A stretch of 64,000 nt of DNA, taken from Gammaproteobacteria bacterium. Lineage in GTDB: Bacteria > Pseudomonadota > Gammaproteobacteria > Ga0077536. Location of the stretch: positions 1,728,001 to 1,792,000 of the forward strand of contig CAXXLL010000003.1 in assembly GCA_963662545.2 (NCBI GenBank). The letters are read 5' to 3'. How positions within the stretch are numbered: the first letter of the stretch is position 1; every line of letters starts with the position of its first letter. Positions 1 to 64,000 of the stretch are shown one piece after another. The notes under the pieces were generated by a model. The model saw nothing but the letters and a program-made list of their open reading frames with translations. It was not told the DNA's origin and ran no database searches. A program made the translations under genes and the position numbers.

Positions 1-1403
1 ATCACCGCCCCGGTAAGCTCGAGTCGCTCGTCCGCTGCCTTGATTCCGGCGATGCGGGCGCTGTAGACGCGGCTCATCTGGCCCGCGCCGATCCCTATCG
101 TGGCGCGAGCGTGAGCATAAACAATGGCGTTGGATTTCACACAGGCGACCACGCGCCAGGCGAAGATGAGGTCGCGTAATTCGTCCGCCGACGGTGCTCT
201 GCGCGTCACCGGCTTGAGCGAACCCGTGACCGTCGCCTGGGCGGCGACGTCCCGATCCTGGATCAGCAGGCCGCCCATGACCCGCTTGTATTCGAGTTGT
301 TGTAGAAGTTCGCGCGGCCATTCGCCGACCGCCAGCACCCGAACATTCTCCTTGGCGGCGAGTTTGGCCAGCGCCGTGTCTTCGATCGCCGGCGCTACGA
401 TCACCTCGACGAACTGCCGTTCGAGAATCGCTTGCGCAACGGTGGCATTCAGCGGGCGGTTGAACGCAATGATGCCACCGTAGGCGGACGTCGGATCCGT
501 TTTGTACGCCCGTTCGTAGGCGAGGGCGATGTTCTCTGCCTCGGCGACGCCACAGGGATTGGCGTGCTTGACGATGCAGCAGGCAGCATTGTGAAATGAT
601 CGAACGCAATCGAGCGCGGCGTCCGTATCGGCGATGTTGTTGTATGAGAGTTCTTTACCCTGAAGCTGCTCGGCCGTGGCTAGCGTTCCGGGCGGAGCGT
701 CTTTTTCAACGTAAAACGCCGCCTGCTGATGCGGGTTCTCACCGTATCGCAGCATCTGTTTTTTGGCGAAGCGCACGCTCAAGTGATCGGGAAACACGCC
801 TTTCGAGGGCGCGGTATGCGACGACAGGTAGTCATTGATCGCATGGTCGTAATCGGCGGTGTGTCGAAATGCCTTGGTCGCGAGCCGCTGGCGCGTTTCT
901 AGCGACACGGTACCGGCGGACGTAATCTCTCCCAAAACGGGCGCGTAGTCGCCCGGATCACACACGACCGTCACGAACCCATGATTTTTTGCCGCAGCAC
1001 GGATCAGGGTCGGGCCTCCGATATCGATGTTTTCGACCGCATCCTCGTGGGTAAATTTCGGCGTCATCACCGTCTTTTCGAAGGGATAAAGATTAACGAC
1101 GACGAGGTCTATCAATTCGATACCGTGCGCGTCCAGTACCCCGTCGTCGACATCCCGTCGCGCGAGAATTCCGCCGTGTATTTTGGGATGAAGCGTCTTG
1201 ACGCGGCCGTTCATGATCTCGGGGAAGCCCGTGTGCTCGGACACTTCCGTCACTTCGACGCCTGCTTTTCGAAGCACTTTCGCGGACCCTCCCGTCGACA
1301 GGATGTGGATACCGAGCCGGCTCAAACCGCGTCCCAGTTCTTCGAGACCCGTCTTGTCGGATACGCTGATGAGCGCGCGCGTGACCTTAGCCGAATTTGG
1401 CAT
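1..1403 (-). CDS. purH: Bifunctional AICAR transformylase/IMP cyclohydrolase (3' end outside window)
   Basis: Minus-strand translation from ATG 1403: [19 protein letters not shown]...GRVKTLHP...ENIDIGGP...LRYGENPHQ; missing from the ORF track because it runs off the window. Confidence 0.95.
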
Positions 1404-1404
1404 G

Positions 1405-1570
1405 CCAGAACCTATTTCAAAATTTCCCGCGTGTGCGCCAGTGGTCAATTTTCCGCATTTCGGCGTTGCGCGTCGCTTGTTTGGCGTTACTAAACCACAC
1501 TCCTCGCGCTTTGATACGCTGTGAAAACCGCTGCCGGCGCACACGCATACGATTTTGAGGGGAGCTCTAT
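1405..1570. mobile_element. MITE family A, decayed copy
   Basis: Left end CCAGAACCTATTTCAAAAT and internal GCATTTCGGCGTTGC..GTCGC..TCGCGC.TTGATAC..CCGGCGCACACGC match the element at 21345-21606. Confidence 0.7.
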
Positions 1571-1579
1571 TTGTTATTT

Positions 1580-2964
1580 GGGTCTACGCGGATTCATGTG
1601 GGTAAATTCTGAATTAGACCAAGTGTAAACCATTGAAATCATGTAGACATTCAGAGATTTCGTATGGGGTGAAAGTGGTTTCATTTTGTGGGTAGGCTAA
1701 GGCCATGAAGAATCCCAAGTCGATCCGAGCGCTGTTTGCGTTCCCTGGTTTTACCGCCGCATCGAAATTGGTGGGCATGTTTGGTGATCGGTATGCCCGT
1801 GTGATCCAACTCAAGAGGCGAAAAAAACAGCGATCTGTTCTCACTGTGCTCACCGGTGCCGCGGGCGTTACGACAAGAAGGTGCTGCGAGTACGAGACCT
1901 GTCAGTTGCCGGATGGCGAATCTACCTGGAGTTCGAACGCTGGCGTGTCAGTTGCCGGAGGTGCGGCGGCGTGCAGGTAGAACATCTTGACTGGCTGGCA
2001 AAGAACCCTCGCTATACGCAGCGCTTTGCCATGCAGGTGGGCAAGCTGTGCCGGGACATGCCGAACCAGGCTGTCGCCGAGAGGGAACGCCTGCACCACA
2101 GCACGGTGAAAGACCTCGATAAGCTGTACATGCAAAAGCAGGTTGAGCTGGCGGGCATGCCAGCACCCCGGGCCATCGGTATTGATGAGATCTCCATCCG
2201 CAAAGGACATAACTACCGGGTCATCGTCAGTGACCTGGATCGGGGGCGTCCTATCTGGGTCGGTGGTGAAGGTCGCAAAGAGGCTGACATCGACCTGTTT
2301 TTCCAGGCATTGGGCGAGAACAAGAGCGCTCGCATCGAACTGGCGGCGATGGACATGTGGAAGCCGTTCCGTAACTCGGTCATGAACAACGCACCGCAGG
2401 CGCGGATCATCTATGACAAGTTCCATATCATGCGCCACCTCTCAAAGGCTCTCGATGAAGTCCGGCGCCGTGAATACAAACGTCTCCGCGGCAAGGACAG
2501 GAGTTACATCAAAGGCCAGCGATATACCTTGCTCTCGCGACGCGAGAACCTGAATCTGGATGGCAGACGAGCCCTGAAAAAACTGCTCCAGGCCAACCGG
2601 CGTCTGAACACCGCCTACGTCCTCAAGGAAACCTTCGGCCAACTCTGGGACTACCGTACCGAGCGCGGCGCGCGTGCCTTTTTCGAGCGCTGGAAGGACA
2701 GTCTGAAATGGCAGCGATTGGCGCCGTATCGCAAGTTTGCTGAGCTGATTGAATCCCATTGGGATGGCATTGCTTCCTATTGTGATGCTAAGAATAAAGT
2801 CAGTCTTGGATTGGTCGAAGGGGTCAACAACAAAATCCGGGTCCTGCAACGACGCGCCTATGGCTATCGTGATGAGGAATTCCTCAAACTGAAAATCATT
2901 GCGGCATTTCTTCCGCCACTACCCAGAAATGCCAATATCAACCCACACGTTTCCGCGTAGACCC
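1580..2964 (+). mobile_element. ISL3-family insertion sequence (1385 bp)
   Basis: 24-bp imperfect IRs (GGGTCTACGCGGATTCATGTGGGT / ACCCACACGTTTCCGCGTAGACCC); 8-bp target duplication TGTTATTT (1572-1579, 2965-2972). Confidence 0.95.
1705..2960 (+). CDS. ISL3 transposase, two frames joined by a -1 shift at A7 (1821-1827)
   Basis: IGIDEIS, AMDMW, DKFHI and EGVNNKIRVLQRRAYG motifs; the CxxC..CxxC zinc finger is complete only after a -1 shift. Confidence 0.88.
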
Positions 2965-3226
2965 TGTTATTTAAACCGTACTTGTGGAGCTTTTTGCGGA
3001 GCGTTGCGCGATTTATCCCGAGAACCTGTGCTGCTTTGGAAATATTTCCGCCGGTCTCGCGCATGACTATTTCGAGCAGTGGCTGCTCTACCTGTCGAAC
3101 GACAAGCTCATAGAGTTCCGCCGCCGGCTGGCCGTTCAGATCGTCGAAATACCGCTCGAGCGAATGCTTGACCAGCGTGGTGAGCGGCTGCTCGGCTTTT
3201 AGATTGCTTGCACGCGAGGTGCTCAT
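2864..3226 (-). CDS. fis: Fis DNA-binding protein, C-terminally extended by ISL3 sequence
   Basis: LYELVVRQVEQPLL...GNISKAAQVLGINRATLRKKL HTH; immediately downstream of dusB. Confidence 0.92.
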   Translation of the reverse strand: MSTSRASNLKAEQPLTTLVKHSLERYFDDLNGQPAAELYELVVRQVEQPLLEIVMRETGGNISKAAQVLGINRATLRKKLHKYGLNNRVYAETCGLILAFLGSGGRNAAMIFSLRNSSSR

Positions 3227-4200
3227 GCCGCACGGTCCAACACCGAGGTTTCCTGTAGTGATTCGACGTATTCGAGCTGCGCCAGCGGGTCGTCAATTCG
3301 ATTGAAAGCTCCTCTAAGAACACGCGCCGCCGGGAAGGCGTCCAAATACCAGCCCACGTGTTTCCGCGCGATCCGTACACCGGCAATGTCTCCGTAATGT
3401 CCATGCAGCGAACTTACATGCGCATGCATGAGATCGAGGCGTTCGCGTCTTGTCGGTGGTGACACGGACTTCCCCGCCAGCGCGGCTTTGATCCGTTGGA
3501 ACAGCCACGGATCGCCCTGCGCCGCTCTCCCCACCATAAGGCCGTCAGCACCGGTCAGTTTCATTACGGCCATCGCATCCCCAGGTGTTCGGATGTCGCC
3601 GTTGGCAATCACCGGAATTACGAGCTGCCCCTTGATCGTCGCGATAGTGTCGTACTCGGCCGCACCGCGGAAGGCGCACGCGCGCGTACGGCCATGCACG
3701 GTGATCGCGCTGACACCGCAGTCTTCGGCGATCTTAGCGATTGTCGGACCATTCCGGTGTTCGGTGTCCCAGCCCGTTCTCATCTTCAAGCTCACCGGAA
3801 TGCTGACCGCCCGGCACACGGCGGTGAGGATCTGCCTGACCAGCGCTTCGTCGCGCATCAAGGCCGAACCCGCTGCCTTGTTGCAGACCTTTTTCGCAGG
3901 ACAACCCATATTGACGTCGATTATATCGGCGCCGAGGGCTTCGCAATGTCTTGCCGCCGCCGCCATTACATCGGTTTCGGCGCCAGCGATCTGAATGACC
4001 GTGGGTCCGGTCTCACCGGCCAAATCGAGGCGCTTTCGCGTCTTGTTCGTGTTCCATAGATGGGGCTTGGTGCTGACCATTTCCGTTATCGCATAGTCGG
4101 CGCCGAAGCTGCGGCACAAGGATCTGAACGGCCGATCGCTGATACCGGCCATAGGCGCCAGGATGAGGGCGTGTTCAAATTCGTGCGGCCCAATTTTCAT
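3223..4200 (-). CDS. dusB: tRNA-dihydrouridine synthase B
   Basis: LAPMAG, NMGCPAKKV and HGRTR motifs; dusB-fis synteny. Confidence 0.95.
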   Translation of the reverse strand: MKIGPHEFEHALILAPMAGISDRPFRSLCRSFGADYAITEMVSTKPHLWNTNKTRKRLDLAGETGPTVIQIAGAETDVMAAAARHCEALGADIIDVNMGCPAKKVCNKAAGSALMRDEALVRQILTAVCRAVSIPVSLKMRTGWDTEHRNGPTIAKIAEDCGVSAITVHGRTRACAFRGAAEYDTIATIKGQLVIPVIANGDIRTPGDAMAVMKLTGADGLMVGRAAQGDPWLFQRIKAALAGKSVSPPTRRERLDLMHAHVSSLHGHYGDIAGVRIARKHVGWYLDAFPAARVLRGAFNRIDDPLAQLEYVESLQETSVLDRAA

Positions 4201-4423
4201 ATTTGTTTAAGCCGTATTCATCGCTGTCATTGATCGTATCGCGTGCTTACCACGCCGTAGTTCGAGCTACGGCGGACGGAATGCAGGCCGCCGGCCGGCC
4301 GGTAGATCAGCAAATTCTCGAAATAGTTCCCGCGGGCGCGCTCGCCTGGGGTCCTCCGTCGCGAGGGAATGATGATAGCCAGAATGAGCGTGTCGAGAAA
4401 GGCCTCCTAGGAGCCGCTCACAA

Positions 4424-5626
4424 TCACAGGAACCTGAACTCGAAACTGACGGCGGCGTGCGCATCACCACCGAGTTCCATCACGATAGTGACCGGCCTGT
4501 CCGGAGGCATGCCCTCCTCGATCGCAATGCTCCCGTCCAGGTACTCACTCGGCTGGAAGAGCCGAGCACCGAGGATCTTGCCGGTGGCGTCGTGCAAGCT
4601 GAGTTCTATAACGGGAAACGGTGCTGCATCGGGTGCTGCATTGACTATGGTTGCGTTGACGAGTAACGCATCTCGGTATTGGGGGTGTTCACGCACGTCG
4701 CGAGCAAGCAAGCGCAAGGACTCCGCATCACGCCTTTTCCCGTCGCTGCAGCCAATGGCATGACAAATGTTGTCGATGACCGGTGCGGCGGCTGGGAGGG
4801 TCGCCATGACCCAGTCGCGATAGATCCAAGCTATTTGACTCGCAGCGGCCGTAAACATTATGACGGCGAGAGCACCCCATAAAAATCGGGTCAATTCAGG
4901 GCGTGCCCGGCGACCCGCAAGTGCATCGAGATCGGATTGCAAAACGGCAGGAGGGGCGGTGTTATCGCTAAGGTAATCGGGCACTGTATCGTGGCCCTCG
5001 TCGCCCTCCTCGCCCTCGCCTGGCCTCGTAAAGAGAATGGCATGATCATCAGCGCTCATGGATGCTTCGGGCAGCGCGTCTGCGGCTTCATCGTCCACTG
5101 GCAATAAGCGCCCGCTACGTTCGTCCGCATCCGTCTCCAGCTCCACGCCTGGGGCGGCTTCGAGAGCTTCTGCGGATACGCGGGGCGAGTCGCCGGAACC
5201 AGGGGCGGGTTTTCCGATCACCTCCTCAAGCACCTCGCCATTCGCAGCGAGGAGTTCTTCGAACTCCGCTATATCCAACTCGGGATCCGGCGCATCGGCC
5301 GCAGCGACGGTGGACCCCTCCGCGGATGCGCCGTTCCAAGCCGCGTCCGATTTTTCTTTCAGTGGTGGTTTAGAGTCCGTCTTCGACGGGTCGGTAGGGG
5401 GGGGTGCGACGGTTTCGACCGCCGATGTTTGAGCGACGGCGGGTGCTGCGGTTTCCGTGAGCCACGCGTTTTGCAGCGCGTCCGGTGAACTCGCTTCTTC
5501 GATCAGCGTAGTCAGTGCATTGAAGACGGCATCACATTCTCCGCAGGTCACCAACCCGTTCGCCTCGCGTAGGTGTTCGGCGGTCACGCGAAACCAGGCA
5601 TGGCATTGCGGACATCGGGTAATCAC
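4424..5626 (-). CDS. Zinc-ribbon / DUF3426 membrane protein
   Basis: N-terminal CPQC..CGEC, acidic linker, one TM, C-terminal domain; usual prmA-dusB position. Confidence 0.85.
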   Translation of the reverse strand: MITRCPQCHAWFRVTAEHLREANGLVTCGECDAVFNALTTLIEEASSPDALQNAWLTETAAPAVAQTSAVETVAPPPTDPSKTDSKPPLKEKSDAAWNGASAEGSTVAAADAPDPELDIAEFEELLAANGEVLEEVIGKPAPGSGDSPRVSAEALEAAPGVELETDADERSGRLLPVDDEAADALPEASMSADDHAILFTRPGEGEEGDEGHDTVPDYLSDNTAPPAVLQSDLDALAGRRARPELTRFLWGALAVIMFTAAASQIAWIYRDWVMATLPAAAPVIDNICHAIGCSDGKRRDAESLRLLARDVREHPQYRDALLVNATIVNAAPDAAPFPVIELSLHDATGKILGARLFQPSEYLDGSIAIEEGMPPDRPVTIVMELGGDAHAAVSFEFRFL

Positions 5627-5659
5627 GTGTCCATTTTCGCCCGTTTCAAAGTTTTGAGC

Positions 5660-6541
5660 TCAACACCGCCGCCCTGACAACAACACCCATTCTCCGCGCC
5701 GCACGGGCGTGCCCATGTTAAACCGCCGTGAATATACCTCCAACACGGGCTCGATCTGGGTCACCAGCAGTCCGGACAGGACCAGCCAACCACCGGGTGT
5801 GAGCAATTCCTGAAATCGCGAAGCCAGGGTCAGCAACGGTTCGAGCAAGATGTTCGCGACGATGATGTCGGCGCTCGCAGCGTCGAGTAATTCCGGACGT
5901 CCGGTTCGAACGTGATCTCCCAAGCTGTTGACACGGGCGTTGTCACGCGTGACATCAAGAGCTTCGTCGTCAATATCGATGGCGAAGGTCGTCGCGGCGC
6001 CCAGGCGCGCCGCCGCCAGCGCGAGGATCCCCGATCCACACCCGTAATCGACCACAGCCTTGCCAGGGACCTCGCCGCTCGCTGCCAGCCAGTCAAGGCA
6101 CAAGGCCGTCGTTTCGTGCGTGCCGGTGCCAAAGGCACGGCCGGGATCAAGGAACACGACGTGGCTTGCTGAAGGAGGTGGAACACACCATGTTGGGCAA
6201 ACGCATAGGCCACCGGCGAATAGCTGCGGTTGCCAGTGTTCCTTCCAACTGTGCTCCCAGGCACGGTCTTCGAATTCGAACACCTCGACGGGGGTGCCAG
6301 GCGGAAGGCGCTCGCGCACAGATGCCACGACGGGATCGAGATCCTTTCCGGACTCAAACTGCGCGCGAATTTCGAGGTGTTCCCAGCGATCGGGGTCATG
6401 GGTTCCGGACTCTTCCAACAGAGAACTATCACCCTCCGTAAGAGTAATCGATGCGGCACCCGCAGCCTTCAGCACTGCCTCTAAATCTGCCCGGGCGCCG
6501 GCGTCGATACAGCAGCGCAATTCGATCCAGCTAGCCTGCAT
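5660..6541 (-). CDS. prmA: Ribosomal protein L11 methyltransferase
   Basis: LDPGRAFGTGTHETT, DYGCGSGIL; start taken at ATG 6541. Confidence 0.95.
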   Translation of the reverse strand: MQASWIELRCCIDAGARADLEAVLKAAGAASITLTEGDSSLLEESGTHDPDRWEHLEIRAQFESGKDLDPVVASVRERLPPGTPVEVFEFEDRAWEHSWKEHWQPQLFAGGLCVCPTWCVPPPSASHVVFLDPGRAFGTGTHETTALCLDWLAASGEVPGKAVVDYGCGSGILALAAARLGAATTFAIDIDDEALDVTRDNARVNSLGDHVRTGRPELLDAASADIIVANILLEPLLTLASRFQELLTPGGWLVLSGLLVTQIEPVLEVYSRRFNMGTPVRRGEWVLLSGRRC

Positions 6542-6551
6542 GCAAAGCAAC

Positions 6552-7895
6552 TCACGTAAGTCCGATTTTGCGCTCGAGGTAATGTATGTCCGTGCCCCCG
6601 GCGCCGAAGGCGGCATCGGTGATGAGGTCATGGTGCAGCGGTATATTGGTTTCGATGCCGTCGATGACCATTTCGGTCAAGGCGTTTTCCATCCGGGCCA
6701 ACGCCGCGACGCGCGTGTCTGCGTGACAGATCACTTTGCCGATCAGGGAGTCGTAAAAGGGCGGCACTTCGTATCCCGCGTAGATATGGGAGTCGACGCG
6801 CACGCCGGGTCCTCCCGGCGGATGATAGACCGAGATTTGGCCCGGCGATGGCCTGAAATTTTCGGGGTTTTCCGCGTTGATGCGGCACTCTACGGCGTGG
6901 CCCGAAAAGGTGATGTCTTCCTGGCTGAGCGACAGCGGTTCTCCCGCTGCGACCAGGAGTTGCTGCTTGACCAGATCGACCCCGGTGATCATTTCCGTGA
7001 CCGGATGTTCGACTTGAATCCGCGTATTCATTTCGATGAAATAGAACTCACCGTTTTCGTATAAAAATTCGAATGTCCCCGCGCCGCTGTAACCGATCTG
7101 CCGGGACGCTTCGGCGCAGCGTTCCCCCATCGCCTTTCGCAGGTCTTCGTCAATTCCCGGAGCGGGCGCTTCTTCGATGATTTTCTGGTAGCGGCGCTGC
7201 ATCGAACAGTCGCGATCGCCCAGGTGAATAGCGTTGCCGTGGCTGTCCGCGAGGATCTGGAACTCAACATGGCGCGGATGTTCGAGAAATTTTTCAAGAT
7301 ACACACTGTCATCACTAAAAGCGCTCGCAGCTTCGCGCCGGGCAAGGCCGATTGCGTTTCTCAGTGACGGCTCGCCGTGGACCACCCGCATACCTCGTCC
7401 ACCACCGCCGCCCGCGGCCTTGATGATGACCGGATACCCGGTCTCGCGCGCCAGCGCAGCGTTTTCCTTAGCATCATCGCCAAGCGGCTTGCCCGACCCC
7501 GGGACGCAGGGAATTCCCGCTTTTCGCATCGCTTGAATGGCCGACAGTTTGTTGCCCATCAGACGCATCGTGTCGGCGCGCGGTCCAATGAACACGAAAC
7601 CGCTCTTTTCGAGTCGCTCGGCAAAATCAGCGTTTTCCGAAAGAAAGCCGTAACCAGGGTGAATCGCGACGGCATCAACGAGTTCGGCAGCTGCAATGAC
7701 GGCCGGTATGTTCAGGTAACTTTCGCTCGGCGGCGGCGGACCGATGCAGACCGATTCGTCCGCGAGGCGCACGTGTTTGAGGTCGCGATCGGCGGAGGAG
7801 TGAACGGCCACCGTTCTGATACCAAGGTCGCGGCAGGCCCTCAAAACGCGCAGCGCGATTTCGCCGCGATTGGCAATGACAACTTTATCGAACAT
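6552..7895 (-). CDS. accC: Acetyl-CoA carboxylase biotin carboxylase
   Basis: [38 protein letters not shown]. Confidence 0.97.
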
Positions 7896-8164
7896 GCCGC
7901 GTGTCTTCGTCTGAATAGTGTCCATCCAAAAACATCAATATTTTTCTCGCTAAAACGCAGAACCAACAGGACAGCATTTAAGTATGAATTTAATAACGAT
8001 CACTTCCCCCATTGCGATCTTTATGCCTTGGCGAAAGTTGCTTTTTATGGGCGGCCAATAATTAGCCGTTGCGAATTACTACACAGATTTCGAATCGCCC
8101 GCTTGCAGGCCCGAGATGCGTATCGGTACAGACAACAAAGCGTCGTGTTAATCCGAACACCTAT

Positions 8165-8326
8165 CTAGTGTGCTGTCCCGTGAGAAACTTTCATAATTCG
8201 CTGGTCTTTTTTGCCCCCAGCCGCGCTCCTCCTTGTGTAGAGCCCACTACACGGCGTCATCGCGCCTTGCCAGCGACAAAAAATCCGGCGCGACTTACGC
8301 AACTTTTTCACGGGACAGCACACTAG
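8165..8326. mobile_element. MITE family B between accB and accC
   Basis: Perfect 19-bp IR CTAGTGTGCTGTCCCGTGA / TCACGGGACAGCACACTAG; internal GTGTAG-N6-CTACAC hairpin. Confidence 0.8.
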
Positions 8327-8378
8327 AACTTACCTATAAACTATTCACGTACGCGAAATAATTATTTATGGATTCTAG

Positions 8379-8825
8379 TCACTGGTTAATCATGAACAGA
8401 GATTGGTCATATTCGACCGGCTGTCCGTTTTCTGCGAGGATCGCCGCGATCGTTCCCGCGCTTTCGGCCTCGATGGGGTTCATGATCTTCATCGCCTCAA
8501 TGATGCAAAGTGTGTCTCCGACCTTCACAGATTGTCCGATTTTAACGAAGGGTTGCATGTCCGGCGAAGCCGCTGTGTAGAAAGTCCCGACCATTGGAGA
8601 CTTGATGACATGCCCTGGGTCTACCGGGGCGGATAGGTCGGATGGAGCGCTAGCGGGAGCCGGTACGGTCTCCACCGTCTGCTGCACGGGTGGCGCGGCA
8701 CCGGGCACTGTGAGCGGGTAGCCCCGGCTGATACGTACTGATTCCTCACCCTCGCTGATTTCGATTTCCGCGATCCCTGATTCATTGAGAAGTTCGATCA
8801 GCTTTTTGATTTTTCTAATGTCCAC
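8379..8825 (-). CDS. accB: Biotin carboxyl carrier protein
   Basis: GTG start, [12 protein letters not shown]; [12 protein letters not shown] biotinylation motif. Confidence 0.96.
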
Positions 8826-8900
8826 CTGTCCCCCCGGCGAGCCTATCAGGCCGTCTCTTAATAGGTGATAGCGATTCAAACAACGATAGGAAATCGTTCT

Positions 8901-9350
8901 TCATCTTCTTGATAGACATTCAACCGCCGCCTCGATCGCGAGCTCGTAACCGATGGGACCTAACCCGGTGATGACGCCAAGGGCGATATCCGATAGATAC
9001 GATTCCTTACGGAATGTCTCGCGCGCATGAATATTGGAGATGTGGACCTCGACGAACGGAATTGAGACGCCGAGAAACGCGTCGCGCAACGCCACGCTCG
9101 TGTGGGTATAGGCGCCGGGATTGATGATGACGAGATCCGTTTCATCGGTACCCGCCCGATGGATGCGTTCGATGAGGTCGGCCTCGGCGTTACTCTGGAA
9201 ACAGGCCAGTTCATGGCCTTCTCCCGCGGCTTTATCGACGAGACGCCGCTCGAGATCGCTGAGGCTTAGTGCGCCATACAGATCGGTTTCCCGCTGCCCT
9301 AGAAGATTGAGGTTTGGCCCATTGATCACGAGCAGTTTTGCCAATCCCAA
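8901..9350 (-). CDS. aroQ: Type II 3-dehydroquinate dehydratase
   Basis: NGPNLNLLG, NPGAYTHTS, EVHISNIHARE. Confidence 0.96.
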   Translation of the reverse strand: MGLAKLLVINGPNLNLLGQRETDLYGALSLSDLERRLVDKAAGEGHELACFQSNAEADLIERIHRAGTDETDLVIINPGAYTHTSVALRDAFLGVSIPFVEVHISNIHARETFRKESYLSDIALGVITGLGPIGYELAIEAAVECLSRR

Positions 9351-9459
9351 GCTCCCTTGGACACGGGTTCGACGAAAGGCTGTAAATTAGCACGATTTAG
9401 CGGAAGTTACAAGCAGGATTGGCGATTTTCACGCCAGATCGATGCATAATATCGAAAAG

Positions 9460-10023
9460 TTAATCAGCGGAAAGAAACGCAATCAAGGCATTTTCGGCCG
9501 CTTCCGCCGGCCATTCTCCCTGATGCGTCAAAAGCACTGCCCCGTCCGCGCCGATGACTGCAGTGTAGGGCAGGCCCCCGATGCTGTTGCCGAGTGACTG
9601 CATGAAACGCACCACGTCATCTTCGCCGATCAACACCGGGTAGTTCATCGCCTGGTCGGTGACAAATGGCGCGACGGCCTCGCTCTGATCGAGCGCGATC
9701 CCGACGAACTGCAGACCGCGATCTCCATACCGCGTCTGTAGGTCGATGAACGTTGGGATCTCCCGCAGGCACGGCGAACACCAGGTCGCCCAGAAATTGA
9801 CCACCAGCAGGCGGCCGCGCCAGCGCTCGAGCGGGATCCGCTCGCCGTGCAGATCCGTAAACGACCAGTCGAACGGCATTGCCGCGGCGCCCGCGGCTAT
9901 CACTGTGGCCGTCGGCTCCGGTGTCGCCGAGGCCGTTCGGCTCAGGTATTGGTGCGTGACGTAACCGCTGCTTCCCGCGAGCAGCGCGAGCGCCACGAGC
10001 GCAATGTGAAACGGTCTGATCAC
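9460..10023 (-). CDS. TlpA-family thiol:disulfide reductase
   Basis: VNFWATWCSPC, N-terminal anchor. Confidence 0.9.
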   Translation of the reverse strand: MIRPFHIALVALALLAGSSGYVTHQYLSRTASATPEPTATVIAAGAAAMPFDWSFTDLHGERIPLERWRGRLLVVNFWATWCSPCLREIPTFIDLQTRYGDRGLQFVGIALDQSEAVAPFVTDQAMNYPVLIGEDDVVRFMQSLGNSIGGLPYTAVIGADGAVLLTHQGEWPAEAAENALIAFLSAD

Positions 10024-11837
10024 AAGCGGTCGAGATACGCAGTGAATTCTTCGGCATCTGCGAACCCGACCAGCCGGTTACTTCTCAATTCCTGACCGTC
10101 CTTGAAAAACAGCACCGCCGGAGGACCGAACAGCTCATAGCGTGACAGCAGCGCCTGATCGGCCGCGTCGTTAGCCGTGACGTCGGCGCGGAGCAGCACC
10201 AGCTCATCAAGCCTCGCCGCCACGTTCGCGTCGGTAAAGGTCCGGCGTTCGAGAATTTTACATTCCACGCACCAATCGGCGTAGAAATCCAGCATTACAT
10301 CGCGGCCATCCCGGCTCGCGCGTTGTAGTTGAAGATCGAGGCTTTCGATGCCCTTGATCTCGATGAACCGTGCGGTCGCAGGCTCGTCCGCGCCGCCGCC
10401 CACGAGCGGTGCCAGCGGAAAGGCAAGATCCTTACCGCCGACCGAAGCACCCACGATAAGCACCGCACCGTAGAACAGCATCGCCAGCCCCATCCCCTTG
10501 CGGAAGCGGCGCCAGCCGCCGTCCGACCTATCCAGGGCGTCAAGCGCGCCCAGGAAAAGGGACGACCCGACCAACAGCAGTGCCCACAGGGCAAGCGTCG
10601 CGCGACCGGGCAGGATGCGTTCCAAAAACCAGATCGCCATGCCAAGGAAGATCACGCCGAAAACCTTACTGACGACCTCCATCCAGGCACCCGCAGGCGG
10701 CAGTAACGCGCCGGTCGAAGTGCCAAGCACGACTAACGGCAATCCCATGCCAAGGCCGAGGGCGAACAGGGCACCGCCGCCGACCACGGCGGATCCGGTC
10801 TGGCCGATATAGATCAGGATACCCGCGAGCGGGGGCGCCACGCACGGCCCGACGATGACTGCTGAGAGCACGCCCATCACCGCGACGCCCGCATAGGTCC
10901 CGCCGCGCTGCGAGCGGCTCATTGCATCGAGGCGCTTTTGCAGGCGCGCCGGCAGCTTGATTTCGTAGAAGCCGAACATCGACAGCGCCAGCAAGACGAA
11001 GATCAGGCTGAATCCGATGATCACGGACGGTTGCTGGAAAGCGGCCTGCAGATTGCGGCCCAGCAGCCCGGCCGCGACACCCGCAGCGGCGTATGTCACG
11101 GCCATGGCGAGAACATAAGTTGAAGACAAGGTAAAAGCGCGGCGTGTGTTCACGGGTTGTTTCTGACCGACGATGATGCCGGACAAGATCGGAACCATGG
11201 GGAACACGCAGGGTGTAAACGCCAGCAGCACACCGAGGCTCAGGAACGTCGCCATCATTACCGGCAAGGATCGCACCGCGAGTTCATTCGCTATGCGATC
11301 GGATTCCGAAAATCCGCCCGGGGGTTCGAGCCCGGTGTTCGACATCTCGCCCTGGATAGGCGAGAACGCAACCGTTTTTTTCAACGGGGGATAACAGATG
11401 CCGTCTTCCGCGCAACCCTGGTAGCCCACTTCGGCCTCGAGCAGAAATTCGCCCGCCGGCCACTGTTCAACTGGAACGCGGACGGCGACGTGGTTTCTGA
11501 AAATGGCGACCGAACCAAACCCGGGATCGTCTTTCATCTCGCCCGCGGGGAGATCGGGCGCAGCGAGGACCAGGCCGGCCGTCTGCGGCCTGACCTTCAT
11601 TTTGTTTCGATAGAGGTAGTAACCCGGTTCGATCGCCCAGGCGATCGTGAGCCTACCGTCGCTCGCGATCTCGTGGGTCATGACGAAGGCTTCGTCGACC
11701 GGCAGGAATTCGCGTTCGCCGGCGCTCGAACTCTGCCTGGTCAGACGCTCGAGTTCATCGAGTACTCCCGCCCACGCAGCGCCGCTCACGACGCAGAGCG
11801 TGAGTACAATCAGCGCGTAAGGGCTTGTTTTATCCAT
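10020..11837 (-). CDS. dsbD: Thiol:disulfide interchange protein DsbD
   Basis: QGCAEDGICYPP, FTPCVFPM, GPCVAPPL, DFYADWCVEC. Confidence 0.95.
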   Translation of the reverse strand: MDKTSPYALIVLTLCVVSGAAWAGVLDELERLTRQSSSAGEREFLPVDEAFVMTHEIASDGRLTIAWAIEPGYYLYRNKMKVRPQTAGLVLAAPDLPAGEMKDDPGFGSVAIFRNHVAVRVPVEQWPAGEFLLEAEVGYQGCAEDGICYPPLKKTVAFSPIQGEMSNTGLEPPGGFSESDRIANELAVRSLPVMMATFLSLGVLLAFTPCVFPMVPILSGIIVGQKQPVNTRRAFTLSSTYVLAMAVTYAAAGVAAGLLGRNLQAAFQQPSVIIGFSLIFVLLALSMFGFYEIKLPARLQKRLDAMSRSQRGGTYAGVAVMGVLSAVIVGPCVAPPLAGILIYIGQTGSAVVGGGALFALGLGMGLPLVVLGTSTGALLPPAGAWMEVVSKVFGVIFLGMAIWFLERILPGRATLALWALLLVGSSLFLGALDALDRSDGGWRRFRKGMGLAMLFYGAVLIVGASVGGKDLAFPLAPLVGGGADEPATARFIEIKGIESLDLQLQRASRDGRDVMLDFYADWCVECKILERRTFTDANVAARLDELVLLRADVTANDAADQALLSRYELFGPPAVLFFKDGQELRSNRLVGFADAEEFTAYLDRL

Positions 11838-12139
11838 TGGAGATAGGCTTCGGATCCGGTCTCGATAGAGACCGCGACGACCTCCGGGAGTTCATATGGA
11901 TGCCGGCTTTTCCAGAGGTTCTCAAGCGCACCATAAGCGTCGGCTGAGGTCTTGGCGAGCAGTAGGACTTCGGTTTCAGTTTCGATGGCGCCGTCCCATT
12001 CAAATATGGACGTGAGTCCCGGGATGATGTTGACACAGGCCGCAAGTTTCTGCTCCACCGCTTCGCGGGCGAGCATTTCACCGGTTTGTTGATCAGGGCA
12101 GGTGCATAAAACGATGAGAGCCAAAGGGCGAGTTGCCAT
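11810..12139 (-). CDS. cutA: Divalent-cation tolerance protein CutA
   Basis: LAACVNI, HPYELPEV; cutA-dsbD synteny. Confidence 0.93.
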   Translation of the reverse strand: MATRPLALIVLCTCPDQQTGEMLAREAVEQKLAACVNIIPGLTSIFEWDGAIETETEVLLLAKTSADAYGALENLWKSRHPYELPEVVAVSIETGSEAYLQWIKQALTR

Positions 12140-12306
12140 GCTTTTCCGGCCACTGTGACGACCGTGTTATTGTAATCTGCCTGCCGCATGACTATCTAAT
12201 CTCGGGAAAAGTGTCGTGCCGGCACAATTCCATTTGAACACGGTATTTGAAACCGTCCATGCTCCGCGTGATCGAGGGCTGCCGTTTAACAACAAGAGAT
12301 CCTAAG

Positions 12307-12738
12307 GTGCCGCCATTCTTCGTCTTGTTCGTGCTGCTGTTAAGCGTTCCGCTCATGGAGATCTTCGTACTGATCGAAGTCGGGCGTTCGATCGGTACGT
12401 CAACGACTGTCGCGCTGGTCGTGTTGACCGCCGTGATCGGGGCCTGGCTATTGCGCTGGCAGGGGCTGCATACACTGGCCCGCGTACAGGCGGCGATAAG
12501 CCGCAGAGAACTGCCCGCCATCGAACTCATCGAGGGGCTGATCCTGATCGTGACCGGCGTACTTCTGCTGACCCCGGGGTTCGTAACCGACGCCATCGGT
12601 TTTGCCTGCCTGCTACCCGCCGTTCGGCGGGGCTTTGCGATGCGGCTCGCGAATCGATTCATTATCCAACAGGTCCGTACCCATAGCGGCGGCGATCGTA
12701 CGATCGAAGGCGAGTACCGCATCGAAGACGATCGGTAA
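12307..12738 (+). CDS. fxsA: FxsA membrane protein
   Basis: EIFVLIEVG...LLLTPGFVTD...TIEGEY; divergent from cutA. Confidence 0.9.
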   Translation: MPPFFVLFVLLLSVPLMEIFVLIEVGRSIGTSTTVALVVLTAVIGAWLLRWQGLHTLARVQAAISRRELPAIELIEGLILIVTGVLLLTPGFVTDAIGFACLLPAVRRGFAMRLANRFIIQQVRTHSGGDRTIEGEYRIEDDR

Positions 12739-12739
12739 G

Positions 12740-13100
12740 GCCTCCGAGGAAATGCGCGATCACAACCGCCGCGAAGACTCTTGTAGCGGCGCCGGTTCAC
12801 TGGACTTAAAGCACAGTGCCGGTGGTATGACTGAAATCGAATTTATGGTCGAATACGCGGTCCTCAGGTGGGCGCGCGATCATCCGCCGCCGCCCACTTG
12901 GACCGCTAACATCCGGTTACTCGAGACCATTGTTGACTTCGGGCGCATGTCGGTAGCCGCTTGTCGGTGCCTGTACGACGCCGGTTTCACCCATCGAGTC
13001 GATTTTCTTCGATGCGCCTGGTAGCAGCTGGAAAGCTAGGTCAAAGAAGGCTGGTTTCAGGAATGTCACTATGGAAATCTGCAGCGCGGTATTCACTTGA
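12740..13100 (+). pseudogene. glnE: C-terminal remnant of glutamine synthetase adenylyltransferase
   Basis: DLKHSAGGMTEIEFMVEYAVLRWARDHP..WTANIRLLE resembles the GlnE C-terminus; internal TAG; directly upstream of ilvE. Confidence 0.75.
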
Positions 13101-13124
13101 TCGTCGAATCTGGAGGACATCACG

Positions 13125-14048
13125 ATGAGCTACGCCGACCGTGACGGTGTGATCTGGATGGATGGACGCATGGTTCCCTGGCGTGAAGCCAAGGTGCACG
13201 TTTTGACCCATACGCTGCACTACGGCGTCGGCGCATTCGAGGGGATCCGGGCTTACAAAACGCCGCGGGGAACAGCGCTCTTTCGCCTCGACGACCATAT
13301 TCAGCGGCTTTACAACACCGCGCACATCCTCGAAATGGACATTCCCTACGAATTCGCGGTCATTCGGCAGGCTTGCATCGACGCCATCCGAGAGAACGGC
13401 CTGGAAACGGGTTATGTGCGCCCGCTGGTTTATTACGGATCGGAGGGCATGGGCCTGCATGCCGACAACCTGTCGGTACATGTCAGCATCGCCGCCTGGG
13501 TCTGGGGTGTGTACCTCGGCGCCGACGCGCTGGAACGCGGCATTCGGATCAAAACGTCTTCCTATACGCGACACCTGGTGAACAGCATCATGTGCCGCGC
13601 CAAGGCATGCGGCAACTACATCAATTCGATCATGGCCTTGCAGGAAGCCGCGCGCGACGGTTACGACGAAGCGCTGTTGCTCGACAACGAAGGCATGGTT
13701 GCTGAAGGCAGCGGCGAAAACATCTTCATCGTTCGCAAAGGCATCATATACACGCCGGATATCACGTCCGCTCTCGAGGGCATAACGCGCGAGACTGTCA
13801 TGAGCCTGGCGGCCGAAGAGGGGTTCCAAGTTGTCGAAAAGCGCATTACACGAGACGACGTCTACATCGCCAACGAAGCGTTCTTCACCGGGACGGCAGC
13901 GGAAGTCACCCCTATCCGTGAACTCGACAATCGCCAGATTGGCCAGGGTTCCATCGGCCCGATCACGCGCCAATTGCAGCAAGCTTATCTCGATCTTGTG
14001 GAAGGGCGACGCCAAGGCCCGAGTGAATGGTTAACCATCGTCGACTAA
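13125..14048 (+). CDS. ilvE: Branched-chain amino acid aminotransferase
   Basis: LHYGVGAFEG, AKACGNY, EGSGENIF, LEGITR, FTGTAAEV. Confidence 0.96.
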   Translation: MSYADRDGVIWMDGRMVPWREAKVHVLTHTLHYGVGAFEGIRAYKTPRGTALFRLDDHIQRLYNTAHILEMDIPYEFAVIRQACIDAIRENGLETGYVRPLVYYGSEGMGLHADNLSVHVSIAAWVWGVYLGADALERGIRIKTSSYTRHLVNSIMCRAKACGNYINSIMALQEAARDGYDEALLLDNEGMVAEGSGENIFIVRKGIIYTPDITSALEGITRETVMSLAAEEGFQVVEKRITRDDVYIANEAFFTGTAAEVTPIRELDNRQIGQGSIGPITRQLQQAYLDLVEGRRQGPSEWLTIVD

Positions 14049-14081
14049 CGTTCGCGCTTTGAGCCCGGCGCCGGATCGACG

Positions 14082-15020
14082 ATGAAGCAAAGCATCGTAA
14101 TTTGGCGCTTGACAGACGGTAAACAAGGCCACGAACGACAGACCGAAGGGCTCGCGAAGGCGCTCGCTTCACGCGTGACGGTCGAGGTCGGCACGATCGC
14201 CGTTCCCCCATCGCGCGCGCGCGGTTTCATGGAATTCTGTCTTGGCACTTTTCACCGCGGCGCCAAGTTGCCGACCCCCGTATTGATCATCGGCGCGGGT
14301 GCTGCGTGCCAGTGGCCGCTACTGGCCGCCCGCAGGGCGCGCGGCGGTCGTGCCGTCTATCTCATGCGCCCGGCATTACCGCCGGCATGGTTCGATCTCT
14401 GCATAGTGCCCAAGCATGACCGGCCCAAGGAGAGCCCCAAGCTCATCGTCAGCGACGGTCCGCTGAACCCGATGGAAAGGAGGTCGAATCAGCGTCAGGA
14501 TCGCGGGCTCATTCTCCTGGGCGGCCCCTCGTCGCATCACGCCTGGGATACTCCCGCGGTGGTACGCGACGTGCTCGCCATCGTCGATCGGCGACCGGAG
14601 ATCGCCTGGCAGATTTCAGATTCGAGGCGCTCGCCTAAGGATCTAGGTGAAGCCATGTCGGCGCTGTCGCGGACGAACGTCCGCTTCGTGCCTAACGCGG
14701 AGACGACCGGCGCCTGGCTGCCCGAAACGCTGGGGCGGGCGCGTTATGTCTGGGTCAGCGGTGACAGCGTCGCCATGATCTACGAGGCCCTGACGGCGGG
14801 TGCGAAAGTTGGCATCATCGAGGTCCCCGCCAAGCGGCGTGATCGCATCACCAGCGGCGTCAAGGACCTCAAAGCGGCGGGGCGAGTCGCGACCCTGGCC
14901 GATTGGGCGCGGGACGGCGACCTGAAGCTCGATGACTCGCCGTTGGACGAAGCGGGTCGCTGCGCCGATGTCATTCTCGATCGATGGCCGGATATCCGCA
15001 GCGGGAAACGTCCGGCTTGA
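14082..15020 (+). CDS. ELM1/GtrOC1-family protein
   Basis: TDGKQGHERQ, FDLCIVPKHD, LLGGPS, SRRSP, DSVAMIYEA. Confidence 0.85.
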   Translation: MKQSIVIWRLTDGKQGHERQTEGLAKALASRVTVEVGTIAVPPSRARGFMEFCLGTFHRGAKLPTPVLIIGAGAACQWPLLAARRARGGRAVYLMRPALPPAWFDLCIVPKHDRPKESPKLIVSDGPLNPMERRSNQRQDRGLILLGGPSSHHAWDTPAVVRDVLAIVDRRPEIAWQISDSRRSPKDLGEAMSALSRTNVRFVPNAETTGAWLPETLGRARYVWVSGDSVAMIYEALTAGAKVGIIEVPAKRRDRITSGVKDLKAAGRVATLADWARDGDLKLDDSPLDEAGRCADVILDRWPDIRSGKRPA

Positions 15021-16144
15021 TCGCGCACCGCTTAACCGTCATGCAACTGCTGCCCGAACTCGAGGTCGGTGGTGTCGAGCGCGGCACGCTCGAGATCGCT
15101 GCCGCGCTATGCCGCGCCGGACACCGCGCGCTGGTCGTCTGCGCGCCGGGCCGACTGGTCGAGGAACTCGAGAGCTGCGGCGCCGAACACATTTCCTTAG
15201 CGATCGGCGAGAAGCGGATCGGGAGCCTTCGACACGTCCGCAGCCTGCGCAAGCTCATCGTCGAGCGGCAGGTCGACATCGTGCATGCACGTTCCCGGCT
15301 CCCTGCGTGGCTGGGACATTTGGCCTGCAAGCGCCTGAGCGACGTCGCGCGGCCGGCTTGGGTGACGACCGTTCACGGTCCATACAGCGTTAACCCTTAC
15401 AGCCGCATCATGGTCACCGGAGAAGTCGTGATCGCGATATCAGAATTCATCAAGCGTTACATCGTCGATTCGTACCGGGGAATCGAGGCTCACCGTATCG
15501 AGGTGATCCCGCGCGGTGTCGACCGCAATAAATTCCGTTTTGGATTCACGCCGCCGACGGCATGGATGTCGGCTTGGCAAGCCGACCACCCGGCCCTAGC
15601 CGGAAAAGCCCTGTTAACCTTGCCGGCGCGCCTCACCCGCTGGAAGGGCCAGCTCGACTTCATCGAAATGATCGCGCGATTGCGCCGCCGCGATGCAAAC
15701 GTGCATGGCCTCATTCCGGGGGCCGAGCACCGAGGTCGGGGATCTTTCGAAGACGAACTCAAACACGCCGTCCAGCGATTGGGGCTAGCCCGGGATATCA
15801 CTTTTTTGGGCCACCGGCGCGATCTCCGCGAGATCCTCGCGATATCCGACATCGCCTATTCACTGGCGCGGGAGCCGGAAGCCTTCGGACGCACGACAGT
15901 GGAGGCCCTGAGCCTGGGAACACCTGTGATCGGTTTCGAACACGGTGGAACCGTGGAAATTCTGCGGAGCGTTTTTCCGCAGGGGCTCGTAAACGTGGGC
16001 GATGTCGCGGCGGCCGCCGACCTTACGGCGCAACTCTTAGAATCCCAGCCGCAGTTGCCGCGGGAGCATCCGTTTACGCTCACGCGGATGCAGGATGCTA
16101 CGCTGTCCGTCTATCAGCGCTTGTCACATCACCAGCGCGTGTAA
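15017..16144 (+). CDS. Glycosyltransferase family 4
   Basis: GGVERGT, HARSRLPAW, PARLTRWKG, EAFGRTTVEA. Confidence 0.9.
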   Translation: MIAHRLTVMQLLPELEVGGVERGTLEIAAALCRAGHRALVVCAPGRLVEELESCGAEHISLAIGEKRIGSLRHVRSLRKLIVERQVDIVHARSRLPAWLGHLACKRLSDVARPAWVTTVHGPYSVNPYSRIMVTGEVVIAISEFIKRYIVDSYRGIEAHRIEVIPRGVDRNKFRFGFTPPTAWMSAWQADHPALAGKALLTLPARLTRWKGQLDFIEMIARLRRRDANVHGLIPGAEHRGRGSFEDELKHAVQRLGLARDITFLGHRRDLREILAISDIAYSLAREPEAFGRTTVEALSLGTPVIGFEHGGTVEILRSVFPQGLVNVGDVAAAADLTAQLLESQPQLPREHPFTLTRMQDATLSVYQRLSHHQRV

Positions 16145-16944
16145 TCGTAGCCGAAATCGTGGCGCAGACACGCCGTTAAGACCTTGGTCAGGAACGCTTT
16201 TCCCGCCTCGTCGAAAAATGCATGTGGAGCGGCCGTTTCCGATCGCACGGCGCCCGGGGGGCGTAGCGGATCGTCTTTTTCCTGCATCAAGGGGCGGGTC
16301 GAGACTGCGACCCCGTGTTCAATGGCCGCGTGCGAGAGGTCGAGGTCGAGGTCATGCGCGATGCGTTCGAGTTCACCCGCAGCATCGTTTGCTAGCGTTT
16401 CGTAGCGAATCACAGTCACCCGTTTCGGTACCTTCTGTCGGACTTCGCCCCAGCTGTTGAGGAAACGCAGCGACCACCAGAGGTCGTGGTTAAACATGCG
16501 TCCGCGCGTATCCCCCGCGAGATACTCCGAAAACGACACCCCATAGGCGCTCCGCCACTTCGTGTAGTTCGACGCCAGGGCCGTCCTGATGTCGCGTACC
16601 AGAACGACGTAGCGCGGCAGCTTGCAGAGCCCGTGAACGCTTGCGAATCTGAGCAGCGGGTGCGCGATCGTATGACTGGCGATGATGCGGGGTAGCTGCG
16701 GATAGAGCGGTAAGTCCTTCGGTCCGCCGATGATGTCATTGGCATGATTGTAGGCCGGCGGTGGCGTCCCGTATTGATGAGATAATGCATTGGCCAACAT
16801 GAACTTGAGCCAATGAGTACCGGATTGATGCATGCTCAGCAGATGGCCGACGCAATGTCGATGCTTGATCAACGCGAAGTTACCCAGATTTCTGCGCCAG
16901 GCGTGCAGTCGAAAACGGAAGATCAGCGGTTGTGGATCTAGCAT
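16129..16944 (-). CDS. Sulfotransferase-domain protein
   Basis: PAPS-binding-like SMHQSGTHWL, VLVRDIR...S and IRYETL motifs. Confidence 0.7.
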   Translation of the reverse strand: MLDPQPLIFRFRLHAWRRNLGNFALIKHRHCVGHLLSMHQSGTHWLKFMLANALSHQYGTPPPAYNHANDIIGGPKDLPLYPQLPRIIASHTIAHPLLRFASVHGLCKLPRYVVLVRDIRTALASNYTKWRSAYGVSFSEYLAGDTRGRMFNHDLWWSLRFLNSWGEVRQKVPKRVTVIRYETLANDAAGELERIAHDLDLDLSHAAIEHGVAVSTRPLMQEKDDPLRPPGAVRSETAAPHAFFDEAGKAFLTKVLTACLRHDFGYDYTRW

Positions 16945-16998
16945 GCCAGGTCAGCCGCGCGCGAGCCGTGACGCGGATATGAACCGACCAGCGCCACG

Positions 16999-17964
16999 AT
17001 GAACCGCGTCCTCGTGATCAAACTGCGTGCGCTGGGCGACGTTGTCATGTCGACGCCGCTGATAGACGCCATTCAGAAGTTCCATCACAACGCTGAACTT
17101 CACTTGCTGACGACGCCGGCGTTCGCGCCGTTGTTTGACGCGTGGCCGAATCTGGAGGTCGCATCGTTTCCCCGCCGCGGCTGGCGCAGTATGTTCAAGC
17201 TCGTCCGCTGGTTACGTCAGGCTGAATTCGATCGTATCTACGATCTGCAAGGTAACGATCGAACGGCCATCTGGTGCGCATTATCCGGCTCGCCTGAACG
17301 CGTCGGTAACCATAACAGATACCCCAATACCCATCACCCGCCGAACGCCTGGCATGGACAATGTCACATCTTCGATCGCATGGTGGCGGTTCTTGCCAGC
17401 GCCGGGATCTCTGAGGTCGACCGTAGGCCCGTGCTCCCGCGCGGCAAAGACGAACAGCACCACGTCGAACAATGGCTCGCTAGGAAGCATCTCGGCGCCG
17501 GCGGTTTCGCCATCCTGCATGCGGGCGCGAGCATCGCACGGCGTGACAAGATCTGGCCGCATTTCGCGACCCTGGCCGAGCGAATTGCGGAAAGCGGAAT
17601 GCGCATCGTATGGATAGGAGGCGAACCAGATCGTGAGCGCAATGCCGCACTCGCGGCAGCCACCGGAATCGATTCGACCGGGGAATTCAGCGTCACGGAG
17701 ATCGCCGCGCTCGGCGAACACGCGCGCTTTGCCGTCACCAACGACTCCGGCCCCATGCACGTGCTATCCGCATCACGTATCCCTGTGTTCGGCTTGTTCG
17801 GGCCGAGCGACTGGCACCGCAATCATGCGCTCGGGCAGGTCGATCGCGTCATCGCCTGCGTTGAACACGATGCGGCCTACAGCAGCAAGGCGTCTGCCGA
17901 CTGTCTTGCGTCGATTCCACCGGAAGTCGTCCATGCGCGGCTCGTCGCCGAAAACCTTTTGTGA
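16999..17964 (+). CDS. Glycosyltransferase family 9 (heptosyltransferase-like)
   Basis: LRALGDVV, NDSGPMH, LFGPS. Confidence 0.9.
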   Translation: MNRVLVIKLRALGDVVMSTPLIDAIQKFHHNAELHLLTTPAFAPLFDAWPNLEVASFPRRGWRSMFKLVRWLRQAEFDRIYDLQGNDRTAIWCALSGSPERVGNHNRYPNTHHPPNAWHGQCHIFDRMVAVLASAGISEVDRRPVLPRGKDEQHHVEQWLARKHLGAGGFAILHAGASIARRDKIWPHFATLAERIAESGMRIVWIGGEPDRERNAALAAATGIDSTGEFSVTEIAALGEHARFAVTNDSGPMHVLSASRIPVFGLFGPSDWHRNHALGQVDRVIACVEHDAAYSSKASADCLASIPPEVVHARLVAENLL

Positions 17965-18009
17965 GCTTGACAGGTCGGTGGTTCTACACGGTGTTGCCGT
18001 TATCGTGCT

Positions 18010-19044
18010 CTACTGCTTTGTGAGATCGTCGTAGACCTCAAGGTAGCGGTCAATAACCGTCTTCGCGTCGAATTTCTCACTGAAACGGCGTTGTGCTTTG
18101 CGCGCACGCTCGGCAGCTTCGTGTGGGTTACGTGCGATGTTGGTGATTGCGCGGGCGAGGCCTTCCGGATCGTCGCGCTCGACGAGCAGCGCCGTTTCCT
18201 CATTCAAGACTTCGAGCGGACCGCTTGTACGCGTAGCTACAATGGGCACGCCGCAGGCCATCGCTTCGAGCAGCGCAATACCGAATGGTTCTTCCCGTGA
18301 CGGTAGAACGAAGACGTGCGCGTTTGAAAGAAAACTCTCTACATCGTCAGTCCATCCGGGGAAGCTCACTTTGTCGAGTAACTCGAGTTCGCCGGCAAGC
18401 GCTCCCAGAATCCGTTCCTGCGGCCCAGCGCCAGCGATCTCGAGCCGCGCGTCGACACCGGCGACAACAACGCGCGCGACGGCATGCAACAAAAGATCAA
18501 ATCCCTTTTTCTCGACAAAACGTCCCAGTGACTTGATGACGAGGGCTTCGCCCGCCGAGCGCTCGGTGCCGGCGGTCGGTTCGAACGCACAAAAATTGGG
18601 TATTTTCACGATAGCTGTCGCCGGGATCCCGTTTTCGAGAAGGTAGGTCTGCTGTTCGTTTGTGGTCGCAACCAGGCGATCTATGTAACGGTAATAACCG
18701 AGCTTCACCAAATTGTGCGTTTTCGCCAGTGTCGGCGCAGTGCCGTGCGCGGCACGTCCCCCGAGGTATGCCGCCCGCGCAAGATGCGTTTGCACGAGGT
18801 CGGGAGCGAAGCGCACCAGATGCTGCTTGATTCGAAAACTGCACAGCCAATCCCAGACCCCACGACACTTAATCCGCTCGCATTGTATGTTCGCATGACG
18901 CGGTAGTTTTCCCAGCGCCTCACCACGCGGATCGCCAATCGCAAGTACCTGCAAACCACGTTCGGCGAGCCCGATGGTCAAATCGACGAAAGAACGCTCG
19001 GCGCCGCCGAAACGTTTTGCCAGCATGATCTGCGCCACTCGCAT
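18010..19044 (-). CDS. Glycosyltransferase family 4
   Basis: FGGAER, GRFVEKKGFD, EPFGIALLEAM. Confidence 0.9.
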   Translation of the reverse strand: MRVAQIMLAKRFGGAERSFVDLTIGLAERGLQVLAIGDPRGEALGKLPRHANIQCERIKCRGVWDWLCSFRIKQHLVRFAPDLVQTHLARAAYLGGRAAHGTAPTLAKTHNLVKLGYYRYIDRLVATTNEQQTYLLENGIPATAIVKIPNFCAFEPTAGTERSAGEALVIKSLGRFVEKKGFDLLLHAVARVVVAGVDARLEIAGAGPQERILGALAGELELLDKVSFPGWTDDVESFLSNAHVFVLPSREEPFGIALLEAMACGVPIVATRTSGPLEVLNEETALLVERDDPEGLARAITNIARNPHEAAERARKAQRRFSEKFDAKTVIDRYLEVYDDLTKQ

Positions 19045-19049
19045 TGGCG

Positions 19050-19985
19050 TCAGGCTTCCGTGGGCGACGAAAGCGCGCACAGGCTTTCGAACACCTGGGC
19101 CGGCAGAAGGTCGTCTAACTGGCGGTCCGGGGCCAAGACCACGCGTGCGCTAAGGCCCCAGGGGCGGTAGCGTTCCGGCCGTCCGGGCCCAAATACCGTC
19201 ACCGTCGGGATCGACAGTGCCGCGGCCATGTGACCGAGTCCGGAATCATTACCGACAAACGCCGTAGCACGTGCAATCGCCGCGCAGGCCGTCGGTAAAT
19301 CGGTGACCCCAACCAGGTTGCACACCGGCAAGTCGAGGTCTTCCAGCGATCGAGAAGCGGGCTGATCGTCGGCCGATCCCAGAATGACCGCCCCGTCGAA
19401 AGCGGTGGCCGCCATTTGCAGCAATTCGTGGTAGTGCCGACTAGGCCATCTTTTGCCCCGCCAGTTCGCGCCCGGCGCTACCGCCAGCCAGGTTTTTCCG
19501 GGGAGCGCATCGAGGAGTTCTTCGGCACGCAGACGTGCGTTCTCGGCGAGGTGCAGTCGGCATGGCGGAATCTCTGCGCCGGACGGCAATACGGATCGAA
19601 CGACCTCGAAATGTTCTTCGACCGCGTGGACACCCGGAACAGCGGTGCGTAGTTTGATCAGGCAGCGCTCGGCGCGCAGCAGGTAGGGGATGAGTGGGGT
19701 TCGCAGATCGACGATCAACACGTAGCGGCGGCCGCGCAGACGTTTGACCAGCTCGAACTGGGCAGTCCAGCCAGCGCGCTTGTCTCGTATGAAGAGTTCA
19801 CCGATATAAGGCGCGCTGGCGAGCAGTTCACAGGAACGCGCATCCGCGAGGCAATCGATCGGGCAATCGGGATATTGGCGGCTCAAGGCCTCGAACACCG
19901 GCGTGGTCATGACCAGGTCCCCGATATTGCTCAAGGTGATGACGAGCAGTCGCCCGTTTTCCCTTCGACCCATTACTTTGACCAC
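19050..19985 (-). CDS. Glycosyltransferase family 9
   Basis: SNIGDLVMTTP, PGANWRGKRWP, NDSGLGH. Confidence 0.9.
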   Translation of the reverse strand: MVKVMGRRENGRLLVITLSNIGDLVMTTPVFEALSRQYPDCPIDCLADARSCELLASAPYIGELFIRDKRAGWTAQFELVKRLRGRRYVLIVDLRTPLIPYLLRAERCLIKLRTAVPGVHAVEEHFEVVRSVLPSGAEIPPCRLHLAENARLRAEELLDALPGKTWLAVAPGANWRGKRWPSRHYHELLQMAATAFDGAVILGSADDQPASRSLEDLDLPVCNLVGVTDLPTACAAIARATAFVGNDSGLGHMAAALSIPTVTVFGPGRPERYRPWGLSARVVLAPDRQLDDLLPAQVFESLCALSSPTEA

Positions 19986-19992
19986 GATGCGA

Positions 19993-21342
19993 TCACTTGC
20001 CTATGCAGAAACGGGAAAATATCTCGCCCAGCATATCCTCCGTCGAATACGCACCGGAAATCTCGCTTAAATACCGCGCGGCACGTCGGTAACATTCCGC
20101 CGCTATCTCCGGTGCGTCGTTTAGCATTTGCCGATTCACGCGGTCTAATTCCGCCGAGGCCGCGGCAAGCGCCGCGAGGTGCCGTTCGCGGGCTACAAAC
20201 TCGTTCTCCTCGATTTGTCCCAAACCGATATCGTCGAGGATGGCCTGGCTCAGATAATCGAGTCCGCTCGGAACACGCGCGGAGACAAATACGTGGGTCG
20301 TTCCGGAGATCTCTTTGACCCCCGGCTCCAGTCCGAGGATGTCGATCTTGTTATGCACGACGAAAACCGATTTGTCTTCGAAGTCGTCCAGGTTTTCTTG
20401 GGCCAACAACTCATGGGTCGAAATGACCTCTGCAGTATCGGTCATCATCAACACGATGTCGGCGTCCCGCATGATCCTCATCGCGCGATCGATGCCTTCA
20501 CGTTCGATCGGATTGTCGGATTCCCGTAAGCCCGCGGTGTCGTACAGACGTATCGGCACGTCGCGTATCAGAATGTCACACTCTATGACGTCGCGAGTCG
20601 TACCGGGCAGCTCGCTGACGATAGCCTTGTCTTCACCGGAGATGGTATTCATCAATGTCGATTTACCAACGTTCGGCGGCCCAACGATAGCCACTGCGGC
20701 ACCGGTATTCAGCTTCGCCCCCTGTCTTCCGGCTGCCCCCAGCTTGTGCAGGGTTTCACAAATGGAGGTCACTTCAGCGATTTGATCTTCGACCATACGG
20801 GCGGGCGCAATGTCTTCAGGAAAATCGATGGATGCTTCGAGTTGGGCGCGAGCAAGGTGAAGCCTGTCGATCAGTGCGTTCGTACGCCGGGAAAATTCTC
20901 CGCGCATCGTCCGTAACGCCGAACGCGCTGCGCGTACCGATCGTGAATTGATCAAATCGGCGATCGCCTCCGCCTGAGCGAGATCCATCTTGCCGTGCCG
21001 GAAAGCGCGTTCGGTGAATTCGCCCGGACGGGCAGGCCGCACACCCTGAGCGCAGATCGCTTCGAAAAGAAGCTGGAGTACGACGAGGCTTCCGTGAGCA
21101 TGAAACTCAGCGACGTCTTCTCCGGTGAACGACCGCGGTGCGGCAAAGCGAACCACGATTCCACGATCGATAATTTCACCGGATTTGTTTCTGAAGTCGC
21201 GAAGACTTGCTTGACGCGGCTTCGTGATCCCGCCGGTGATCTTTTCCACGACATGGCGTGTCAAGGCGCCGGAAACGCGAACGATACCGATACCGCTACG
21301 ACCAGGCGGCGTCGATATTGCGACGATCGTGTCATCCGCCAT
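19993..21342 (-). CDS. mnmE: tRNA modification GTPase MnmE
   Basis: GPPNVGKS, GTTRD, DTAG, C-terminal FCIGK. Confidence 0.97.
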   Translation of the reverse strand: MADDTIVAISTPPGRSGIGIVRVSGALTRHVVEKITGGITKPRQASLRDFRNKSGEIIDRGIVVRFAAPRSFTGEDVAEFHAHGSLVVLQLLFEAICAQGVRPARPGEFTERAFRHGKMDLAQAEAIADLINSRSVRAARSALRTMRGEFSRRTNALIDRLHLARAQLEASIDFPEDIAPARMVEDQIAEVTSICETLHKLGAAGRQGAKLNTGAAVAIVGPPNVGKSTLMNTISGEDKAIVSELPGTTRDVIECDILIRDVPIRLYDTAGLRESDNPIEREGIDRAMRIMRDADIVLMMTDTAEVISTHELLAQENLDDFEDKSVFVVHNKIDILGLEPGVKEISGTTHVFVSARVPSGLDYLSQAILDDIGLGQIEENEFVARERHLAALAAASAELDRVNRQMLNDAPEIAAECYRRAARYLSEISGAYSTEDMLGEIFSRFCIGK

Positions 21343-21344
21343 TG

Positions 21345-21606
21345 CTAGAACCTATCTCAAAATTATCCGCATGTGGGTTGTGCGTGGGCGCGCGATGGCG
21401 AGGCGCAGGGCTGAGTTCCGCTATGTACAAGCGCTGCAACGAAGCCAGCGTGCTTTCAGGCCGCAATCCGGGCCTGAGGCGATTTTCGGGCATTTCGGCG
21501 TTGCTCGTCGCTCGTTTAGCTGATGCTTTGCCACGCTCATCGCGCCTTGATACTCGGCGAAAATCGCTCCCGGCGCACACGCGGATAATTTTGAGATAGG
21601 TGCTAG
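21345..21606. mobile_element. MITE family A between yidC and mnmE
   Basis: 26-bp IR with one mismatch: CTAGAACCTATCTCAAAATTATCCGC / GCGGATAATTTTGAGATAGGTGCTAG. Confidence 0.82.
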
Positions 21607-21622
21607 TAGATTAAAGCTACCC

Positions 21623-23290
21623 CTATTCGCGTTCGATTATTCGCGTGATGCGCCATTGCTGCGCGATGGAAAGAATATTATTCACCAACCAGTAAAGCAC
21701 GAGTCCCGAGGGGAAGAACGCAAAGAATACGGTGAAGACGAACGGCAGTATCTGCATGACCTTGGCCTGGGTCGGATCCAACGGCGCCGGATTGAGTTTT
21801 TGCTGCAGCCACATGCTGATCCCCATCAGCAAGGGAAGGACGAAAAACGGGTCCTTCTCGGACAGGTCATGGATCCAGAGTATGAAAGGCGCCTGGCGGA
21901 TCTCAACGCTTTCGAGCAGCACCCAATATAGCGAGATGAAAACGGGTATCTGGATGAGGATGGGAAAACATCCTCCCAGCGGGTTTATCTTTTCTTCCTT
22001 GTACAGCTTCATCATCGCCTGGTTTAACTGCGCTTTGTCATCCGCGAAGCGGTCGCGCAAAGCGATTAAACGCGGCTGTACCTTGCGCATGTTCGCCATT
22101 GAACGATAACCGGCCGCCGATAGTGGGTAGAAAAAAATCTTCAGAATCAAGGTGAGTATGATGATTCCCCAGCCCCAGTTGCCCGTAAGACCGTGAATGT
22201 ATTCGAGTACGACAAACAGGGGTTTGGCGATAAACCACAACACGCCGTAATCGACGGATAGTTCAAGTCCGGGTGTGATCTGCTCGATGATATCGTGGCG
22301 CTTAGGCCCGATATACGTGGTACTCCGCAGTGTTTCCGTTGCCCCGGATGCGATTTCCGCAGGTGGGCTTACGAATCCAACAAGGTAGCGGCTGCCCGGT
22401 AAAATTTTCGAGTAATACTGGTAGGAAACGTTCTTTGGTGGGATCAGCGCTGCTATGAAGTAGTGTTGCATCACACCGATCCACGCATCATTCGCCGCCT
22501 TGTCAATCGGTGAATCTTCGAGATCATCGTAGTCGAATTTCTCGAAACGTTTTTCTGGCGTTGATAAGGCCGCACCGGTAAAGGTATAAACCATTCCATC
22601 TCGTCCGGACACGTCCGAACGTTGTAATTGTTCGTATTGGTAAACGCGCCAAGATTCATCGCTACCGTTGTGCAATTCGTATTCCACTTCGATGAGATAA
22701 CTACCGCGTTTGAATTTAAATCGCTTTACTACTTCGTGTCCTTTAGCATCACTCCAGGCCAAGCTTACGACCAACTCATCATCAGTTTCGTCCAGACGGT
22801 GATACGTTTCATCGATTGAATAATGAACGTGATGATTCGGCGCCGCCTCGGTACCGGCAAGTCCTCCCTGGTAAATAAATGTGTTTTCCGGCGTTTCTGT
22901 CAGTAGTTCCACCGGCTTGTCGCGCGCGGTCGCACGGATTGGATAGGCGAGCAGCGCAACGCGGGTGATGGTGCCACCGACAGATGAGATATCCATCGAT
23001 AAGAGGTCGGTTTCAACAACGATGATCCTAGGTATTTCGCCGGAAGATTCGTCCGCTTCATCGACGGCTATTTCGGATAGTGTCGTCGATTCAGCGGTCT
23101 CGGCTGTCGGCGCCCGGGTATCGAGAGTCGGCACTTCGGCGGCGGCCGGGGGTGCGTCCGCTGGGAGGTCGTCGGCAACTGCCGTTGCCGAAACGCTTTC
23201 GTTTACGCCATAGTCTTTCTGCCATGCTTCCCAAAGAAGCAGAGAAATAAACGCCAGAGCGACAGCGAGCAAAAGTCGGACGTTATCCAT
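21623..23290 (-). CDS. yidC: Membrane protein insertase YidC
   Basis: GNWGWGII, KINPLGGCFP, GLVLYWLVNN. Confidence 0.97.
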   Translation of the reverse strand: MDNVRLLLAVALAFISLLLWEAWQKDYGVNESVSATAVADDLPADAPPAAAEVPTLDTRAPTAETAESTTLSEIAVDEADESSGEIPRIIVVETDLLSMDISSVGGTITRVALLAYPIRATARDKPVELLTETPENTFIYQGGLAGTEAAPNHHVHYSIDETYHRLDETDDELVVSLAWSDAKGHEVVKRFKFKRGSYLIEVEYELHNGSDESWRVYQYEQLQRSDVSGRDGMVYTFTGAALSTPEKRFEKFDYDDLEDSPIDKAANDAWIGVMQHYFIAALIPPKNVSYQYYSKILPGSRYLVGFVSPPAEIASGATETLRSTTYIGPKRHDIIEQITPGLELSVDYGVLWFIAKPLFVVLEYIHGLTGNWGWGIIILTLILKIFFYPLSAAGYRSMANMRKVQPRLIALRDRFADDKAQLNQAMMKLYKEEKINPLGGCFPILIQIPVFISLYWVLLESVEIRQAPFILWIHDLSEKDPFFVLPLLMGISMWLQQKLNPAPLDPTQAKVMQILPFVFTVFFAFFPSGLVLYWLVNNILSIAQQWRITRIIERE

Positions 23291-23369
23291 AAATCCTAGG
23301 AGCAGTGTTCAAAAACGGCGTCGCGGGAAGCTGGGGTATTAAGCGATTTTTATCGCCTGAATCGATTGA

Positions 23370-23744
23370 TCAATATTCCATCAACTCAGCGAATAACGCC
23401 GCGCTTGCTTCGTTTAATCGCTTGTTTGACAGCATAACGCATGCGGGTTTAGCCAGGACGACGATGTCGATCGGTGGTAGCGCTGCTGCATGACGCCGAA
23501 AAGCCTCCCTCAACGAGCGCTTGATAAAATTTCGGCGCGTCGCTTTACCAACGACACGTCGACCGATGGCGATTCCGAGTCGCGCGAACCCCAAACGTGT
23601 CGTACGGCAATAGACGGAAAAATACGCACTGTCCCGCCAACGGCCCGTACGCAAGGTACGGGTAAAGGCTTCGCTGTTATTGAGGCGGTATTCGCGCCGA
23701 AACTTCGTCGACGCGTTTCCGATTCCGGTGGTGTGGGCCGTCAG
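23370..23744 (-). CDS. rnpA: RNase P protein component (start uncertain: CTG 23744 or TTG 23882)
   Basis: [30 protein letters not shown]-like motif; rpmH-rnpA-yidC synteny. Confidence 0.85.
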
Positions 23745-23875
23745 GGAGCCAGGCGCGCCCGGCCGCGCGCGCGACGGGCCTTGATGATTCGTCGTCCGGC
23801 CTTGGTTTTCATCCGCGCTCGAAAACCATGCTTGCGTGCGCGTTTTAATCGTCCGGGTTGAAATGTTCTTTTCAT
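23741..23875 (-). CDS. rpmH: 50S ribosomal protein L34
   Basis: [44 protein letters not shown], 44 aa. Confidence 0.97.
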
Positions 23876-23947
23876 AATTCAACGATCGCCGCTTTTGCCG
23901 TCTGCCCGTGACTCACCTACGTTTAGAGCCCTCGAAAAAGGCGTGCG

Positions 23948-23977
23948 ATAGTAGGCTATCGCGTAGAAAATTGTCAA
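23948..23977 (-). promoter_or_regulatory. Putative sigma-70 promoter for rpmH
   Basis: TTGACA-N18-TACTAT on the minus strand. Confidence 0.6.
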
Positions 23978-24011
23978 TCTTTTTGAGCGTTTAGAGCGAC
24001 CAGCAGCACCT

Positions 24012-24020
24012 TGTGGATAA
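24012..24020 (-). promoter_or_regulatory. DnaA box upstream of dnaA
   Basis: TGTGGATAA = perfect TTATCCACA. Confidence 0.8.
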
Positions 24021-24087
24021 GTAGGGACATCGCGTATACACTCGCCACAGACTCACCCCCATAACACTAACGACAGAACCAATAAGC

Positions 24088-25428
24088 GTGCATATTTCTC
24101 TTTGGCAACAATGCCTGAGGCAGCTCGAAAACGAGTTATCGCCACAACAATACAACACCTGGATCCGCCCCTTACAGGCGGTTGAAGAAGGCGAGAGGCT
24201 GGAAATTCTGGCCCCCAACCGGTTCGTACTCGACTGGATACGCGATAAATATCACGCGCGGATCCAATCGATCCTCGATGGCCTGTCACCATCGCGCACG
24301 GTGCCGCTATCGATCGGTGTTGGGAGCCTGCCGTCCACCGGCAAAAATAACCCGCCTAGCCCTCGGGCAATCGTCGATCAACGCGCCCAGGAACCAGCAG
24401 CCAAACGATCCAGTGGTCTCAAGGCAGACTTCACTTTCGACTCGTTCGTCGAGGGCAAATCCAATCAGCTCGCGCGCGCTGCCTCTCTGCAAATCTCTGA
24501 AAACGCAGGGAAAGCTTACAATCCTTTGTTTATCTGCGGCGGCGTCGGTCTGGGTAAAACCCACCTGATGCACGCGGTCGGGAACCTCATACTGGAAAAC
24601 CGTCCGGCAGCCAAGGTCGTTTATCTGCATTCGGAACGTTTCGTCGCCGATATGGTTAAAGCACTGCAGCACAACGTCATCAACGATTTCAAACGGTTCT
24701 ACCGTTCGGTCGATGCCCTGCTCATCGACGACATCCAGTTTTTTGCCGGGAAGGAACGGTCTCAGGAGGAATTTTTTCACACATTCAATGCATTACTGGA
24801 AGGCGAACATCAAATCGTCTTAACCTGCGATCGCTACCCCAAGGAAGTCTCAGGGGTTGAAGAACGTTTGAAATCGCGATTCGGTTGGGGCTTGACCGTG
24901 GCCATCGAGCCGGCGGAGCTCGAAACACGAGTAGCCATTCTCATGACTAAGGCCCAGCAAAGTCAGATTGACCTTCCTCACGAAGTCGCCTTCTTCATCG
25001 GCAAACGCTTTCGTTCAAACATCCGAGAACTCGAAGGGGCCTTGCACCGCGTGGTCGCTAACTCCCACTTCACCGGTAAACCGATCACCTTGGAATTCGC
25101 CAAGGAAGCGCTACGTGATTTACTCGCCTTGCAGGACCGTCTGATCACAATGGAAAACATCCAAAAAACGGTTGCTGAATATTACAAGATCCGCGTTGCG
25201 GACCTGTTGTCGAAGCGACGTAACCGTTCGATCGCACGTCCGCGGCAAGTCGCCATGGCCTTGTCAAAGGACCTGACTAATCACAGCTTGCCGGAAATTG
25301 GGGATGCCTTTGGAGGACGCGATCACACGACGGTCATTCACGCCTGTCGCAAGGTCGCCGAATTAAAATCCAGTGATCCGAGGGTGCAAGAAGATTTCGC
25401 GAATCTGGAAAGAATACTCACAACCTGA
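24088..25428 (+). CDS. dnaA: Chromosomal replication initiator DnaA
   Basis: [31 protein letters not shown]. Confidence 0.98.
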
Positions 25429-25604
25429 GGACTTACACCGGATCACGTTGTGGATAAAAAGCAAGCCGGAAATCCGACGAAATAATACAGCGCTTATGCA
25501 CAGAATATGCCGTGTAATTAAGACATAAAATGCGACGCAAGTAGTTGAATTTAAGATAAAATAAAGAAGTCCCCGTAAACTTCCAGTCTAATAATAGTTA
25601 CAAC
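25429..25604. promoter_or_regulatory. dnaA-dnaN spacer with DnaA boxes and AT-rich tract (candidate oriC part)
   Basis: TGTGGATAA (25449-25457), TTATGCACA (25494-25502), then AT-rich DNA. Confidence 0.6.
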
Positions 25605-26705
25605 ATGAAGATAGAAGTTAACAGAGAAGATCTATTACCGGTATTACAAGCAACGAATAACGTTGTAGAACGACGGCAAACACTGCCGATCTTGAGCAAT
25701 TTGCTCATTACGGCAGAAAATGATCCGATACAGATCACGGCGACCGACATGGAAGTCGAATTGATCTGTGAACTTGCCAACGCACCCGTCGCCGGCGGTA
25801 GCATAGCCGTTCCGGCTCGCAAACTATTTGATATCTGTCGTGCGCTTCCGCCTGACGCGAGGATGACTATCGAGAGTACGGATAGCAAGATCAAGGTTTC
25901 TTCGGGACGAAGCCGGTTTACTCTTACCGCGATGAATGCGCAGGAATTCCCGAGCATCGGTGCTTTCGATGCATTCGATGAGTTTGAAATTGCGGCGAGC
26001 ACCTTGACCGATCTTCTGGAGAGCACGCATTTCGCTATGGCTCACCAGGACGTACGTTATTACCTGAATGGGCTTTTACTGGAGCTGGAGGGCAATCATA
26101 TTCGGGCCGTCGCAACCGACGGACACCGTCTTGCACTGACTGATTTGGCGATCGAGCACGATGCGGATACGAGCCGGCAGATTATTATTCCCCGCAAAGG
26201 TGTGCTTGAGATCATGCGTTTATTGAATACTGCCGGTGATACGGTTCGGCTCCGGCTCGGGGAGAATCATCTGCAGATCACGGTTGAAGGACAGTCCTTG
26301 ACGACCAAACTGGTCGATGGCCGGTTCCCAGACTACGAGCGCGTGCTGCCACGGGAGACCGATAATCAGGTCATTGCAGACCGTGAATTATTGCGCTCGG
26401 GTTTAAGTCGCGCGTCTATCCTTTCGAACGAGAAATTCAGAGGTATCCATCTGAAATTTAAGAAGGATTTGTTAATTGCAATCGCTCACAACCCGGAACA
26501 GGAAGAAGCGGAAGAGGAAATAGAGATCGATTACGGTGGCGATCAGATCGAAGTGGGATTCAACGTGTCCTACCTGCTCGATGTGCTCGGAGTCATGCGG
26601 ACAGAAACGGTTCGCCTGGACTTGATCGACGCGAACAGTTCCTGCCTTTTGCGTGATCCCGAAAACGATAGTTCGCGCTACGTCGTGATGCCGATGCGAT
26701 TGTGA
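25605..26705 (+). CDS. dnaN: DNA polymerase III beta clamp
   Basis: QDVRYYLNG, ATDGHRL, VVMPMRL. Confidence 0.98.
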   Translation: MKIEVNREDLLPVLQATNNVVERRQTLPILSNLLITAENDPIQITATDMEVELICELANAPVAGGSIAVPARKLFDICRALPPDARMTIESTDSKIKVSSGRSRFTLTAMNAQEFPSIGAFDAFDEFEIAASTLTDLLESTHFAMAHQDVRYYLNGLLLELEGNHIRAVATDGHRLALTDLAIEHDADTSRQIIIPRKGVLEIMRLLNTAGDTVRLRLGENHLQITVEGQSLTTKLVDGRFPDYERVLPRETDNQVIADRELLRSGLSRASILSNEKFRGIHLKFKKDLLIAIAHNPEQEEAEEEIEIDYGGDQIEVGFNVSYLLDVLGVMRTETVRLDLIDANSSCLLRDPENDSSRYVVMPMRL

Positions 26706-26736
26706 TGCGGATATCACCGCGATAGCGCTGCGGTTC

Positions 26737-26795
26737 CTAGCAGCCCGCGCTCGCAATCGCCTCGCTACGATTCCCTAAGTCCGACAGGCTGCTAG
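26737..26795. repeat. Short CTAG-bounded MITE-like remnant
   Basis: CTAGCAGCC...GTCCGACAGGCTGCTAG inverted ends in the dnaN-recF spacer. Confidence 0.45.
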
Positions 26796-26801
26796 TCAAA
26801 T

Positions 26802-27878
26802 ATGTGGTTCGATTCGATACGCGTTTCGAATGTGAGATGTTTTGAATCACTTGAATACTGGCCACGAGTCGGCTGCAACCTCGTATGCGGGGCCAATGCC
26901 AGCGGGAAAACCAGCCTGCTGGAGGCGATCGCTATCGCAAGTTTTGGAAAGTCGTTCCTGACGAATCGAACTTCCGATGTCGTTCGTACGGGTACGCAGG
27001 CCTTGTCCGTGCGGGCGGTAATCGCATCGAGCGAAGGTGTCCATTCACAGGTCGTCGTACGAAAGGAGCAGGGCGAGACTCGGATATTGGCGGACGGACA
27101 ATTGTTGGCTGCAGCCTCGCTACTGGCGCAACGCATCCCTATGCTCGTCATTAATTCCAAGGCACCGGATTTATTGACGGCGAGTCCCAGCAACCGCCGT
27201 GCCTTGATCGACCGTACGATGTTCCACGTGGAACCTAATTATGTGCATACCTGGAAACGCTATCGGCAGACCCTACAACAGCGGAATAGGCTGTTACGAC
27301 GCCACGGTGGCCACCAAGAAGCGGATTATTGGGATCGGCGATTGGCCGAGTATGCCGAAGCGATCGACCTGGAACGCAGAGTGGTTATCGAAACGGTGAA
27401 CCGTTCATTGGCGCAGTGCGATCTCTTTCCGACTCTCGGCACACTTTCATTCGAATATCGTCCGGGATGGTCGCGCAGCCGGCCGCTGATTGACCAGTTG
27501 AAGACCGCTTGGGTGCGTGACAGACAGTTGGGGTATACCACGATCGGTGCCCACCGCGCGGACATGTCTTTACGCGGTGCGGGCGTGGCCATCAGTAAGC
27601 TTTTATCGCGAGGACAAGGCAAGGCCATCGTCTGCACAGTGGTGGCCGCATTGGCCGAATTCATCCGGCGGCGTACTGGGCGAGCGCCTGTGCTGCTCAT
27701 TGACGATCTCGCGGCAGAACTCGATGATCGGATACGGTGTGCACTTGTGGATATGATCAACGGGATCGAAGGACAGCGGATTTATACGGCGATCAGTCCG
27801 TCTAACCTACCCGAGATAGCGGACATTGTGCCCGACGTGTTCCACGTGGAACATCACAAGAGGGTCGTGACGGCCTAA
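26802..27878 (+). CDS. recF: DNA replication/repair protein RecF
   Basis: GANASGKTS, LSRGQ, LLIDDLAAELD. Confidence 0.95.
   Translation: MWFDSIRVSNVRCFESLEYWPRVGCNLVCGANASGKTSLLEAIAIASFGKSFLTNRTSDVVRTGTQALSVRAVIASSEGVHSQVVVRKEQGETRILADGQLLAAASLLAQRIPMLVINSKAPDLLTASPSNRRALIDRTMFHVEPNYVHTWKRYRQTLQQRNRLLRRHGGHQEADYWDRRLAEYAEAIDLERRVVIETVNRSLAQCDLFPTLGTLSFEYRPGWSRSRPLIDQLKTAWVRDRQLGYTTIGAHRADMSLRGAGVAISKLLSRGQGKAIVCTVVAALAEFIRRRTGRAPVLLIDDLAAELDDRIRCALVDMINGIEGQRIYTAISPSNLPEIADIVPDVFHVEHHKRVVTA
27220..27235. promoter_or_regulatory. parS site
   Basis: TGTTCCACGTGGAACC within recF. Confidence 0.85.
27838..27853. promoter_or_regulatory. parS site
   Basis: Perfect palindrome TGTTCCACGTGGAACA within the recF 3' end. 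Confidence 0.88.
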
Positions 27879-30290
<2,412 letters not shown>

Positions 30291-30337
30291 ATACATGGCT
30301 TGGCTTTAAAACCCAGCTCCCAAAACCAATCGCAACG

Positions 30338-30412
30338 AACCACGGAGAACACATCACAAAGAACACAAAGAAAAACGGCATTATTTTTCTTCCCTTTTTG
30401 TTCTCCGTGGTT
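30338..30412. repeat. Palindromic repeat unit between gyrB and comF
   Basis: 14-bp IR AACCACGGAGAACA / TGTTCTCCGTGGTT with internal CACAAAGAA repeats. Confidence 0.6.
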
Positions 30413-30482
30413 TCATTACGTCGCGCCGGAGCTCGTCTGCGCAGCCGTTCAACCCCGCTGAATCCTTACCTATGCCGCCGAA

Positions 30483-31178
30483 TTAGCGAAGAGGATGCGC
30501 TGCCGCGGCGGCCATCGCATAAATGCGAGCAGCGCCGCCTCGTTTTAGAACACCGGCAACGGCCGCCAGGGTTGCGCCGGTGGTCACCACGTCGTCGACT
30601 AGCAATATCGTCTCTCCACGGACCGGCCTGACCACGGTGAATGCACCACGTACATTTGCGGTCCTTGCCGCTGCCGGCAGGGATGACTGCGGTGGGCCTG
30701 AGCGATCGCGCTGCACGCGATCCGCCGACAGGGGAATATCAACAAGCGCCAAGAGGGGCCGAGCGAGTTCCACCGCTTGATTGAACCCACGACCGGTATA
30801 GCGTAGCGCCGACAGCGGAATAGGAACGATACGGCCCACCTGAGGTAAGTAATTACTTACTTCGTTGCAGGTTACACAGGCTAAGGTGCGCATAGCGGCG
30901 AGATCGCGATGGAATTTCGCGCGTTGAATCAGGCGATCCCACGGAAAGGCATAGTGAAACGGCACGAACGTCTCATCGATATATGCGATTTTTTGAGCGA
31001 GTACCACGGTATTGCGGCGCGGGAGATCGGCGGCACAGCTTGAGCAAAGACCGCAAGGTTCCGAGGTCGCGTCACACAGCCAGCACCGCCCTGTCCACAC
31101 AAAGCCGGCCAGCCAGGTTTGTGTGTTGTACACTTCTGCGGGTTTGAATAAAGTTGACCGCCGCTTCGAAGCCCGCAT
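30483..31178 (-). CDS. comF: ComF/GntX-family protein (start may be GTG 31133)
   Basis: CxxC..CxxC, RGFNQA, LLVDDVVTTGAT; divergent from bioB. Confidence 0.88.
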   Translation of the reverse strand: MRASKRRSTLFKPAEVYNTQTWLAGFVWTGRCWLCDATSEPCGLCSSCAADLPRRNTVVLAQKIAYIDETFVPFHYAFPWDRLIQRAKFHRDLAAMRTLACVTCNEVSNYLPQVGRIVPIPLSALRYTGRGFNQAVELARPLLALVDIPLSADRVQRDRSGPPQSSLPAAARTANVRGAFTVVRPVRGETILLVDDVVTTGATLAAVAGVLKRGGAARIYAMAAAAAHPLR

Positions 31179-31421
31179 ATCTCACCCGCGTTCGTCGCGA
31201 GGTGGTTCAAGGGTGCGCCATGGCTGGCGTAACTCCGGGCGTCTTGCCCGCAGCCCTTGGAGCCAGCCTGGCGGCTGTTCAACTCCGCTCCCGGCGGACT
31301 TGTCGCGACCGAGGAACGCGCAGGCGTAGTCGATACTACGTTGAGCATTCCGACCGAGTGAACGCCAGTCAGGGCGTGCCATCGGGCCGCCGCCGCAGAA
31401 GGCTGGTGAGATATGCGGGCT
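31170..31421 (-). mobile_element. MITE family C, copy 1 (252 bp)
   Basis: Perfect 17-bp IR AGCCCGCATATCTCACC / GGTGAGATATGCGGGCT; homologous to 42786-42956. Confidence 0.82.
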
Positions 31422-31481
31422 AGCAGCCATGGGGCGTCCTCCGTGTCGCCATCTCTCGATCATTGATGAAAGGTTACGCCG

Positions 31482-32468
31482 ATGCAAACCCAGCCTACCG
31501 AACTGCCGTCTAGCCCCTTCTCGGAAGTGCGCCACGATTGGACCGCCGGCGAAGTCCTGGCACTGTTTAAGAGGCCGTTTAACGATGTCCTCTACGAAGC
31601 CCATTGCCTACATCGGGCGCATTTCGATCCCAATCGGATTCAGCTGAGCACGCTGCTCAATATCAAATCCGGTGGCTGCCCGGAGGACTGCGCCTACTGT
31701 CCGCAAAGCGTCCGTTACGAGACTCACGTCGAGGCTGCGCCGATGCTGGACGAAGCATCTGTATTGGCAGCGGCGCGCCGCGCAAAGGATGCGGGCGCGA
31801 CCCGCTTCTGCATGGGCGCCGCGTGGCGATCACCCAAGGACCGCGATCTCGATCAAGTCATCATACGGGTCAAAGGCGTGAAGGCACTCGGCTTGGAGAC
31901 CTGCGTGACGCTCGGTATGCTGAGCGCGCCCCAGGCCCGGCGCCTGAGCGCGGCCGGGCTCGATTACTACAACCATAACCTCGACACATCACCGGAATAT
32001 TACGGTGAGATCATTTCCACCAGGACTTATGCCGACCGCCTGGAGACGCTCGCGCACGTGCGCGACGCTAACATCAATGTGTGTTGCGGTGGTATCGTCG
32101 GTCTCGGCGAAAGCACCGCCGATCGCGCGGAAATGCTGCGCACCCTGGCAAACCTTCGGGAACACCCCGAATCCGTACCGATCAATATGCTGATCCGCGT
32201 CGAGGGGACCCCCTTGGCGGACGCCGAGGAAGTCCACCCGATCGATTTCGTCCGTACCATTGCGGCTGCGCGCATTCTTATGCCGCAAGCCGTCGTACGG
32301 CTCTCCGCGGGTCGCACGGAAATGACCGACGAGCTTCAGGCGCTGTGCTACTTCGCAGGCGCCAACTCGATTTTCTATGGGGAGGAACTCTTGACGACCG
32401 CTAACCCCATCGCCTTTCAGGATCAACGGCTGTTCGAGCGCTTAGGGCTGACTCCGACGGAAGCTTGA
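31482..32468 (+). CDS. bioB: Biotin synthase
   Basis: CPEDCAYC radical SAM motif, YNHNLDT, RLSAGR. Confidence 0.97.
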
Positions 32469-32487
32469 TCGCACCCAAGGACGGCAG

Positions 32488-33654
32488 GTGGCCGCCGATT
32501 TCGTGGGACAGCTTACCAGCGCGTTGGAAGCGCGTCGGTCCCGTGGACGTCTGCGTACACTCGAAACGCGTTCGGGCGCGCAGGGTGTCGACATCATCAT
32601 GGACGGTCGGCGCGTGGTGAATTTCGCGAGTAATGATTATCTAGGGCTTGCGAACGATCCGCGGATCATCGGGCGTGTCCACGCCGAACTCGATCGGCAT
32701 GGCTTTGGCAGTGGTGCAGCGGCCCTTTTGTCGGGGCGTTCACATTTGCACGTCGAACTCGAACGATGCTTCGCGCGCTTCACGGGGATGGAAGCTGCAC
32801 TGATGTTTTCGTCCGGTTACCTGGCCAACCTCGGCGCGATCGCAGCACTGGTCGAGCGGCGTTCGTTCGTGTTACATGATCGGCTGAACCACGCCTCCTT
32901 GATCGACGCGGTTATCGCGAGCGGCGCGCCGCATCGACGTTATCCCCACCTCGATATGGACAGTCTCGACAAGCGCCTGTCGTGCGCCCCGGATGCGATA
33001 AAATGGATCGTCACGGAATCAATATTCAGCATGGACGGCGATGTAGCGCCACTCGATGCCCTTACCCGGGTGTCCAGAAAACGTGCAGCAAGGCTCTACA
33101 TTGACGATGCTCACGGCTTCGGCGTAACCCATGGAGGACGCGGTGTATGCGGCGCCCTCACGGCCGCTGACCGTGCCGAATGCATCGTCATGGTGACCTT
33201 CGGCAAGGCGCTGGGATCCATGGGCGCCGTGATCCTCGCCTCTCAACAAGTCATCGATTATCTCGTGCAGACTGCGCGAACCTTTGTCTACGACACGGCG
33301 CTTCCGCCGGTGTGCGCCGCCGCCGCTCTGGAAGCGCTCTCAATACTCGACGAGAACGATCGAGCGACCCGAAAACTGGCGGATAACATCACCCATTTCC
33401 GCGCCGCTGCGGCGGCTGCCGGGTTGCCTTTGATGGACAGCAACACCCCGATCCAACCCGTAACCATCGGCGACGATGTGCGCGCCGTCGCCGTCGCCCG
33501 CGGTGTTTGCGAGGACGGATTCTACGTTCGCGCGATCCGCCCGCCGACGGTGCCGAACGGTACCGCGCGGATCCGCATCAGCTTGAGTGCGGCGCATCAG
33601 CGCCACCATTTGGAAGATCTCGCAACTTCGCTGGCGCATCGACTTTCGGTATGA
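32488..33654 (+). CDS. bioF: 8-amino-7-oxononanoate synthase
   Basis: SNDYLGL, FSMDGD, DDAH, TFGKALG, IRPPTVP. Confidence 0.95.
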   Translation: MAADFVGQLTSALEARRSRGRLRTLETRSGAQGVDIIMDGRRVVNFASNDYLGLANDPRIIGRVHAELDRHGFGSGAAALLSGRSHLHVELERCFARFTGMEAALMFSSGYLANLGAIAALVERRSFVLHDRLNHASLIDAVIASGAPHRRYPHLDMDSLDKRLSCAPDAIKWIVTESIFSMDGDVAPLDALTRVSRKRAARLYIDDAHGFGVTHGGRGVCGALTAADRAECIVMVTFGKALGSMGAVILASQQVIDYLVQTARTFVYDTALPPVCAAAALEALSILDENDRATRKLADNITHFRAAAAAAGLPLMDSNTPIQPVTIGDDVRAVAVARGVCEDGFYVRAIRPPTVPNGTARIRISLSAAHQRHHLEDLATSLAHRLSV

Positions 33655-34526
33655 CGTTAGTGCTGCAAAATGATGTCGACAAACGACGTGTCGCCGCCAC
33701 CTTCGAGAAAGCGGTATCGACTTACGATGAACACGATTTCCTGCAGCGTGAAGTGGCGGTACGGTCAATGGAACGTCTCGATTACGTTTCGCTGCAGGCG
33801 CGGCGCGTGTTGGACGTCGGCTCCGGAACCGGCCGTTGCGCGAGCGCCCTGGCGCGCCGGTATCGGCGCGCGTCCGTTCTGCAGTGCGACCTCGCCTGGG
33901 GGATGCTTCACCGTGCGCGCACTGGCGCAAGCAGGTTCTTCTCGCGACAAACCTATGTCTGCGCCGACGTCGAGCAGCTGCCACTCAAAGACGATGCTTT
34001 CGATCTGGCCTTCGCCAATCTCTCTCTGCAATGGTGCAGAGATCTAGGGCGGGCCTTTCGCGAAATCCATCGCGTGCTGGAGCCTGGCGGCCTGGTGTTG
34101 TTCACCACCTTCGGGCCCGATACTTTGAAAGAACTGCGCGCTGCCTGGGCGCAGATTTCGAACACGCCACACGTTCTCCGGTTTTTCGACATGCACGATG
34201 TCGGCGACGTGTTGGTCGCGAGCGGGTTCGCCGAGCCCGTGATGGAGACCGATTACATCACCGTGCAATACAACGACGTGATGACCTTGATGCGCGACCT
34301 GAAAGGGATCGGTGCGTCAAACTCGGTGATGGATCGCGGGCGCGGCCTGCTGGGACGACGTGCTCTGAAAGCCTTGATCGATGCATATGAATCCTGTCGA
34401 GACAAGGGTAGGCTCCCGGCCACCTATGAAGTCATCTACGGGCACGCCTGGGCGGCGGACGTGGTCGCAACGGGTCAGGGCGGGGGCGTACACACCTTTC
34501 CTCTCGAACGTCTGAGGCGCAGGTGA
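33651..34526 (+). CDS. bioC: Malonyl-ACP O-methyltransferase
   Basis: LDVGSGTG, TFGPDTLKEL, DMHDVGD, ATYEVIYG. Confidence 0.93.
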   Translation: MTLVLQNDVDKRRVAATFEKAVSTYDEHDFLQREVAVRSMERLDYVSLQARRVLDVGSGTGRCASALARRYRRASVLQCDLAWGMLHRARTGASRFFSRQTYVCADVEQLPLKDDAFDLAFANLSLQWCRDLGRAFREIHRVLEPGGLVLFTTFGPDTLKELRAAWAQISNTPHVLRFFDMHDVGDVLVASGFAEPVMETDYITVQYNDVMTLMRDLKGIGASNSVMDRGRGLLGRRALKALIDAYESCRDKGRLPATYEVIYGHAWAADVVATGQGGGVHTFPLERLRRR

Positions 34527-34530
34527 GGCC

Positions 34531-35226
34531 GTGCCTTTGTTCGTGACGGGTACGGACACCGGCTGCGGCAAAACCGTCGTCAGCTGCGCTTTACTCCGGG
34601 CGCTCGCACGGATGGACATACGCGCGATCGGGATGAAACCGGTGGCGACGGGCGCCAAGCGGGACGGTGAACGCTTGATCAATGAGGACGTGGAAGCGCT
34701 GCGGGCCGCTTCTTCGACGAGCTTACCGCCGGCGATTACCAACCCGTATATATTCGAGCCGCCGTGTTCTCCGCATATCGCGGCCGCTCAGGCTGGCACG
34801 CCCATCGAACTCGATCGCATAGCGACTGCCTATAAAGCCTGCATCGAAAAAGCGGACGAGGTGGTTGTTGAAGGCGTCGGTGGCTGGTGCGTACCGCTGG
34901 GAAACGATCTGTGGTTGGACGAGCTGCCGCGGGCACTCGAACTGCCCGTCCTGTTGGTCGTCGGGGTCAAGCTCGGCTGCATCAATCACGCGGTCCTCAC
35001 GGCCCAGGCTATCGAACGCAGCGGCGCGCGGCTGTTCGGGTGGGTGGCCAATGTACTCGAACCTTCACTGTTCGAACTCGAGACCGTCATCGAGACCTTG
35101 ACGGCGCACATACCGGCGCCCCGGCTCGCCGTGCTAGATTGGGCACCCGGCGCGACCCCCGCCGAACGGGCGCCGCATTTGGGGACGGTGGCCGCGAAAC
35201 TCTCGAGCGAGACGCCACTCGCCTGA
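34531..35226 (+). CDS. bioD: Dethiobiotin synthase
   Basis: FVTGTDTGCGKT, MKPVATG, VEGVGG, LGCINH. Confidence 0.95.
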   Translation: MPLFVTGTDTGCGKTVVSCALLRALARMDIRAIGMKPVATGAKRDGERLINEDVEALRAASSTSLPPAITNPYIFEPPCSPHIAAAQAGTPIELDRIATAYKACIEKADEVVVEGVGGWCVPLGNDLWLDELPRALELPVLLVVGVKLGCINHAVLTAQAIERSGARLFGWVANVLEPSLFELETVIETLTAHIPAPRLAVLDWAPGATPAERAPHLGTVAAKLSSETPLA

Positions 35227-35241
35227 ACGGGCGCAAAGGAC

Positions 35242-35724
35242 ATGGTGAGGCAACTGAACAGAGTCGCAGGCGAAGACGCTTGCTGGGTGTTCAAACCCAC
35301 CCGCTCGATGAGCTGGAAGCAGGCCAAGCGCTTCATCCTCTTCATCGCGATCGTGAGTTTCGGGATCGGAGGCTTTTTCCTGCTGCGCGGCCTGCCCCTG
35401 GTGCTGCCGTTTTCGGGGCTCGAGGTACTGGCCGTCGCGTTTGCCTTCTACCTCGTATTGCGGGACGGCGAGCGGCGCGAAGTCGTGCGGCTTTCAGGCG
35501 ACAGCCTGGTCATCGAAACGGGCTCGGTGGAAATGAAAGATCGCATTGAATTCAACCGGTTCTGGGTGCGGGTCAAACTTGAGAGTTCGCGCTATCGGTA
35601 TCACCCTTCACGCCTCGTCGTCGCCTCGCGGCACCGCAAGCTCGAGTTGGGCCGTTTTCTGAGCGAAGGAGAGCGCGAAACTTTCGCCAGAACGCTCATT
35701 AACGCGCTGGGGGAAAACCGGTAG
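35242..35724 (+). CDS. DUF2244-like membrane protein
   Basis: PTRSMS, two TMs, LPFSGLE, ELGRFL; typical position upstream of coxB. Confidence 0.8.
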   Translation: MVRQLNRVAGEDACWVFKPTRSMSWKQAKRFILFIAIVSFGIGGFFLLRGLPLVLPFSGLEVLAVAFAFYLVLRDGERREVVRLSGDSLVIETGSVEMKDRIEFNRFWVRVKLESSRYRYHPSRLVVASRHRKLELGRFLSEGERETFARTLINALGENR

Positions 35725-35873
35725 ACTATGCCGCTCAGCCGGCGTTGGGCGGTAGATTAAGACGGCGCAGGGGCGCTCCGCCGGACGTCCATCCAAACGA
35801 AACTAAGACACGAAATCCGGGCTTGGGCCGAGTCGGACAGGTTTTAGTGCGACGGTAGGGGGAAGCAATAAGC

Positions 35874-36758
35874 ATGACGTTCTCGATCGATACCGAACGC
35901 TGCAGAAAGCTCGCAATGGCAGGCAGCATTTGGTTGATGCCCTCGATCACCCTGGCGGATTGGGAGTTCAATCTGCCGCGCGGTGTCACACCGTACAGCA
36001 ACACGATCTACGATCTGCACATGCTCGTCACCGGCATCTGCGTCGTCATTGCCGTCCTCGTGTTCGGCACCATGTTTTACGCGATGTTCGCTTTCCGGAA
36101 GTCGAAGGGCGCCGAGGCCGTGCAATGGCACGAAAGTACCACGGTCGAAACCGTCTGGACCATTGTCCCGTTCATCATTCTCGTTTGCATAGCGATTCCG
36201 GCAACGCGCGCGTTGATCATGATGGAAGACGTTTCCGGCGCCGACATGACTATCAAGATCACCGGGTACCAATGGAAATGGCAATACGAGTACGTGGACG
36301 ACGGCATCAGTTTTTTCTCCACGATTACACGCGACGCGAACGTCGCGCGGCAATTAGGCTCAGGTATCGATCCCACGACGATCGATCACTATCTCCTTGA
36401 CGTCGACAAGCGCCTAGTCGTCCCGGTGGGCAAAAAAGTCCGTTATCTGACGACGGCGGCCGACGTGATCCACGCGTGGTGGGTGCCGGCACTCGGATGG
36501 AAACGCGATGCGATTCCCGGCTTCATCAACGAATCCTGGGCCTTGATCGAGGAACCGGGGGTCTACCGCGGACAATGTGCGGAGCTGTGTGGCAAGGACC
36601 ATGGATTCATGCCGATCGTGGTCGAAGCGGTCAGCGAAGAAGACTACGCCAAGTGGGTCCAGGAAATGCAGGCCGCCCAGGCTGATGCCGGCCAGTCCTG
36701 GAAGGCTGCGGCGACGGCCGTAGCTCAACGAGAACAAGAACGGGACACGCGTATCTGA
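35874..36758 (+). CDS. coxB: Cytochrome c oxidase subunit II
   Basis: GYQWKW, DVIHAW, CAELCGKDHGFM (CuA). Confidence 0.96.
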   Translation: MTFSIDTERCRKLAMAGSIWLMPSITLADWEFNLPRGVTPYSNTIYDLHMLVTGICVVIAVLVFGTMFYAMFAFRKSKGAEAVQWHESTTVETVWTIVPFIILVCIAIPATRALIMMEDVSGADMTIKITGYQWKWQYEYVDDGISFFSTITRDANVARQLGSGIDPTTIDHYLLDVDKRLVVPVGKKVRYLTTAADVIHAWWVPALGWKRDAIPGFINESWALIEEPGVYRGQCAELCGKDHGFMPIVVEAVSEEDYAKWVQEMQAAQADAGQSWKAAATAVAQREQERDTRI

Positions 36759-36835
36759 TAGGGAAATTCAAAGCGCCGGGCATCCCGCCGCCGATTGATA
36801 TCGAACGCCTAACAATCGTCTACGAGGGTAGATTC

Positions 36836-38431
36836 ATGAGTGAGGCAGCGGCCCACCACGATCATCATGACCATCATCCGTCCGGGATGATGCGATGGGT
36901 GACCACGACCAACCACAAGGACATCGGAACGATGTACCTGGTGTTCGCGCTGATCATGTTCTTCATCGGCGGGGCCATGGCGATGATCATCCGCCTGGAA
37001 CTGTTTCAACCGGGCATGCAGTTCGTCGAACCGCAGTTCTTCAATTCCATGACGACGATGCATGCCTTGGTCATGATTTTCGGCGTCGTGATGCCGGCGT
37101 GGACGGGGCTCGCCAACTGGCTGATTCCCATCATGATCGGCGCGCCGGACATGGCCTTGCCGCGCTTGAACAACTGGAGCTTCTGGATCCTGCCGTTCGC
37201 GTTTACCTTGTTGCTGTGCACGCTGTTTCTGCCCGGGGGCGCGCCGGCCGGTGGCTGGACGATGTATCCGCCGCTGGTATTGCAGACGGGTGCCGCTTTT
37301 CCCTTTCTGATTTTCGCCGTTCATTTTATGGGCGTATCATCGGTCGCCGGGGCGATCAACATCATTGCCACGACGTTCAACATGCGCGCGCCGGGCATGA
37401 GCTTAATGAAGCTGCCGCTGTTCGTGTGGACCTGGATCATCACGGCCTTTCTTCTGATCGCGTCGATGCCCGTGCTGGCCGGCGCGGTGACGATGCTGTT
37501 GACGGACAAGTTCTTCGGTACGGGGTTTTTCAGCGCAGCGGCCGGCGGCGATCCGGTCATGTTCCAGCACATTTTCTGGTTCTTCGGCCATCCTGAGGTC
37601 TATATCCTGATCCTGCCGGCCTTCGGGATCGTTTCCGCGATTCTGCCGACTTTCTGTCGCAAACCGTTGTTCGGCTACAGCTCGATGGTGTATGCGAGCG
37701 CCTTGATCGTATTCCTTTCGTTCATCGTCTGGGCGCATCACATGTTCACGGTCGGCATGCCGCTCGCCGGAGAGTTGTTCTTCATGTACACCACGATTCT
37801 GATCGCGGTGCCGACGGGCATCAAGATTTTCAACTGGATCGGGACGATGTGGAGGAGTTCGATGACCTTCGAGACCCCGATGCTCTTCGCGCTCGCCTTT
37901 CTCATTCTGTTTTCTATCGGCGGGTTTACCGGATTGATGCTCGGTGTGACGCCGGTGGATTTTCAGTACCACGACACCTACTTCGTCGTCGCACATTTTC
38001 ATTACGTGTTGGTGACCGGCGCGGTCTTTGCGATCTTCGCGGGAATTTACTTTTGGCTGCCGAAATGGACCGGCCATATATACGATGAAACGCTCGGAAA
38101 ATGGCATTTCTGGTTGTCGCTAGTTTCCGTCAACGTGCTGTTCTTCCCACAACATTTTCTCGGTCTCGCCGGAATGCCGCGGCGGATTCCCGACTACGCG
38201 GTCCAGTTCGCGGATTTCAACATGGTATCGAGTCTAGGCGCCTTCGTTTTCGGCGCGACGCAGATCCTGTTCGTCGTAATTGTCGTGAAGTGCGTTCGGG
38301 GCGGCGAGAAAGCGAGCGACCAGGTTTGGGAAGGGGCGCGTGGTCTGGAATGGACCCTGAGCTCACCGCCGGCCTACCATAGTTTTTCGACGCCGCCCGA
38401 GCCCTCGACCATCGAGGGTGGGATGCGCTAG
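36836..38431 (+). CDS. coxA: Cytochrome c oxidase subunit I
   Basis: WFFGHPEVY, WAHHM, AHFHYV. Confidence 0.97.
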   Translation: MSEAAAHHDHHDHHPSGMMRWVTTTNHKDIGTMYLVFALIMFFIGGAMAMIIRLELFQPGMQFVEPQFFNSMTTMHALVMIFGVVMPAWTGLANWLIPIMIGAPDMALPRLNNWSFWILPFAFTLLLCTLFLPGGAPAGGWTMYPPLVLQTGAAFPFLIFAVHFMGVSSVAGAINIIATTFNMRAPGMSLMKLPLFVWTWIITAFLLIASMPVLAGAVTMLLTDKFFGTGFFSAAAGGDPVMFQHIFWFFGHPEVYILILPAFGIVSAILPTFCRKPLFGYSSMVYASALIVFLSFIVWAHHMFTVGMPLAGELFFMYTTILIAVPTGIKIFNWIGTMWRSSMTFETPMLFALAFLILFSIGGFTGLMLGVTPVDFQYHDTYFVVAHFHYVLVTGAVFAIFAGIYFWLPKWTGHIYDETLGKWHFWLSLVSVNVLFFPQHFLGLAGMPRRIPDYAVQFADFNMVSSLGAFVFGATQILFVVIVVKCVRGGEKASDQVWEGARGLEWTLSSPPAYHSFSTPPEPSTIEGGMR

Positions 38432-38437
38432 CGGACC

Positions 38438-38563
38438 GTGACCGAGCATAGCGAACTACCCCTGGGGCACGAAGCGCAACGCCGCAGCGCGATACGGCTG
38501 GCGATCGTGCTGGCAGCACTCACCATCGTAATTTACGCTTTGGGGATCGTCTGGCGCCTGTAG
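38438..38563 (+). CDS. Small single-TM protein in the cox operon (41 aa)
   Basis: GTG..TAG: MTEHSELPLGHEAQRRSAIRLAIVLAALTIVIYALGIVWRL fills the coxA-ctaG gap. Confidence 0.65.
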   Translation: MTEHSELPLGHEAQRRSAIRLAIVLAALTIVIYALGIVWRL

Positions 38564-38567
38564 TTTG

Positions 38568-39143
38568 ATGGAAGCGACGCGAGAAGAGGCCAACCGACGT
38601 ACCGCAGTGAAGCTGCTCGCAGTGACTTGCCTGATGTTCGCCTTTGGCTACGCGCTCGTGCCCTTGTACAGCGTGTTCTGCGAGATCACCGGGCTCAACG
38701 GCAAGACCGGGCGCCTGTCGGCGGCGGAAGCTGCGCAGGTACAAGTCGATCTGAATCGTAGTGTCACGGTTGAGTTCGTGACCAGTGTCAATGCTGGCAT
38801 GCCGTGGGAATTCAGACCGCCGGCACGCAAGATCACCGTGCACCCGGGCGTCGCGACGACGGTCGAATTTGAAGCGACCAATTACGCGCAATTTCCCGTC
38901 ACCGGCATTGCCGTTCCGAGCGTTGCGCCGAACGAAGCGGCGCGCTATTTCAACAAGACCGAGTGCTTCTGTTTCACGCAGCAATCACTGGAACCGGGAG
39001 AATCCCGCAAGATGCCGGTCAGGTTCGTGGTCGATCCCAGGCTCCCGGAAAGAGTCGAGGTATTGAAGCTCGCCTACACCTTTTTCGAATCGGTTGAGAC
39101 CGCCAAAGTCAAGGCCGACAAACAGCGCTCACCGCGTTCCTGA
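38568..39143 (+). CDS. ctaG: Cytochrome c oxidase assembly protein CtaG/Cox11
   Basis: VPLYSVFCEITG, KTECFCF. Confidence 0.93.
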   Translation: MEATREEANRRTAVKLLAVTCLMFAFGYALVPLYSVFCEITGLNGKTGRLSAAEAAQVQVDLNRSVTVEFVTSVNAGMPWEFRPPARKITVHPGVATTVEFEATNYAQFPVTGIAVPSVAPNEAARYFNKTECFCFTQQSLEPGESRKMPVRFVVDPRLPERVEVLKLAYTFFESVETAKVKADKQRSPRS

Positions 39144-39183
39144 AGCTACCGCCGACACTATTCGACTAACAGAGACTATCGTC

Positions 39184-40059
39184 ATGGTTGAAGCACACTC
39201 CGATTACTACATCCCGGAACCGAGTCCGTGGCCGATGATCACATCCATTGCGATCTTTACAATGTTCGTCGGCGGCGCGACCCTGCTCAACGGAGCCAGT
39301 ATCGGACCGACGATACTGGGGGCGGGGTTCCTGCTGTTCGTCTTCACGCTGTTCGGCTGGTTCGGCACCGTCATAGAGGAAAGCGAAGGCGGTATCTACA
39401 ATGACCAGGTCGATGTCAGCTTCCGCATTTCCATGGGCTGGTTCATTTTTTCCGAGGTCATGTTTTTCGCAGCGTTTTTCGGTGCACTCTATTACTCAAG
39501 GATTTACTCGGTGCCGTGGCTCGCGGGCGAAGGCGCGGGGGCGGCGACGAATCAATTCCTATGGCCTGAATTCGCCGCGGCCTGGCCCTTGTTCGAAACG
39601 CCGTCCTCATATGGGTTTACGCAGTTCAAGGAGACGATCGGGGCATGGGGCGTCCCGTTCTACAACACGATGATCCTGCTTTCGAGCGGCGGCACGGTGA
39701 CCTGGGCGCACTGGGGGCTGAAGAAAGGCAGCCGGCAGCAACTCATCATCGGGCTTGCCCTAACGGTAATACTCGCGGTCTTGTTCGTGATTCTGCAGGT
39801 CCAGGAGTATGGCCACGCATTTCATGAACTGGGCCTGACCTTGAACTCGGGCATCTATGGGGCGACGTTTTTCATACTGACCGGATTTCACGGGTTTCAC
39901 GTGACGATGGGCGCCATCATGCTTTCCTGCATATTGGGGCGGTCGACCAAGGGTCATTTCACCGCCGAGCGCCATTTCGGCTTTGAAGCCGTCGCGTGGT
40001 ACTGGCATTTTGTCGACGTGGTCTGGCTGGGCCTGTTCATCTTCGTGTACTGGGTCTGA
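39184..40059 (+). CDS. coxC: Cytochrome c oxidase subunit III
   Basis: FIFSEVMFF, TGFHGFHV, WYWHFVDVVW. Confidence 0.96.
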   Translation: MVEAHSDYYIPEPSPWPMITSIAIFTMFVGGATLLNGASIGPTILGAGFLLFVFTLFGWFGTVIEESEGGIYNDQVDVSFRISMGWFIFSEVMFFAAFFGALYYSRIYSVPWLAGEGAGAATNQFLWPEFAAAWPLFETPSSYGFTQFKETIGAWGVPFYNTMILLSSGGTVTWAHWGLKKGSRQQLIIGLALTVILAVLFVILQVQEYGHAFHELGLTLNSGIYGATFFILTGFHGFHVTMGAIMLSCILGRSTKGHFTAERHFGFEAVAWYWHFVDVVWLGLFIFVYWV

Positions 40060-40156
40060 CGCTAGTACGCATCGGGGGAAGACGGGCGGCACAGGACGTG
40101 ACGCTTTTTTTCCCGGCCCGCTCGCGCGCAAAAGACCTTGGACGAATATTCGTTCG

Positions 40157-40375
40157 TCACCCGTTGGGCGAAAGGATTCCGAGCGCGCTCAAGATCATGA
40201 TCACGACGAACAGTGCAATCGACAAGGCGACTCGTACCGTAAGCACCTTCACCGTTGCCGTATCTTCCTGGTTACTGCCGCGGCTAAACAGGCTCCAACC
40301 GGCAGACCCCAGGGAAATCAGGATGAGCACGAATACGAAAACGACGAGAATTTTGGCAACGGGTAGATCGACCAT
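40157..40375 (-). CDS. Twin-TM small protein (DUF2909-like)
   Basis: ILISLGSA...LTVRVALSIALF; antisense between coxC and SURF1. Confidence 0.8.
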   Translation of the reverse strand: MVDLPVAKILVVFVFVLILISLGSAGWSLFSRGSNQEDTATVKVLTVRVALSIALFVVIMILSALGILSPNG

Positions 40376-40440
40376 CGGAGGATCGTGAAAGTCATGAATG
40401 TCATCATTATCGTCGATCGAACTTCGAAGCGACACTCAAG

Positions 40441-41163
40441 GTGATGCGGCATCTCATACTCTTTGCGACCTTCGGTACCGTGCTCGCGTTCCTGTGTGCC
40501 CTGGGGTTCTGGCAGTTGCATCGGGCGGAAGCGAAGCGCGTTCGTTACGACACCTTCACCGCGAGATTGAACGAGGCGGCCTTAGGCCTCGACTTGATCG
40601 AGCGGCACACGCCGGCGGCGGAATATCTCTGGCGCCGAACGGACGTAACAGGCCGCTACCTCGAGACGCAGGTGGTGGTCGATAACCGCATCCTCCGAGG
40701 TCAGGCGGGCTACGAAGTCTTGACGCCGTTCGTCTCCCTGGGCGGGCGCGCGGTGCTGATCAATCGAGGCTGGGTCCCCATGGGCGGGCGGCGCAACCAC
40801 GTGCCTGAAATCCCGGTACCTCAAGACGAGATCACGATCAGCGGTTTCTTCGGCCCCGAACCCGTCGTCGGTATCGAATTACCCGGTGCGAGTAGCGCGG
40901 CAGAGCGATTGAGCCCGCGTCTGATCAGGATACAGCGCCCCGTGATCAGAGAAATTGGGGATCTCCTCGGCCGCGAATTATGGCCTGCCTTGATCTACGT
41001 GAAAGCGGGAGCGGCGGGTGCATTAACGGTTGATTTCTCCCCGCCCGGCGATGGCTCGGCCAGGCACACGGCGTACGCGGTACAGTGGTTCAGTATGGCG
41101 GCCATACTAGCCGTCATTGGCTTGTGGAACCTGAGGCGGCGCGGGCGTGGCGCCGATGCCTGA
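40441..41163 (+). CDS. SURF1-family protein
   Basis: LGFWQLHRA, VLINRGWVP, HTAYAVQWF. Confidence 0.92.
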   Translation: MMRHLILFATFGTVLAFLCALGFWQLHRAEAKRVRYDTFTARLNEAALGLDLIERHTPAAEYLWRRTDVTGRYLETQVVVDNRILRGQAGYEVLTPFVSLGGRAVLINRGWVPMGGRRNHVPEIPVPQDEITISGFFGPEPVVGIELPGASSAAERLSPRLIRIQRPVIREIGDLLGRELWPALIYVKAGAAGALTVDFSPPGDGSARHTAYAVQWFSMAAILAVIGLWNLRRRGRGADA

Positions 41164-41734
41164 TTCCGAACCGCTGACGAACGCGCGCGCCCGGCCGACG
41201 ATTTTGGCATTGATCGGCATTTCCGTCTTGCCAATAGTCCTTGCTTGGTGGCTCGCGGTCGTACGCCCGCCCCTTGGCGAGGGCAAGCTGCTCAATCACG
41301 GGGCGCTCATTCGTCCGCCGATCGATATCGCGCAGACCCCGAAAACGAGGCCGCTCGAGGGAATCGAACTTGCACCGGGCGAGTGGGCCATGGTCTATGT
41401 CGGCGGCGGACCCTGTGAGGCGGCGTGCGAAGCGGTATTGAGCAAGCTGGTGACGATACGCGCTGTCCTCGGTCAGGGAGCAACCCGGGTACGGGTCGCG
41501 GCGCTCGTCGATGCAAGGGCCGGGACCGTAGCGGATGTAGTGCTCGTGACCCACCGCGAAGCGCGTTCGCTTGTCAGCACAACGCTCGGCGCCCGGGTCG
41601 CGGCTGACACGGAGCGTGGTATCGTGTTCCTGGACTGGCGCGGCCAAATCATGATGTATTTCGACGCCGATGCGCCGCCGGGAGACATCAAGAAAGACAT
41701 CAAGCGCCTGCTTCGCGCTTCGAAGATCAAATAA
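41147..41734 (+). CDS. Cox-operon membrane-anchored SCO/thioredoxin-like protein
   Basis: TM, NHGALIRPP, CEAAC, KDIKRLLRASKI. Confidence 0.75.
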   Translation: MAPMPDSEPLTNARARPTILALIGISVLPIVLAWWLAVVRPPLGEGKLLNHGALIRPPIDIAQTPKTRPLEGIELAPGEWAMVYVGGGPCEAACEAVLSKLVTIRAVLGQGATRVRVAALVDARAGTVADVVLVTHREARSLVSTTLGARVAADTERGIVFLDWRGQIMMYFDADAPPGDIKKDIKRLLRASKIK

Positions 41735-41735
41735 C

Positions 41736-42767
41736 ATGGCGGCGCTGTTCCGGCTGTTGTCCACCCTGCTGCCGACACTGGCGCTCCTCGTCATCGTGTT
41801 CGGCGCTTACGTGCGGCTGACGGACGCCGGTCTGGGTTGTCCCGACTGGCCTGGATGCTATGGGCGGCTGGGGGTGCCTGAAGCCGGCACCGACGTCCAT
41901 CTCGACGACCCCGCCTGGAACGCACGGCCGCTAGAATCCGGCAAGGCCTGGCGCGAGATGACGCACCGTTATCTGGCCAGCGCGCTCGGTCTCGGCATCG
42001 TGCTCATGGCCTTCGCGGCACGCAATCCCGCGCGGCAGGGCGAGTCGAACGTCGCCGTGTACCTGCTCGTACCCCTCGTCGTGTTTCAGGGTGTCCTCGG
42101 CATGTGGACAGTCACCCTGCTGTTGAAGCCGCTCGTGGTCAGCGCTCACTTACTGGGAGGACTCGCAACTCTGTCGCTGTTGTGGTGGAATTTTATCGGC
42201 ACCTACCGATGGGCTACGCCACCCCAGGCCCTCGAGAACCTTGCAAAAGATCGCGGTGAGAAAGCGAGGCTGGTCGACCGCGGCGGCTTGAGAAAAATCG
42301 CCTGGATGGCGCTCACGGTGCTTATCGTGCAGATATTTCTGGGCGGGTGGACCAGCGCAAACTACGCCGCGCTGGCCTGCACGGATTTTCCGACCTGCCA
42401 GGGACGGTGGTGGCCAAATACCGACTTTGGCGAAGCGTTCGACCTGTGGCGGGGAGGCGAGATCAATTACGAATTCGGCGTCTTGGATACGCCCGCTCGT
42501 ACCGCGATACACCTCGCCCACCGGCTCGGCGCTGCAGTCGCTGCCGCGCTTATCTTGGGCGCTGGTCTGGCCGCGCTCGCCGGGGGTTCCGCACGCCTGC
42601 GGCGAGTGGCTTGGTGTATACTCGCGGCGCTCGTATTCCAGCTTGTGATAGGCATTTCGAACGTGATCGGCGGACTGCCGCTCCCAGTCGCGGTTGCGCA
42701 CAACGCAGGGGCTGCCGCGCTGCTTTTGACCCTGATCACGCTGCTTCACGCGATCTACCAAGATTAA
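41736..42767 (+). CDS. ctaA: Heme A synthase (COX15/CtaA)
   Basis: AGLGCPDWPGC, EMTHR, AHLLGG, HLAHR. Confidence 0.93.
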   Translation: MAALFRLLSTLLPTLALLVIVFGAYVRLTDAGLGCPDWPGCYGRLGVPEAGTDVHLDDPAWNARPLESGKAWREMTHRYLASALGLGIVLMAFAARNPARQGESNVAVYLLVPLVVFQGVLGMWTVTLLLKPLVVSAHLLGGLATLSLLWWNFIGTYRWATPPQALENLAKDRGEKARLVDRGGLRKIAWMALTVLIVQIFLGGWTSANYAALACTDFPTCQGRWWPNTDFGEAFDLWRGGEINYEFGVLDTPARTAIHLAHRLGAAVAAALILGAGLAALAGGSARLRRVAWCILAALVFQLVIGISNVIGGLPLPVAVAHNAGAAALLLTLITLLHAIYQD

Positions 42768-42785
42768 AATTTTGAGGTCAGGATG

Positions 42786-42956
42786 GGCCTGCAGATCTCA
42801 CCAGCTTTCAACTCAAGCGGCTCGATGGCACGCCCTGACGGGCATTCGCTCGTTCGCGACAAGGCCAGCGGCCAGGGGGCAGGATGCCCGCAGTCTCGGC
42901 AGCCATGCCTGAGCCTTAAACCATTTTGCAACGAACGCTGCTGAGATATGCGGGCT
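42786..42956 (+). mobile_element. MITE family C, copy 2 (171 bp), at the cyoE start
   Basis: Ends GGCCTGCAGATCTCACC / CTGAGATATGCGGGCT; shares CGATGGCACGCCCTGAC, CGCGACAAG, CAGCCATG and ACGAACGC with copy 1. Confidence 0.78.
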
Positions 42957-43868
42957 AGTACAACGGCAGCTTCGGCATCGATTGGCCACTGGCGCGACTA
43001 CGCCGAGTTATGCAAGCCGCGGGTCGTTGGTCTCATCGTGTTTACGGCCATCGTCGGTATGCTGCTGTCGACGCCCGGCGCCGTGCCGCTAGCAGTTTTT
43101 ATCCCTGCGACGCTAGGCATTGGTCTGGCCGCAGCATCGGCTGCCGCCATCAATCACGTTGCCGAATATCGTATTGATGCGCTCATGGCGAGGACGCGCA
43201 ACCGTCCATTACCCCAGGGCGAGTTGAATCGCGCTCACGCACTCGCGTTTGCGCTCATCCTCGGCGGCTTTTCGATGTATCTGCTCATCGCGTTCGTGAA
43301 CGTACTGACCGCGGTACTGACTTTCGCGGCACTGATTGGATATGCGGTCATTTACACGATGTATCTCAAATATGCGACGCCGCAGAACATCGTCATTGGC
43401 GGCGCGGCCGGCGCCGCGCCGCCAGTGTTGGGCTGGACCGCGGTAACGGGTCAGGTCGACCCGCACGCGCTGCTCTTGTTTCTCATTATCTTCGCGTGGA
43501 CACCGCCGCATTTCTGGGCGCTGGCCATTTACCGTCGCGATGAATATGCGAATGCCAAGATTCCAATGCTGCCGATTACACACGGAGTCGATTACACGCG
43601 GCGGCAGATATTGCTGTATACCTTGATCCTAGTAATCGCGACGCTTTTACCGTTCGTTACCTACATGAGCGGGGTAGTCTATCTTTGCGGCGCAATCTTG
43701 CTCGACGCGGGTTTTCTCTACTACGTAATTCGAATGCAAACAGACCACGACGACGCATTGGCCATACGTACGTTCAAATATTCGATCATCTATCTGATGA
43801 GCCTTTTTATCTTCTTTTTCCTGGACCACTATTGGGCAGTGGTTCTGAAACTCATCGGGATCGCTTGA
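42948..43868 (+). CDS. cyoE: Protoheme IX farnesyltransferase
   Basis: [35 protein letters not shown]. Confidence 0.95.
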
Positions 43869-44584
43869 AAAAATCGGCGGCGACACGTCCGACGCCGGCA
43901 TTACCGAAGTGGTTGTGGCTGTGGTTCCCGCCGCTGCTGCTGCTCGTGATTCTTCCCATTCGGATCATCGATCCAGCCGCCTACAGTACGTGGATCGACG
44001 GTGAAATCGGCTTAATCGAGCTGACGACACCGGTTCTCGCTCTGATCGGCGCCGTGATCGGTTGCCGCCTGTTGTGGCGCCTGAAACGCGATGGCTTCAC
44101 CTCGATTAACGCTTGGATCGCGATCCTCGTTCTGGCCTGCATCTATTTCGCGGGCGAAGAACTCTCGTGGGGGCAGCATATTTTTCGATGGCAAACGCCT
44201 GACTTCATGGAAAACATCAACGATCAGAAAGAAACCAACCTGCACAACGTCAGCAGCTGGTTTGATCAAAAGCCGCGCTTGTTGCTGGAGCTGTGGGTGC
44301 TGATCGGGGGAATTTTTGTACCGCTCGGCGAATTGCGACGGGGTAGTCGGTTAACGCCTGCGGAATTTCGTTACTGGTTCTGGCCGACGTTGGACTGCCT
44401 GCCCGTCGCGGGGCTGGCCATCCTGGTTCGATTACCCGAGCGCTTGAAGGAATTATTCGACGTCGAATCGATGCCCTTGGAGATCCGTTACAGCGAACCG
44501 CAGGAATACTACTTCGCGATGTTCTTGATGCTTTACCTCGCCTCGCTGACCGCGCGCAAGCGTGGAGGGGCGTCAGGGCCTTGA
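43865..44584 (+). CDS. Hypothetical multi-pass membrane protein
   Basis: Several TMs; [18 protein letters not shown] segment; TTG start overlaps the cyoE stop. Confidence 0.7.
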
Positions 44585-44619
44585 ATATCCGGGACGACTA
44601 GTCCGCCGCCGCGCCCGAC

Positions 44620-45501
44620 TCAACCGGTAACAGGCTCGGCGGCGATGGTTTCTTCGAGATCGGGGATTTGGTTTTTAAGCGTTTTGAAAGCGCTTTTTTC
44701 CAGTTGACGGATGCGTTCCGCTGAGACCTCGTATTTTTCTGCCAGTTTCTGCAAGGTCATTTTCGGATCGAGTAGCCAACGGCTGACGACGATGTCCCGG
44801 CTGCGAGCGTCGAGTTCACCGAGCGCCTCGCCCAGGCGCTCGGTCCGCACGGACTCCGCCTCCTCCTGCTCGTAGCACAAGGACGGTTCAAAACGCTGGT
44901 CTTGGAGATAAGCCGCCGGTACGAATGGATCTTCGTCATCGTCCGAACGGAGGTCGAAGGAGACATCGCGTGCGCTCAAGCGCTGCTCCATGGTCAACAC
45001 GTCGCGCGTTTCGACACCGAAATCCCTGGCGGCATCCTCGACTTCCTCGGCGCCCATCCAACCGAGGGTCTTTTTGGCGCTGCGAAGGTTAAAAAAGAGC
45101 TTGCGCTGCGCCTTGGTTGTAGCGACTTTGACAATGCGCCAGTTCTTGATGACGAATTCGTGAATCTCGGCCTTGATCCAATGGACGGCGAAGGAAACGA
45201 GGCGCACACCCACATCCGGGTCGAAACGCTTCACGGCTTTCATCAAGCCGATATTACCTTCCTGGATGAGGTCGCCATGGGCGAGTCCATAACCTTTGTA
45301 ACGACGGGCGACGCTGACCACGAAGCGCAGATGCGCGAGGACGAGTTCACGCGCAGCGTCCAGATCGCCGTGCTCGCGGTATCGGCGAGCGAGGTCCTGT
45401 TCCTCCTCGAGCGAGAGGAGCGGAATTCGCTGGACCGCGTCGACATAGGCTTCGAGCGAGCCTGTCGGTAATGGAAGCTGCAAATTCAGGGCCATAGACA
45501 T
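44620..45501 (-). CDS. rpoH: RNA polymerase sigma-32
   Basis: DLIQEGNIGLMKAVKRFDP; RpoH box QRKLFFNLR; downstream of ftsX. Confidence 0.96.
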   Translation of the reverse strand: MSMALNLQLPLPTGSLEAYVDAVQRIPLLSLEEEQDLARRYREHGDLDAARELVLAHLRFVVSVARRYKGYGLAHGDLIQEGNIGLMKAVKRFDPDVGVRLVSFAVHWIKAEIHEFVIKNWRIVKVATTKAQRKLFFNLRSAKKTLGWMGAEEVEDAARDFGVETRDVLTMEQRLSARDVSFDLRSDDDEDPFVPAAYLQDQRFEPSLCYEQEEAESVRTERLGEALGELDARSRDIVVSRWLLDPKMTLQKLAEKYEVSAERIRQLEKSAFKTLKNQIPDLEETIAAEPVTG

Positions 45502-45537
45502 GTTTTTACGCACCTCTCCAGGGTTGCGCCGACTATT

Positions 45538-45564
45538 TTAGCACTCTCCGCATTAGAGTGCTAA
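45538..45564. promoter_or_regulatory. CIRCE element (HrcA operator) upstream of rpoH
   Basis: Perfect TTAGCACTC-N9-GAGTGCTAA. Confidence 0.93.
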
Positions 45565-45583
45565 CCGCCGGTCGAGTTCCGCA

Positions 45584-46546
45584 CTAGTCGACCGGATCGA
45601 GTGGCCGGAGGCTTAAGATGATACCGATCCAGGCGCCCGACCAGCCGAGTCCGCAGGAGACAGCGATCAGCAGGACGGCCTGGACCGCCGAAAATCCTGC
45701 GATCGTGAAGTCGCTCAGGTAGGTTTCAGCGACCCGGGCGACGGGATTCTTGAGTGCCGCAAAGACCGTCTCAACCAGTAGAGCCGCTGCGGCGCCGGCC
45801 AGAAAGCCGTGCATCGCACCGCTATAGAGAAACGGTCTGCGGATGAACGCGTCCGTTGCGCCCACCAGCTTGAGCACCTCGATCTCATCTTGATGTTGGT
45901 GAACCAGCGCACGGAAGGTATTGCCCACGATCAGTAAAGCACCGCCGGCGAGCAGTAAGGCTACGATGAAAACGGCGCGCTCGGCCACCCGCCCGATGGC
46001 GCTCAGGCGGTCGATCCAGGCAAAGTCGACCAGCACGGTGTCGATGGAAGTGTTCGATTCCAGTGCTGCGATCAAACTTTGCGCCCGGTCGGCGTCCCAG
46101 GTGGCGGCACGCGGAACGAGGACAACTACGTGCGGCAGCGGATTGACTTCGTCGTCGGCGATGTCTGCCAGTCCTGAGCTTGCAGCAAATTCGGCAAACG
46201 CATCATCGCGGTGGATGAGCCGTACGCTAGCGACGCGTGAATCGCCGGCCAGTTGCTGCATCAGCCGCTCGGCCGCTCCCGCGTCAACCCCACGGTGAAG
46301 AAACGCGCTCAGGCTTGCCTCGTCGCCCCAGTCCTCAAACAGCGCGTGCTGATTCTGAATGAAGATGTACAGTAAGGCCGGTAAGGCAATGGCGACGGCC
46401 ATGACGGCAATCCCGATAGCGGTCGGTGCCCGGTTTGCGTCCACCTGTTTGAAGCTTTCACCGAGGGCGCGCCAGTGCTGTAAAAAAACCGACTCGGTGC
46501 GAAAACGCCGTGCCCCCTCAGCGGGAGTCGTCCTGCGGATATTCAT
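45584..46546 (-). CDS. ftsX: Cell division permease FtsX
   Basis: NPLP, EIEVLKLVGATDAFIRRPFLY. Confidence 0.93.
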   Translation of the reverse strand: MNIRRTTPAEGARRFRTESVFLQHWRALGESFKQVDANRAPTAIGIAVMAVAIALPALLYIFIQNQHALFEDWGDEASLSAFLHRGVDAGAAERLMQQLAGDSRVASVRLIHRDDAFAEFAASSGLADIADDEVNPLPHVVVLVPRAATWDADRAQSLIAALESNTSIDTVLVDFAWIDRLSAIGRVAERAVFIVALLLAGGALLIVGNTFRALVHQHQDEIEVLKLVGATDAFIRRPFLYSGAMHGFLAGAAAALLVETVFAALKNPVARVAETYLSDFTIAGFSAVQAVLLIAVSCGLGWSGAWIGIILSLRPLDPVD

Positions 46547-47214
46547 GGTGTCGGCAGGGTATCGCTGAGCAGGCTGCCTTCCTTCAGTTCGATAACGCGC
46601 CGGTGACCCTTACGCAATAGCTCGACGTCATGCGTGGCGATAATCATGGTTACGCCGACCTGGTTGAATTGGTCAAATAAAGCCAGGATTTCCTGCGAAA
46701 GCGCGGGGTCGAGGTTTCCCGTCGGTTCATCCGCCAGCAGGATTGTCGGACGATTAACCACCGCACGCGCGATTCCAACCCTTTGCTGCTCACCCGCTGA
46801 AAGCGTATCCGGCGTGGCGCGTTCCTTGTGCAGCAGGTTCACTTTGTCGAGCGCCGCGCGAACGCGTTTACGGATCTCGCGGTGCCTGATCGCCGCGACC
46901 GTCAATGGCAGAGCCACATTCTCGAAAACCGAACGTCTGGGCAACAGTTTGTGCTCCTGAAATATCATACCGATATGCCGCCGGTAGTAAGGGACTTCCT
47001 GCGCGGGAACGCGTTCGAGATTGCGTCCGTCAACAATGACATTTCCACGGCTGGTTCTTTCAATCAGCGCGATCAAGCGCAGCAACGTGCTCTTGCCCGC
47101 ACCCGAATGCCCGGTAAGAAAGGTGTATTCGCCGGCCTCGATAAGCAAGTCGACATTCCGTAAGCCTTGATTACCGCCAGGGTAAGTCTTGGTTACCGCG
47201 CTGAAATGAATCAC
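46543..47214 (-). CDS. ftsE: Cell division ATP-binding protein FtsE
   Basis: GHSGAGKS, LSAGEQQRV, ADEPTGNLD. Confidence 0.95.
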   Translation of the reverse strand: MIHFSAVTKTYPGGNQGLRNVDLLIEAGEYTFLTGHSGAGKSTLLRLIALIERTSRGNVIVDGRNLERVPAQEVPYYRRHIGMIFQEHKLLPRRSVFENVALPLTVAAIRHREIRKRVRAALDKVNLLHKERATPDTLSAGEQQRVGIARAVVNRPTILLADEPTGNLDPALSQEILALFDQFNQVGVTMIIATHDVELLRKGHRRVIELKEGSLLSDTLPTP

Positions 47215-48137
47215 TTTGCGCCGTCCGATAACGTTGTGCCGAAATCTCCCAGCAACGCCCGGGTAAAATCCTCGGCCACGAACGGCTGCAAATCGCGGTC
47301 CTGTTCACCTACGCCGATAAAGCGTATGGGCAGGCCAAACCGTTCGGCCAGGGCGAAGATCACACCACCTTTGGCCGTTCCATCAAGCTTGGTGAGACAC
47401 AATCCAGTGACGTCAACGGCGGCGCAGAATTCCTGCGCCTGGTTGATCGTGTTTTGACCCATCGTCGCATCGACTACGAGGAGTACTTCCTGCGGAGCCT
47501 TGGCGTTATGTTTGGCGATTACGCGTTTGACCTTGACGAGTTCGGCCATGAGATTGTCTTGGGTATGCAGGCGGCCCGCGGTGTCGGCGATGAGGACGTC
47601 AACACCGCGCCTACGTGCCGCCGCGCAGGCGTCGTAAATCACCGACGCCGAATCCGCGCCGGGCGATTGCGCGATGACGGGGACCTGCAGACGTTCGCCC
47701 CAGGTATTCAGTTGTTCCGTAGCGGCCGCGCGGAACGTATCGCCGGCGGCGAGCATCACCGAGCGTCCCTGCGCCTGCAGCATGCGGGTGATCTTGGCGA
47801 TCGTCGTCGTTTTACCGACGCCGTTGACGCCGACGACCAATATCACGAAAGGCGTGTCGTCCGATGAGTCACAGACCAGGGCCTGTTCGCAAGGTTTAAG
47901 GATGGCCGACATTTCGCGACGGATCACGCTCGCTGCCGTATCGTCGGTGCCGATATTGCGCACGCCCTGGATAATACGCGCGGTTGCCGCTACGCCGACA
48001 TCGGCCTGAAGGAGCACGTTCTCGAGTTCTTCCAGCGCCACGGCGTCGACCCTGGCCGACTCGGCAAACAGACGATGGATCCCGCGCGCGAGTCCTTCGC
48101 GCGTGCGGGCAATGCCGGCCTTTAGTCGACGGAACAT
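47211..48137 (-). CDS. ftsY: SRP receptor FtsY (short form)
   Basis: GVNGVGKTT, DTFRAAA, DTAGR, TKLDGTAKGG. Confidence 0.96.
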   Translation of the reverse strand: MFRRLKAGIARTREGLARGIHRLFAESARVDAVALEELENVLLQADVGVAATARIIQGVRNIGTDDTAASVIRREMSAILKPCEQALVCDSSDDTPFVILVVGVNGVGKTTTIAKITRMLQAQGRSVMLAAGDTFRAAATEQLNTWGERLQVPVIAQSPGADSASVIYDACAAARRRGVDVLIADTAGRLHTQDNLMAELVKVKRVIAKHNAKAPQEVLLVVDATMGQNTINQAQEFCAAVDVTGLCLTKLDGTAKGGVIFALAERFGLPIRFIGVGEQDRDLQPFVAEDFTRALLGDFGTTLSDGAK

Positions 48138-48283
48138 AATGCTTTCGGGGGTATTCGCTTACCGGCTCGGCGCTAGTTCAGTGCCTGGCGAAACGGTGTT
48201 GGTCGGGGATTGGGCGTCCGCTGCCATTTAGCTGCGGATTATCGCGTCGATACCGTCCGTGCCCTGTCCTCATCGCTCGTTAG

Positions 48284-48445
48284 GGAACCTCTGAATAAGT
48301 CATGGTGGGTCTGAATGGTTCATGCAATGGTACAGATCAAGGCACGAATCGCCGGCCATAGCGGGGACTATGGGCAAGGTTCGTAACGTAAGGCTCCGCC
48401 ATTTCATGGGCGAGGCAGATGTGCCATGACTTATTCAGAGGTTCC
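48284..48445. mobile_element. MITE family D (162 bp, IS5-like ends)
   Basis: Perfect 22-bp IR GGAACCTCTGAATAAGTCATGG; TTAG duplication (48280-48283, 48446-48449). Confidence 0.85.
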
Positions 48446-48607
48446 TTAGGTTTATCACAAGCCCGAAAATGTTTCCGACGAGGGGCGGGTCGCCTCTTCG
48501 CCGGATGCGATATCCTAGCATTCGGCACAACCCAGGTCTCAGGGGAACATTTCGGCGAGCCCGGAGTCCATTTTCGGCAACGACCGGCGGTCAGGAGCGA
48601 CAAATTA

Positions 48608-49954
48608 ATGAAAAGTCTTAGCATCGCGACACTCATCACGGGGCTCGCGATCACGGCATTCGCTGTGGCCGAGAATCGCACGCAGGAGTACAAACTCGAC
48701 AACGGCCTCGAGCTGATCGTGCAGGAAGATCATCGAGCCCCCGTCGCGGTCGTACAAGTCTGGTATCGCGTCGGCTCGAGCTATGAATATGACGGCATTA
48801 CCGGCGTCTCTCACGCACTCGAACACATGATGTTCAAGCGTACGGAGGACCTGGAAACGGGAGAGTTCTCGACCATTGTTGCCGCTAAAGGGGGCCGCGA
48901 AAACGCGTTTACCAGCGCCGACTACACCGCCTATTTTCAACAGTGGTCCGCAGAAAACGTCGAATTGAGTTTCGAGATCGAGGCCGAGCGCATGCACAAG
49001 CTCGTCATCGAGGACGAGGAGTTCGCCAAGGAAATCAACGTCGTTTTAGAAGAGCGGCGCCTGCGGACCGACGATAACCCGCAAGCCTTGGCCGCCGAGG
49101 CCTCGCGCGCAGTGGCCTTTCAAACCAGCCCCTACCGATACCCGGTCATCGGCTGGGAAGCCGATATCAAAAACATGAGCGCCGACGATCTTCGCCGCTG
49201 GTACGATCGCTGGTACGGGCCGAACAACGCTATCGTGGTGGTGGTCGGCGACGTCGATCCTAATGAAGTTCACGCGCTTGCGAAAAAGCATTTCGGGCCG
49301 CTGGCGGCACGCGATATCCCGCCGCCCAAGTCGCGCCCGGAAGTACCCCAGCATGGTACCAAGCGGGTGACCTTTAGGAGCGCGAAAGCCAAGGTTCCCT
49401 ATCTCATCATGGGTTTCAAGGCCCCCGTTTTGGCCCAGGCCATATCGAGCGTTGAGGTCGAGGAGTGGGAAATTTATGCGCTCGACGTCCTCGCCGAGAC
49501 GCTAGATGGTGATGCCAGCGCGAGATTTCAGCGCAACCTCGTCCGCGGTCGTGAAATCGCCTCTGAGATCAGCGCCAGCTTCTCGTCGTCGTCCCGCTTG
49601 ACATCCCTTTTCTCCTGCAACGCCGTGCCGCGGGAGGGTACGAGCCTGGCCGAACTCGAGCAGGCGATACTCGATGAGATCGACGCGCTCAAAAAAGATC
49701 CGCCGAGCGTCGAAGAACTCGAGCGCATCAAGACGCAGGTCGTCGCCGACACGGTATTCGAGCGTGACTCGATGCAGCATCAGGCCATGATTATCGGAAG
49801 CTTGAGAGCGGTCGGACTCGATTGGCGGCTCAAAGACACCTATGTCGACTCCATCAAGGCGGTTACGCGCGCGCAGGTACTCGAGGTCGCCGCGAAGTAT
49901 CTGAAGCGCGAGGTCCTGACCGTCGCCTACTTATTACCGGAGGAGGCATCATGA
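48608..49954 (+). CDS. M16 zinc peptidase, catalytic subunit
   Basis: HALEH (HxxEH), NAFTS, signal peptide. Confidence 0.92.
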   Translation: MKSLSIATLITGLAITAFAVAENRTQEYKLDNGLELIVQEDHRAPVAVVQVWYRVGSSYEYDGITGVSHALEHMMFKRTEDLETGEFSTIVAAKGGRENAFTSADYTAYFQQWSAENVELSFEIEAERMHKLVIEDEEFAKEINVVLEERRLRTDDNPQALAAEASRAVAFQTSPYRYPVIGWEADIKNMSADDLRRWYDRWYGPNNAIVVVVGDVDPNEVHALAKKHFGPLAARDIPPPKSRPEVPQHGTKRVTFRSAKAKVPYLIMGFKAPVLAQAISSVEVEEWEIYALDVLAETLDGDASARFQRNLVRGREIASEISASFSSSSRLTSLFSCNAVPREGTSLAELEQAILDEIDALKKDPPSVEELERIKTQVVADTVFERDSMQHQAMIIGSLRAVGLDWRLKDTYVDSIKAVTRAQVLEVAAKYLKREVLTVAYLLPEEAS

Positions 49955-51273
49955 GTCTTAGGCTTCGTATCCTTGCAATACTCTTTTGCCTCGCGGCGGT
50001 GAAAGCCGTTGCCGACACGCCGTCGATCGAGCATTGGACGACGGCGAACGGCGCCCGCGTGTACTTCGTCGCGGCCCCCGAGATAGCGATGATCGACGTA
50101 CACGTCGTTTTCGCCGCGGGCAGCGCCCGCGATGGAGATCGCAAAGGTCTGGCGAATTTGACCAACGGCTTATTGAAGGAAGGTGCGGGCCCACTCGATG
50201 CAGACGCCTTTAACCGCCGCCTCGGCGCGACGGGCGCCCGCATGCACACGAGGACCGCGCGGGACATGGCCTACTTGAGGTTGAGAACACTGGCCGATGA
50301 CCAATACGCTGAACCTGCGCTCGACTTGTTTACGGACGCGGTTGCGCGTCCGAGGTTCGACGAAGGCGCTATCGAACGGCTGAGTGCTCGTGTGATCGTT
50401 GCACTAAAACGTAAGAAACAGTCGCCGGGCAGGATCGCGCAGGACGCTTTTTTCAGGGCGCTTTATGCCGACCATCCGTACGCGTCGCCGACCGACGGTA
50501 CGGAGGAATCCGTCGCGGGCTTTAAACGTGTCGATATCCTGGATTTCCACAAGCGGTACTACGTTGCGCACAATGCGGTGATCGCAATCGTCGGCGCACT
50601 CGATAAAGCGCGTGCAAAGCAAATCGCCGAGGCTATCACCGCACCGCTCGTCGCCGGAGAAAAAGCCGGGGTTTTGCCGGAGATCACCGCGCCCGGTGCG
50701 ACAGAGAAGCATATCGAATTCCCGTCCATCCAAAGCCACGTGCGCGTTGGTCTGCCAGGCATGCGACGTGGCGATCCGGACTACTTTCCGCTGCTGGTCG
50801 GTAATCATGCGCTCGGCGGCAATTCGCTCGTTTCTATACTGTTCCGCGAAATTCGGGCCAAGCGCGGCCTTTCGTATAGCGCGTATAGTTACTTCATGCC
50901 GATGGCGCAGCCGGGCCCCTTCATCGCCGCTCTGCAGACCGACCGAACGCAGCAAGCGGAAGCGCTCAAGATACTGTACGAGACCATTGAAAAGTTCGTC
51001 ACGGACGGTCCTCCGACCGCCGACCTCGCCGCAGCCAAGAACAATCTTATCGGAGGTTTTCCGCTACGTATCGACAGTAATTCCAAGATCGTCGAATACA
51101 TCGCGATGATCGGGTTCTACGACCTGCCCCTCGACTACCTGGACACATTCACCGCCCGGGTCGCGGCGGTGACTGCAGAAACGGTCAAGGACGCTTTCAG
51201 CCGGCGCCTTGATATAGAAAACCTCGTGACCGTGATCGTCGGAAGAACGGGCGCGCAAGCTGACGATTCGTAA
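49951..51273 (+). CDS. M16 peptidase, non-catalytic partner
   Basis: AGSARD, REIRAKRGLSY; no HxxEH. Confidence 0.9.
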   Translation: MSLRLRILAILFCLAAVKAVADTPSIEHWTTANGARVYFVAAPEIAMIDVHVVFAAGSARDGDRKGLANLTNGLLKEGAGPLDADAFNRRLGATGARMHTRTARDMAYLRLRTLADDQYAEPALDLFTDAVARPRFDEGAIERLSARVIVALKRKKQSPGRIAQDAFFRALYADHPYASPTDGTEESVAGFKRVDILDFHKRYYVAHNAVIAIVGALDKARAKQIAEAITAPLVAGEKAGVLPEITAPGATEKHIEFPSIQSHVRVGLPGMRRGDPDYFPLLVGNHALGGNSLVSILFREIRAKRGLSYSAYSYFMPMAQPGPFIAALQTDRTQQAEALKILYETIEKFVTDGPPTADLAAAKNNLIGGFPLRIDSNSKIVEYIAMIGFYDLPLDYLDTFTARVAAVTAETVKDAFSRRLDIENLVTVIVGRTGAQADDS

Positions 51274-51278
51274 CGACC

Positions 51279-51836
51279 ATGGCGAGCGGCGCAAGCGGGG
51301 CGGTCCGTATCATCGGCGGCCGCTGGCGTCACACCCGCATCCCCGTCGCTGCCCAGAAGGAATTGCGCCCGACCGCTGATCGCATTCGCGAAACCCTGTT
51401 CAACTGGCTCGCGATGCATTTGCCGGGAGCGCGCTGCCTCGACCTTTTTGCCGGCACTGGAGCACTCGGCTTTGAAGCATTGTCGCGCGGCGCCGCCTCT
51501 TGTCACTTCGTCGAACACGATGCGATATTGGTCGCGAAAATGAACGTCCTCAAGCAGCGTTTGGACACTTCGTCGGCAGAAATCCTCCATGCGGATGCGT
51601 TTCGTTGGTTAAAGCGGACGCCACAAGCTTTCGATATCGTGTTTCTCGATCCGCCTTTTGAATCACCCCTGCTCGACCGTGCGCTAAAATGCATCGAACA
51701 GGGATGGACGACGGCGGCGAGTATCGTCTACCTCGAAGCGCCAAGCGGTAAACTGCCCGAGACGGATTCATGGCAAACCATCAAACAGAATGCAACGCGT
51801 TATGTGAGCTACGCAATCGTCCAGCGGTCGCGATAA
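51279..51836 (+). CDS. rsmD: 16S rRNA m2G966 methyltransferase
   Basis: RPTADRIRETLFNWL, LDLFAGTG, FLDPPF. Confidence 0.95.
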   Translation: MASGASGAVRIIGGRWRHTRIPVAAQKELRPTADRIRETLFNWLAMHLPGARCLDLFAGTGALGFEALSRGAASCHFVEHDAILVAKMNVLKQRLDTSSAEILHADAFRWLKRTPQAFDIVFLDPPFESPLLDRALKCIEQGWTTAASIVYLEAPSGKLPETDSWQTIKQNATRYVSYAIVQRSR

Positions 51837-51875
51837 ACTATGACGCTCTCCGGTTCCAAAAACATTCAACGATAA

Positions 51876-52373
51876 ATGGGGAATAATTTGATTACGACGG
51901 CGATCTACCCCGGGACTTTTGATCCGATCACGCACGGGCATACCGACATCGTCTCCAGGGCCGCAGTGGTGTTTGATCGATTGATCGTTGCCATTGCCGC
52001 GAGCACGGGCAAGAAAACCGTTTTCTCCGCCGACGAAAGGGTCGCGCTCGCGGCCGAGATCTTGAGCACTTATGACAATGTAGAAGTCAGGTGTTTCGAC
52101 GGCTTGATGGTCAACTTTGCGCGCGAAATCGAGGCCACGGTCATACTCAGAGGATTACGGGCGGTGTCCGATTTCGAATACGAATTCCAGCTCGCCGGGA
52201 TGAACCGCAAACTGATGCCCGAAGCCGACACGGTGTTCATGCCGACCTCGGAGAAGTTCACGTATATATCATCCTCGCTGGTTCGCGAGATTTCGTCTCT
52301 AGGTGGAGACATCAGCGATTTCGTGCACCCCCGCATTCGCGACGCCCTGGCCGAACGGTTGGAGACGCGCTAG
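51876..52373 (+). CDS. coaD: Phosphopantetheine adenylyltransferase
   Basis: YPGTFDPITHGH, RGLRAVSDFEYE. Confidence 0.96.
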   Translation: MGNNLITTAIYPGTFDPITHGHTDIVSRAAVVFDRLIVAIAASTGKKTVFSADERVALAAEILSTYDNVEVRCFDGLMVNFAREIEATVILRGLRAVSDFEYEFQLAGMNRKLMPEADTVFMPTSEKFTYISSSLVREISSLGGDISDFVHPRIRDALAERLETR

Positions 52374-52423
52374 ATACGTGGTCTGCATGATAGGAAACAC
52401 TACCGGGCGCGTCGATACACATT

Positions 52424-52486
52424 ATTCGCCCGCAAGCGGGCTCCTTATACGGTATTGTCCGTGTAGGAGCCCGCTTGCGGGCGAAT
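52424..52486. repeat. GTAG-type REP doublet
   Basis: 22-bp IR ATTCGCCCGCAAGCGGGCTCCT / AGGAGCCCGCTTGCGGGCGAAT; GTAG tag on the right arm. Confidence 0.75.
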
Positions 52487-52489
52487 TGA

Positions 52490-52792
<303 letters not shown>

Positions 52793-52807
52793 CGGAAAGA
52801 ACTTCCC

Positions 52808-54484
52808 ATGCTTAAAAGATTCCCGGTAATGTGGCTGCTGCTGGTGTTCGCGGCGGCGTCGGCAAAGGCCGTTGAAGTCGCTCGTCCCCAGCACAATGCG
52901 ATCGCTTCGGCGCATCCAGCCGCAACGGCGGCGGGCCGATCCATCCTCGACGCCGGGGGCAACGCCTTCGATGCGGCCGTGGCGGTTGCCGCCGCGCTTG
53001 CCGTCGTGGAACCCTTTTCGTCCGGTATAGGCGGTGGCGGATTTTTTCTGCTGCATCGTGCCGCCGATGGCAAGCAGGTCTTTATCGACGCGCGCGAAAC
53101 CGCGCCGGGCGCGGCGAGTGCCGACATGTATCTCGACGAACGAGGGGAATTCGTTCGCGAGCGATCGCTCAACACCGCGCTCGGCGCGGGTATTCCAGGG
53201 CTTCCCGCGGCATTGGTTCACCTGAGCGAAAATTACGGCAGCCTGCCGCTGGAGAAGACCCTGGCGCCGGCTATCGCCCTGGCGCGCAATGGCTTCGAAA
53301 TCGGAAATCGTTACCATCGCATGGCTGGATTCCGTACGAAAGCGTTCGCCGCGTCGCCGGAAGCCGCCGGTATTTTTCTCGATGAGGGCATGCCGCCGCC
53401 CGTGGGTTTTCGCTTGAGACAACCGGACCTTGCGGCGACGCTCGAGCGGATCGCCGCTGGGGGAAACGCCGCCTTCTACCAAGGTGACCTGGCCGCGCGC
53501 CTGGTCGACGGCGTCAGGGCGGCGGGCGGTATCTGGACCCTGCAGGATCTTGCGGCCTATACGATCAAGGAACGGGCGCCGATCGTCGCGACCTACCATG
53601 ACGTCCGTGTTGTGGCCGCACCCCCGCCGTCCTCGGGCGGCATCGTCCTGGTCGAGGCGCTCAACATCCTCGAACACTTCGACCTCGACGCCATGAGCGC
53701 CGACACCCGACTGCACGTCATCATCGAAGCGATGCGGCGCGCATTCCGCGACCGCGCAGAATTTCTGGGGGATCCGGATTTTGTCGATGTTCCGACCGCG
53801 CGCCTCATCACGAAACAGTATGCAGAGGTCCTGGTAGCGGGTCTCGACCTTGAACGGGCCACCCCGAGTGACACCCTGCCCGGTATCGCGGGCGGTCCCG
53901 AGGGCCGCGATACCACCCATTTTTCAATCATCGACCACCGAGGAAATCGGGTGGCCGCGACACTCAGCGTCAACTATCCATTTGGCGCGGCATCGGTGCC
54001 TCCCGGCACCGGCGTGTTACTCAACAACCAGATGGATGATTTTTCGGCCAAGCCGTTGACCCCGAATGCCTATGGCCTGGTCGGCGCACACGCGAATGCA
54101 ATCGCTCCGGGCAAACGGCCCCTGTCCAGCATGACCCCGACTTTTCTCGAAAGCCCGCAGGCGGTCGGTATTCTCGGTACGCCCGGGGGCAGCCGCATCA
54201 TTTCCATGGTGCTCATCAGCTCCCTGGAATTCGCTAACGGCGCCGACCCGCACGTCTGGGTCAGCGCGAAACGCTTTCATCACCAGTACCTGCCGGACGA
54301 AGTGCAATACGAACGCGGCGGATTGAATGATTCAGAACAGGAGCAATTACGCGCGCGCGGCCATACCCTGCGGGAGCTCAGCCGCAACTATGGCAACATG
54401 CATGCGATCCTGTGGCAGCGCGCGGCCGGCGTGGTCAAGGCGGCAAGTGATCCGCGCGGCGAAGGCGAGGCGCAGGTCTGGTAA
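52808..54484 (+). CDS. ggt: Gamma-glutamyltranspeptidase
   Basis: GGNAFDAA, TTHFS, PGKRPLSSMTP, SDPR. Confidence 0.95.
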   Translation: MLKRFPVMWLLLVFAAASAKAVEVARPQHNAIASAHPAATAAGRSILDAGGNAFDAAVAVAAALAVVEPFSSGIGGGGFFLLHRAADGKQVFIDARETAPGAASADMYLDERGEFVRERSLNTALGAGIPGLPAALVHLSENYGSLPLEKTLAPAIALARNGFEIGNRYHRMAGFRTKAFAASPEAAGIFLDEGMPPPVGFRLRQPDLAATLERIAAGGNAAFYQGDLAARLVDGVRAAGGIWTLQDLAAYTIKERAPIVATYHDVRVVAAPPPSSGGIVLVEALNILEHFDLDAMSADTRLHVIIEAMRRAFRDRAEFLGDPDFVDVPTARLITKQYAEVLVAGLDLERATPSDTLPGIAGGPEGRDTTHFSIIDHRGNRVAATLSVNYPFGAASVPPGTGVLLNNQMDDFSAKPLTPNAYGLVGAHANAIAPGKRPLSSMTPTFLESPQAVGILGTPGGSRIISMVLISSLEFANGADPHVWVSAKRFHHQYLPDEVQYERGGLNDSEQEQLRARGHTLRELSRNYGNMHAILWQRAAGVVKAASDPRGEGEAQVW

Positions 54485-54495
54485 TAGGCGTCGGT

Positions 54496-54848
54496 TATAG
54501 GAATATGGGACGATCAAAGCAGAACAAAGCGCATCCAACGAGTATTGAGGTATCAAGCAGAATTCAAGCGGGACATCGATTAAAGATAACTTAAGCTGTT
54601 GAGAGCATCGAAAAGTTAAGGACCCCGTTTTGTAACAGGCGGACGTTGATCATTACCGATGCTCTGGCGGTAAGGCCGAGCGTTCCCGCGCCGGTCGCTG
54701 GCGAGGCCTGGCATCCGTGCAAGGGTTTCGCGGCGGCATCGAGCCGCAGTCCTTGAGGCCCGGCAGCGCTGCTTGTGGGGGTGCTCGAGCGGAAGGAATG
54801 CCGGACCGCGTCGGCTGCGCATTGCGCTGGTCAAGATGGTCGAGGATG
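54496..54848 (-). repeat. IS91/ISCR oriIS-like repeat, copy 1
   Basis: Diverged direct repeat of 56618-56910 (shared AGAACAAAGCGCATCCA, GGCGAGGCCTGGCATCCGTGC, GCTCGAGCGGAAGGAATGCCGGA, GGCTGCGCATTGCGCTGGTCAAGA). Confidence 0.7.
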
Positions 54849-54869
54849 GCATCTATCAGGGGCGTTCGG

Positions 54870-55127
54870 ATGGCGTCAGTTGGCCAATACGGGGGCTTTC
54901 GCCTGATCTATCCCGAGGACGGAAGCGTAACGGGTAAGGTCTGCGCTACGATCGAGCACGACCCCCGTGGAATGGCCGAAGCGGATGCGGATACGGCCTT
55001 GTTCGCGGCGGGGTTCGTGACGATCAGCGTGATCGAGCCCCGCTGGAACACAGCGAAAGGTGAAGCCAGCGCAACGCCTGAGTGGATAGTCACACTCGAA
55101 CGCGAGTTGAGGCGCGAAGCGCCTTGA
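54870..55127 (+). other. Short ORF or gene fragment, unknown function
   Basis: 85-codon frame right after the repeat; no recognised motif. Confidence 0.3.
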
Positions 55128-55243
55128 TGGATAGCAAAGACAAGAAATAGCCGGTGCGATCAGGGACCGCACGGGCCGTGTAAATCGCTAAACCGTAGCG
55201 CCCGGGTCAGGCGGCGCCACGCAGCGCCACGCAGCGCTTTAGT

Positions 55244-56215
55244 TTAGGTGTCAGGTTTCGCCGTTTCGTCAGAGGCATCTTGGAGCCGCGTCCTGAACCG
55301 GAACACCGCGAGCGCCAGACCGGCCAGCGCCAAACTGCCTGGCTCGGGGACATTCGTGCCATTCACGTTGAACATTGCGCCTGCGGGAAGCGGCGTGCCC
55401 AGCGTGCCGGACAAATCATTGGGATCGCCGAGGGCAACCTGTGCGAAGCAGTTATTACTGAATTCGCCGAGCGCGCTACTTTCTGCCTCCCCACCACCGT
55501 TTGTCGAGCAGTTGGCCTCTTCTTCGACGCCGAACGCCGCGTCGGCCCAGACCTCGAGGTTGAAAAGGATTGTCATCATCTCGAGCGGCGCAAGGATCCC
55601 CAGATTGATCCCCGTAACCTGCGTTCCGCTCCAGGAATACACCGAGGAGCTTCCGAAGTTAGTCGTGGTCGCGTCGTTTAGCGTCGTGCCGCCCGGCACC
55701 ACAGTGCCGTCTTGATCGAGCGAGGCGTCGCTCGCAAATAAATCGCCTGACGCGCCTTCTTTTGAGATCGACAGGTCGTATCGAGCCGAACCAGTATCAC
55801 TGTTCGCCGGATTGCTGACCGCCATAAAGCCGCCGAATATATAGGCATCCAAGGAGTATTGCTGGGCGCTGCCCGAATTATTGGTAATTTTCAGCTCGCG
55901 TTCGAAAACCGCGTTGCTGTGGGCGTATTCCTGAGAAAATGCCGAGGCACGATAGACCCCGTTGCTATTGCCCCACGAATTCGCATCGGCTTGGCTGTTG
56001 GGGGAGGCGCTATCGCTCGCGCTTTCGCTAACGAAATTGGCGTCACTAGTTGGCCCATAGGTCTGTGGTGTGTTCGTGCCCGCTTTGGCGGACCCTTCGA
56101 CCGTGAGCGTATTGACCAGCGTCGCGTGTACCGGTCCCGCTACGAATATGGCGAATGCCACTGCTAACGCGCACGTGATCTTCCATGGATTTCCGGTGTA
56201 AAAAAATTGCCGCAT
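55244..56215 (-). CDS. PEP-CTERM sorting-domain surface protein
   Basis: Signal peptide (..PVHA), Ser/Thr/Asn-rich body, C-terminal VPEPGSLALAGLALAVFRFRTR. Confidence 0.92.
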   Translation of the reverse strand: MRQFFYTGNPWKITCALAVAFAIFVAGPVHATLVNTLTVEGSAKAGTNTPQTYGPTSDANFVSESASDSASPNSQADANSWGNSNGVYRASAFSQEYAHSNAVFERELKITNNSGSAQQYSLDAYIFGGFMAVSNPANSDTGSARYDLSISKEGASGDLFASDASLDQDGTVVPGGTTLNDATTTNFGSSSVYSWSGTQVTGINLGILAPLEMMTILFNLEVWADAAFGVEEEANCSTNGGGEAESSALGEFSNNCFAQVALGDPNDLSGTLGTPLPAGAMFNVNGTNVPEPGSLALAGLALAVFRFRTRLQDASDETAKPDT

Positions 56216-56332
56216 CGTCCTGTTCCTCTTTTTATTGCGCTGCGAGGCCCGTCACCAAACGATCGGAGTCTCATTGGTGATCGGATCCGACGCGAACGTC
56301 TGCACAGCACAGCTCGCACTATCAATAAGGGA

Positions 56333-56548
56333 AGCAAATACCGTGCCGAAAAATAAATACTTATAAATATCAATCCTTTGCGGGGAACACACCCTGAAAT
56401 AGCACCCACGGCGGCATCGAATTGTAAAAATTCTTGACAAAAATCGCTCGAATTATCGCGCTTCAAAGCGGGGGTGGACAAATTATGTTCTTGCGATCAA
56501 CAAGTTAGAAAAAAAAGAGCGCGGCCGGAACATGTAAAAATTATGGAC
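56333..56548 (-). promoter_or_regulatory. Sigma-54 promoter, IHF site and two upstream enhancer boxes
   Basis: Minus-strand TCGGCACGGTATTTGCT (-24/-12); TATCAATCCTTTG (56368-56380); TGTAAAAATTCTTGACA and TGTAAAAATTATGGACA. Confidence 0.8.
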
Positions 56549-56617
56549 AGGTGTCAATTGGCAGCGCGCCGAAACTTGCCACGCAACGGGTACTCGGACA
56601 TAAAAATTCCGGCGCGA

Positions 56618-56955
56618 GTATAGGAAGAACAAAGCGCATCCATCGAGTATTTAGGTGTCACGCGGGACACTGATTAATGATGATTGAAGCTTTTTAGGGC
56701 ATCGAGAAGGTAAGGATCCCGTGGGGTAACAGCCGGCAATGTTCATGATTGGCGATGCGGTGGCGAGGCCTGGCATCCGTGCACAAGTATCGGGGTGGCA
56801 TCGAGCCTCAGTCGTTGAGGCCCGGCAGCGCTGCTTATGGGGATGCTCGAGCGGAAGGAATGCCGGAGCGCGTAGGCTGCGCATTGCGCTGGTCAAGAGG
56901 GTCGAGGATGCATTGGATGACGGCGGGATGTTCGATGCAGGCGATGATCCTGACA
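56618..56955 (-). repeat. IS91/ISCR oriIS-like repeat, copy 2
   Basis: Minus strand ends GCGCTTTGTTCTTCCTATAC, like ISCR oriIS termini (..CTTCCTATAC); no transposase ORF. Confidence 0.7.
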
Positions 56956-56981
56956 TTGTCGCCGCAGACATCATGTCATCT

Positions 56982-57797
56982 TCAAGTCTGGCAACGGCTG
57001 CAGAAAAAGCTCGAACGCTGTCCAATCACACGCATCTTCAACGGTTTTCGGCACCTTACACAGGGATCACCCTCGCGCCCGTAGACCCTGAGCTTGTGCC
57101 GGAAGTATCCCGGCCTGCCATCGTCGCGTACGAAATCCCGCAAGCTCGTACCCCCCGCCTCGATCGACTCGCGGAGTACGGTCGTGATTTTCGACACCAG
57201 CGATTCGTATCGTTCGAGTCCGATGCGCCCGGCCGCGCGCACCGGGTGGATACCGGCGCGAAACAGCGCTTCGCTCGCGTAGATATTGCCGACGCCCACG
57301 ACCACGCGGGCGTCCATGATGTAATTCTTGATCGCGACGGTGCGCCCCCGCGCGCGATGGTACAAGTAGGCGCCGGTAAAAGTTGCATCGAAGGGTTCGG
57401 GCCCGAGATCGCGCAACAGCTCATGCGCCATGGGGTCACCTTTGGTCCACAGCATCAGGCCGAAGCGGCGCGGATCGCGCAGGCGTAGACAACGATCGCC
57501 GCGAAAGATGATCTCGACGTGATCGTGCGGCTGGCGCGGTATGCTAGCGTCTACGACGCGCAGACTGCCGGACATGCCGAGGTGGGTAATCAGTGTCCCG
57601 CGTGGAAAGTCGAACAGCAGGTACTTGGCGCGGCGCGTGACGGCGGACAGACGCGCGCCGGTCAGTATCGCAGAAAGATTACGGCTGACCGGGCGGCGTA
57701 GCCGCCGGTCGTGGACCTTGACCGCCGTGACGTCGCGACCACACAGCAAGGGTTCAATGCCGCGCCGCGTCGTTTCCACTTCGGGCAGTTCAGGCAT
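56982..57797 (-). CDS. mutM: Formamidopyrimidine-DNA glycosylase
   Basis: MPELPEVE, HLGMSG, GVGNIYASE, C-terminal zinc finger. Confidence 0.97.
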   Translation of the reverse strand: MPELPEVETTRRGIEPLLCGRDVTAVKVHDRRLRRPVSRNLSAILTGARLSAVTRRAKYLLFDFPRGTLITHLGMSGSLRVVDASIPRQPHDHVEIIFRGDRCLRLRDPRRFGLMLWTKGDPMAHELLRDLGPEPFDATFTGAYLYHRARGRTVAIKNYIMDARVVVGVGNIYASEALFRAGIHPVRAAGRIGLERYESLVSKITTVLRESIEAGGTSLRDFVRDDGRPGYFRHKLRVYGREGDPCVRCRKPLKMRVIGQRSSFFCSRCQT

Positions 57798-57967
57798 TGC
57801 GCCGGCGCCACCAACACATTACGCCGTTAAGGCTTAGTACCAGCGGCAGTCCGATACAGAAAAACAGGAACATCACCAGACGCTCCCACATGGCGAGATC
57901 CAGTTCGGCATCGAGAACTTTTGGCACGACGATGTCGATCAGCGCATCGTCGGCAGCAAGCCATTCG
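57790..57967 (-). pseudogene. 3' remnant of a GldG-like ABC-transporter auxiliary membrane protein
   Basis: EWLAADDALIDIVVPKVLDAELDL..IGLPLVLSLNGVMCWWRRRNA*; stop overlaps the mutM start. Confidence 0.55.
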
Positions 57968-58106
57968 AGCGCGCGTCGCCCGGCGGATGCTTTTGACGTG
58001 TTGCTCTGGTGTCTCGTGACGCGTGCTTCTCTTACTCATCCTGCTCTCCTCTCGAGCCTCGATGAGTCAGAATCACTCCATTATCTAAACTCCGCAACTT
58101 GTCTCA
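57968..58106 (-). mobile_element. IS3-family left-end remnant
   Basis: TG terminus (TGAGACAAGTTGCGGAGTTTAGATAATGGAG), SD, then MSKRSTRHETPEQHVKSIRRATR (OrfA-like), truncated. Confidence 0.6.
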
Positions 58107-58479
58107 TGAATGCTGACGGGGAACAGCACGATCCAGGCGGCGCGGGCTGTCGGCAAGGGGGTCGACGACAAACTCGAGGGACGGGAGCGCGTAAAGGAAC
58201 CCAAGCAACTCATGGACGAATGGCGGCAGATCATTGCCGAGAAATCGATCATCACGGAATACTCCGAAATCGACATCTGAATCGCCGTTGCAGGGGTCAT
58301 TTCGCTCGCAGCAGGCGGGATCCTACAGCGAACCTGAGCCGCCCTCCTGCGTCAACCGCAATTCAAAGCCGCTTACGTCATTCAGCCGACGTTATTCTTC
58401 CGCAGTCTAGCAACCGGCGCGGGTGGCGCCGAATGAACGGAGCCGGCTCGGAATTAAGCTAAGAAAAAAAGGTGTCAGG

Positions 58480-59819
58480 CTGAGGGATCCCCACAAATTC
58501 GACTAGCAAAATTCAAGTTGCACAATGGCGCGTGCCTGTAGATCCCGGAGCGCCTGTAATAAAGTTGAGCGCTGGATTTGAAGTTGCTTGGCAATGAGGC
58601 GAGCACCAACGAATACCACGGATAGGACGGGCTTACGTCTTTCGGTATTGGCCTGTAAACCTTTCACTAAACCTGTTTGGTAACCGACCAAGCCGACCAA
58701 CCATTGGGCCAGTGTGGCCAATGCGCACAGCAAGAGTAAGTTCGCCACTCTCTCGGGATCACGTCCCATGTTTTCTCTAAGTGCAAAGCCGTAACGGGGC
58801 GACTTCATGTCGCGGAAGCTCTCTTCAATCTGCATGCGGCGACGATACACGGCAACTACCCGATGCGCACTACGAAGGTTGTCCGGCAGATTGCTGGCCA
58901 ATAACCACGGCTCACGCGCCGCTGCCGACGGTTTCTCGGTATTGCGAGCCCGCGCCGGTTTGCCGTAAGCCGTATAGCAGACACGCCCGCGTTTCTTACC
59001 TTTGTAAACGAATAAATGGGTGTCCAGCGGATTACTTTTCGTGATCAAAAAACGACCCAGTGACTTCGGACGAGCATTGGCTTGGCCGTAGAGCACTTTG
59101 TTCGAATGCCATGCCGCCTCATCCATACCTCGCACGAGGTGACGATGACGGATGCGACCCACGTAATACCATCCCATTGAGGCCACAAGACTCAACCAGG
59201 GCGTCCGAAATCCTGCATCACTGACCAAGATCGGACAACAGCCCGCAGGCAGAATGGCCTTCAGTCGCTTCAGAAAGCGTTTCTCCGCTTTGACACTCGC
59301 GTAATGGTGTTCGACTTCTTCATACACGGGGATGGCTCGACCACCGACCGCTAAGGCCGCCCGCAATACATAGAGCTCTTGACGTTGATCCAGATTAGAC
59401 CAATCCACCAACACCACCGGATGCGCACAGTCCGATACCAATAACCGAGCTATCCATTGATACCACTGCAAACGCTCACCACCGAGCTGACGATTACCCA
59501 GCAAGCGATCGACGCGCTTAATCGCGTGTTTCTCGCTCGTGCCACTGTCTATGCTCCGACCGATATGCGTCAGCCACAAACGTCGGCCCCGAAGTAAACC
59601 GCCGACCGCCGCCCAAACCGAGAGTCGACGACCCAAATGCACACCGTATAGCGCTTCGCTGCTCATTTCATGTAACAATTTCAATACCTGCATGGCTCAC
59701 CTCGTCGTTCACAGATTGTCTTGCAACAACTGAGATCAACTCGAGCCATGCAGGTTCCACGAACCCACAAATCAATCTATCGCTTTGTATTTCGTTGGGG
59801 TTTTATGGGGATTCCTCAG
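58480..59819 (-). mobile_element. IS4-family (IS10-like) element, copy 1 (1340 bp)
   Basis: IRs CTGAGGGATCCCCACAAA / CTGAGGAATCCCCATAAA; 9-bp duplication GGTGTCAGG (58471-58479, 59820-59828). Confidence 0.93.
58503..59693 (-). CDS. IS4-family transposase
   Basis: LVDWS, SDAGF, EPWLL, YRRRMQIEESFRDMK (YREK). Confidence 0.95.
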   Translation of the reverse strand: MQVLKLLHEMSSEALYGVHLGRRLSVWAAVGGLLRGRRLWLTHIGRSIDSGTSEKHAIKRVDRLLGNRQLGGERLQWYQWIARLLVSDCAHPVVLVDWSNLDQRQELYVLRAALAVGGRAIPVYEEVEHHYASVKAEKRFLKRLKAILPAGCCPILVSDAGFRTPWLSLVASMGWYYVGRIRHRHLVRGMDEAAWHSNKVLYGQANARPKSLGRFLITKSNPLDTHLFVYKGKKRGRVCYTAYGKPARARNTEKPSAAAREPWLLASNLPDNLRSAHRVVAVYRRRMQIEESFRDMKSPRYGFALRENMGRDPERVANLLLLCALATLAQWLVGLVGYQTGLVKGLQANTERRKPVLSVVFVGARLIAKQLQIQRSTLLQALRDLQARAIVQLEFC

Positions 59820-60005
59820 GGTGTCAGGTTTATTTACTTGCTGAAACTCAGCAAGAAAAGGTATCGCTTAAATAAACCTGACACCTTTTCGTGGAGCCGG
59901 CTCGGAATTTGGTGGCGTGGAGCCTTGAGCCTTCCCTAGGTGTACGCACGAACCCGAGTTGATCAACAATACACCGACCGATTTAGACAGTCAGAGGAAA
60001 TAGAC

Positions 60006-60323
60006 ATGAAGAAATCGTTGAATCGTCGCGAGTTTGGCCATCTTTGCGCCGGCCTTGCAGCAACGGCTCTCGCCGTACCTGTCTCCTGGGCCGAGGATTT
60101 GCCGCAATTGGATCCGGCCGGACCGCAGGCCTCTGCACTGGGATACATCGCTGACGCATCAGAGGTTGACACCAGTAAGCACGCAAACTTCATTGCGGGC
60201 AGCACCTGTGCGAACTGCATACAGTACCAGGGCGGCGACGAGTGGGGCAAGTGCACCATTTTTCCCGGGAATCTCGTCAATGCCAAAGGCTGGTGCACCG
60301 TGTGGGTCAAAAAGCCCGCTTGA
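60006..60323 (+). CDS. High-potential iron-sulfur protein (HiPIP)
   Basis: Tat leader NRREF; ALGY..CANC..C.IFPG..V.AKGWC..W. Confidence 0.92.
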   Translation: MKKSLNRREFGHLCAGLAATALAVPVSWAEDLPQLDPAGPQASALGYIADASEVDTSKHANFIAGSTCANCIQYQGGDEWGKCTIFPGNLVNAKGWCTVWVKKPA

Positions 60324-60344
60324 GCCGCGCCTGATCGAAGCATC

Positions 60345-60375
60345 GAAGACCGGCCTCACGCCGGTCTTCTTTTTT
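60345..60375 (+). terminator. Rho-independent terminator after HiPIP
   Basis: GAAGACCGGC-CTCAC-GCCGGTCTTC-TTTTTT. Confidence 0.85.
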
Positions 60376-60555
60376 GGACCTAATGCATCGCGATGCCGCC
60401 GGCGTTGCCGGATCCCACTGTGATAAAGTCTCGACCCCGTCGACAATAACAACGAGGAGTCCACCAGAGTAGCGCCGTCTCAATTGACCGCACAGCCCCG
60501 CCCCATCCAAACCTAGATATCTCCTATACAGGAGGCACTTAAGAGCCCCGGGCTC

Positions 60556-60610
60556 GTTCAACAATAGGATAAAGTCGCGGCTGCGCACGACTTATCCTTA
60601 TTCGTTAAGT
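60556..60610. other. attC-like integron recombination site
   Basis: GTTCAAC (RYYYAAC)-AATAG-GATAAAGTCG..CGACTTATC-CTTATTC-GTTAAGT (GTTRRRY), 55 bp bulged palindrome. Confidence 0.65.
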
Positions 60611-60970
60611 GCCCGATGACTCAGATCTTTCAATCACGTGCGGCATTCGCCATGCCACCAGACCGGCGATCAGGTAACCCACGTTTAGGACGCCAATCAC
60701 CCACATCCAGCCGGGCACCCCAAGAAGGAAATAACCAATCGGAAAGAAGGAAGCAAAGAACAGCACTATTAGCGTAATGCCGTGCCCATGTATCGAGGCG
60801 ATTACGACTATGATTGCTAGCATCGCCAAGAGCATCGCTACGAAAAAAGCCACGCCAGACAATGGAAGCGGCGGAGTGGGTGTCCACATTGCGACGTTCC
60901 AGCACGCACACGCTCCGACCCCAGATACTACGCCAGTGAATTTTCCAACAAGTTGTATTGTTTCCCTCAT
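60605..60970 (-). CDS. Four-TM hypothetical protein (gene-cassette-like)
   Basis: 121 aa, hydrophobic, lower GC; stop codon lies inside ACTTAAC; GTTAGGT 17-23 nt upstream of ATG. Confidence 0.7.
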   Translation of the reverse strand: MRETIQLVGKFTGVVSGVGACACWNVAMWTPTPPLPLSGVAFFVAMLLAMLAIIVVIASIHGHGITLIVLFFASFFPIGYFLLGVPGWMWVIGVLNVGYLIAGLVAWRMPHVIERSESSGT

Positions 60971-61233
60971 AGCGCTAATCCGGGGCACCTAACGCTAGGA
61001 TAACCTGCGTGTTACGAGTATAGAAGATATAGACGCCCCCTCTTGACCCGTGGGGTCTATTGGGGTCAAGTCTTCACTTTATACAGGTTCAAAGCGCAAC
61101 CACCGTGCTTTCGATGATCGCCTCTTATCCCGAGCTTCCTCGAAGTTATTTTCGATCCAGTTATTTCGCCGCACCGGCATCGTTAATAAATTGATGTCCG
61201 TATCCAGCGAGGTGTCAAAAAAAAGGTGTCAGG

Positions 61234-62573
61234 CTGAGGAATCCCCATAAAACTCCAACGAAATACAAAGCGATAGATTGATTTGTGGGTTCGTGGAATC
61301 TGCATGGCTCGAGTTGATCTCAGTTGTTGCAAGACAATCTGTGAACGACGAGGTGAGCCATGCAGGTATTGAAATTGTTACATGAAATGAGCAGCGAAGC
61401 GCTATACGGTGTGCATTTGGGTCGTCGACTCTCGGTTTGGGCGGCGGTCGGCGGTTTACTTCGGGGCCGACGTTTGTGGCTGACGCATATCGGTCGGAGC
61501 ATAGACAGTGGCACGAGCGAGAAACACGCGATTAAGCGCGTCGATCGCTTGCTGGGTAATCGTCAGCTCGGTGGTGAGCGTTTGCAGTGGTATCAATGGA
61601 TAGCTCGGTTATTGGTATCGGACTGTGCGCATCCGGTGGTGTTGGTGGATTGGTCTAATCTGGATCAACGTCAAGAGCTCTATGTATTGCGGGCGGCCTT
61701 AGCGGTCGGTGGTCGAGCCATCCCCGTGTATGAAGAAGTCGAACACCATTACGCGAGTGTCAAAGCGGAGAAACGCTTTCTGAAGCGACTGAAGGCCATT
61801 CTGCCTGCGGGCTGTTGTCCGATCTTGGTCAGTGATGCAGGATTTCGGACGCCCTGGTTGAGTCTTGTGGCCTCAATGGGATGGTATTACGTGGGTCGCA
61901 TCCGTCATCGTCACCTCGTGCGAGGTATGGATGAGGCGGCATGGCATTCGAACAAAGTGCTCTACGGCCAAGCCAATGCTCGTCCGAAGTCACTGGGTCG
62001 TTTTTTGATCACGAAAAGTAATCCGCTGGACACCCATTTATTCGTTTACAAAGGTAAGAAACGCGGGCGTGTCTGCTATACGGCTTACGGCAAACCGGCG
62101 CGGGCTCGCAATACCGAGAAACCGTCGGCAGCGGCGCGTGAGCCGTGGTTATTGGCCAGCAATCTGCCGGACAACCTTCGTAGTGCGCATCGGGTAGTTG
62201 CCGTGTATCGTCGCCGCATGCAGATTGAAGAGAGCTTCCGCGACATGAAGTCGCCCCGTTACGGCTTTGCACTTAGAGAAAACATGGGACGTGATCCCGA
62301 GAGAGTGGCGAACTTACTCTTGCTGTGCGCATTGGCCACACTGGCCCAATGGTTGGTCGGCTTGGTCGGTTACCAAACAGGTTTAGTGAAAGGTTTACAG
62401 GCCAATACCGAAAGACGTAAGCCCGTCCTATCCGTGGTATTCGTTGGTGCTCGCCTCATTGCCAAGCAACTTCAAATCCAGCGCTCAACTTTATTACAGG
62501 CGCTCCGGGATCTACAGGCACGCGCCATTGTGCAACTTGAATTTTGCTAGTCGAATTTGTGGGGATCCCTCAA
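61234..62573 (+). mobile_element. IS4-family (IS10-like) element, copy 2 (1340 bp)
   Basis: Near-identical inverted copy of 58480-59819; duplication GGTGTCAGG (61225-61233, 62574-62582); terminal base A instead of G. Confidence 0.93.
61360..62550 (+). CDS. IS4-family transposase
   Basis: Protein identical to 58503-59693. Confidence 0.95.
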   Translation: MQVLKLLHEMSSEALYGVHLGRRLSVWAAVGGLLRGRRLWLTHIGRSIDSGTSEKHAIKRVDRLLGNRQLGGERLQWYQWIARLLVSDCAHPVVLVDWSNLDQRQELYVLRAALAVGGRAIPVYEEVEHHYASVKAEKRFLKRLKAILPAGCCPILVSDAGFRTPWLSLVASMGWYYVGRIRHRHLVRGMDEAAWHSNKVLYGQANARPKSLGRFLITKSNPLDTHLFVYKGKKRGRVCYTAYGKPARARNTEKPSAAAREPWLLASNLPDNLRSAHRVVAVYRRRMQIEESFRDMKSPRYGFALRENMGRDPERVANLLLLCALATLAQWLVGLVGYQTGLVKGLQANTERRKPVLSVVFVGARLIAKQLQIQRSTLLQALRDLQARAIVQLEFC

Positions 62574-62717
62574 GGTGTCAGGTTTATTTACTTGGAAGTT
62601 GGAAAAAATAAACCTGACACCTTTTCTTGACACCTAAAGGGTACTGACCCCTTATTCGGGCGTCGGCTTGTAGAGTTGTAGATAGTGAAGACTTGACCCC
62701 TTAAGACCCCTTAACAT

Positions 62718-64000
62718 TTAGGCGTTGCGGTCAACTTTTGAGAAGTATTCAACACTAGCAGACACCACCCGCGGTGCGAGCAAAACCGTCGCGATGAGAT
62801 TGGGAATGACCATCAGCGCAAACGCGGTGTCCACCATATTGACCGTGGTCGCGGGACTCCAGACCGCCGCCAAGGGGATCAATACGAGATAGAAATACAC
62901 AAAGTGGCCGCCGCGCTCGTGTCCGAAAAGATAACGCGCGCACTTTATGCTGTAGTAGGCGTAGGTAATCATCGTCGTTACCGCGAATAAGGTGAAGATG
63001 ACGCCGAGCACGGCGGCGCCGAAACCGGGCATGCTGCTTTCGAATGCCTGCGCGGTCATGACGACACCCGCCTCGTGGGGTGCCACGCCGCTCGTAAGGA
63101 TTACGAGAGCCGTCAGCGTGCAGACCACGTGCGTATCGATGAAGGGTCCGAGCATTGCCACCAGCCCTTCGCGAACGGGTTCATTCGTGCGCGCTGCGCC
63201 GTGCGCCATCGCCTCCGTCCCAACGCCGGCTTCATTAGAGAAGACCGCCCGTTTGACCCCGGTGACGAGGATCTCTTTGACGGTGAGGCCGGCTGCGCCG
63301 CCAAGGGCCGAGTCGGCGTCGAAAGCGCCCGCGACGATCGCGGTGAGCACGGCGGGAACCTGCGCTGCATTGTCGAGAATGACCACGACCGCCCCGAGTA
63401 GATAGCCGATGCACATAGCCGGCACCAGCAGGCCCGCGACGCGACCGACCCGGGCTGCGCCGCCGATCACGACCGTGCCGACGATGAGCATGGCGGCGAG
63501 CCCGGTCGCAAGCTGTGTGATCGACCATTGCTCGGCCAGCAGATTGGCGAGCTGATTCGATTGAAAGACGCCGAGGCACCCAACCATACCGCAGGCGGCG
63601 AATGCTACGGCAAGCGGCCGGTAGCGCCGGCCGAGCCCGACTTCGATGTAGTACATCGGGCCGCCCTGCATGACGCCCTGGGCATCGGGCTTGCGGTACA
63701 TACACGACAGGGTGCAGGTGAAAAACTTGGTCGCCATGCCGAGCGCGCCCGCGACCCACATCCAGAACACGGCACCGGAACCGCCTACGGTAATCGCGAT
63801 GGCGACACCGGCGATGTTGCCCATGCCGATGGTGCCTGACAGGGCCGCGCTCAGCGCCCGGAAATGACTGATCTCGCCGGGGTCGCGGGCCCGGTCGTAG
63901 CGCCCGGACAGGATGGCGAACGCATGACCCATGTGCCGTAAAGGCGCAAGGCGGCTGATCACTGTGAAATAAAGGCCGGCCGAGCCTAGCATCACGACCA
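62718..64000 (-). CDS. Alanine/glycine:cation symporter (5' end outside window)
   Basis: GTIGMGNIAGVA, GGPMYY, FSNEAGVG, FIDTHVVC. Confidence 0.93.
   Translation of the reverse strand, partial: VVMLGSAGLYFTVISRLAPLRHMGHAFAILSGRYDRARDPGEISHFRALSAALSGTIGMGNIAGVAIAITVGGSGAVFWMWVAGALGMATKFFTCTLSCMYRKPDAQGVMQGGPMYYIEVGLGRRYRPLAVAFAACGMVGCLGVFQSNQLANLLAEQWSITQLATGLAAMLIVGTVVIGGAARVGRVAGLLVPAMCIGYLLGAVVVILDNAAQVPAVLTAIVAGAFDADSALGGAAGLTVKEILVTGVKRAVFSNEAGVGTEAMAHGAARTNEPVREGLVAMLGPFIDTHVVCTLTALVILTSGVAPHEAGVVMTAQAFESSMPGFGAAVLGVIFTLFAVTTMITYAYYSIKCARYLFGHERGGHFVYFYLVLIPLAAVWSPATTVNMVDTAFALMVIPNLIATVLLAPRVVSASVEYFSKVDRNA

Follow-up and report, generated by a model that had tools for sequence, protein, structure and literature searches.

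Fixed-point insertion into REP or REPIN repeats is already established for insertion sequences (IS) of the IS3, IS110, IS481 and IS4 (IS4Sa subgroup) types. The closest described case is ISRm22 from Sinorhizobium meliloti, a REP-targeting member of the IS4 family, subgroup IS4Sa (PMC1525189, PMC2266710). Table 2 of PMC1525189 places all ten of its copies in REPs, and the hybrid flanks of some copies are attributed to IS-IS recombination. Like the element described here, ISRm22 is an IS4-family DDE element which breaks the REP at one fixed point and is bounded by short direct repeats. However, it belongs to another subgroup, its repeats are 6 bp long, it enters at the palindrome axis and it is found exclusively in REPs. 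The element here is of the IS10 subgroup, makes 9-bp repeats and enters one arm close to its base; only six of its ten copies are in the main repeat family, or eight if the GGGGACATTC-head family is included.

IS10/Tn10 has the size, the CT ends and the 9-bp duplication in common with the element (PMC2266710, Table 1). Its hot spots are defined by a symmetric motif together with flanking context; Table 1 of PMC2577343 gives GNNGCTNAGCNNC, and PMC2758499 places one IS10 site within intrinsically bent DNA. We found no report of REP or REPIN targets for IS10 in the literature searched. For IS231A of Bacillus thuringiensis, another IS4-family element, the target core is led by G and ended by C, i.e., GGGNNNNNCCC (PMC2577343, Table 1). 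As here, its hot spot lies inside the inverted repeat of another mobile element, the ends of Tn4430; the subgroup, the 10-12-bp repeats, the Gram-positive host and the Tn3-family terminal repeat used as target are different. A role of bent flanking DNA for IS231A was reportedly described by Hallet et al. in 1994. Elements of the IS110 family (ISPpu9, ISPpu10, ISPa11), the IS3 family (ISPsy8) and IS481 are also inserted in REPs or REPINs, but their transposases and chemistry are unrelated. The IS110 family relies on a guide (bridge/seek) RNA (PMC11208160, PMC11187229), which is not expected for a DDE element of the IS10 type.

Two insertions at the identical base of two palindromes

The window, i.e., the whole stretch of 64,000 nucleotides that was analysed, comes from the genome of Gammaproteobacteria bacterium (Ga0077536), referred to as G000; G001 is a sister species and G002 a congener. 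The window contains two copies of a 1340-bp element. Copy A (58480-59819) is on the minus strand, with its transposase ORF at 58503-59693 (-), and copy B (61234-62573) is on the plus strand, with an ORF of 396 aa at 61360-62550 (+). The target duplication GGTGTCAGG is present at 58471-58479 and again at 59820-59828 for copy A, and at 61225-61233 and again at 62574-62582 for copy B. An A-tract precedes it (A7 at copy A, A8 at copy B), TTTATTTACTTG follows it, and the right-hand flank runs on into the inverted arm AAATAAACCTGACACCTTTT (59870-59889 and 62606-62625, respectively). What the initial annotation had claimed, a separate 9-bp duplication for each copy at the same base of two palindromes, is directly seen.

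Both palindromes are REPIN doublets, P1 and P2, and all their features are on the plus strand. In P1, the outer segment of the left arm (58464-58479) consists of the A-tract and left duplication. The remainder (59820-59892) consists of the right duplication, the left arm to about 59840, a spacer and the right arm. P1 with the IS inside is bracketed by a 17-bp direct repeat, GGAGCCGGCTCGGAATT (58439-58455 and 59893-59909), whose only two occurrences in G000 are these. P2 starts with an outer stem, AGGTGTCAA, followed by the A-tract and left duplication (61210-61233), and continues on the other side of the IS with the right duplication, the right arm and the outer stem TTGACACCT (62574-62635). 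It is enclosed by a larger palindromic repeat with the core GGGGTCAAGTCTTCAC (arms at 61052-61085 and 62677-62710), of which there are 18 arms genome-wide, most of them facing an inverted partner at a distance of 40-200 nt. A HiPIP gene (60006-60323, +; Pfam HIPIP, 82.9 bits) lies between the inverted IS copies and is mentioned for context only.

The transposase ORFs of A and B are on opposite strands while P1 and P2 point in the same direction, as originally described. The two copies differ at exactly three positions (IS positions 21, 66 and 1340; window positions 61254, 61299 and 62573 in B), where at least three non-coding differences had been claimed; the ORF, IS positions 127-1317, is unaffected. 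Copy A has the commonest sequence variant, identical in four other copies. Copy B ends in A instead of G (...CCCTCAA), a change in common with the copy at G000:C3:167049. This terminal base was absent from the initial annotation.

The opposite orientation relative to the arm, the three differences, the shared G-to-A change of B and the private features that pair the two flanks of each copy (A lies within the 17-bp repeat, B within the outer stem AGGTGTCAA/TTGACACCT) indicate that A and B are two independent insertions, in opposite orientations, at the identical base of two REPIN doublets. The two copies could also be the ends of a Tn10-like composite transposon, which would have moved as one unit and left a single duplication at its outer ends. 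The same 9-mer is found at all four flanks, and the duplications do not discriminate; in G002, DNA matching 59893-59996, just to the right of A, directly adjoins the sequence on the left of A. As the private features pair the flanks within A and within B, two simple insertions are favoured. The 19-mer arm has four matches within the window, compared with 0.00 expected from 100 shuffles. Genome-wide, with the IS removed, it has 27 matches at up to two mismatches, against none for the reversed pattern, and these counts rule out chance as an explanation.

An IS10-like element of the IS4 family had been proposed from the start, and the placement in the IS10 subgroup is confirmed. The transposase scores 58.4 bits with Pfam DDE_Tnp_1 (cut-off 23) and 313.5 bits with NCBIfam transpos_IS4_2 (cut-off 152). 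The YREK signature of region C1, Y-(2)-R-(3)-E-(6)-K as defined in PMC2266710, is found in ...AVYRRRMQIEESFRDMK... as Y283, R286, E290 and K297, the last three being invariant in an alignment of 18 sequences. Table 1 of PMC2266710 gives 1200-1350 bp, 5'-CT ends and 9-bp direct repeats for the subgroup; the element has 1340 bp, CTGAGG... at both ends and 9-bp repeats at all ten full copies, one with a single mismatch. In a tblastn search of plasmids, the identity to the IS10A/ISVsa5 family is 38-39% over 91-93% of the query, and among other named IS4 elements it is 35% to ISEc29 and 32% to ISSfl1. In the tree, IS10A falls outside the clade, on a long branch.

The target repeat and its occupancy

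The target palindrome is a REP/REPIN-type repeat. The doublets fold into hairpins of -25 to -31 kcal/mol, and an unoccupied, near-identical paralogue of P1 (G000:C3:1809672-1809753) into one of -31.3 kcal/mol. Of 15 other genomes that belong to the same family, nine contain the arm. A Y1 (RAYT-like) ORF at G000:C2:1485504-1486004 (Pfam Y1_Tnp, 35.3 bits, cut-off 23) is flanked by two arms upstream (1485376 and 1485424, +) and one downstream (1486215, -). This ORF may be decayed, as it is only 166 aa long and has PIH in place of the HxH of the other four RAYT-like genes. At the orthologous P1 site of G002, a single locus, the flanks are joined with a single 17-mer and neither doublet nor IS, and the absence of the doublet is evidence of REPIN mobility. 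The view that the IS had entered another selfish repeat holds on these grounds.

G000 has ten full IS copies with eight variable positions in total. In six of them the duplication is GGTG[T/A]CAGG, with an A-tract on one side and TTTATTT on the other, and the IS orientation relative to the arm is split three to three. One truncated copy of 123 bp lies at the same base of the repeat. In the IS-less genome, 32 arms were found at up to three mismatches, compared with none for the reversed control; 12 of them are solo arms and the others form ten doublets (54-72 bp). The occupancy of the palindrome family, a check suggested by the initial annotation, is 6/10 for doublets and 7/32 for arms. By our own arithmetic, a random insertion would strike one of the 27 closest arm positions with p ~5e-6. 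The copy at G000:C3:2692281, in a solo arm, and an interrupted copy at C3:2698197 have the duplication and the right flank in common and are therefore not independent events.

The other four full copies have the duplications GGACATTCT, GGACATCCC, GGACGCACT and CGGTGTACC. With slashes setting off the duplication, three of the targets read aaaagg/GGACATTCT/tctttt, aaaagg/GGACATCCC and aaaagg/GGACGCACT/tatttt, and the fourth, read on the opposite strand, caatgg/GGTACACCG/tgtttg. The GGACATTCT and GGACATCCC targets lie in the REP head AAAGGGGACATTC, which has 33 copies at up to one mismatch (control 1) and flanks an intact RAYT at G000:C3:2366322. Insertions are present in 7/32 arms of the main family versus 2/33 heads of this second family, and a third REP family, AAAAGGTGACGGAGGGATTA (32 arms, no T-tract after the core), has no IS insertion in G000. 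The ten sites are thus divided into six in the main family, two in the GGGGACATTC-head family, one at AAAAGG/GGACGCACT and one inside an ORF. With this distribution the element does not belong to the 'Type 1' REP-associated IS as defined by Tobes and Pareja (2006).

The target motif across species and alternative explanations

The sister species contains a 93%-identical IS at different sites with the same motif, and none of the eight IS loci in G001 is inside the target repeat of G000. Across many Gammaproteobacteria, 42 sites give the logo AAA-GG/GGTCAGAGY/YY-TTT. The first G of the core is present in 41/42 and the second in 38/42, A at -5 to -3 in 27-31/42 and T at +3 to +6 after the core in 20-26/42. 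An inverted partner is present at only 13/42 sites. What the sites have in common is a 9-bp core led by GG, A-rich upstream and T-rich downstream, and this combination is borne by REP heads. IS10 itself, with the same target specificity, was rejected, as none of the ten duplications in G000 contains GCTNAGC (IS10-type, NGCTNAGCN). Among relatives, only three of 29 sites (L066, L097 and L095) resemble IS10 targets; the core is GGTCAGAGY in the clade, or GG-led variants in the G000 lineage, versus GCTNAGC in IS10.

We suggest that the targeting is very probably a sequence preference rather than a strict recognition of the repeat. The proposal of a repeat-targeting lineage is accordingly divided: the family is heavily colonised, but recognition of the repeat as such is not supported, and a shared motif is found instead. 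The diverse targets that the initial annotation had named as counter-evidence do exist in part, i.e., the other four of the ten duplications in G000, the loci of the sister species and the many sites lacking a partner. The motif as written does not fully explain the top hit rate of the main family, as GGTGTCAGG matches the clade-wide core at only about half of its positions and the A/T tracts of this family are 2 bp nearer to the core than at other sites. Only insertions that have survived reveal the preference, and the pattern therefore also reflects selection against insertions into genes.

A more specific reading, which we consider doubtful, is that a whole clade of IS10-like elements, spread through Gammaproteobacteria, has become specialised for landing in REP heads. 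The motif would then be a stringent, roughly palindromic sequence of about 19 bp, AAAGG/GGTCAGAGY/YYTTT, coinciding with the conserved 'head' of one class of RAYT-associated REPs. Examples of such heads are AAAGGGGTCAG..., AAAAGGTGTCAGG... and AAAAGGGGACA...; the second and third flank Y1/RAYT-like genes in G000. If this were true, specificity would drift with the REP repertoire of the host in a long-term parasite-on-parasite relationship, and provide natural variants in the way that a Tn10-type transposase recognises its target.

Instead of a linear motif, the transposase or a host factor that it uses could recognise the repeat folded as a hairpin or a cruciform, or else a protein bound to the REP, and the targeting of REPINs would then be structure-specific. 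This would agree with the occupied doublets, which are always hit close to the stem base, and with the inverted partners (at least 14/19 matches within 150 nt) seen at 7/10 sites in G000 and 6/29 sites elsewhere, compared with 0.4% of shuffled flanks. The relatives L039, L069 and L084 also lie between two arms, with inverted rather than direct 9-mers flanking them. However, 29/42 sites are without an inverted partner, including all three scored G001 sites and the solo arm at C3:2692281, and the depth of insertion in the stem differs between two REP families. Further, in four of the five genomes checked the frequency of AGGGGTCAGAGT does not exceed that of its reversed control, yet IS relatives occupy it. 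Recognition of a structure is therefore improbable.

It is very unlikely that the IS was copied together with its flanks, by gene conversion or segmental duplication, or multiplied by repeat-driven misassembly, in place of repeated transposition. The same 9-mer is present at all REPIN-borne copies, so that a matching duplication is no proof that two flanks belong together; two of the copies are related by segmental duplication, and in G001 the flanks of two copies do not match, as IS-IS recombination would produce. On the other side, the full copies are found in both orientations relative to the arm, and the truncated copy raises the count of the second orientation to four. Neither conversion nor palindrome inversion is able to yield both, and the two are rejected. 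Beyond the doublet the flanks are unique to each locus, and the A-tract side offers only about 13-16 bp of homology for conversion. The support for the junctions comes from k-mer contigs only: the ends of contigs X15 and X16, which stem from two different studies, coincide exactly with the IS boundaries 61233 and 62574, and contig X5 from a third study (58126-58601) spans the left junction of copy A.

Random insertion, with survivors left only in neutral extragenic repeats by purifying selection, is equally hard to credit: REPs are extragenic by nature and 8/10 sites have no ATG-started ORF of at least 90 aa crossing them, but selection, even if it favours intergenic DNA, cannot put seven insertions at one base of a 19-bp arm, the near-identical copies (0-7 differences) leave little time for filtering, and one copy is inside a 186-aa ORF.

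Proposed mechanism and its meaning

With a sequence preference as the favoured reading, we suggest that a recently active IS10-subgroup element of the IS4 family would transpose by ordinary DDE cut-and-paste with 9-bp staggered target cuts, as its family membership implies. The transposase would choose its target by a combined sequence and shape motif, reading the GG-led 9-bp core while the A-rich 5' and T-rich 3' tracts would help through DNA bending, as reported for IS10 and IS231A. Several REP/REPIN heads in G000 would fit this motif, and AAAA/GGTGTCAGG/TTTATTT would fit best and be the hot spot. The copies in the window would then be two independent hits at the same base of different REPIN doublets, in opposite orientations.

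What is new is an IS10-subgroup example of the known REP-targeting behaviour. The evidence is unusually clean, with near-identical copies, both orientations, more than half of the doublets occupied and an empty orthologous repeat site. The relatives, which occur in many marine and soil Gammaproteobacteria and have 35-93% transposase identity, share a target core other than that of IS10, and the clade offers natural variants for the study of how Tn10-type transposases read their targets. For the host, the hot spots put inverted IS pairs around ordinary genes, here the HiPIP gene, and the small REPIN population is open to erosion by an IS.

Two insertions in the window

The two IS10-subgroup elements (IS4 family) in the window, copy A (58480-59819) and copy B (61234-62573), are both 1340 bp long. 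Each encodes a 396-aa transposase, on the minus strand in A and on the plus strand in B. Both carry their own 9-bp duplication GGTGTCAGG, found at 58471-79 and 59820-28 for copy A and at 61225-33 and 62574-82 for copy B. An A7-8 tract lies 5' of the left 9-mer and TTTATTTACTTG lies 3' of the right one, followed after a spacer of 28 nt (A) or 16 nt (B) by the inverted arm AAATAAACCTGACACCTTTT. The palindromes at both sites point in the same direction, and the window contains four matches to the 19-mer arm (0.00 expected). The initial annotation had described two elements with a shared duplication, palindromes and opposite orientations, and the window sequence agrees with it; the sole point absent from that description is the last base of copy B, which is A and not G.

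Both copies begin with CTGAGG(G/A)ATCCCC... and end with its inverted counterpart. We rejected a reading of GGTGTCAGG as belonging to the terminal repeat of the element, since the repeat is direct rather than inverted and other copies have other 9-mers. The transposase matches Pfam DDE_Tnp_1 and the NCBIfam IS4 model and contains the YREK signature. It is 38-39% identical to the IS10A/ISVsa5 transposases, while its closest database proteins carry no IS name, and in the transposase tree IS10A lies outside the clade on a long branch. The size, CT ends and 9-bp repeats tabulated for the IS10 subgroup accommodate the element (PMC2266710).

Exactly three IS positions (21, 66 and 1340) distinguish copies A and B, none of them within the ORF. 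They represent separate events, since their orientation relative to the arm is opposite, and neither conversion nor inversion of the palindrome can produce this. Copy A is the commonest variant. Copy B has two private changes and a sub-lineage mark, the terminal G-to-A at one end (...CCCTCAA, window 62573), which it has in common with the copy at C3:167049 of the source genome. These two copies lie at different loci, which suggests at least one transposition of an element with the altered tip.

The flanks of copy A are tied together by a 17-bp repeat and those of copy B by an outer stem AGGTGTCAA/TTGACACCT. Contig-level evidence comes from Logan k-mer contigs of public runs. Contigs from two studies end exactly at 61233 and 62574, and a contig from a third study runs across the junction on the left of A (58126-58601); it has 14 differences, and those listed all fall outside the IS. 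Among these k-mer contigs, none covers a whole IS with both flanks and no joint skipping exactly one IS is listed. Two joints with short sides of 28-30 (61204 to 62675 in contigs X15 and X16; 58295 to 59939 in X16) may reflect other strains or paralogous copies of the enclosing repeat.

The two copies (58480-62573 in all) are inverted and enclose 1.4 kb with a HiPIP gene at 60006-60323 and an ORF of 127 aa that has no Pfam match. Two separate insertions have thereby produced a Tn10-like composite architecture, which could possibly move as a unit. Copy B and the doublet that holds it, P2, in turn lie between the arms, GGGGTCAAGTCTTCAC, of a second palindromic repeat (61052-61085 and 62677-62710). 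There are 18 such arms in the genome, paired at about 40 or about 190-200 nt. The nesting at P2 thus has three layers: an IS within a REPIN within a larger palindrome.

The target repeat

After in silico removal of the IS, the genome contains 27 arms at up to two mismatches and 32 at up to three, with none in the reversed control. The arms form 10 doublets, six of them occupied, and 12 solo arms; hairpin folding is predicted for the unoccupied doublets. A 166-aa ORF at C2:1485504-1486004 matches Pfam Y1_Tnp (IS200-like family), with two arms on its upstream side and an inverted one downstream. A Y1 gene bracketed by inverted repeat arms is the layout that defines RAYT/REP systems. Among 15 other genomes from this taxonomic family, nine also carry the GGTGTCAGG arm (control 0). 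Further, P1, the doublet that holds copy A, is missing at the orthologous site of a congener (L115, G002:C1:1-1597), where the two flanks adjoin directly and there is one 17-mer GGA(A/G)CCGGCTCGGAATT in place of two. For P2 with copy B no empty orthologous site was found, as the sister species and the congener gave only paralogous or 30-nt matches. From the Y1 gene flanked by arms, the arms in other genomes, the hairpins and the absence of P1 in the congener, we conclude that the target is a REP/REPIN-type repeat.

In the window a perfect 17-bp direct repeat (58439-58455 and 59893-59909) brackets P1, an 88-bp insert when the IS is excluded. A duplication as long as 17 bp is not expected from Y1/RAYT-type mobility. 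It was rejected as a general trait of the repeat family, since direct repeats of more than 6 bp flank only 1/10 doublets.

The genome has seven Y1_Tnp matches. Each of four other full-length genes (C3:2366322, C2:805572, C2:1232658 and C3:129518) has its own flanking repeat: AAAAGGGGACATTC..., AAAAGGTGACGGAGGGATTA, GTCAACTCCGGCACCC or a classic GCGGGCTCCTAC REP. Several REP/RAYT systems thus coexist in one genome. These four genes read HFH, HIH or HLH, while the gene at C2:1485504-1486004 reads PIH. Judged by its short length and by PIH in place of HxH, the Y1 gene flanked by GGTGTCAGG arms looks decayed, and the repeat family may no longer have an enzyme to mobilise it.

The palindromes do not correspond to any RNA family catalogued in Rfam, where a scan of 57000-64000 at E values up to 1 found no hit. 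The doublets, whose loops are longer than 8, were not flagged by a consensus terminator scan with a loop limit of 8. In a literal search of papers both motif 16-mers were absent, and the 10-mers occurred in 220 papers, with primer or eukaryote contexts in the 15 listed.

Target choice in the source genome

The assembly (5.58 Mb, 3 contigs) contains, by blastn, 10 full copies of the IS, one copy split by another IS and two short fragments. The expansion is recent, since the full copies vary at just 8 positions and five of them share one sequence. In six of the 10 the duplication is GGTG[T/A]CAGG between an A-tract and TTTATTT, i.e., the identical base of the same arm, with three copies in one orientation relative to the arm and three in the other. 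A 123-bp remnant (C3:158985-159107) also adjoins this base. Three further copies lie at aaaagg/GGACATTCT/tctttt, aaaagg/GGACATCCC and aaaagg/GGACGCACT/tatttt. The tenth copy is inside a 186-aa ORF at CGGTGTACC, which reads caatgg/GGTACACCG/tgtttg on the other strand. The head (33 copies) of a RAYT-flanking repeat, AAAAGGGGACATTCATCTTTTC, is the target of the copies with GGACATTCT and GGACATCCC.

In the split copy (C3:2698197-2701239) the interruption, at IS position 320, is a 1697-bp IS with a gene for a 462-aa transposase. The split copy has the same duplication and right flank as the one at C3:2692281, 6 kb away, so it is a local segmental duplicate and no separate event. A 99-bp fragment (C2:1350199-1350297) belongs to a more diverged copy (95% identity). 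It has an unoccupied doublet on one side and the occupied doublet at C2:1350322 on the other, which points to an earlier insertion round at the same spot.

The initial annotation had proposed an IS4 lineage that targets repeats. The 6/10 occupied doublets agree with this, and so do the six copies at the identical arm base; however, the other four full copies have other duplications, a solo arm has been hit, and non-palindromic sites are hit in other species. In addition, a third REP family (head AAAAGGTGACGGAGGG) shares AAAAGGTGAC but lacks the T-tract, and 0/32 of its arms contain the IS. These observations favour recognition of sequence and flanks over "repeatness" as such. The best-supported explanation is a Tn10-type cut-and-paste element whose target choice depends on both sequence and flanks: the transpososome would pick a 9-bp core that starts with GG and lies between A-rich and T-rich flanks, and REP heads, which hold this motif in many copies, would become hot spots. 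By analogy with the bent-DNA effects for IS231A, the A/T tracts may have a part in targeting. The analogy extends to IS10, with bent-DNA effects reported in PMC2758499.

Sites in other species and known systems

The IS is found in 4/41 genomes searched, including the source. The sister species G001, with only two GGTGTCAGG arms, has it at eight loci (92-93% identity), none in such an arm. Six of these sites are aaaagg/GGTACGTGC/ttct, gaaagg/GGACGCGCC, aaaagg/GGACATCCC/tcttttt (a palindrome), aatgg/GGCATTTCT/attttt, GGGTGCAGC/tcttt and AGGCGCATC/tatttt; the remaining two copies have non-matching flanks.

Relatives were collected by a profile search of genome contigs (557 confirmed by tblastn), and the best 80 of the 557 were used. 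Of these, 51 had a full upstream flank and entered end delimitation, and ends were found in 46. In 29 of the 46 the duplications match at 8-9 of 9 positions; L073 and L077 represent a single orthologous insertion, and one genome contributes both L078 and L079. Fifteen of the 29 duplications are within two mismatches of GGTCAGAGT (~0.3% expected per site). The logo of 42 sites reads aaa-GG/G(41)G(38)T(25)C(24)A(22)G(25)A(31)S-Y/y-y-t-t-t, to which GGTGTCAGG is a mediocre match although it is the favourite target in the source genome. An inverted partner exists at 13/42 sites (source genome 7/10, other genomes 6/29, G001 0/3; null rate 0.4%). In the transposase tree GGTCAGAG-type sites occur in several subclades, and GGTCAGACG (L037) and GGACATCCC (L036) adjoin the lineage of the source genome and G001.

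Of five genomes checked, one has AGGGGTCAGAGT as a true repeat family (115 matches vs 16 in the control), and in the other four it is at control level. The Alteromonadaceae genome G042 has a clear RAYT flanked by AAAAGGGTCAGGTTGGATTG, not by the GGGGTCAGAG repeat; two same-strand copies of the latter lie near a partial Y1 match.

At L039, L069 and L084 (L046 partly) the relatives are flanked by inverted, not direct, 9-mers (GGTCAGAGT ... ACTCTGACC), and at the first three loci the IS lies between two palindrome arms with the spacer gone. This pattern is expected if both arms were hit and two IS copies then recombined. Loci L070, L081 and L072 are tandem: an IS copy, the 9-bp target sequence, then another copy of the same IS.

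Insertion at a fixed point of REPs is documented for ISRm22 (IS4 family), ISPsy8 (IS3) and the IS110 members ISPpu9, ISPpu10, ISPa11 and ISRm19 (PMC1525189), and for IS481 (PMC11708052). Palindromic target motifs of Tn10 and IS231A have been tabulated (PMC2577343). REP insertion is therefore already known for other ISs, and the IS10-subgroup case adds to that kind; our literature search found no IS10-subgroup element reported in REPs. The target motif shared across the clade is possibly already on record in ISfinder or in Figure 3 and the supplements of PMC2266710, which may list such specificity, and it is the least certain but also the most interesting extension of the finding.
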